Assembly (NCBI GenBank): GCA_038231435.1 | Contig: JBBRLJ010000055.1 | Span: 1 to 27,969 of the forward strand | Length of the DNA: 27,969 nucleotides | Direction of reading: 5' to 3' | DNA from: Planctomycetota bacterium | Lineage (GTDB): Bacteria > Planctomycetota > UBA11346 | Shown: positions 1-27,969 of the stretch, in pieces | Layout of the letters: the number at the start of each line of letters is the position of its first letter | Position numbering within the stretch: the first letter of the stretch is position 1 | Made by a program: the position numbers and the translations under genes | Notes under the pieces: generated by a model | Seen by the model: the letters and a program-made list of their open reading frames with translations, nothing else | Database searches by the model: none | Told to the model about the DNA's origin: nothing

Positions 1-250
1 GATCTCGCCGGAAGCCGGCGAGATCGTCGGCGGATGGGCTACGCCCATTGTATCCGCCGACCGCCCCTCGGCGCCCGGCGGTTTTCGTTCAGGGGCTTCG
101 CCCCTACGGCCCTGCGGGCCTACCCCACGGGCTTTGTCGGGGCTCGATCTCGCCGGAAGCCGGCGAGATCGTCGGCGGATGGGCTACGCCCATTGTATCC
201 GCCGACCGCCCCTCGGCGCCCGCCCCATCGCTCCGCGATGGGGCCCCCGG
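1..250 (+). repeat. Tandem dimer of multi-hairpin REP/BIME-like repeat (unit A truncated at window start 1-77, linker 78-90, unit B 91-222, terminal hairpin 222-244)
   Basis: 1-77 is identical to 146-222 (145-bp period). Hairpins: AGGGGC-ttc-GCCCCT, GGCCC-tgc-GGGCC, GATCTCGCCGG-aag-CCGGCGAGATC, GTCGGCGGA-TGGGC-tac-GCCCA-ttgta-TCCGCCGAC, GCCCCATCGC-tcc-GCGATGGGGC. The same family occurs at 27611-27912. Confidence 0.92.
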
Positions 251-260
251 GCCTTACGCA

Positions 261-288
261 TGTCCCTTTCCTCGTGTCCCTTTCCTCG
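261..288. repeat. 14-bp tandem direct repeat TGTCCCTTTCCTCG x2
   Basis: Exact copies at 261-274 and 275-288. Confidence 0.85.
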
Positions 289-312
289 TGACGCGAGCGA
301 AGCAAGCATGAC

Positions 313-432
313 GGCCGCCGAGGCCTGGTTTGCGTGAACAATGGGCGTAGCCCATCACGCAAACTTTCTGGCCGCCCGGCGGACAGAAAGAGGGACGACA
401 AAGGCCGTGGGGGCCCGGGGGCGGAGCCCCCG
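313..432 (-). repeat. Diverged inverted copy of the multi-hairpin repeat
   Basis: The reverse complement reads CGGGGGC-tcc-GCCCCCG..CCCCACGGCCTTTGTCG..CTTTCTG(stem)CAGAAAG-TTTGCGTGA-TGGGCTACGCCCATTGT-TCACGCAAA..CCTCGGCG, with the same motif order as the + strand units. Confidence 0.85.
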
Positions 433-437
433 CACCA

Positions 438-2567
438 TTAGGCTCTTGCGCACACCACCACCCGGCCGGTGAATGCGCCCATGCGCAGGATCAGCAGCTC
501 GCCGTCGATCACGGCGTCGTCGGGCGCGGCGTTCAACCCATCGATGATGCGCCAATCGCCTGCGGGCAGGCGCACCACGACGCTCTCAGCGGGCGCGTCG
601 GCGAAGGCGTGGGCGACCACCAGCAGGCTCCGTCCGTCCTCGGCCAGGCGCACCACCGCCTGCCAACCGGTCGGGTGGCGGTAGCTGGCGCCGCCGATGC
701 GCTCGATGCGCGAGCTTCCGCGATCGATGATCGGCGCCACGCGCTGGTAGAGCGCCTGCGCCTGCGCGACCACCGCCCACTGCTCGGCGGAGAGCGTGGT
801 GATGTCGCCCGAGATCGCCATGCGCCCGAGAAAGGTCGCCGCCAGGCTGTAGTGCATTCGGCGCGCAGTGTCCGCCGCCTTCAGCACCGCCCAAATCTGC
901 GATTGGCGCGGCAGGATCAGGCGGTGGAGATTCGCCGCCACGATCGGGATCTCGACCAGCTCGTGCGCATCCGAGAACGATGCCTGAGCGGACAGAGCCA
1001 TGAACGACGGCTCCAGGCGGTGTCCGCCCGAGGCGCAGTTCTCGATCACCAGCTCGGGAAGCTCGGCGCGCAGGCGAGCGAAGAACCGCTGCGTACCTTC
1101 GAGGCTCAGGCGCAGGCCCTCGCCAAGCGACTCGGGATGGTCGGCACCGATGCCGATGCATTCGTTGTAGTCGACCTTGATGTAGCCGACGCCGCAGGAA
1201 CGCAGCAGGCCGATGACGCGCTCGGCGAGGTAGTCGTGCACCCAGGGATCCGCCATGTTCCAGAAGCGCCGGCCAGAGGGCTCGATCGGCACGCCGTCAC
1301 GCGTCAGCTGGTGCGCTGTCTGATGCCATGCGTCGCTGGTCGGGCCCATGGTCTCGAATTCGAACCACAGACCGGGGATCAACCCGCGCGCGCGGATCTC
1401 GGCACAGGTATGGGCCAGACCCTTCGGGAACAGCTTCGGGCTGGGCAGCCAGTCACCTGAGCTCTCGCCCCAGTTGCGGCCTTCCTGCTGATACCAGCCG
1501 GCGTCGATGACCAGGAACTTGGTCGCGGTTCCGCGCAGGCGGTCGCTGATCGCCATGAGCAGGTCGTGGCTGGGATTGCCCCAGGTGGTGCAGTATTCAT
1601 TGCAGACGATCGGCAGCGCAGCCTCGACGGCTGGGAGCCGCTCGAGTCCCCGCCGCTGCACGAGGGTCAGACGCGCGCACAGATCATCGATGTCCCCGTG
1701 CGCGCAGGCGAGGATCGCCTCGGGACCGGCGAAGGATTCGCCGGGCGCGAGCCGCTTCATCCAGTGGCCGGATTCGCGGTCGGCGAGGCCTCCCGAGATG
1801 TTCACGAAGTCGTCCTTGCGGTAGAGCTCGAGCTGCCACGAGCCCGGCACCGCCAACATGGCGCCCCACATCACCCCGGCCACGGTGTCCTCGACGCCGA
1901 CGAACGGGAACCAGCCGCGCACCGGCATCGAGCCGGCCTGGCCGAAGCGTTCATTGAGCATGCAGTGCCCGGTCCACGAGCGCTCGAGGTGCAGCGCCTC
2001 GAAGGGCACCGCCTCGTGGCGGCCTTCCGATGACCACGCTGAACGGAAACGGTGCGCGTGCAGCCGTTCCGGAGCGTCGTCGGCGGCGACTGGCGAGATG
2101 TGTCCGAGCGAGAAGCTGGTGAGCATCTCCAGGGTGACTGGCTGGTCGCCGCCATTGGTCAGCTCGGTGCGCACCGTGAAGGCGTTCTCGGGATCGCGAT
2201 GTTCGAGACGGTGGGAGACCCGCATGCCCCGCGCGCCGGCGAGCACGGTGGTGATCACGGTAGAGCCACCATTGCGCACCGCCGTCTGCGCCACATGGCG
2301 CAGCGCGTGCATCGCCGGCGAGCCGCGCAGCGATCGGCCTTGCGAAAATCCGCCGGAATACGCGTCGCCGACAAGCTTGTAGTGGGCGAGGCCGTCAACG
2401 TTCCAGGCCTTGGGCCACGCCGCCGGAGGCAAGCCGCTCTCGCGATGGTCGGGTATGCGTCCGCGCAGCGCGGCAGGGATCAGACACAGACCAACGCGGC
2501 CTTCTTCCTCGAGGTAGCGCACCGCGGTATCGCCCAATACGTACTCGGAGAGGATGGCGCCGGGCAT
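438..2567 (-). CDS. Alpha-galactosidase, glycoside hydrolase family 36 (melibiase-like), ~709 aa
   Basis: GH36 motifs LVIDAGWY, GLWFEFE, YIKVDYN (nucleophile Asp), IENCASGGHR, SFSDAHE. Start moved to ATG 2567 (MPGAILSEY) after an AAAGG SD; the upstream ORF extension overlaps the GIY-YIG gene. Confidence 0.9.
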   Translation of the reverse strand: MPGAILSEYVLGDTAVRYLEEEGRVGLCLIPAALRGRIPDHRESGLPPAAWPKAWNVDGLAHYKLVGDAYSGGFSQGRSLRGSPAMHALRHVAQTAVRNGGSTVITTVLAGARGMRVSHRLEHRDPENAFTVRTELTNGGDQPVTLEMLTSFSLGHISPVAADDAPERLHAHRFRSAWSSEGRHEAVPFEALHLERSWTGHCMLNERFGQAGSMPVRGWFPFVGVEDTVAGVMWGAMLAVPGSWQLELYRKDDFVNISGGLADRESGHWMKRLAPGESFAGPEAILACAHGDIDDLCARLTLVQRRGLERLPAVEAALPIVCNEYCTTWGNPSHDLLMAISDRLRGTATKFLVIDAGWYQQEGRNWGESSGDWLPSPKLFPKGLAHTCAEIRARGLIPGLWFEFETMGPTSDAWHQTAHQLTRDGVPIEPSGRRFWNMADPWVHDYLAERVIGLLRSCGVGYIKVDYNECIGIGADHPESLGEGLRLSLEGTQRFFARLRAELPELVIENCASGGHRLEPSFMALSAQASFSDAHELVEIPIVAANLHRLILPRQSQIWAVLKAADTARRMHYSLAATFLGRMAISGDITTLSAEQWAVVAQAQALYQRVAPIIDRGSSRIERIGGASYRHPTGWQAVVRLAEDGRSLLVVAHAFADAPAESVVVRLPAGDWRIIDGLNAAPDDAVIDGELLILRMGAFTGRVVVCARA

Positions 2568-2714
2568 GCTGGCCTTTCGCTGTCGCGCGCTCACGATCCT
2601 TGGAGCACGTCCAAGACCCTCGCACGCTCCCCAGATGTAGCGCCGGCGTGCGGACGTTCCATCGCGGCGGGCACGCGGATTGCGGGACCTCGCTGGAGCG
2701 GGTACGCTACGGTG

Positions 2715-3020
2715 ATGCCCGCCGCCTTCGTCTACCTGATGCGCTGCCGCGACGGATCGCTGTACTGCGGTTGGACGACCGATCCAAAAGCCCGCGAGGC
2801 CACCCACAACAGCGGCCGGGGCGCCGCCTACACGCGTTCGCGGCGGCCGGTGCGCCTGGTCTACCTCGAAAGGCTGCGCGACCGCAGCGCCGCGCTCAAG
2901 CGCGAATGGGCGATCAAGCAGCTGCCGCGACAAGCAAAGCTGCTGCTGGTCGCGCGCGCGAAGAGCTCTTCCGCGCTCACTGCCGAAAAATCCCAACAGC
3001 GGCGCCGCCGTGCCGGCTGA
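2715..3020 (+). CDS. GIY-YIG nuclease family protein (UPF0213/YazA-like), 101 aa
   Basis: FVYLMRCRDGSLYCGWTTD..R..THNSGRGAAYTRSRRPVRLVYLE..SAALKREWAIKQLPR is the C-terminal part of ORF 2052-3020. ATG 2715 is preceded by a -10-like TACGCT. Confidence 0.9.
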   Translation: MPAAFVYLMRCRDGSLYCGWTTDPKAREATHNSGRGAAYTRSRRPVRLVYLERLRDRSAALKREWAIKQLPRQAKLLLVARAKSSSALTAEKSQQRRRRAG

Positions 3021-3225
3021 CTTCACCGTCAACGCCCGCGGCATCTGGGAATCATTGCCGCTGAGCCGGCGGATGCTGATCCTCAACTCGGTGTGGTGCA
3101 GCCGCTGCAAACGCGCGACCACCATCCGCGATTATCGCGGAAACGACCGTCGCGGCCGCCTGTTCCTCCAGGGCAGCTGCCAGCGCTGCGGCAGCGCGGT
3201 GGAGCACCAGGTCGAGCAGGACTGA
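3010..3225 (+). CDS. Small putative zinc-ribbon protein (CxxC...CxxC), 71 aa
   Basis: VWCSRCK...GSCQRCG. The GTG start overlaps the GIY-YIG stop by 11 nt, and the ORF fills the gap up to the convergent PhyH gene. Confidence 0.7.
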   Translation: MPADFTVNARGIWESLPLSRRMLILNSVWCSRCKRATTIRDYRGNDRRGRLFLQGSCQRCGSAVEHQVEQD

Positions 3226-3236
3226 ACCGGTAAGAC

Positions 3237-4100
3237 TTACGCCGTCTTCGCGGCGGCTGTGAGCACGGCCTGGGCGCGGGCCTCGCGCGCGGTCTGCTTG
3301 CGGTCCTGCCACGGCACGTGCCGGCGCGTGGCGCGCGGGATGCCGGGTCGGTGATAGCCGATGGTGTAGGCGTAGCGGCTCTGGTCGGTGGTGTTCGGCC
3401 CGGCGTAGTGGAGCGTCCGGCAGTGGAAAATCACCGCGCCGCCCGCGGCGAGCGGCACCGGCACCGCGGCGCGGGTATCGGCGACCAGGGTTTCGAGCCC
3501 GTGCACGCGCACGTCGTTGCCGATCGACTGGTGCTCGAGGATCTCGCCGCGGTGGCTGCCGGGAACGAACCACAGGCAGCCATTCTCGACCGTCGCGCGC
3601 TGGAGCGGCATCCAGATGCTCAGGCCGCGCGCGTCGCTCATCGGATCCCAGTAGGCCTCGTCCTGGTGCCAAGGCGTGGTCTTGCCATAGCGGGCGGGTT
3701 TCAGGATCGCATGGTCGCCGCCCCAGCGGACCTCCGATATCGGGCCATCGCCGAGCACCTGCCGCGACAGCGCCAGGCCGTTGGCGTGGTAGAGCGTCTC
3801 GCGCAGCTCGGGAGCCTTCGCCGACGGGGCGAGGATCTGCGGCAGACCCTCAGGCTTGCCGTCCTCATCGGCGCCGGCGAGGTCGAACTGCTCGCCGCGC
3901 TCGCGGCCGGCTCGTGCGGCGAACAGGCGCTCGAAGATCGCGTGCAGGCGCTCCACTTCGTCATCGCCGGTGATGCGCTCGATGCGCAGGAAGCCGTCGC
4001 GGTGGAATGCGGCGACCTGCTCGGCGGAGAACTCCACGTCCGCCTGGACGACTTCGCCAGTGGAGACAGCATTGGAGTCGGCGGTGGCGGTGGCGGTCAT
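3237..4100 (-). CDS. Phytanoyl-CoA dioxygenase (PhyH) family Fe(II)/2-oxoglutarate dioxygenase
   Basis: AFHRDGFL, TPWHQDEAYW (HxD), NGCLWFVPGSH, IFHCRTLHYAGPN, SRYAY; GGAG SD before the ATG. Confidence 0.92.
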   Translation of the reverse strand: MTATATADSNAVSTGEVVQADVEFSAEQVAAFHRDGFLRIERITGDDEVERLHAIFERLFAARAGRERGEQFDLAGADEDGKPEGLPQILAPSAKAPELRETLYHANGLALSRQVLGDGPISEVRWGGDHAILKPARYGKTTPWHQDEAYWDPMSDARGLSIWMPLQRATVENGCLWFVPGSHRGEILEHQSIGNDVRVHGLETLVADTRAAVPVPLAAGGAVIFHCRTLHYAGPNTTDQSRYAYTIGYHRPGIPRATRRHVPWQDRKQTAREARAQAVLTAAAKTA

Positions 4101-4218
4101 GGGTGCTCCCGATGCCGGCCATCCTACCGCCTTCCGCGCGCGGGCGCGTACCGCCTTGTGCAGCGGAGAATGCCTTACATCCGCCGTCAGCGCGGGCGGA
4201 CGGGGGATTCACCACGGT

Positions 4219-5037
4219 CTATGGAGCGACGCGGGTGGAACTCGCCGCGTTCTGCGCCTCCAACCAGGGCATGTCGCGCGGCGTGGTGCGCGGCACGCCC
4301 GGGCGCCAGAATCCTACGATGTAGGCGTAGCGCTGGACCCCCGTGCGGTTGGGACCCGCGTAGTGCAGCGTGCGCACGTGATGGATCACCGCGCCACCCG
4401 CCGGCAGCGGCACCGGCACCGCCGCGCGCGTGTCGGCGACCAGCGTCTCGAGACCGTGCACACGCGGATCGCCACCGATCGGCTGGTGCATGAGCACGCC
4501 CAGGCGATGGCTGCCCGGCACGAACCACATGCAGCCGTTGTCGACGGTGGCCTCCTGGAGCGCGAGCCAGGTGCTGCAGCTGCGCGCATCCTGCATCGGC
4601 ACCGGCCAGTACGCCTCGTCCTGGTGCCACGGGGTGGCGGCGCCGTGGCGGGCGGGCTTGAGGATGGCGTGATCGCCACCACGGCCGAGTTCGTCGGCCG
4701 GGCCACCGAGCAGCTGAAGCGACGCCGCGCGAGCGTGCTCGTGGAAGCGGCCATGCGCCAGCTCTGGCGCGAGCTTGGAGGGCTCGAGGATCTGCGGCAG
4801 GCCCTCGGCCTTGCCGTCCACGTCAACCGCCGAGAGATCGAAATGGGCACCACGCTCACGGCCGGCGCGCTCGGCGAACAGGCGCTCGAGCACCAGGCGC
4901 AACCGCGCGACCTCATCGGCGTCGACCAGGCGCGGGATGGCGAGAAAGCCGTCGCGCTCGAAGGCGGTGATCTGTTCGTCAGTCAGGATCGGCGTGGTGG
5001 ATGGCAGAGCTGGTTCGCGGGCTGCGGCAACGGTCAT
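4219..5037 (-). CDS. PhyH family Fe(II)/2-oxoglutarate dioxygenase (tandem paralogue of 3237-4100)
   Basis: AFERDGFL, TPWHQDEAYW, NGCMWFVPGSH, HHVRTLHYAGPN. Start at ATG 5037 (MTVAAARE) after GGAG; the rest of ORF 4219-6033 is antisense to the AraC gene. Confidence 0.92.
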   Translation of the reverse strand: MTVAAAREPALPSTTPILTDEQITAFERDGFLAIPRLVDADEVARLRLVLERLFAERAGRERGAHFDLSAVDVDGKAEGLPQILEPSKLAPELAHGRFHEHARAASLQLLGGPADELGRGGDHAILKPARHGAATPWHQDEAYWPVPMQDARSCSTWLALQEATVDNGCMWFVPGSHRLGVLMHQPIGGDPRVHGLETLVADTRAAVPVPLPAGGAVIHHVRTLHYAGPNRTGVQRYAYIVGFWRPGVPRTTPRDMPWLEAQNAASSTRVAP

Positions 5038-5142
5038 GGGGGACTCCAGCGCGCATCGTAACCGGAACCTGCCGTGCCGGAGTGCCGATCCATCGCCGGA
5101 GAAATGCATACATCGGCCGGGGTCGGGCGTACGATCCGGCCC

Positions 5143-6051
5143 ATGGCGCTCCTCCCGCGCGCGAAATCCCTGCATCACGGCCGCTCGCGCGAGGACGTGC
5201 ACGGCGATCGCATGCTGCTGCCCGAACTCAGGCATATGGGCTGGGATGCGTGGACGCAGGCGCGGCCCGAGGCGCTCGGCGCCCATGTCCACGCTCGCCA
5301 CTGGGAGATCTGCTACCTCGCGCGCGGCCACGTCGAATGGTGGGTCGAGGACGAGGTCCATCGCGTCGAGGCCGGCAGCTTCTATCTGACGCGCCCGGGC
5401 GAGAACCATGGCGGGGTCGATCGCGTCATGCATGCGTGCGAGCTCTACTGGCTGCAGGTGCGCCTGCCCCCGCAAGGCCGCCTCCCGGGCATGACGGCGC
5501 GTGAGGGAGCTGCGATCGGCCGCGCATTCGCGGCCATCCACACGCGGGTCTTTCCCGGTTCGCCGGCAGTGCGCGAGCACTTCGAGCGGCTGCTCGCCGA
5601 GCATCGCGATCGTGACGGTGATTCGGTGGTGGCGGCGCGCGCGGCACTGCACCAACTGCTGGTCGAGACGCTGCGCAGCCATGGCCGCCACCATATTGTC
5701 CGCGAGCCATCGCCGCCGATCCGCCAAGCGATGGAGCTGCTCACGCGTCGGCTCGACGCATCGATCGCCATGGAGACGGTGGCGCGCGCGGTCGGCCTGG
5801 GCCCGAGCCGCTTCCACGAACGCTTCGTCGCCGAGCTCGGCACCACGCCGCTCGAATTCCTGACGCGCCGGCGCATCGAGCGCGCCCAGCAGCTGCTCAC
5901 CGAAGACGTGCCGATCGCCGAGGTCGCGCGCCAGCTGGGCTTCACGCGCGAGCACTTCAGCCTGGTGTTCCGCAAGGTCCTCGGCAGCACCCCCGCCGCG
6001 TGGCGCGACCGTGACCGCGACCAGGATGCCCACGGCGCCGCACCGAGTTAG
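5143..6051 (+). CDS. AraC family transcriptional regulator (cupin sensor + double HTH)
   Basis: HVHARHWEICYLARGH cupin; C-terminal VARAVGLGPSRFHERF..GTTP..IAEVARQLGF..HFSLVFRKVLGSTPAAWR. Start ATG 5143 follows TACGAT. Confidence 0.92.
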   Translation: MALLPRAKSLHHGRSREDVHGDRMLLPELRHMGWDAWTQARPEALGAHVHARHWEICYLARGHVEWWVEDEVHRVEAGSFYLTRPGENHGGVDRVMHACELYWLQVRLPPQGRLPGMTAREGAAIGRAFAAIHTRVFPGSPAVREHFERLLAEHRDRDGDSVVAARAALHQLLVETLRSHGRHHIVREPSPPIRQAMELLTRRLDASIAMETVARAVGLGPSRFHERFVAELGTTPLEFLTRRRIERAQQLLTEDVPIAEVARQLGFTREHFSLVFRKVLGSTPAAWRDRDRDQDAHGAAPS

Positions 6052-6176
6052 ATGCGTAACCCCGGCGTCGCGCCGCCGCAGCTCGCATCACATCGGGACA
6101 TCTCTTCTATTTCTACGTATTGACTGGATGAGCAGCGAATGGCTGGAAACGCCCAGCATCTCATCGATGCTCAGGC

Positions 6177-7049
6177 ATGGCCGAAACCATCGCCGCTTCC
6201 TCAGGACATGCCCGGGCGATTCCCGACCACGACCGCTGGGGCTGGGCGCGCCAGCTGCTGCGCCTGGCCTGCCCCCATGCTCAACGAACGCTGTTCGCAG
6301 ACGGCCACGACGGTAGCAACGTCATCGACTACCACCGCCTGTTCCTGGTGCCGTCATCCTCGACCGAGGGCAGCCGGGTGGTGGACGAGGCGACGCGGCG
6401 CGAGGTGCCGCTCGCCCGCGGCTCGATCACCCTGCTGCCGTCACGGCGTCGCTACCGCTTCCGTTTCGAGCCCGGACTCCGTCTGGTCGGGTTCCACTTC
6501 CGGCTCGAGGCGGTGGCGGGTTACGATGTACTGGGCGATGCCGTGGAGCTCGGACAGCGCCGGGGCGAGCAGGTCGAAACCGACGAGGCCTGGGATGCGC
6601 TCGCGCTCGACGGAGCCGGCCGCTGGCTGGCTGCAGAGGGCATCCTGCGACTGCAGCTCGGTCGATCGGTCGCCATCGATTGGGAATCGCTCGGTGCCGC
6701 CATCGGCGCGGGACGCATCTGGGAGCCGGTGCTCGCCGCACTCGGTGCGGCTCCAGCGGGCGGCGCCGGCATCGCCGCCCTGGCGCGGCGCGCGCGCATG
6801 AGCCGCGAGCACTTTGCGCGCAGCTTCCGCGCACGCTTCGGCCTGAGTCCGCGCGCCTGGCACCTGCGCCAGCTCGCCGTACGCGCCGTCGAGCGCCTGC
6901 TCGGCGGCGACGACACGCTCGGCATGGTGGCCGAGGAGTTCGGTTTCTGCGACGCGTTCGCCTTTTCGCGCTTCGTGCGCAGGCAGGTGGGCATGAGCCC
7001 TACCCAGTTGCGCGAGCACGGCCCGTTCGGCATGCCCAGGCGGACGTGA
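6177..7049 (+). CDS. AraC family transcriptional regulator
   Basis: LARRARMSREHFARSFRARFGLSP..VAEEFGFCDAFAFSRFVRRQVGMSPTQLR. Confidence 0.9.
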   Translation: MAETIAASSGHARAIPDHDRWGWARQLLRLACPHAQRTLFADGHDGSNVIDYHRLFLVPSSSTEGSRVVDEATRREVPLARGSITLLPSRRRYRFRFEPGLRLVGFHFRLEAVAGYDVLGDAVELGQRRGEQVETDEAWDALALDGAGRWLAAEGILRLQLGRSVAIDWESLGAAIGAGRIWEPVLAALGAAPAGGAGIAALARRARMSREHFARSFRARFGLSPRAWHLRQLAVRAVERLLGGDDTLGMVAEEFGFCDAFAFSRFVRRQVGMSPTQLREHGPFGMPRRT

Positions 7050-7063
7050 GCACGAGCGGTTTC

Positions 7064-7912
7064 CTAGAGTTTGCCGGAGGCGGCCGCGGCGCGGTATGCG
7101 CGCGGGGCGTAGCCGATGCGGCGCTTGAAGCGCAGCGAGAAGTAGAACGGGCTGGCGAAGCCGGTCTGCTGGGCCACGTCCTGGACCGACAACGGCGTTG
7201 CGCGCAAGAGCGCACACGCGCGCTCGATGCGACGCTCCTCGAGGAAGCGCTGCGGCGTGGTGCCGAGATGCTGGCGGAATAGGCGCGAAAAATGGGATTT
7301 CGAAACGCCCGCCGCTCGCGCCGCCGTGCCGAGATCGATGGGCTCGGCGAGCCGATCGCACATCACTCCGATCGCGCGCTTGAGCCGCTGATCCAGCCGC
7401 GAAGAGCCGCGCGACTGGTTCCAGCACCACAGAAACGCGCCCTCGAGCGCGTTCATCGCCAGCAGGTCGCGGTTGGGCAAGCCGCCGAGCGACAATGCCT
7501 GGGCCTCGTCGAGGCGCGCGACCACGCGCTCGCGCACCGTCGCTTCGGTCAACCGCAGCAGCGAGATGCCCGGCGCGACCTCTGGCCAATCCATCCACTC
7601 CAGCCACTGCGGCCGAGACTGGAACACCGCCCAGATCACTCCCCACGAGGTGCCTGGTGGCGGCCCATAATCGTGCGCCACGCGCGGTGCGATCAGCACG
7701 ATGTCGCCAGGCACGGCGACGATGGAGCCTGGCATCCTCGCGGTCGACGCTGACCCCGAGGACGTCCAGGCCACGCGGCAGGATCCCGAGAACGTGTACA
7801 TCACCAGGTGGTCGCGGATGCCGCGCTCACGCCACACCGGCCGACCGCTGTGCTGGTTGTGACCACCATAGATGGGCGTGGCTGCCGGGATGTAATCGTC
7901 AGTGCGTCCCAT
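7064..7912 (-). CDS. AraC family transcriptional regulator with arabinose-AraC-like sensor domain
   Basis: PGDIVLIAPRVAHDYG..WGVIWAVFQSRPQWLEWMDWP; HTH VSKSHFSRLFRQHLGTTP..VAQQTGFASPFYFSLRFKRRIGYAPRAYR. Confidence 0.92.
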   Translation of the reverse strand: MGRTDDYIPAATPIYGGHNQHSGRPVWRERGIRDHLVMYTFSGSCRVAWTSSGSASTARMPGSIVAVPGDIVLIAPRVAHDYGPPPGTSWGVIWAVFQSRPQWLEWMDWPEVAPGISLLRLTEATVRERVVARLDEAQALSLGGLPNRDLLAMNALEGAFLWCWNQSRGSSRLDQRLKRAIGVMCDRLAEPIDLGTAARAAGVSKSHFSRLFRQHLGTTPQRFLEERRIERACALLRATPLSVQDVAQQTGFASPFYFSLRFKRRIGYAPRAYRAAAASGKL

Positions 7913-7920
7913 GATAGGAT

Positions 7921-7926
7921 ATTATA
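7921..7926 (-). promoter_or_regulatory. -10 box (TATAAT) for a probably leaderless AraC transcript
   Basis: Perfect TATAAT on the minus strand 8 nt upstream of ATG 7912; no SD. Confidence 0.6.
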
Positions 7927-7947
7927 TGTTTGTGGGACGCGCCTGGA

Positions 7948-7976
7948 TGTACAGGTGAAAAAAGCACGGATATAAT
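7948..7976 (+). promoter_or_regulatory. Sigma70-type promoter for the PhyH gene at 8017
   Basis: TGTACA (7948-7953), 17-nt spacer, TATAAT (7971-7976), in an AT-rich divergent intergenic region. Confidence 0.6.
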
Positions 7977-8016
7977 CCCGATCAGCGCCACCACCCTTCA
8001 TCACCGAGGCACGATC

Positions 8017-8883
8017 ATGCAGGCAGCTCTCGCGACCATGCAGCCCACCCGGCCATCCCCTCCGGCAACGACTGGCACGCCAGCCGTGGCGAATGGCCAT
8101 GCCGCCCAGAGTTCGCCCAACATCTCGCCAACGAAGTCGCCAACAAATGACCAGTTGGTCGCCTTCGCCAGAGACGGCTTCCTGTCGTGGGGCCCGTTGC
8201 TGGCGGGCTCAGAGATCGAGGCGCTGCGCGCCGAATACGACCGCGTCTTCGCCGAGGCGCACGGCAGCGATACCTACCGCAACCTGTCGGTGGGCGACGA
8301 AGCTCGCGCCGACGCGAAGCGCTCGGGACGGCAGATGCTGCAGATCATGCAGATGTGTGAGCGTAGCCTGGCCTTCCGCCGGCTCCTCTACGACGAGCGC
8401 ATCCTCGCGGTGGTGCGCGCGATCATCGGCCCGAACATCATGCTCTTCCACGACCAGGCACTGTTCAAACCGGCGCGGACCGGCGGCGCGGTGTCCTGGC
8501 ACCAGGACAACGGCTACTGGAAATGCGCGCCCGCCAATCTCGTCAGCTGCTGGCTCACCCTCGACGACGTCGTCACCGAGAACGGCGCCATGCAGGTGAT
8601 CCCTGGATCGCACCTCGCGCCCGCCCAGCACGGGCAGGATCCGGGCACCAGCGCACTGCTGCAAGTCCAGGCGATCCCGGTTGAGAAGGCGGTATCGATC
8701 CCCCTGCCGGCCGGAGGGTGCATGTTCCATCACTGCCAAACGCTGCATTACACCGCGCCCAACGACACCGAGCGCCAGCGTCGAGCTCTGGCCATCCATT
8801 ACATGCCGGTCGGAACCACCGACAGCACCGGCAACATCATGCGCGTCAGCTGGGCGCGCCCGCAGGTCTGCTCGTCGATGTGA
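8017..8883 (+). CDS. PhyH family Fe(II)/2-oxoglutarate dioxygenase (more distant paralogue)
   Basis: AFARDGFL, FHDQALFKPARTGGAVSWHQDNGYW, NGAMQVIPGSH, FHHCQTLHYTAPN, RRALAIHY. GAGG SD before ATG 8017 (ATG 8038 is an alternative). Confidence 0.92.
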   Translation: MQAALATMQPTRPSPPATTGTPAVANGHAAQSSPNISPTKSPTNDQLVAFARDGFLSWGPLLAGSEIEALRAEYDRVFAEAHGSDTYRNLSVGDEARADAKRSGRQMLQIMQMCERSLAFRRLLYDERILAVVRAIIGPNIMLFHDQALFKPARTGGAVSWHQDNGYWKCAPANLVSCWLTLDDVVTENGAMQVIPGSHLAPAQHGQDPGTSALLQVQAIPVEKAVSIPLPAGGCMFHHCQTLHYTAPNDTERQRRALAIHYMPVGTTDSTGNIMRVSWARPQVCSSM

Positions 8884-8908
8884 AGCCGCCGATGCGCCGA
8901 TGTTCGGA

Positions 8909-10540
8909 TCAGGGCTGGGTCGAATCCGGCGTGGCCGCGGTACCGTCGAAGAACGCCTGGTACTTGGGCCAGCTGTAGTCCGCGATCGCGCGGCCAAGCT
9001 TGAGGCCTTCGTCGTTGTCGTATGGGATGTGGTAGCCGCCGAGCGCGCGCGACAGCGCCGCCATCTCGGCCGTCGCCGTGAACGTCGGCAGGGACAGCAC
9101 CTCTTCCTCGGTCTTGGGCACGCCCTTGGCGGCCACCCCCTCCACCGATTGCATCACGTCCATGTCGCAGCTGGCCTCGGTCAGCAGGCCCGCCTTGCGC
9201 CGCTCGACCGCGCCGAAGCGGTCGGAGCCGGTGAAGCGCTCGAGTATGCGCGCCGAGGCTCCGCTCACCGTCGCGTGCCCCGACGGGAAGCCCGGGAACG
9301 GCGGGGTGATGAAGGTCGACGGCGAGTACGGACGCCAATCCTCGGCGGGCATGGTCACCACGCCCTTGCACGGTCCGGCCCAACCCTGCACCGTCTGTCC
9401 CTTGTAATAGTAGCGCACCAGCGTCCATGGGCGCGAGCTATCGTAGAAGCGCTTCGTCTCCCAGCAGGCGATGAAGCCGTCGAAGCAGATGTTGGCGACT
9501 GAGAAGAACAGCTTCACGTCGCGGTCGAGGTCGTACTGGTCGCGACGCGAGACGTCTTCCGCGAAACGCATCCAATGCCCCGACTGGCCGGTGGAGCGCG
9601 GACCATCGCGCATGAACTCGACGAGCGCCTTCTGCTCCAAGGTCAGGCCGCGGTTGTATTCCAGGACCTTGTCGACCTCCTTCTTGAGCGCGTCCGATCC
9701 GACCTTGGGCGGCCCCGGCGGCCGGAACTGCTCGGCGCTGGTGAGGACGAACGGCTTGACCTTGTACCAATGGGGCGTGAGGAATCCGGGCGTGAGCTTT
9801 CCGCCCTTGCCATCGTCGAACACGATCGGCTGCCAGCGGTCGGGATCGACGCAGGTGTCGGCGGTGTTCTTGCACGCGTAGGCGGTGTAGTCGGAATACG
9901 GCTTGCCGTCGCTGCCCGCTTCGTCGCCCAGCTGGTTGGCGCCATCGTGGGCACGATAGTCGATGAGTGCCGCGGCGACGGAGTTGCCGATGCCGGTAGG
10001 CGTGGCGGTGTCGGTGCTGGTGTCCGCCGGGTCATAGCCCATGGCGACCATGCGCTCGGTCATCCACCCCGCGTCCTCGGGATAGATGAAGAGCAGGCAG
10101 CGGTACGCGGCGTAGGCGATCGCCGTCTCCTTGTTCTCGAGTGTGCGCTGCCCTAGCGGACGGCGCAGGGCGCCACCGAGCCTCGTGCCCACGGCCTTCT
10201 CATCGTAGGCCGCCCAGGCGTCGTACATCGCGGTCGCGGTGATGGCCATCTCGCGCGAGATGATGGTGGGACGGGCACCGACGCGGTCGACGCGGCGTGC
10301 GGCGGCCTCCTCGATGATGTCGATCCAGCGGTAGGCGGCGCTGGCGTGCGGATTCGGAGCTGCGTGGGGAAATGACGCTGGCGCGGCCGATATCGGGGCG
10401 GCGAGCGACACGCCCGCGTCCGGTCGAAAGGCAGGGTTCCCGCACCCGCTCACCAGGGCCAGAGCCATGGCGGCAATCGCGGCGACACCGAGTCGTTCTC
10501 GCGTGGTGGGGGCATGGCTGACACATGCCGGCATCGTCAT
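8909..10540 (-). CDS. Vanadium-dependent haloperoxidase-like / PAP2 superfamily lipoprotein, ~543 aa
   Basis: All three PAP2/VHPO motifs: KRFYDSSRP (K-x6-RP), FPSGH, SRALGGYHIPYD (SR-x5-H-x3-D). Large N-terminal helical region; lipobox LVSG-C33; GAGG SD before ATG 10540. Confidence 0.85.
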   Translation of the reverse strand: MTMPACVSHAPTTRERLGVAAIAAMALALVSGCGNPAFRPDAGVSLAAPISAAPASFPHAAPNPHASAAYRWIDIIEEAAARRVDRVGARPTIISREMAITATAMYDAWAAYDEKAVGTRLGGALRRPLGQRTLENKETAIAYAAYRCLLFIYPEDAGWMTERMVAMGYDPADTSTDTATPTGIGNSVAAALIDYRAHDGANQLGDEAGSDGKPYSDYTAYACKNTADTCVDPDRWQPIVFDDGKGGKLTPGFLTPHWYKVKPFVLTSAEQFRPPGPPKVGSDALKKEVDKVLEYNRGLTLEQKALVEFMRDGPRSTGQSGHWMRFAEDVSRRDQYDLDRDVKLFFSVANICFDGFIACWETKRFYDSSRPWTLVRYYYKGQTVQGWAGPCKGVVTMPAEDWRPYSPSTFITPPFPGFPSGHATVSGASARILERFTGSDRFGAVERRKAGLLTEASCDMDVMQSVEGVAAKGVPKTEEEVLSLPTFTATAEMAALSRALGGYHIPYDNDEGLKLGRAIADYSWPKYQAFFDGTAATPDSTQP

Positions 10541-10679
10541 GGAAGGACCTCGGTAAGCGGCGAGCGTACAGCAGGAGCGCGACCCGCACGTCGGCTCGCG
10601 GAGCCTCGGACCGGGCTCACTCAGCATGACTCCATCGGCCCCTCCATCCGGACAGCCCGGTGAAGGGGTATGGCCTCGA

Positions 10680-12071
10680 TCAGAACTGCACCTGGAACTG
10701 GGTCTCGACCACCTGCTCGTCCTGCAGGTCGCGCACGCCGCCGACGCCGTTCGGAGCGCCGCCGTCGAAGCGCGTGTCCTCGACATCCACCTGGAGCTTG
10801 AGATTACGCGACAGATACCAGTTCACCCCGACGCCATAGCAGGTCGCCGAATGGACCGACGCGGCGGGATCGGCGAACACGGGGAAGGCCGCGCTGTCGA
10901 TGTCGAGCCGCGCGATGCGCAGCGCGACTTCCCAGGCTCCGAGGGTGCCGGCCTTCACATCGAAGGGCTGCTTGGGGATGACGCCGGTGTACGACGCGTC
11001 CTCGCCGGTGAGCACCCAGCCGGTCTGCACCGCCCAGCCGGTGTTGTGCAGGCTGGTGCGGTTGCCGGCGAGGTTGACCGATTGCCGGGTGGTGACGTAT
11101 TCTCCCTGGATGCCGAACGGCCCCGCGTACCAGAAGGCCTGCGGGACGAGGCGCCAATGCCAGCCATCGGCGACGACGGTGTTGGCAAGCGTCGGCACAG
11201 CGCCCTTGCGGTAGGTGAAGATGTTGCTGGCCAGACCGGGCACCGATTCGCCAGAGGTCTTGTAGACCGGCAGGCTGGTGTTGCCCGCGGTGCCGGAATC
11301 CTCCTCGACCGTGCCGGCGATGCCGAAGCCGAGACCCTTGAGCATGCGCTCGCCACCCTTGAACGGGGTGATGAAGACGCGGCCGGCGAAGGCCTTGTCG
11401 TCGTTGTTGTCGGTGTCACGGCTGCCCGCGTCGACCGAGCCGTCGAACATGCCGAGGGCGTAATCGAGCTTACCGCCGATCACCGAGCCGAAAGCCTGCA
11501 CGCCCACATCGCGGTCGGGCAGCAGCTGGGTGGCGAGCGAGCGCTCGATGAACAGCATCTTCGCGTCCGACTGCAGGCGTTCGAGCCCGGTCGGCTCCTT
11601 GAACTTGCCGGCCTGGATGACGAATTGGCCGGGAACGATGCGCAGCTGGATGTTGGCGTCCTGCAGCAACGCGTTGCCGGTGGCCAGGTCGGCCATGACG
11701 AAATAACCGACGTATTGGCCGAGGCTACCCTCGAACAGCACCCGCATGCGTTTGACGAACAGGCTGTTGTTCTCGGGGCGGTCGTCATCGGTCAGATAGA
11801 CCTTCGATGCCACCTGTGCGTAGCCGCCGATGTGCAGGGTGTAAGTGTCATCGGCCGAGGCGATGACGAACCCGCCAGGGCCGGCCTTGACCACGCCGAG
11901 GGTTTCCGACGCGGCTGGCGCGGCCTGATGCGCCTTCAGGTCGCGCACCTGCTGTTCGAGCGCGTCCATGCGCTTCTGGAGATCGGCGTTGCTCGGCTGG
12001 TCCTCGCCCCAGACAGACGCAGAAGCGACGGCGAGCAGGGTGGATACGACGATCAGTGGATGGCGCGACAT
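10680..12071 (-). CDS. Phosphate-selective porin OprO/OprP family
   Basis: Signal peptide plus coiled coil, GKFKEPTGLERLQS..FIERSL..PDRDVGVQ, GAWEVALR, GVNWYL, terminal FQVQF. Start ATG 12071 after AAAGG. Confidence 0.9.
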   Translation of the reverse strand: MSRHPLIVVSTLLAVASASVWGEDQPSNADLQKRMDALEQQVRDLKAHQAAPAASETLGVVKAGPGGFVIASADDTYTLHIGGYAQVASKVYLTDDDRPENNSLFVKRMRVLFEGSLGQYVGYFVMADLATGNALLQDANIQLRIVPGQFVIQAGKFKEPTGLERLQSDAKMLFIERSLATQLLPDRDVGVQAFGSVIGGKLDYALGMFDGSVDAGSRDTDNNDDKAFAGRVFITPFKGGERMLKGLGFGIAGTVEEDSGTAGNTSLPVYKTSGESVPGLASNIFTYRKGAVPTLANTVVADGWHWRLVPQAFWYAGPFGIQGEYVTTRQSVNLAGNRTSLHNTGWAVQTGWVLTGEDASYTGVIPKQPFDVKAGTLGAWEVALRIARLDIDSAAFPVFADPAASVHSATCYGVGVNWYLSRNLKLQVDVEDTRFDGGAPNGVGGVRDLQDEQVVETQFQVQF

Positions 12072-12182
12072 GGCGACCTTTCGCGATGATTCGGAGGGGT
12101 TTCTATGCGGAACCATGGGATTCCGAGTGGAGCGCGCAAGCGCAAGTCCCGCCGCAGCCTGCCGGCGCTGCCTCGCGGCGCG

Positions 12183-13265
12183 TCAGGCGCCGAAACAGAA
12201 ACGCATGGCGACCATCAGGCACCATGCGATCAAGGCGCTCAGCGGCAGGGTCAGCACCCAGGCGATAAGGATGTTGATCGCCACGCCCCAACGCACCGCA
12301 TTGATGCGCTTGCTCGCGCCCGCGCCCATGATGGCCGAACTGATGTTGTGCGTGGTCGAGACCGGAATGCCGAGGTGGCTCGCCGAGAGGATGACTGCGG
12401 TGCCGCTGGTCTGGGCCGCGAAGCCCTGCAGGGGTGAAATGCGGATGATCTTCGAGCCCATGGTCTTGATGATGCGTTTGCCGCCAGCCATGGTGCCGAG
12501 CGCCATCGCCAGCGCGCACGCGATCACGACCCAGTACGGCACGTCGAACACCTGCTTGCCCTTCTCGTCGTGCGAAGCTGGCAGCAGCCATGATGCGTGG
12601 TCCGACATCCATGCGGGCATGGCCGGCAACGCTCCTCCCTGATGCGCGAGGATGAAGGCGCCGAGCGACAGCGTGATCACACCCATGGCCTTCTGCGCGT
12701 CGTTCATGCCGTGCGAGATCGCCAGCGTGGCCGCCGAGACCACCTGCATCAGCCGGGCGCCGCGGTTGACGGTGCCAGGGCGCATGCGCCGCACGATCCA
12801 TAGCAGTCCGATCATCAGCAGGAGCGCGGTGAGGAAGCCGATCACCGGCGCAACCATCAGCGGTACCAGCACCTTCTGGTAGACCCCTTCCCACTTCACG
12901 AACGACCAGCCCTTGTGCGCGATCACCGCACCGCAGATGCCGCCGACCAGCGCGTGCGAGGAGCTCGACGGAATCCCGTACCACCAGGTTATCAGGTTCC
13001 AGATGCTGGCGCCGAGCAGCGCCGCGAGGATCACCATCTGCGTCACATTCGCGGGATCCGCGATGCCGCCTGCGAGGAACTTCGCCACCGCGGTGCCGAA
13101 CAGCGCGCCAAGCAGGTTGCAGACCGCCGCCATAAGCACCGCGGCGCGCAGCGACATCACGCCGGTGCCGACGCTGGTGGCGATGGCGTTGGCGGTGTCG
13201 TGGAAGCCGTTGATGTAGTCGAACACCAGCGCGGCGACGATCACCAGCACCAGCAGTTCAACCAT
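12183..13265 (-). CDS. pit: Inorganic phosphate transporter, PiT family
   Basis: NGFHDTANAIATSV, GIPSSSSHALVG, SHGMNDAQKAMG, GIPVSTTH signature motifs. Confidence 0.95.
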   Translation of the reverse strand: MVELLVLVIVAALVFDYINGFHDTANAIATSVGTGVMSLRAAVLMAAVCNLLGALFGTAVAKFLAGGIADPANVTQMVILAALLGASIWNLITWWYGIPSSSSHALVGGICGAVIAHKGWSFVKWEGVYQKVLVPLMVAPVIGFLTALLLMIGLLWIVRRMRPGTVNRGARLMQVVSAATLAISHGMNDAQKAMGVITLSLGAFILAHQGGALPAMPAWMSDHASWLLPASHDEKGKQVFDVPYWVVIACALAMALGTMAGGKRIIKTMGSKIIRISPLQGFAAQTSGTAVILSASHLGIPVSTTHNISSAIMGAGASKRINAVRWGVAINILIAWVLTLPLSALIAWCLMVAMRFCFGA

Positions 13266-13896
13266 GTTTGACCGCGATGTTGGTGATCAGTTCGGCGGTC
13301 TGGTCGCAGCGGTTGATGGCCTTCTCGAGATCCTCGAGCACCTCGCGCTCGCGCAGGATGGTCTTGGCGTCGATCGACGGATCGTGGAACAGGGTGCTCA
13401 ACGCGTCGCGGAAGACCCCGTCGCCGTCCTTCTCGATCGCGGCGATACTGCGGCTGGCCTCGACCAGTTCGACGTAGGCGTGCTGGCGCAGCTTGGGCAC
13501 GATCTCGTTCAGCAGCGCCGTGCATTCGACCAGCTTGTCGATCTGCAGGAGCATCGGCTTGGTCGGCTTCTCGACGCCGAACAGCACGCAGGCGCGCGCG
13601 GCGGCGTTGGTCATGTCGAGGATGTCGTCGAGGCGCTTGGACAGGCGCTGCATGTCCTCGCGGTCGATCGGGGTGACGAAGCTGCGCGCGAGCGCGTCGA
13701 GCATCTGGTGCACGATCACGTCGCCCTCGTGCTCGATGTCCTGCACCTGCTCGCGGATCCCCTGGGCGGTTGTGGTGCCGTCCTTGTACTTCGCCAGCAC
13801 CTTGGCGGCGCGGTGGGCGGCTGCTGCCTGGCGCTCCAGGAAGTCGTAGAAGTGGTCCTCCTTGGGGAGGAGGAAGCGCAGGATGGATTGGATCAT
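13258..13896 (-). CDS. DUF47 family PhoU-like phosphate transport regulator
   Basis: LLPKEDHFYDFL, IEHEGD, SFVTPIDREDM..LDDILD, IEKDGD, LEKAINRCD; overlaps the pit start by 8 nt. Confidence 0.93.
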   Translation of the reverse strand: MIQSILRFLLPKEDHFYDFLERQAAAAHRAAKVLAKYKDGTTTAQGIREQVQDIEHEGDVIVHQMLDALARSFVTPIDREDMQRLSKRLDDILDMTNAAARACVLFGVEKPTKPMLLQIDKLVECTALLNEIVPKLRQHAYVELVEASRSIAAIEKDGDGVFRDALSTLFHDPSIDAKTILREREVLEDLEKAINRCDQTAELITNIAVKHG

Positions 13897-13994
13897 GGGG
13901 CGACAGCCAACCAGGGCCTGGCTGTCGATCAAGGCCTATACCGAAACTCCTCCGGGAACATGGCTTCCAGGAATCGGCGCGCACCCTCGGGCGG

Positions 13995-15056
13995 TCAGCC
14001 CGGGTACCAGATCTTGCGCGGATCCGCGGGTGAGCGCTGGTAGTCCCAAGCGTCATCGATGAGTTTGGCCAGGTCGTAGCGTGGACGCCAGCCGAGCAGG
14101 AACCGGGCCTTGGCGTTGTCGAGCCAGGTGGCATGGAACGGCGTGGCCAGGTCAGCCGAGGGCAGGCCGCGAGTGCGCGCGAGGTGCTCGGCGACGCGGC
14201 GGTATTCGACCGGCTCGTCCATGCAGATGTTCATCGTCTGCTGGCGCGCCTTGGGATGGTCGAGCGCAAGGACGATGGCCTCGACCAGGTCGGTGACGTG
14301 GACGAAATTGCGCTGCAGCGGCTGACCGTTCGGATCGAGCAGCACCGGCACGGTGCCGGCGCGGCGATACGCCGCCGCCTTGGCAGCGCCGACCCAGTCC
14401 TTCCAGCGGTCGCCGCCGAAGCAGTCGTCGCCAAAGGACAGCGAGTAGCGGAAGTCGTCCTTCTCCATGATCCACGGCGCACGCAGGCAGCAGCCGTCGA
14501 GATCGTACTGCACGTAGTACTGCTCGAGCATCGCCTCCTCGAGCACCTTCGAGAGCGCGTAGCAGCCCTTGTAGGCGCTGTGGCGCTGGGTCTCGGTCAC
14601 AGGGATCGGATGCGGATAGATGAAGTGCCCTACCGCCGCGTCGCCGCCGATCAGAACGAAGCGCTCGAACTGTTTCGCGCTGCGACACTCCTCGAGCAGC
14701 CAGAACAATCCCTTCACGGTGACGTCCATGACGTCCTCGGGGATCTCCTTGCAGGTCGCCAGGTGCACGACATGGGTGACCCCGGCCATCGCCTTCGCCA
14801 CCGCCGTGCGGTCGCTGATCGAGCCGTGCGCGATCTCGAGGCGTGGGTGCTTCGGCGGCACGCGGTTGTGGCACAAGGCGCGGATGGTGAAGCCCGCGAA
14901 GCGCCGCTCGGCGAGCAGGCGCTCGATCAGCACCGTTCCGACTTTGCCGGTCGCTCCGGTGACCAGGATCCTGCCGCGGCGCGAGCCGGCCGCGCGCTGG
15001 TCCGGCGCTTTGGCCTTGTTCTTCGCGCCCGTCGATCCGTTGACTCGCTTCGCCAT
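13995..15056 (-). CDS. NAD-dependent epimerase/dehydratase (extended SDR)
   Basis: ILVTGATGKVG, VVHLA, YALSK (YxxxK), RNFVHVTDLV, KARFLLGWRP; GGAGG SD (start 15056 or 15062). Confidence 0.9.
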   Translation of the reverse strand: MAKRVNGSTGAKNKAKAPDQRAAGSRRGRILVTGATGKVGTVLIERLLAERRFAGFTIRALCHNRVPPKHPRLEIAHGSISDRTAVAKAMAGVTHVVHLATCKEIPEDVMDVTVKGLFWLLEECRSAKQFERFVLIGGDAAVGHFIYPHPIPVTETQRHSAYKGCYALSKVLEEAMLEQYYVQYDLDGCCLRAPWIMEKDDFRYSLSFGDDCFGGDRWKDWVGAAKAAAYRRAGTVPVLLDPNGQPLQRNFVHVTDLVEAIVLALDHPKARQQTMNICMDEPVEYRRVAEHLARTRGLPSADLATPFHATWLDNAKARFLLGWRPRYDLAKLIDDAWDYQRSPADPRKIWYPG

Positions 15057-15167
15057 GCCCATCGCCTCCGGTATTCGCGCGCCGCTGGCGGCGGACGCGG
15101 CAGTGAAGAATGGACGACGCTACCCGCGCGCCGACCACCGCCATGGTCGGGCGCATACGAGATCTGG

Positions 15168-16499
15168 TCAGGCGGGGGGAGGCATCGGCGCAGCCGCCAC
15201 CGTGGCCTTGGCCGCGCCATCAGCATCGACATCGAGTCCGGCCATGCGCCGCACCTGCGGGTACAGGAACTCGCGCAGCAGGATGCGCGCGGTCGCGGCC
15301 AGCGGCACCGCGAGCAGCGCGCCCGGCGTGCCGAACAGCGCGCCGAACGAGAAGATCGCGACCACCAGGATGACCGGGTGCATCTCGACTCCATGGCCCA
15401 TGATCACTGCGATCAGCACCGGCTCGAGCCCCTGCACGACCAGATAGGTCGCGCCGGCCGCCAGGTACTGCCACTGCTCGGCGCCGCTGAGGTAGAGCAG
15501 CATGCACACCGGCGCCAGCACCAGCGCCGGCGCGAGCGGGATCGCGGTCGCAAAGCCCATGACCGCCGCGAGCACGAACCAGCTCGGCACCCGTCCGATG
15601 GCGAAGCCGATTCCGGCGATGATGCCCAGGATCAGGCAGATCAGCACGCGCCCGCGGAAGAACGCGCCCACCACCTGATTGATCTCAGCGAAGATGCGCA
15701 GCGTGCGCTCGCGGTGGGTGAGCGGCACGTGCTCCATGATGGTGCGGCTCACCATCGGCAAGTTGAGCGAGAAGAAGTAGCCGTAGATCGGGATCAGCAA
15801 CAGCACCAGCAGCCAGAAGCCGATCTTCCCGAAGATGTCGAGCGTCTTGTGCAGCACGCTGCGATCTCCCGCGCGCAGCGTGCGGGAGATGCTCTTGGCC
15901 TGCTCCTTCAGCCAGCTCTGGGGATCGAAATCCGGCCCTTCCTCGTCCGCGGCCGATGCCGGGTGATCGCCCGTGGAGTCGGCGGTCGGCACCGCCGGAA
16001 CGGCGGCGCCATCCACGACTGGCGGGGCCGAGGCCGCAGAGGAGATCAGCCCGCGCGCCACCAGGAAATCGTGGCCCGCCTTGAGGTAGCTCGGATCCGC
16101 CTTGCCGTTGCCGTTGATGTCGCGGATCAGCGGTTCGCCTTCTTCCCACTTCCCGTTGCCGTCGACGTCCTTCCACGAGTCTCCAAGCACCGCGCCCTGG
16201 TAGAGGATGCGCCCCTCGTGCCACGCCTTGGGTATGCCCACCGCCAGCGTCACCAGCAGCACCAGCGCGCCGGAACCGAACACCAGGCTGGTGGCGAGTC
16301 GACGCGACATGCCGCGTCGGGTCATGTAGTTGATCACCGGATCGAGCATGTAGGCGAGGATCAGGCCCACGAGCACGGGCGTCAGAACGCTGGATAGCCG
16401 CGTGATCAGCCAGAAGAATGCGACGATGCCGAGGCCTTCGAGCACCACGCGCGCCCAGCGGTGCTGGAGGAGGTCGAGAAAGCCCGGTTTGCTGTCCAT
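15168..16499 (-). CDS. AI-2E family transporter (PerM/YhhT-like) with an EF-hand-like insertion
   Basis: LTPVLVGLILAYMLDPVI, INQVVGAFFRG, VVQGLEP..MGHGVEMHPVILVVAIF..G.LFG..GALLAVPLAA. Confidence 0.9.
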   Translation of the reverse strand: MDSKPGFLDLLQHRWARVVLEGLGIVAFFWLITRLSSVLTPVLVGLILAYMLDPVINYMTRRGMSRRLATSLVFGSGALVLLVTLAVGIPKAWHEGRILYQGAVLGDSWKDVDGNGKWEEGEPLIRDINGNGKADPSYLKAGHDFLVARGLISSAASAPPVVDGAAVPAVPTADSTGDHPASAADEEGPDFDPQSWLKEQAKSISRTLRAGDRSVLHKTLDIFGKIGFWLLVLLLIPIYGYFFSLNLPMVSRTIMEHVPLTHRERTLRIFAEINQVVGAFFRGRVLICLILGIIAGIGFAIGRVPSWFVLAAVMGFATAIPLAPALVLAPVCMLLYLSGAEQWQYLAAGATYLVVQGLEPVLIAVIMGHGVEMHPVILVVAIFSFGALFGTPGALLAVPLAATARILLREFLYPQVRRMAGLDVDADGAAKATVAAAPMPPPA

Positions 16500-16624
16500 G
16501 GCGGGGAGTGTGGAGGCATCCGCCCATGGTTCCAGGCGGGCCTTCGGCAGGGCGGCCGCCCGGGATCAGCTCATGGCCGAGCTGCGGCGGCCGGCGACCG
16601 CAGGCGTGAGCATGCGCGGGCGGC

Positions 16625-17455
16625 CTAGCGCGGCGCCGCGCCGCCGCGCTTCCGGTAGCCGCGCGGCGTATCGCCGGCATGCCGGCGGAATACCCGCGTG
16701 AACCAGATCGGATTCTGGAAACCCACGGCGGCCGAGACCTCGGCGATCGGCCGACCGGTCATCAGCAGCAGTTCGCGAGCCTGGCTGACGCGCTGCTGCT
16801 CGAGGTAGCCCATCGGGGTCATCCCCACCTGCGCGCGGAACAGGTGCGACAGACGCGACGGCGACATATCGCAGACGCGCGCCAGCGCGTCGAGCCGCAT
16901 CGGCTGTTCGAGGTTCGCGCACAGGTGGTCGAGCGCGCGCTGGATGCGCGGATCCATGCTCGCCTGCGCCGAGTCGGGATTGGCGGCGTCGCACCACAGC
17001 AGCAACTGCTCGAGCGCGCTCATGGCCAGCGCAACCCTGCGCTTCAATGGTGCGTGCGACAGGCGCTCGACCTCCTGGAAGAGTGCGACGATACGAGCGC
17101 GCTGCTCGCTGCGCGCGAGATCGAGGCGCAGGATGCCCGGCGAGGCCTCGGGCCACGCCAGCCACTCGAACCACGACGCGCGCGGAAAGAAGTACACCCA
17201 CAGGTGAGTCCAGCGCTTCGTGAGCGGATCGGAATGGTAATCGTGCGCGACCCCGGGCTTGAACAGCAGCAGATGTCCCGGCTCGGCCGTGAAGCGGCGT
17301 TCGCCGCGATTGATCCGCCCGCGGCCGTCGACGGTGTAGTTGAGGATCCAGCCATCCATGCCGTGCTCGCGGAACACCGCGCGATCGTCGCTCTCGACGA
17401 TCTCGGTGCGTCCGGCGACCAGCTCCTTGTGGAAGGAGACCAGCTGGGGTTTCAT
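16625..17455 (-). CDS. araC: Arabinose-operon-type regulator AraC
   Basis: Close match to E. coli AraC blocks: SFHKELVAGRT, RE.GMDGWILNYTVDGRG, PGHLLLFKPG.AHDY, WTHLWVYFFPRASWFEWLAWP, SPSRLSHLFRAQVG, QRVSQARELL, FTRVFRR. Start ATG 17455. Confidence 0.85.
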   Translation of the reverse strand: MKPQLVSFHKELVAGRTEIVESDDRAVFREHGMDGWILNYTVDGRGRINRGERRFTAEPGHLLLFKPGVAHDYHSDPLTKRWTHLWVYFFPRASWFEWLAWPEASPGILRLDLARSEQRARIVALFQEVERLSHAPLKRRVALAMSALEQLLLWCDAANPDSAQASMDPRIQRALDHLCANLEQPMRLDALARVCDMSPSRLSHLFRAQVGMTPMGYLEQQRVSQARELLLMTGRPIAEVSAAVGFQNPIWFTRVFRRHAGDTPRGYRKRGGAAPR

Positions 17456-17488
17456 GGTGTCGCAGGCTGACGGGGGACGGTCATGGTC

Positions 17489-17532
17489 ATGACAAGATCG
17501 TATGGTTTTACAGCACGCCGGCATCTTGTCAT
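17489..17532. promoter_or_regulatory. Inverted repeat in the araC/oxidoreductase divergent intergenic region (possible operator)
   Basis: ATGACAAGAT (17489-17498) ... ATCTTGTCAT (17523-17532). Confidence 0.4.
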
Positions 17533-17676
17533 CAGGCCAGGGACCGGTCTCATGCTCGTGCATTCGCCGATGATGTCCCGGTAACCCACCCAGACCGCTT
17601 CAAGCCATGCGTATCGCCCGCCTTCCGGGGCCGCCATCCGTGTAGCATGATCGCAACCCCTTGTACGGAGCCTCCC

Positions 17677-18681
17677 ATGACCGCATCCATCCGCTGGGGC
17701 ATCCTCGGGCCCGGCTCGATCGCCAAACAGTTCGCCACCGGCCTGACCGTGGTGCCTGGCGCGACCCTGGCCGCGGTCGGTTCGCGCACGCTCGCCTCGG
17801 CACAGGCTTTCGCGACCGAGTTCAAGGCGCCCCGCGCCCACGGCTCGTACGCGGCGCTCGCCGCCGATCCCGAGGTCGACGCCATCTACATCGCCACCCC
17901 GCACCCGATGCACCGCGCCGCGGCCGCGCTGTGCCTCGAGGCCGGCAAGGCGGTGCTGTGCGAGAAGCCGCTCACCGTGAACGCGCGCGAGGCCGAGGAG
18001 CTGGTGGCGATCGCCACGCGCAAGCGCGTGTTCCTCATGGAGGCGATGTGGACGCGCTTCCAGCCGGTGATGTGCCAGGTGCGCGAATGGTTGGCGCAGG
18101 ACGCGATTGGCGAGCCGCGCATGGTCAGCGCCGATTTCGGCTTCCGCTGCGGCATGGATCCCAAATCGCGCCTGCTCGATCCGGCGCTCGCCGGCGGCGC
18201 GCTGCTCGATGTCGGCGTCTACACCGTCGCCTTCGCGGCGATGGTCTTCGGCGGCACGCCCGCGACGGTGATGGCCCAGGCGCACATCGGTGAAACCGGC
18301 GTCGACGAGCAGACCGCAGTGGTGGGATCGTGGAGCGGCGGGCGCCTGGCGCTGCTCTCGTGCGCAGTGCGGACCAACACGCCGCACGAGGCCTGGATCC
18401 ACGGCACCACCGGTCGCATCCACATACCGGGATTCTGGCACGCGCAGGAGGCCACGCTCACCCGCGACGGCAAGCCCGCCGAGACCGCAAAGCTGCCGTT
18501 CACCGGCAACGGCTATAATTACCAAGCGATCGAGGTCGCGCGCTGCCTGCGCGAGGGCCTGATCGAGAGCCCGATCATCCCGCACGCGGAAAGCATCGCG
18601 ATCATGAAGACCATGGACGAGATCCGCCGCCAGATCGGGCTGCGCTATCCCGGTGAAACCGCGGCGCTCTCTGCGCGCTGA
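17677..18681 (+). CDS. Gfo/Idh/MocA family oxidoreductase (dihydrodiol/D-xylose dehydrogenase-like)
   Basis: IRWGILGPGSIA, VDAIYIATPHPMH, VLCEKP, FLMEAMWTRF, GGALLDVGVY; GGAG SD before ATG 17677. Confidence 0.93.
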   Translation: MTASIRWGILGPGSIAKQFATGLTVVPGATLAAVGSRTLASAQAFATEFKAPRAHGSYAALAADPEVDAIYIATPHPMHRAAAALCLEAGKAVLCEKPLTVNAREAEELVAIATRKRVFLMEAMWTRFQPVMCQVREWLAQDAIGEPRMVSADFGFRCGMDPKSRLLDPALAGGALLDVGVYTVAFAAMVFGGTPATVMAQAHIGETGVDEQTAVVGSWSGGRLALLSCAVRTNTPHEAWIHGTTGRIHIPGFWHAQEATLTRDGKPAETAKLPFTGNGYNYQAIEVARCLREGLIESPIIPHAESIAIMKTMDEIRRQIGLRYPGETAALSAR

Positions 18682-18741
18682 TTGCGCCCGCTGGATCCAC
18701 GCCCTCCTTACCAGCCAACGCCCAACACAGGAATCCACATC

Positions 18742-19734
18742 ATGAAGTACGGCACCGTCGATGGCGTCTCCAAGCAGGTCTCGCGCATCGTCCTGGGGAC
18801 GATGATCATCAACACCAAGGAGCACGAGAAGAGCTGCGCCCTGCTCGACGCCGCGCTCGAGCTCGGCTGCAACACGCTCGATACCGCGCACGGTTACGCC
18901 GGAGGCGATAGCGAGCGCGAGATCGGCCTGTGGATGCACGAGCGCGGCAACCGCGAGCGCGTGGTGGTGCTGACCAAGGGATGCCATCCGAACCAGGATC
19001 GCAAGCGCGCGACACCGCACGACATCACCACCGACCTGATGGATTCGCTCGCGCGCCTACGCACCAGCTACGTCGACATCTGGGTGCTTCACCGCGACGA
19101 TACCGACGTCCCGGTCGGGCCGATCGTCGAATGCCTCAATGAACACCACCGCGCCGGGCGCATCCGCGCCTTCGGCGGCTCGAACTGGACGCACGCGCGC
19201 CTGCAGGAGGCCAACGACTACGCCAAGGCCAAGGGCCTGCGTCCGTTCACCGCCTCGAGCCCGAACTTCGGCCTCGCCGAGCAGGTGAACGATCCCTGGG
19301 GCCCCGGCTGCGCCACCATCAGCGGCCCGCAGCAGGCCGCCGCCCGCGACTGGTACCGCGCGGCGAAGATGCCGGTGTTCGCGTATTCCAGCCTCGGCCG
19401 CGGCTTCTTCTCGGGGCGCATGTCGCGCGCCAACTTCGAGACCACGAAATCCCAGCTCGATGGCGCCTGCCAGCATGCCTATTGCCATGAGGTCAACTTC
19501 CTGCGCCTCGACCGCGTCGAGAAGCTCGCGAAGGCCAAGGGCCTGAGCGTGCCGCAGGTCGCCACCGCCTGGCTCCTCGCGCAGCCGCTCGAGGTCTACG
19601 CGCTGGTCGGCGCGGCCAACCGTGACGAGCTGAAGGCCACCATTGCCGGTTCCGAGATCGCGCTCAGCGCCGCGGAAGTCGCCTGGCTCGACCTGCGCGG
19701 CGAGGAGCCAAGGGCGGCGACGGCAACGCGCTGA
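18742..19734 (+). CDS. Aldo/keto reductase
   Basis: VSRIVLGT, LDTAHGY, VVLTKG, SLARLRTSYVDIWVLHRDD, GRIRAFGGSNW, AYSSLGRG; AGGA SD before ATG 18742. Confidence 0.93.
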   Translation: MKYGTVDGVSKQVSRIVLGTMIINTKEHEKSCALLDAALELGCNTLDTAHGYAGGDSEREIGLWMHERGNRERVVVLTKGCHPNQDRKRATPHDITTDLMDSLARLRTSYVDIWVLHRDDTDVPVGPIVECLNEHHRAGRIRAFGGSNWTHARLQEANDYAKAKGLRPFTASSPNFGLAEQVNDPWGPGCATISGPQQAAARDWYRAAKMPVFAYSSLGRGFFSGRMSRANFETTKSQLDGACQHAYCHEVNFLRLDRVEKLAKAKGLSVPQVATAWLLAQPLEVYALVGAANRDELKATIAGSEIALSAAEVAWLDLRGEEPRAATATR

Positions 19735-19768
19735 GAGCGCAATCGGCCGCGGCCGGCTGGCGGGGCCC

Positions 19769-20668
19769 TCAGCGCGTGCCAGCGGCCCTGTACGCCGCCG
19801 CGAACTGCTTGGCGAACTGCCCAAGCGTGGTCGGCGTGGTGGTCTCGGCCGAACGCTTCTGCGTCGGCGCGATCAGGCCGTCGTTGAAGCCTTTGTTCAT
19901 CTCGATGAACAGCCGCGCCACGTCGGCCGAGATACCCATGCCCTCCATGCCCTTCTGCGCGTCCTCGTACGGGAACTGCACATAGGTCAGGTCGGGCTTA
20001 TTGATCTCCTTGCCAAGGGTCCGCGCCACGTCTGCCATGGTGTAATCCTTGGCGCCATGCAGCTCGAGCACGGATTTACCGGTGAAATCCAACGCCTGCA
20101 GCCGTTTGGCGGCGACCGCTGCGATGTCCTTGGTGGCGATCATCGGGATCTTCACATCGGGCCTCAGCGGGCTGCCGAGGAAGTTCATCGCCTTGACCAT
20201 GCCGACCGAGGCGAGGTTGTTCTCGAGGAAGTAGCCCGGGCGCAGGAACAACACGTTGGCCGCCAGCGCGCCGAACCGCTCCTCCATCTCATGCAGCGCG
20301 CTGACCGGCCCGGCGCCCTCGGCCAGGTGCCCGCCGATAGAACTCAGCGCGACCACATGGGTGGCGCCGCTGGCGGGGATCGCCTGCAGGTACGAATCGG
20401 CGATGCGGCGGCAGTAGCCGCGATAGTCGGAGGTGGCGAGATTCGGCGGGATCATCGCGAATACCGCGGTGGCTCCAGAGAGCGCCTTCTTCAGGTACAT
20501 CGCGTCGTCGAGCGAGCCGATCGCGGTCTCGGCGCCCTTGAACACCTTGAGCTTGCCCGCGTCGCGTCCGAGCACGCGAACGCGCTTACCCGCCGCGAGC
20601 AGCGCGTGCGCGAGCTCGTGGCCGATCTTGCCGGTGGCGCCGCTGACGACGTGGAGCTGGTCAGGCAT
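19769..20668 (-). CDS. NmrA family NAD(P)-binding protein
   Basis: VVSGATGKIG, VVALSSIG, FLRPGYFLEN, PMIATKDIA, LELHG; AGGAG SD before ATG 20668. Confidence 0.9.
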   Translation of the reverse strand: MPDQLHVVSGATGKIGHELAHALLAAGKRVRVLGRDAGKLKVFKGAETAIGSLDDAMYLKKALSGATAVFAMIPPNLATSDYRGYCRRIADSYLQAIPASGATHVVALSSIGGHLAEGAGPVSALHEMEERFGALAANVLFLRPGYFLENNLASVGMVKAMNFLGSPLRPDVKIPMIATKDIAAVAAKRLQALDFTGKSVLELHGAKDYTMADVARTLGKEINKPDLTYVQFPYEDAQKGMEGMGISADVARLFIEMNKGFNDGLIAPTQKRSAETTTPTTLGQFAKQFAAAYRAAGTR

Positions 20669-20895
20669 GCGGTTCTCCTGGGCACCGGGATAGCGGCGCG
20701 GATGCGCGCGCAATGCCTGGCGAGGGCTTCGGTGCCGCCCGCATGGAGATGGAAGGCCGCATCCATCGACCGACGGCACATCGATGGCGAGGGTGGCGCG
20801 GATGGCGCCGCGACGGCGAGCGTTGCCACGGGGATGACCGGTCGATGCTTGGGCCGGGCCATTGCGCGCCGGTGCGGGTTCGATCTCCTAGCGTG

Positions 20896-23259
20896 ATGCC
20901 TGCGGATCGCTTCTTGGCAGTCGGGCTCGCGCTGCTGGCGCTGATGCGGATGGCTGCGCTCGGATCGGCTGTCGAGCCGACGGGGCCGGGCGCTGCAGCC
21001 ACCTCTGCGCTGCCATCCGCCCTCTCGACCGCCAACTCGTCAGCCAGGGCTTTCCTGATCGCGCACCAGCAGCCCGACGGCAGCTGGAACGATGCCGCCT
21101 GCGCCGCCGCCGAAGCGGCCTGGAACACCTCGTCGCGCGCTGGCGAGCATCCGTCCAGCACGATGTTCTGCACCTCGCTGTGCGTGCTGGCGCTCGCTTC
21201 GCTGCCGGAGCCGAAGGATTCCAGCGACCCGGCGGCGACCCAGGCTATCACCCAGTCGATGGCGCGAGCCGTGGCCTGGCTGCAGGCGGGGCAGGACGAA
21301 GCCGGCGCGTTCTCGCCACGCTCGGTCGAGCAGGCCGCGGCCACCGCCGCGTTGGTGGCCGCGGCGCGCGTGCATGTTCCCGGCATCGAGCCCGCAGCCG
21401 CGCGCGCGACCGCGGTAGTGCTCGATCGCCAGCGCATGCTCGGCGAACCGCCGCGCACGGCCTGGCCGGAGAGCGCCGCCACTCCGGACCTCATCGGCAC
21501 CACCGCCGGCTTGTGGTCGTTGCTCGCGCTGACCGGCAATCCCGCGCCGCGCGGCACCTCGATAGACGACTCCGCCTGCTGGCTGACCCAGACCTTCGAG
21601 GTGGCGAACTCCGCGATCGTTCCAGATCCGACCATGGGAGGCGACGCTACCGCGCCGACCGCGCTGTTCCCTGAGCGCGTGGCGGTGGCGCCCAACGGCG
21701 AACTGACGGTGACCTACAGCGAGGCCGAGGTTCCGGCCACCGCGCTGGCCTGCTTCGAACTCGTGGGCGTCACCGGCCAGGACGATGCGGTGAACGCGCT
21801 CGCGGCCGCGGCCGAGCGCGACGAGTTCGGCGGCCTCGAGACGCCCTTTCCCAGCGCCGATGCCACAGCCGATCACGCCGCCGATCCAGCGGCCAAGCAC
21901 GCCGCCACGAAGACCGTGCACGCGGCGCTCGCGCCGAAAGCGAAAGCAGCGCCACACGATTGGCGGCGGCGCTTCTCCATGGCGACGGCACTGGCGGCGC
22001 ATCGTCGCGATGGCGAGCTGCGCCTACGCTGGCTCGCCCCCCTCGATGCTTCCGTCCGCGGCGAACAGCGCGCCGACGGTGCGCTCGCGGGCAGCTGGGA
22101 CGACGACGACGGCAGCGGCAGGATCGAGGCCACGGCCCAGGCGATGCTGATCCTGTCCGCGCTGCATCGCCCCTGGCATGCCCAGTTCAGCCCCAACGCG
22201 GTGCTGACCTTCTTCGCCCGCTGCCAAGAGGCCGACGGCAGCTGGAACGAAGCCTCCTACCGCAAGCTGTGCGATGCCGATCCGCCGAGCGCGCCCGACG
22301 CTCCTGGCGTGGTCTTCGCTCGGCCCGCGTACACCACGGCGCTGGTGGTCCTGTGCTACCTGGGTGCCGGCTACGACCACATGACGCCGAACAAATTCCG
22401 CGTCCGGGTAAAATCCGGCCTCGACTTCCTCGCTGGCATCCAGGCCGGCGACGGATCCTTCGACGCCGATACCGGCACCCACGCGCTCGCGACCATGGCG
22501 GTAGCCGAGGCCTACGCCATGACCGGCGACCCGGCGCTCAAGAACGTCGCGCAACGTGGCGTCATCGTGCTGCTGCAGCGCCAGAGACCGCTGCCCGAGA
22601 GCACCCGCGCGCTGGCCTGGTGCGACGGCGACGTGGCCGGCCGCTTCGACACCTGGGCGACCACCTGGAGCGTGATGGCGCTCAAGAGCGCGCTGGCCGG
22701 GCAACTCGACATCGGCGACGGCATGGGTGGAGCTTCGCATTGGCTGGACCTCTGCTGGAAGGCGGCCAATCCCGCTGGCGAGAAGACCCCGACCGGCGGG
22801 GCGCATTTCCCCGCCTCGGTGCGGGTCGGAGCCAAGGGCGTGGAGCGTTGCGACGGGGATGCCACCGAATGGGGGCTCACCTGCGCGGTGTTCCTCGGCC
22901 ACCGCTTCGATTCCCCGCTCGCGCGCTCGCTGGCGCGCTCGGTGCTGGTCGACGACCTGCCGCTGCTCGAGCATCCAGCGTGGGACCTGCACCGCGGCTA
23001 CATGGGGACGCTCGGATTGTTCCAGGTCGGCGGTGACGGCTGGGGCCAATGGATGGGCGCGTGGAACCGCCACGCGCTCAGCCAGCCGATGAGCGGATGC
23101 GCGACCGGCAGCGTCGATGCCGACGGCTTCGACCACGCCGGCATCCCGCACGGCCGGCTCGGCAGCACCGCCTTCGCGGCGCTGACCCAGGGCATCCTCT
23201 ACCGCTACCAGCAGGTCGCCTCGCCGAGCCGGCCGGTGTTTCCCCGCAATCCCAAGTGA
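20896..23259 (+). CDS. Secreted prenyltransferase/squalene-oxidase (QW) repeat protein
   Basis: Signal peptide MPADRFLAVGLALLAL; QW-type repeats HQQPDGSW, GQDEAGAF, EQRADG..GSW, CQEADGSW, IQAGDGSF; LCYLGAGYDH; HALATMAVAEAYAMTGDP. Start is uncertain. Confidence 0.8.
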   Translation: MPADRFLAVGLALLALMRMAALGSAVEPTGPGAAATSALPSALSTANSSARAFLIAHQQPDGSWNDAACAAAEAAWNTSSRAGEHPSSTMFCTSLCVLALASLPEPKDSSDPAATQAITQSMARAVAWLQAGQDEAGAFSPRSVEQAAATAALVAAARVHVPGIEPAAARATAVVLDRQRMLGEPPRTAWPESAATPDLIGTTAGLWSLLALTGNPAPRGTSIDDSACWLTQTFEVANSAIVPDPTMGGDATAPTALFPERVAVAPNGELTVTYSEAEVPATALACFELVGVTGQDDAVNALAAAAERDEFGGLETPFPSADATADHAADPAAKHAATKTVHAALAPKAKAAPHDWRRRFSMATALAAHRRDGELRLRWLAPLDASVRGEQRADGALAGSWDDDDGSGRIEATAQAMLILSALHRPWHAQFSPNAVLTFFARCQEADGSWNEASYRKLCDADPPSAPDAPGVVFARPAYTTALVVLCYLGAGYDHMTPNKFRVRVKSGLDFLAGIQAGDGSFDADTGTHALATMAVAEAYAMTGDPALKNVAQRGVIVLLQRQRPLPESTRALAWCDGDVAGRFDTWATTWSVMALKSALAGQLDIGDGMGGASHWLDLCWKAANPAGEKTPTGGAHFPASVRVGAKGVERCDGDATEWGLTCAVFLGHRFDSPLARSLARSVLVDDLPLLEHPAWDLHRGYMGTLGLFQVGGDGWGQWMGAWNRHALSQPMSGCATGSVDADGFDHAGIPHGRLGSTAFAALTQGILYRYQQVASPSRPVFPRNPK

Positions 23260-23326
23260 TCGTCGACATCGCGCGCGGCGTGGCCCGTCGCGATTGCGCG
23301 TCCTCGTTCACCGCCAATCATACGGC

Positions 23327-23827
23327 ATGCGCACGCCCCCCTCTCGCCTGCTCGTCGCCGCGCTGTTCGCCCTCGCCGCGCCCTCGTGCTGCCCGCCCGC
23401 GCGCGAGAGCCAGGGCTCGGCCGCGCCGTCCATGCCCTCCGACATGGCAGAGAGCCTGCGGGCACCGCGCGTGATCGGTCCCGAAGGCGAGATGGGCGCC
23501 GTCACCTGGACGGCCGAAGAGCTCGCCAAGCCGATCGCGGCGCACCGCCTGCATGCGACCGAGAGCGAAAGCATGCACCTGATCCACATCGGCGGCGCCG
23601 AACCGCCGCACACCCATGACCAGCACGACGTGGTGGTGGTCATGCTCTCGGGGGCGGCGGTGCTGCATCTGGGCGACCGCGCGATGGCGGTGAAACCGGG
23701 CGACGTGATGGAGATCCCGCGCGGAGTGCCGCACTGGGCCGAGAACCAGGCGCAAGGCGGCAGCGTCGTCTACGCGGTGTTCACTCCGCCCTACGACGGC
23801 ACGGATATGCATCCCCTGCCGAAGTGA
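23327..23827 (+). CDS. Exported cupin-domain protein (possible lipoprotein)
   Basis: Signal LLVAALFALAAPSCC; cupin motifs PHTHDQHDVVVVMLSG and PGDVMEIPRGVPHW. Confidence 0.85.
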   Translation: MRTPPSRLLVAALFALAAPSCCPPARESQGSAAPSMPSDMAESLRAPRVIGPEGEMGAVTWTAEELAKPIAAHRLHATESESMHLIHIGGAEPPHTHDQHDVVVVMLSGAAVLHLGDRAMAVKPGDVMEIPRGVPHWAENQAQGGSVVYAVFTPPYDGTDMHPLPK

Positions 23828-23953
23828 CATGGGCTCCGCGAGCCGAAGCGTGTCGCGAGTCGGCCTGGAAATCGTCGGCGATGGAGGTCGGGGCGGGTAC
23901 AATGAGCGTTCCCGAGGTCAGCCATGCCACTGCCCAGCCTACCCTCCCTCCAC

Positions 23954-24238
23954 ATGCCCAGCAGCGATGGTTCCACGCGATCGACCACGAGCGTGGGCAC
24001 GCGCGCCGGCCTGATCGGGAAAGTGCTCCTGTGGGTGATCGGCATCCCCCTGCTGATCATGGTCTTCGCCATCGCCGCGATCGGACGAGGGCTTTTCGGA
24101 ACCCACGGCGCTCGGCCGGCGGGCCCGGGCGACGACGGCACATCCCCGTCCTCCACCCATCAGCAGGGCCCTCTGCACGATGATCAACCCCGCGGCCCCG
24201 ACCGGGCAGGTCGGGCGAGGCGGGGCGTCGACCTCTGA
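23954..24238 (+). CDS. Small hypothetical single-pass membrane protein
   Basis: Hydrophobic LIGKVLLWVIGIPLLIMVFAIAAIG; fills the gap between same-strand genes; start 23954 or 23924. Confidence 0.5.
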   Translation: MPSSDGSTRSTTSVGTRAGLIGKVLLWVIGIPLLIMVFAIAAIGRGLFGTHGARPAGPGDDGTSPSSTHQQGPLHDDQPRGPDRAGRARRGVDL

Positions 24239-24315
24239 TCGAAGTACCCTGGCGGCAGCGAGCGGGTCCGCAGTTTGGACCTTCCTGACGCGGCTTGCCG
24301 CGCTTAGTCTCGCGC

Positions 24316-25494
24316 ATGCAGAGCCCACGCGACCGGCTGCGTTCCTGGCTGCCGCATCTGCTGCTGATCTCGCTCTCGCTCGCGGCGCTGTGGTGGCTGC
24401 TGCTGGTGATCGCGCCGATCCGCGAAGCGCTGATCATGGGTGGCGCCCTGGCGCTGCTCACCCATCCGGTGATCTACGCGCCGTTCGATCGTCTGCTGCA
24501 CCATCTGTTCCCGACCTGGCCGGCGGAATACCGCCGCTACTTCAGCTCGCTGATCTCCACCCTGGCGCTCACCACGCTGCTGGCGTGCTCACTGCTCGTG
24601 GTGCTGTGGGCGCTAGTCGGCAACGTCTCAGGGACCCTGCGCATGGCGGTGGGACTGGCCTTCCAGGACCAGCCGCAGATCCACGCGCTGGTCGATCTGG
24701 TATCGCAGCGCGCCGGCGCGCTGCTGCTGCTCTACCCCAGCCTGGGGCTGACCCAGGCGGACATCAGCACTGCGGTCGAGGGCTTCTTCGTGCACAGTCA
24801 CTTCGGACCGGAATTCGTGAAGTTCCTCTTCACCGGCACCGGTGGCCTGATGGTCGAGATCGTGCTCACCCTCACCACGCTCTTCTATCTCTATAGCCAG
24901 GGCGCCATGCTCGGGAGCTTCATGCTCAACCACCTGCCATTGACCCCACGCCAGCAGCTCGGACTGCGCCTGCGCTTCCAGCGCACCGTCCAGCACATGC
25001 TCGCCGACACCATCGGCAAGGCGGTGGTGATCGGCGTCTCGCTCGGCTGCATCGCCTGGGCCATCGCCGGGTTCAACCTCGTGCTGGTGGCGACGGTGGG
25101 GATGTTCGTGGGCCTGATGCCGGTGGTCGGCCACGCCTTCGTGTGGCTGCCGCTCGCCAGTTTGCTCGCGTCCCAGGGCCGCTGGACCGAGGCCTCGTGC
25201 CTGGCGATCGCGTCGTTCGCCGCCGCCTGGCTGATCGAGCAGGGTTCCTCGCGCATGGCGCGCGCGCTCGGCACCGACGATGCCTGGCTGAGCTTCCTGC
25301 TCTTCCTGAGCGTCATCGGCGGCGCGTTGGGTTATGGGCCGCGAGGACTGATCATCGGTCCGGCCGCGGTGATCACCGTGGTGCTGCTCGCCGAATTCCT
25401 GGGTTCGCTGTACGGCAAGGATGCGCAGGCCGAGGCCGCGGAGGCGGAGCTGGAAGCGAAAGTTCCCGGACAGCCATCCGACATGCAGCAGTAG
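24316..25494 (+). CDS. AI-2E family transporter
   Basis: IAPIREALIMGGALALLTHP, TLFYLYSQG, GLMPVVGHAFVWLP, FLSVIGG..YGPRGLIIGP; ATG 24316 follows TAGTCT. Confidence 0.88.
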   Translation: MQSPRDRLRSWLPHLLLISLSLAALWWLLLVIAPIREALIMGGALALLTHPVIYAPFDRLLHHLFPTWPAEYRRYFSSLISTLALTTLLACSLLVVLWALVGNVSGTLRMAVGLAFQDQPQIHALVDLVSQRAGALLLLYPSLGLTQADISTAVEGFFVHSHFGPEFVKFLFTGTGGLMVEIVLTLTTLFYLYSQGAMLGSFMLNHLPLTPRQQLGLRLRFQRTVQHMLADTIGKAVVIGVSLGCIAWAIAGFNLVLVATVGMFVGLMPVVGHAFVWLPLASLLASQGRWTEASCLAIASFAAAWLIEQGSSRMARALGTDDAWLSFLLFLSVIGGALGYGPRGLIIGPAAVITVVLLAEFLGSLYGKDAQAEAAEAELEAKVPGQPSDMQQ

Positions 25495-25670
25495 CAGCTA
25501 GAGCGTAGCAGGCTAATCCTGCTCATCGGTCGTTCATTGCGCAGAGGATGCCTTTCCAGCCTCCTGCAAAGCGCACAGATCCTGTGCTATTCGACAAGCT
25601 CTGCACGACCGCGCAGAAAGTCCACGTTCTCTCGAGCGGCGTAGAAGGTCATGCCCGTAGGATCCGCGGC

Positions 25671-26615
25671 ATGAACTCCACCATCCCACATCCCGCAGGC
25701 CTCTTCTCTGGGCGCATGATGGCACGCATGCAACTCGGCTCGTGGGCCACCCGCGACTCGATGACACGAGCGGCGCGCCGCGATGACCGCGTGCGCACGG
25801 TACTGATCGCGACCCGCAATCTCGCCATCACCGCGGCGTTCGCCGTCATCGTGACGGTGTGCCTGCGCACCCCCGTCGCCGCCCCGGTGGATGCAGGACT
25901 GTTCCCGCCGGTCCCGGTACCCGATCCGGTTCCGCTCGCCGCTGCGGTGCACGGCCAGGCGCAGATGCCGGTACTGCCGCAGCCATCCGCCCAGAAGCCG
26001 TCCGTGCTCGAAGCGCCCGCGCCCCGCCCCGCTCCGCCGGAGCTCCGCAAAGACTGTGAGCCCCCGCGCGAAGCGCCGACCACTGCTCCGATGCCCTCGC
26101 CGTCAGCTCCAACTCTCGCCCTGCCCGTGGTGCCCGCGTTGCTGCCAGTCACGCTGCCGATCATCCCCCCCATGGCCAGCGATGCGCCGAACACCACCGG
26201 GATCCGGGTGATGACCACCGGCTACTGCCCGTGCGAGATCTGCTGCGGCCCGGGCGCCGAAGGCATCACATCGATCCGCCGAGACGTGCATCGCCATCCA
26301 CGCGGCCTCGCCGTCGATCCCACGCTCATCCCCTATCGGACGGTGCTCACCGTGCCGGGATACGGCACCGCCATGGCGGACGACACCGGCGCGGCCATGC
26401 GCCACGATGGCGACGCGGGCGTGGTGCACATCGACCTGCGCTTCCGCACCCACTCCCAGGCCAAGGCCTGGGGCGTGCGCTGGGTCACCATCGAGGTCCC
26501 CGATTCGATCCTGGCCGCGACCCTCGCCACGCCTGCCGCCGATCAACCCGGGGATCATGCAGGCGAAGCCGAGTCCAAGCCCGAGCCGAGCATGGCGTCC
26601 GAGGGCAAGCACTGA
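25671..26615 (+). CDS. 3D (Asp-Asp-Asp) domain protein with membrane anchor and Pro-rich linker
   Basis: TTGYCPCEICCG..GITS..LAVDPTLIPY..VPGYG..ADDTGAAM..HIDLRF..AKAWG; TM segment AITAAFAVIVTVCL; start 25671 or later. Confidence 0.85.
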   Translation: MNSTIPHPAGLFSGRMMARMQLGSWATRDSMTRAARRDDRVRTVLIATRNLAITAAFAVIVTVCLRTPVAAPVDAGLFPPVPVPDPVPLAAAVHGQAQMPVLPQPSAQKPSVLEAPAPRPAPPELRKDCEPPREAPTTAPMPSPSAPTLALPVVPALLPVTLPIIPPMASDAPNTTGIRVMTTGYCPCEICCGPGAEGITSIRRDVHRHPRGLAVDPTLIPYRTVLTVPGYGTAMADDTGAAMRHDGDAGVVHIDLRFRTHSQAKAWGVRWVTIEVPDSILAATLATPAADQPGDHAGEAESKPEPSMASEGKH

Positions 26616-26688
26616 CCAGTGCCATGCGCCGCGTGGAACGCCCGCGTGAAATGTCTTCTCTGGCAGGTTGCGGGTGCGAACACCACGC

Positions 26689-27612
26689 ATGCGCATCATG
26701 TCTCCGATCGCCGTGGGCTTCCTCTATGCCGCTGGTGTGCTCCGTGCCGCCAGCGCCAACGCAGCGGACGCGCCGGCCCCAGCGCCAGCACCCTCGAAGC
26801 CACATGCCGCCTCCCAGTGGAGCCATTCCGGTCGCGCCGGGGCCTTCGTCACCAACGTCTACACCGAAGGCGCAGGAAGCTCGCGCGATCCGGCGATCGG
26901 CGGCGCGCGCGAATCGACCGCGTTCTTGCTCACCCTGGACGCGGCACTGCTCTGGCGGGGTGGCCCCGAATCCAGTGAGCAGAACCTACGCTTGCGCTAC
27001 GGGCGCGTACGCGTCGAAGGCGTCGACTGGATCGAAAACCAGGACGAGGCCCACTACGACGGCGTGGTCCGATACTCGTTCGCGAAACCCCACTTCGTCT
27101 ATGGAGCATGGGGCACGGACTCGGTGTTCACCAGTCCGGTCGATCACCAGGCGTTCGATCCGGTCACTGCGCGTGTCAGCGCCGGCTATGGGCAATTGTA
27201 CGAGGGCCTGCTCCTCCAGGCTGATCACGAAGCCAAGGACCATGCCGGCGAGGATCGCCTCGAGGTCCGCCTCGGCGTGCGCGCCCAGAAGCGCTGGAGC
27301 CGACACGACACCGCCTTCCAGGATCGCATCGAAGTGGGCCCCGAGGGCTACGCGCGCTACGACCGTCCCATCGACCCGTCCATCCGCTTTTTCGCGCAGT
27401 ACGAGGTCTTCAGCGAGTTCGACGACATCAAGCACGTGACCCAGCTCGTCACCGCTGGCCTGACCGCGGCGCTCGGCACCTACGTCACGCTCGAGCTTGC
27501 GTTCCGCGCCTACTTCGAATCCCATCCACACGAGGCTCCCGCAGGCTCCACGGGCTACGACTCCTGGAGCGTGCGCCAGGATACGCTCATCGGTCTGACG
27601 TATTCCTTCTAG
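26689..27612 (+). CDS. Putative outer-membrane beta-barrel protein (DUF481/DUF3078-like)
   Basis: Signal peptide ending ASA-NA, amphipathic strands (EQNLRLRYG, SAGYG, LEVRLG), C-terminal IGLTYSF barrel signature. Confidence 0.72.
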   Translation: MRIMSPIAVGFLYAAGVLRAASANAADAPAPAPAPSKPHAASQWSHSGRAGAFVTNVYTEGAGSSRDPAIGGARESTAFLLTLDAALLWRGGPESSEQNLRLRYGRVRVEGVDWIENQDEAHYDGVVRYSFAKPHFVYGAWGTDSVFTSPVDHQAFDPVTARVSAGYGQLYEGLLLQADHEAKDHAGEDRLEVRLGVRAQKRWSRHDTAFQDRIEVGPEGYARYDRPIDPSIRFFAQYEVFSEFDDIKHVTQLVTAGLTAALGTYVTLELAFRAYFESHPHEAPAGSTGYDSWSVRQDTLIGLTYSF

Positions 27613-27912
27613 GGGCTCCGCCCCTACGGCCTATCGGCCTACCCCACGGGCTTTGTCGGGGCTCGAATTCGCCGGGGGCCGGCCAATTCGTGGGCGGATC
27701 GGCTACGCCGATTGTATCCGCCCACCGCCCCTCGGCGCCCGGCTGATGTTCAGGGGCTCCGCCCCTACGGCCCTGGCGGGCCTACCCCACGGGCTTTGTC
27801 GGGGCTCGAATTCGCCGGGGGCCGGCGAATTCGTCGGCGGATCGGCTACGCCGATTGTATCCGCCGACCACCCCTCGGCGCCCGCCCCATCGCGGAGCGA
27901 CGGGGCCCCCGG
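27611..27912 (+). repeat. Tandem dimer of multi-hairpin REP/BIME-like repeat (unit A 27611-27741, linker, unit B 27752-27884, terminal hairpin 27884-27906)
   Basis: Same motif series as 1-250, with compensatory stem changes (GAATTC..GAATTC, ATCGGC-tac-GCCGAT, GTGGGCGGA..TCCGCCCAC); begins inside the TAG stop of the barrel gene. Confidence 0.93.
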
Positions 27913-27969
27913 TTGGATATGGCATCATGTGAAATCTGGGAACTCGGACTCCGGCTCGGGGCGAGCCGA

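Follow-up and report, generated by a model that had tools for sequence, protein, structure and literature searches.

The closest described systems are the REP, BIME and REPIN repeats with their TnpA(REP)/RAYT enzymes (PMC3333891, PMC8266576, PMC3733652, PMC6006769). Such repeats occur in hundreds of intergenic copies near stop codons, lying close behind them (PMC12306157), form tandem arrays and inverted heterodimers, have C|T or C|A junctions without target-site duplication and are targets of insertion sequences; the repeat analysed here resembles them in these respects. The TnpA(REP) enzyme cleaves C|T or C|A sites and links the T to a 3'-OH; rolling-circle amplification of BIMEs has been modelled (PMC8266576, PMC3333891). 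The CGTC-tagged and untagged REP-like families (PMC3733652) are likewise high-copy palindromes downstream of genes without an associated transposase gene, but the present repeat lacks CGTC and has a multi-helix fold with a defined linker and junction. A REP is a single hairpin of 20–40 nt with tag and cut site on one strand, whereas the present repeat measures about 135 nt with a branched, T-shaped core, carries the GTAG tag only optionally and has its conserved CT on the strand opposite the tag.

In IS91/ISCR and Helitron elements one end is fixed, a hairpin lying some 10 nt inward of it, and the other is ragged; tandems occur, and target-site duplications do not. Parvovirus termini are T-shaped, comparable to GNA-capped branched single-stranded DNA (ssDNA) folds. 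With IS91/ISCR and Helitrons the present repeat shares the fixed head with a hairpin about 10 nt inside, the ragged tail, the tandems and the lack of target-site duplication; unlike them, it has a junction motif of about 3 nt, no Y2 gene in its own genome and no copy near any of 14 Y2 loci in relatives. It departs from the IS200/IS605 pattern in having one fixed end only and no leading/lagging-strand or lagging-strand-template bias (56:59 over 26 contigs, strand inferred from GC skew). GNA-capped ssDNA signals (Streptomyces telomeres, phages G4 and N4, ssiA hairpins; PMC5449611, PMC13037366) are similar in having several GC-closed GNA triloops on one strand, one hairpin that is often inverted and a branched fold, but are single-copy origins, promoters or telomeres, whereas here the structure recurs at many dispersed chromosomal sites. 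Integron attC sites and the DUF1874 motif (PMC5737381) are also structured, probably as ssDNA, and located just behind genes; unlike attC, the repeat has no R''/R' core boxes, does not occur once per cassette in arrays and sits behind housekeeping genes. Readings as an HDV-like ribozyme, an attC site or a DGR hairpin were dropped, the required conserved boxes being missing from the sequence.

The window, that is, the whole stretch of DNA analysed, is the complete contig JBBRLJ010000055.1 (27,969 nt; assembly GCA_038231435.1) of a Planctomycetota bacterium; in the locus labels its genome is G000 and the contig C55. The sequence-only reading had proposed a large, structure-constrained, multicopy non-autonomous element, more complex than a REP, with five copies in the window. 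Every one was found, at 1–77, 90–222, 312–432 (minus strand), 27610–27741 and 27751–27884, scoring 81–153 bits with a covariance model built partly from these very copies. The repeat occupies both contig breaks, and the statement that the window holds no RAYT gene was borne out. The window copies folded more strongly than dinucleotide shuffles (RNA z −3.4 to −6.2; DNA z −4.7 to −6.8).

In the reading direction of the upstream gene, the order is host R-C, a T and a T-rich linker of 8–11 nt, followed by a hairpin (H1), an optional second hairpin (H2) and a spacer. The core then comprises stem P1, an invariant internal loop, stem P2 and a three-way junction whose arms P3 and P4 are stacked, and the copy ends in a tail of one of two hairpin types. 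The overall fold is thus a hairpin head plus a T-shaped three-way junction of about 135 bases, modelled as a branched structure of 133 positions and 46 pairs; it was set by hand and counted because RNAalifold under-paired on raw alignments. Two subtypes were distinguished among 248 parsed heads: subtype A (153/248) has H1, H2 and GTAG, and subtype B (95/248) has H1 only, lacks GTAG and uses mostly different stem sequences. A further 25 of 273 parsed matches had no recognisable H1. The features of the window are listed below.

1–77, plus strand: 3' part of a subtype-A copy (P3, P4 and the right arms of P2/P1); covariance-model match truncated at its 5' side by the contig start
78–90, plus strand: T-rich linker between the previous copy and the head that follows, assigned from its sequence and linker class
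91–105, plus strand: H1, the head hairpin, with a 6-bp stem and a TTC loop that reads GAA from the minus strand
108–120, plus strand: optional hairpin H2, present in subtype-A heads only
128–222, plus strand: T-shaped core of P1, internal loop, P2 and the three-way junction with P3 and P4; covariation in P1–P4
222–250, plus strand: tail hairpin T1, loop TCC
251–311, no strand: variable spacer of a tail-to-tail doublet, lying between its A tail and its B tail
312–432, minus strand: subtype-B copy, partner in the A/B doublet, 91.8 bits with the covariance model
433–442, minus strand: head linker of the B copy, containing the TAA stop (438–440) of the upstream melibiase-domain gene
27610–27741, plus strand: subtype-A copy, its head overlapping the TAG stop (27610–27612) of the upstream gene
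27742–27751, plus strand: junction (GC|T) and T-rich linker belonging to the second tandem copy
27752–27912, plus strand: subtype-A copy with T1 tail
27913–27969, plus strand: downstream flank common to two other element loci

The partial copy at 1–77 is the upstream unit of a tandem pair and is identical to 146–222, a local tandem duplication, so the two count as non-independent evidence. On the minus strand, H1 and H2 of subtype A have GTAG at their feet; P4 in the core at 128–222 has a 5-nt bulge and a TNC/GNA loop. The loop of T1 at 222–250 is oriented opposite to the genome norm, where GGA was found in 33 of 71 T1 tails and TCC in one. The copy at 312–432 was indeed inverted, as proposed, but it is of subtype B, with H1 only, no GTAG, distinct stem sequences and a 4-nt bulge. 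The gene upstream of the copy at 27610 gave a weak DUF481 match. The flank at 27913–27969, following the last copy, is common to three loci in all (C29, 57 nt at 100% identity; C1, 40 nt at 87.5%) and could be a carried flank or an assembly tip. Elsewhere in the window, 3237–4100 and 4219–5037 are tandem paralogous PhyH-family dioxygenase genes with a period of about 955 bp, in a sugar-utilisation region.

The stems were further analysed in 40 copies from several genomes, in which 94.8% of cells pair. Both sides had changed in 27 of the 46 pairs, with 170 two-sided cells against 12 one-sided; none of 500 shuffles matched this and pairing with slid partners dropped to 37–48%, although neither control fully removes the relatedness of the copies. 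Covariation therefore extends far beyond the window copies from which it had been proposed. The particular left-versus-right changes described there were only partly upheld: the covariation is real, but the GTGG/CCAC swap is confined to the first right-hand copy (27611 in that reading), the copy at 27752 having the left-hand version, and in the long hairpin the right arm of the 27611 copy has a mismatch. Helix lengths are constant across genera, the bulges, internal loop and loop identities are kept, and relatives have other tetramers in place of GTAG. The proposal of a large, structure-constrained element was supported.

A nhmmer model from 187 seeds gave 337 matches in 197 clusters, covering 0.8% of the genome, and no match in the reversed genome. 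BLASTN of 91–250, the copy count suggested in the sequence-only reading, returned 276 matches, 145 of them covering at least 80%. Copies were present at 84 of the genome's 216 contig ends. With a covariance model from 40 copies, the repeat was detected in 35 of the 47 further genomes examined from its Planctomycetota family, at 1 to at least 70 copies per genome (at most 70 candidates taken from each), and in none of 144 genomes of other Planctomycetota families (0/144; 22 candidates scored per genome). Within one genus the copy number ranged from 0 to hundreds. Of 23 carrier loci outside the window's genome, 19 were from uncultured Planctomycetota, two were labelled "bacterium" and two Burkholderiales; the latter two are probably mis-binned, since their alignable flanks are 100% identical to contigs of the window's genome. 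Contigs of other bins with aligned flanks 100% identical to that genome (L075, L079, L081, L139) are probably binning contamination. A search for 16S found no assembled gene.

No described Rfam family was matched: nothing reached the gathering threshold over the whole window, and a scan of 27580–27969 by E-value gave a best score of 16.7 bits, far below the cut-offs. Blastn against plasmids gave only three 41-bit chance matches and viral contigs only two motif-only chance matches. A pattern scan of metagenomes found four loci, none near enough for a clean empty site. The literature covered, including the main text of bioRxiv 10.64898/2026.10.21.760802, contained no description of the family; ISfinder and subscription journals lay outside that scope.

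Gene positions were taken from a home-made gene caller (4044 genes in the window's genome). None of the 197 clusters lay inside a called gene, and copies adjoining a gene end were in the same sense in 167 cases and opposite in 54. Of 241 heads, 67 follow another copy, leaving 174 free heads. Of these, 127 lay between −30 and +20 nt relative to a stop in the same sense and 3 adjoined tRNA ends; another 23 came behind an opposite gene's start, and the last 21 had other positions. For the interval 0–20 nt from a stop, the null expectation is 5.4%. In two relatives (G016 and G013; L112:1497–1641 and L141:1491–1635) the single detected copy starts at a tRNA CCA end, the tRNA identities being Ala by eye and Lys by ARAGORN.

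The head junction was defined by the trinucleotide RCT, found 9–14 nt before H1 in 164 of 241 heads; control windows gave 47 and 39. This enriched RCT is on the strand opposite GTAG; on the tagged strand, the 3' foot of H1 has a CT in subtype A only. Subtype-B linkers contain 4% C compared with 34% upstream. For the 65 genes with their stop inside the linker, T was at the third position of the last codon at a frequency of 0.62, versus 0.09 genome-wide. Linkers were nearly locus-unique (162 distinct of 188) and hardly inherited with the body, their identity between near-identical bodies being 0.43–0.56 against a baseline of 0.34; within tandems, the linker is repeated exactly.

All seven orthologous sites aligned on both flanks (7/7) were empty in the window's genome, and four clusters of that genome were empty in relatives (six alignments). 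In four orthologue comparisons the foreign sequence begins at R-C|T, three of them inside the last codons, and in three (L163, L164, L123) the linker codons still match the C-terminus of the orthologue, so that part of the linker can be host sequence; the remaining comparisons were too diverged to read. No target-site duplication was found in 39 singletons, with shared-word lengths equal to the null, and single copies have no terminal inverted repeats. Host flanks share only about 3 nt, with no upstream sharing among 172 heads once element sequence was masked. At the tail the end is ragged. In 78 of 174 copies another H1-like hairpin follows no more than 75 nt downstream, against 104 of 5000 windows chosen at random, and about a dozen short fragments of heads run directly into a new linker and head. 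One intergenic region of a relative (G002, L171:8207–8726), orthologous to a cluster in the window's genome, has a different tandem hairpin repeat.

The subtypes also differ in how they combine. Tail-to-tail pairs were A/B in 28 cases, A/A in 5 and B/B in none (p=6e-6; 15 with an untyped partner left out), whereas tandems were A/A in 37 cases, B/B in 19 and A/B in none (28 with an untyped partner left out). Since their spacers vary, the doublets look like two insertions, one per gene end.

Whether the fold is selected in DNA or RNA was judged from the pairs and loops themselves; ssDNA and RNA motifs are hard to separate bioinformatically (PMC5737381). In 39 pairs of 117 distinct subtype-A copies (4510 cells), 227 double transversions were counted versus 28 double transitions, and the mismatches included 25 G-T and 23 A-C. 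G-T pairs thus made up 0.55% of cells compared with 8.1% in host tRNA stems (98/1213). The H1 triloops of 248 heads were T-N-C in 181 and T-N-T in 51, corresponding to G-N-A and A-N-A on the minus strand, and the P4 loops were T-N-C in 160 of 169; the middle base of the triloops is free. GNA/TNC loops capped 76% of 594 element hairpins compared with 13% of 705 hairpins in genes, and about half of the P3 arms retain two T-C mismatches (G-A on the minus strand). Counting against a strand assignment, sporadic mismatches outside the P3 tip showed no purine-purine bias to either strand, and a complementary loop can match the stability of a GNA loop (PMC5449611). As DNA, GCGNAGC mini-hairpins greatly exceed related RNA hairpins in stability; they are found in ssDNA origins (PMC13037366), and Streptomyces telomere overhangs carry GNA mini-hairpins (PMC5449611). 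Judged from these pairs and loops, the repeat likely folds as single-stranded DNA rather than RNA, and the suggestion of a structured ncRNA was not supported, the G-T pairs being as rare as A-C mismatches and the loops being DNA-type GNA triloops.

The reading preferred here, given a probability of about 0.58, is that this family-wide intergenic repeat acts as folded ssDNA and is spread in a REP/BIME-like manner by a putative HUH-type enzyme that joins its head at R-C|T. The repeat would become single-stranded during transcription or replication and then fold. The putative enzyme would nick C|T (or C|A) about 9–14 nt upstream of H1 on the sense strand, and the enzyme-linked T end would be joined to a host 3'-OH, with one-ended, rolling-circle-like copying that stops variably. 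Such variable stops would produce the tandems, the extra partial heads and the carried flanks. Heads landing in, or re-joined towards, promoters or coding cores would be purged, so that survivors would pile up at stop codons and tRNA ends; some insertions would replace the last codons with a linker-encoded stop. A/B doublets would survive, since inverted pairs of a single subtype (A/A or B/B) would make long palindromes. Potentially, recombination between copies and fold-back repair would then shuffle and perfect the stems. The main tension in this model is that the stable loops and GTAG are on the strand opposite the CT. Also counting against it are the missing mobiliser among the loci searched, the linker codons that match an orthologue's C-terminus in three comparisons, the scant inheritance of linkers with the body, the even 56:59 strand distribution and the sporadic mismatches without strand bias.

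A mobilising partner gene was searched for in the family genomes. No REPtron-like locus was seen among the matches examined (51 of 134 Y1, 14 of 14 Y2, 30 of 65 RT and 30 of 48 IS110). The RAYT/Y1 gene flanked by the repeat, whose search the sequence-only reading had suggested, was therefore not among the 51 Y1 matches; at three of these loci a copy or remnant lay 0.3–1.3 kb away on a single side, in fragmented assemblies that break at the repeat. Because the family's assemblies are incomplete and are interrupted at repeats, they may lack a partner that is itself multicopy. The only Y1 of the window's genome (L001:685–1731) is a protein of 348 aa and has imperfect terminal inverted repeats of its own; the description of Y1 subclass 2.3, which is without REP-like flanks (PMC6006769), fits it; it sits beside a phage-type integrase and tRNA genes. 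The only HUH Rep there is a solo PF23343 protein that is absent from the 47 relatives (L231:4439–5545; G000:C43:18435–19544, minus strand), with a GNA hairpin in its 5' region. Its neighbours are a gene for a small putative regulator and AT-rich cassette-like ORFs between long attC-like sites.

By eye, no transposase-like gene was evident among the listed gene starts in 52 intervals between two repeat clusters. A weak match beside one RT gene was unconvincing, and the class 3 Planctomycetes REP-like hairpins (rows viewed in the PMC6006769 supplement) differ in sequence from the repeat. Elsewhere, an IS200-type Y1 in one relative (G043, L024:1278–1984) lies between inverted double-hairpin GNA units whose sequence is unrelated to the repeat, and the window's genome contains an integron integrase above the TIGR02249 cut-off (L275; G000:C17:106635–107582, minus strand).

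With regard to class, the high copy number, extragenic location near stops, BIME-like dimers and tandems of GTAG-REPs were all found. The GT[AG]G foot, the short single hairpin and a CT/CA cut site on the tagged strand were not: 95 of 248 heads are without GTAG, relatives swap the tetramer and the conserved CT is on the opposite strand. Assignment to the GTAG-REP/RAYT class was therefore not supported. As the repeat works like REP/BIME but lacks these three features, it was counted as a variant rather than a member. On this comparison, it is a new and unusually elaborate REP/BIME-like variant, for which no mobiliser was found, and it likely spreads like the REPs of E. coli.

A second repeat family in the same genome (e.g. 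C1:242230 and C1:242401) gave 127–147 matches, including longer variants with extra hairpins. In 118 of 147 copies its end has a GNA terminal hairpin and an A-rich linker that ends in AG and is fixed in length and templated. Its junction abuts a stop codon exactly in 38 of 118 cases compared with 0.7% expected. Using one pattern, this family was not found in 200 other genomes, a sample that left out two genomes of the same genus. Given that two unrelated-looking families have the same end architecture, one machinery may serve several repeat families. Low-copy tandem families rich in GC-GNA-GC hairpins were also seen (L236, G000:C17:96500–97600; L237, G000:C69:2300–3200), with further low-copy GC-GNA-GC tandem repeats at C18:38146, C62:10420 and C11:62664.

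The tension over strands is better explained by target-primed copying, a reading that is nevertheless judged unlikely. Here the GNA strand would be the free intermediate, as ssDNA or as RNA with an A-rich 3' end, and a polymerase would extend a host 3' end (of a gene or tRNA) along it via microhomology of 1–3 nt. The resulting insertion, similar to those of SINEs or retrozymes, would have its head fixed and its tail ragged. This accounts for stable loops on the minus strand with the junction on the plus strand, and the linker is indeed A-rich on the minus strand and near-unique per locus. The exact stop abutments of the second family and the single copies starting at tRNA CCA ends in two relatives also fit. 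However, no RT match was found in five element-rich genomes (G000, G002, G020, G062, G063; incomplete assemblies). The fixed-length, templated linker of the second family and the exact repetition of linkers within tandems also count against it, the avoidance of G-U speaks against an RNA intermediate, and the 3 of 174 copies at tRNA ends in the window's genome are about what gene-end counts predict.

Lying in the sense orientation directly behind stops, the majority of copies are probably transcribed, and the sense strand folds strongly as RNA. A structured 3'-UTR module, acting as an mRNA stabiliser, terminator aid or translation modulator, selected by the host and spread by recombination or gene conversion without an enzyme, would agree with this and with the effect on translation of REPs within 15 nt of a stop (PMC12306157). 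Within the window's genome, four-gamete combinations were complete in 34 of 36 site pairs and 117 copies formed 68 haplotypes at 7 pair sites, so that the swaps are recurrent or shuffled rather than one inherited event; such shuffling of modules between copies also fits this reading. As an origin this is distinctly unlikely, given a G-T share 15 times lower than that of host tRNAs and no higher than that of A-C, triloops in which the middle base is free, a copy number of 0 to hundreds in one genus, empty orthologous sites and insertions that truncate genes. A 3'-UTR role may be a secondary effect.

The near absence of intermediates between paired transversion swaps would fit one-step copying from arm to arm, and the covariation could then be mostly a by-product of fold-back template switching or repair, with ordinary recombination spreading the repeat, and the fold real in physical terms but selected by no enzyme. 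This was considered very unlikely, since the bulges, alternating P3 mismatches, internal loop and loop identities are kept, helix lengths hold across genera and the fixed R-C|T head needs a sequence-specific step.

Two insertion sequences were found at the repeat itself. In the window's genome, all ten ISL3 ends (10/10) were at one subtype-B site with an 8-bp duplication (PF01610, E 8e-9); these are the contig ends of C6, C7, C8, C11, C18, C20, C60, C64, C70 and C85 (e.g. L269:1–128), the transposase body being unassembled. An IS110 in G062 (L245:900–2776) and G059 (L242:900–2928) has its boundary at the head linker, and within its left end lies a 9-nt stretch that is reverse-complementary to the repeat head. 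By comparison with the bridge-RNA target guides of IS110 elements, whose recombination uses a CT core (PMC11208160), this match is likely such a guide. The duplication belonging to ISL3 and the guide-like match of IS110 indicate that both elements use the repeat as a target. REPs are targeted by IS3, IS110, IS4, IS256 and IS5, with ISL3 unmentioned in the main text of that source (PMC1525189). That the repeat is instead a MITE or other non-autonomous derivative of a classical IS (ISL3, IS110/IS1111 or another DDE element) mobilised in trans is highly improbable: ISL3 ends and an IS110 element adjoin it and IS110 recombination uses a CT core, but it is without terminal inverted repeats or target-site duplication, both elements treat it as a target, and host flanks share about 3 nt rather than an 11-nt programmed target.

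The analysis adds evidence for DNA over RNA, a rule for the junction, the pairing of A with B and the targeting by IS elements. A broader and more doubtful proposal is that there is a class of bacterial non-autonomous elements with T-shaped, GNA-capped ssDNA folds resembling those of telomeres and viral origins, copied by an enzyme outside the Y1/RAYT, Y2, RT and IS110 groups that would join the element precisely to gene and tRNA ends and rewrite protein C-termini. The combination of G-T avoidance and GNA loops can be reused to sort out "structured RNA" candidates that are really ssDNA elements. The repeat bears on how REP-like repeats spread, offering hundreds of naturally varied copies with a defined fold and junction in a RAYT-less family, and is a precise substrate for finding a new ssDNA-processing enzyme. 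Across this bacterial family it alters protein C-termini and 3' UTRs, breaks assemblies and hosts the landings of ISL3 and IS110.

Follow-up and report, generated by a model that had tools for sequence, protein, structure and literature searches.

A small mobile repeat with a three-way junction fold at gene ends in an uncultured class of Planctomycetota

RESULTS

We describe a small mobile repeat of an uncultured class of Planctomycetota, a real and well-supported family whose copies follow stop codons and tRNA genes and keep a branched fold while the letters of their stems change. Copies are examined below in the window, a stretch of 27,969 nucleotides that constitutes the entire contig C55 of a 5.2-Mb draft genome (G000). 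The literature searched, thin on subscription journals and limited to main texts, held no account of the family, which is apparently undescribed; REP lists in the supplements of PMC3733652 might bear on its novelty. It is very probable that the element is mobile and that its fold is under selection. As a whole, the explanation that we prefer, in which the repeat is non-autonomous and mobile and selection acts on its fold at the copying step, is tentative and falls a little short of probable.

Copies in the window

The window holds four occurrences of the anchor pattern, against 0.01 expected. Its features are as follows (subfamilies A and B; P1a, P1c, P2, and P3 are helices or arms of the fold).

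312-431, minus strand: stems and loops of a full copy of subfamily B
438..2567, minus strand: alpha-galactosidase gene (GH36/melibiase; ORF list, Pfam PF02065)
440-438, minus strand: TAA stop of the alpha-galactosidase gene, directly adjoining the B copy
432..437, minus strand: T-containing leader of the B copy, from stop codon to first hairpin (leader profile of 76 B copies)
408..431, minus strand: 5' hairpin GGGGGC-TCC-GCCCCC, then a second C-run; GGA loop on the opposite strand (loop census)
312..407, minus strand: B core, a three-way junction of 96 nt (covariance model match, 80.6 bits)
403..407, minus strand: 5' arm of the outer helix P1a, paired with 316-312 (covariation in 3 of 5 pairs; 97% of cells paired)
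397..402, minus strand: conserved internal-loop strand TTTGTC, facing TCGGC at 321-317 (column counts)
397..402 and 317-321, opposite strand: the same internal loop, read as GACAAA / GCCGA with tandem GA
392..396, minus strand: 5' arm of the inner closing helix P1c, paired with 326-322 (4 of 4 pairs covary; G-C/C-G closing pair)
364..390, minus strand: arm P2, a freely variable hairpin (29 different perfect outer 6-mers in 177 parsed copies)
329..363, minus strand: arm P3, with lower stem, TTGT bulge (341-338), and apical hairpin TGGGC-TAC-GCCCA (354-342), whose loop is GTA on the opposite strand
317..326, minus strand: 3' arm of P1c and loop strand TCGGC
312..316, minus strand: 3' arm of P1a
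1..77, plus strand: A copy, cut off by the contig start
81..243, plus strand: A copy (leader 81-90, two 5' hairpins 91-120, core 128-222, 3' hairpin 223-243)
27610..27741, plus strand: A copy with core 27647-27741 and a first hairpin that overlaps the TAG stop of a DUF481 gene (27610-27612)
27742..27905, plus strand: second A copy, in tandem, with 3' hairpin; core 27790-27884

An initial annotation of the B copy had reported two central stems and a bulged TGGGC-TAC-GCCCA-TTGT hairpin, and these are present as described, on the minus strand at 312-431. Its view that the stems are "entirely different" from those of the other copies was overstated: the core is identical to that of the neighboring A copy in 69 of 96 columns, so the stems have been relettered rather than wholly replaced. 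Nor is this a lone stem-swapped inverted variant: the genome has 87 full B copies, this one included, and its nearest relative among them, on contig C23, is 97% identical. It is inverted relative to the A copies because it is attached to the stop of the convergent alpha-galactosidase gene. Its inner helix P1c is damaged, with 2 of 5 pairs broken (TCCC/AGGC, compared with TCCT/AGGA in the B majority, 22 of 53 parsed), and the CCU/AGG closing pairs once proposed for it represent a shifted 3-bp register. The minus strand folds better than shuffled sequences (z of −3.9 as RNA and −5.0 as DNA, matched by 0 of 200 shuffles), and the plus strand folds there too (z of −4.5 and −6.0). Equal folding of both strands with no conserved loop motifs had been named in advance as a sign of ordinary palindromic decay; both do fold far beyond shuffles, but the loop letters are conserved and the closing helix is supported. 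At this locus, four DNA sequencing runs yielded no empty site, though many other copies were present in them.

Between the A and B copies, positions 258-287 hold two tandem 14-nt purine/pyrimidine-skewed units that are unrelated to the junction. By our reading of the translations, three phytanoyl-CoA dioxygenase-like ORFs lie at 3237-4991 and 7930-8883 amid several AraC-type regulators; two of the three are a 955-bp tandem duplication.

Copy number, subfamilies, and host range

An iterated DNA profile search of G000 returned 305 hits, 263 of them full length (163 A, 87 B, and 13 unassigned); all hits together form 189 clusters, which are single copies, same-type tandem runs, or inverted A-B pairs. 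Inverted pairs are biased toward unlike partners, with 32 A-B pairs against 5 A-A and 2 B-B (p 2e-5), an excess that may simply reflect instability or failed assembly of long perfect inversions. Among 177 parsed copies, 89 have five perfect helices; these represent 45 haplotypes, 13 of which occur on at least two contigs, pointing to many donors.

Further copies occur in related genomes. A covariance model detected them in 36 of 48 genomes of the Planctomycetota family and a broader model in 37 of the same 48, hereafter the class; under strict filters, the covariance model found none in 135 genomes of other families in our sample of the phylum. Matches per genome within the class range from 0 to at least 87, and 11 of the 48 genomes have no copy. 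In a species collection, the exact pattern gave at least 88 matches in at least 78 stretches, nearly all titled Planctomycetota; among the matches listed, two contigs titled Burkholderiales resemble G000 types and may be misbinned. Viral contigs gave 0 matches, and Rfam gave only chance hits (ar7, E 1.4; Acido-Lenti-1, E 0.11 and 0.22), all below gathering scores.

Elsewhere in the class, genome G006 carries 16 tandem copies of alternating subtypes after a tRNA-Leu gene (L121:4305-6745) and four copies within a large tRNA gene array (L124).

A three-armed junction supported by covariation

The junction is three-armed and closed by two helices, inner P1c and outer P1a, an architecture that is strongly supported. 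In 54 distinct copies with helices placed via sequence anchors, 96% of 1,075 cells are paired, both partners vary in 14 of 20 pairs, and the covariation score is 0.505, compared with 0.128 for shuffles and at most 0.068 for slid partners, counts that kinship among copies inflates. Covarying pairs include all 4 in P1c and 3 of 5 in P1a. G000 alone, in the 177 full copies that parsed (86 of 263 did not), has 16 different perfect P1c 4-mers besides the 29 P2 6-mers. RNAalifold, run on the copies, predicted the junction unaided. The closing multi-way junction proposed earlier therefore exists, with covariation behind it, but its helices are not those named: they are an inner helix of 4 to 5 bp and an outer one of 5 bp, CGGCC/GGCCG (407-403 with 316-312), the best supported of all, which had been overlooked.

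The proposed UGUCG/CGGCG pairing with its two wobbles did not hold up. It was invariant in our first set, where the search pattern itself fixed those columns; in 39 more divergent copies, this register lacks covariation and is broken at both ends in 8 rows. In these same copies, covariation links the final G of TTTGTCG to the initial C of CTCGGC (30 G-C, 7 C-G), although all 7 C-G rows come from one genome, G019, and are probably one event. What results is a 6 × 5 internal loop, in which the most constant letters, TC on each side, read as tandem GA on the opposite strand. According to RNAalifold, another U-G register can close part of this loop on the written strand as RNA, without covariation support. 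Loop letters are 95 to 99% fixed in an unbiased profile alignment, and the same loop and junction are kept in the most divergent genera. The earlier conclusion that fold and loop motifs, rather than stem sequence, are conserved is thus borne out by covariation, fixed loop letters, and the RNAalifold junction; recognition of the putative motif by a protein is plausible.

Copies adjoin stop codons and tRNA ends

Using gene ends from a crude in-house ORF caller (3,570 genes), we found that 104 of 187 scorable runs in G000 start −3 to 15 nt from a same-strand stop; another 5 have the stop inside the element, 8 start at 16 to 30 nt, and 70 have no nearby stop. Random intergenic sites reach 4.6% and T-rich sites just 8 to 10%, so a preference for T-runs is rejected as the sole cause of the tie to stop codons. 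In other genomes and metagenomes, 132 copies were scorable, of which 60 adjoin a stop and 5 the end of a tRNA. Of the 57 tRNA-type genes of G000, 4 directly precede a same-strand copy, and the sole copy of genome G016 follows tRNA-Ala. TAG accounts for 45 of 89 element-associated stops, compared with 781 of 3,569 genes, as expected if the T-rich leader provides the stop. Over 76 B copies, the leader has no fixed tetranucleotide.

A replichore bias was considered and dropped: a per-copy count of 30/81 seemed skewed, and with tandem copies merged and local skew used, the count is 96/202 (p 0.53). In relatives, runs of a 6- to 7-nt tandem repeat lie right after stop codons (L181, L205, L207, and L479), a second class of gene-end repeat.

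Filled and empty sites, junctions, and ends

Orthologous loci differ in the presence of the repeat. A copy directly follows the leuA stop in 3 of 30 loci (G000, G004, and G172), with two different types represented; leuA of G002, from the same genus, has none, and the LeuA proteins with a copy are a few residues shorter than their relatives without. After tRNA-Pro(tgg), 4 of 12 loci have a full copy and one more has a truncated copy. A 20-kb block common to G000 and G002 shows reciprocal presence and absence of copies. Comparison with G002 or G001 identified four genes in which the element is fused at the old stop or within about ten codons of it; in two of them, the reading frame enters the 5' hairpins and ends at a new stop. 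Copies often take the place of a gene's last codons and bring a stop with them.

The 5' junction is fixed, the 3' end is ragged, and tandem arrays are formed. Truncated A copies have lost the 3' end in 12 cases and the 5' end in 1 (counted by eye). Truncated B copies show weak polarity, 7 versus 5; four of the 5 are cut by another copy, and the near evenness arises because other copies cut into B. Six partial copies are joined to the next leader at T-runs. Around 49 solitary copies, we found no target duplication (direct flank match of 5.18, compared with 5.09 in the control) and no terminal inverted repeats (inverted match of 4.90, compared with 4.96); direct matches exceeded 8 nt in 2 of the 49, both partial tandem copies.

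The repeat is itself a target. All 10 observed ends of an ISL3-family insertion sequence (Pfam PF01610) lie inside B copies, between P2 and P3, at the G000 contig ends C6, C7, C8, C11, C18, C20, C60, C64, C70, and C85 (L175:1-130). The insertion has an 8-base A-rich site on both sides, and 47 of 64 such sites in G000 fall in repeat copies; target supply may explain the placement.

Loop letters point to the antisense strand as DNA

The initial annotation took the wobbles as a sign of one functional strand. In the helices, we counted 34 G-T and 27 A-C mismatches, a near-even split (p 0.44), so wobbles cannot name the strand; the loop letters favor the opposite strand, as DNA. On the written strand, 209 of 224 parsed copies have TNC as the apical loop and 1 has GNA; for the 5' hairpin loop, the counts among 234 are 163 TNC, 51 TNT, and 4 GNA. 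Read on the opposite strand, TNC becomes C(GNA)G and TNT becomes C(ANA)G, and that strand is also rich in A at the internal loop, the bulge, and the tail. Within GCNNNGC, only GNA forms a very stable DNA mini-hairpin, the RNA counterparts being weaker, and such mini-hairpins are found at primase sites and N4 promoters (available part of PMC13037366). The GNA loops thus make antisense single-stranded DNA (ssDNA) the likelier form to fold, and we consider antisense DNA probably the folded strand. Several points count against this assignment. In subfamily A, the 3' hairpin mostly shows its GNA loop on the strand as written (35 instances of GGA, in a census that counted registers twice and has one faulty row), G019 has a different loop in place of the apical GNA hairpin, and Watson-Crick covariation is blind to strand. 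In addition, sense orientation puts the written strand in every host transcript, for which an RNA role would directly account.

Search for the mover

We searched for a mover among Y1 transposases, reverse transcriptases, integron integrases, and GIY-YIG nucleases, and found none in these classes. Since the drafts break at the repeat, an autonomous partner could be unassembled. Y1 transposases are present in 42 of 48 genomes, and of 47 Y1 loci scanned in draft genomes of the class, 0 are flanked by copies and 2 have one copy nearby. The single Y1 gene of G000 lies beside an integrase, 5 kb from any copy. The RAYT model NF047646 scored below cutoff in G000, and the IS91-type Y2 search gave no match, as did its control. 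RVT_1 has no match in the high-copy drafts G000, G002, G020, G181, and G182 (79 to 88% complete) and is present in 9 of 11 genomes without copies, so in these drafts the presence of a reverse transcriptase fails to track copy number, and it is an unlikely mover. We rejected the integron integrase, which occurs in 4 of 5 genomes tested but is unlinked to copies: the covariance model found none in six integron regions (70 kb), and the canonical attC of G000 is unrelated. GIY-YIG genes occur in 48 of 48 genomes and therefore do not discriminate. No mobile gene recurs among the neighbors of copies in G000, other genomes, or metagenome loci, and no degenerate copies lie beside an uncharacterized gene.

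Three loci were recorded along the way. Contig C28 of G000 (L001:685-2736) carries a gene for a 348-aa Y1 transposase-like protein, adjoined by a tyrosine integrase gene and two tRNA genes; the arrangement is probably that of an integrated element. At a contig end, G000:C17:106635-108675 (L267), an integron integrase scores above the family cutoff, and after it come a cassette gene of low GC and a canonical attC. In the window, 2714-3020 is a small GIY-YIG nuclease gene, which is present across the class and which the Pfam scan did not report.

DISCUSSION

How the repeat may be copied

In the mechanism that we prefer, the working form would be antisense ssDNA folded into the three-way junction and capped by GNA mini-hairpins; its internal loop would hold the tandem GA, and both its bulges and its 3' tail would be rich in A. 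The tail could anneal to a T-rich end of the sense strand that becomes accessible at the point where transcription, or translation of the transcript, stops; a DNA polymerase would then copy the element inwards from the leader, halting at variable points or repeating. Junction and loops would serve as the landing site of an enzyme. If only copies with an intact junction were copied, compensatory change together with neutral-looking mismatches would be explained. This priming route, an A-rich tail on T-rich 3' ends, is doubtful as a specific proposal. Its boldest form is improbable: a selfish DNA fold without a transposase of its own, whose folded antisense strand recruits host machinery for priming or repair and is added by copying to transcription units at their 3' ends, changing stops and C-termini across the class.

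The closest competitor, although unlikely, is a sense-strand RNA element at 3' ends (which a host protein would bind as a stabilizer, a terminator, or a processing signal), kept at gene ends as useful, as reported for ERIC, NEMIS, and YPAL. It would suit the sense orientation at stops and tRNA ends, the folding of the written strand as RNA (z of −3.9), and the recurrence of a B-type copy after tRNA-Pro(tgg) in several genera, others having an ordinary terminator there; MITE transcripts (from miniature inverted-repeat transposable elements) also regulate neighboring mRNA (available text of PMC2229807). But the loops are UNC triloops rather than UNCG or GNRA, G-U pairs are not in excess, 11 of 48 class genomes and most orthologous genes lack a copy, and Rfam holds no match. 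The outer fold is not a hairpin plus U-run either: on the sense strand, the T-run precedes the hairpin, and an intrinsic terminator search gave one weak internal match. Movement as a REP/REPIN-like ssDNA substrate by an HUH tyrosine transposase (RAYT or TnpA of IS200/IS605), with T-rich targets overlapping stop codons, is distinctly unlikely. The tetranucleotide GTAG does precede both 5' hairpins on the antisense strand in subfamily A of G000, clusters are tandem and inverted with A-B pairs in excess (32 versus 5 and 2), targets are not duplicated, and Y1 transposases are common (42 of 48 genomes). Against this, B lacks GTAG, as do many A-type copies in other genomes, no tetranucleotide is fixed in the leader, and the Y1 genes, including the lone one in G000, mostly stand apart from the copies (0 of 47 loci flanked, 2 with a copy nearby).

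Target-primed reverse transcription leaves a fixed T-run junction, a ragged far end, and tandem copies. All of these are seen here, as a SINE-like retroelement with an antisense RNA and an A-rich tail, reverse transcribed into T-rich nicks, would predict; the distribution of RVT_1 (no match in the five high-copy drafts, 79 to 88% complete, but present in 9 of 11 copy-less genomes), the absence of target duplication, and the DNA-type loops make it very improbable. Least credible, and largely refuted already, is ordinary palindromic decay, in which template switching copies one arm onto the other and keeps pairing without selection. Even G-T and A-C mismatches agree with it, as does the 3' hairpin loop of subfamily A, which flips orientation between copies. 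However, nested long-range helices show covariation on either side of asymmetric loops that arm copying would erase and whose letters are 95 to 99% fixed, and the most divergent genera retain the same loop and junction.

Comparison with known repeats

The family resembles integron attC sites, bcr1, REP/BIME, and MITE-like repeats in outline and fails the defining tests of each. An attC site lies just after a stop codon, its bottom strand folds, its stems are free, its unpaired bases are fixed, and its end is helix-loop-helix-branched, a working similar in outline. But RYYYAAC/GTTRRRY boxes occur upstream of 0 and downstream of 3 of 49 solitary copies, and the Planctomycetota repeat follows housekeeping genes and tRNAs, leaves six integron regions without a copy, and is unrelated to the true attC of G000.

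The bcr1 repeat of the Bacillus cereus group is about 155 bp long, patchy among relatives, and branched, with compensatory changes; it is flanked by 5-bp direct repeats and interpreted as an RNA fold (available part of PMC3184786). Patchy distribution and a branched fold kept by compensatory changes are found in our family too. Unlike bcr1, it has no duplication, and it has a three-way junction with a fixed internal loop, GNA loops, and a strict tie to gene 3' ends; the sequences were compared via Rfam only. REP, BIME, and REPIN sequences, with RAYT, are extragenic and downstream of coding regions and form tandem or inverted clusters of two types without target duplication (accessible sections of PMC3733652). 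Our repeat likewise forms extragenic clusters and inverted pairs downstream of genes, but its branched fold of 95 to 165 nt (core 95 nt) contrasts with their hairpin of 20 to 40 bp, their GTAG or CGTC tag is not conserved here (GTAG occurs in some A-type copies only), and we found no flanked RAYT or tyrosine transposase.

ERIC, YPAL, NEMIS, RUP, RPE, and CIR are small, structured, multicopy MITE-like repeats that adjoin or fuse with open reading frames (PMC2229807, in the part available). Our family is also multicopy, noncoding, and patchy among relatives, but it lacks terminal inverted repeats and TA duplication, has a fixed 5' junction and a ragged 3' end, and fuses only to the last codons of genes. 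Finally, the phage G4 origin, ssiA of RSF1010, and N4 promoters have ssDNA GNA mini-hairpins read by primases or polymerases (available part of PMC13037366), like those of the putative ssDNA form here. Those, however, are single-copy origins or promoters on mobile replicons, and viral contigs gave no match to our repeat.

The family bears on two questions: by what means small bacterial repeats lacking terminal repeats spread, and what makes them crowd at stop codons. It renders them testable through its natural variants, numbering in the hundreds, in which free stems can be told from fixed loops, through a strand signature that points to DNA, and through orthologous filled and empty sites. The repeat also shapes genomes, altering protein ends and attracting the ISL3 element, and with a copy at 83 of 216 contig ends in G000, it leaves assemblies of this uncultured class fragmented.
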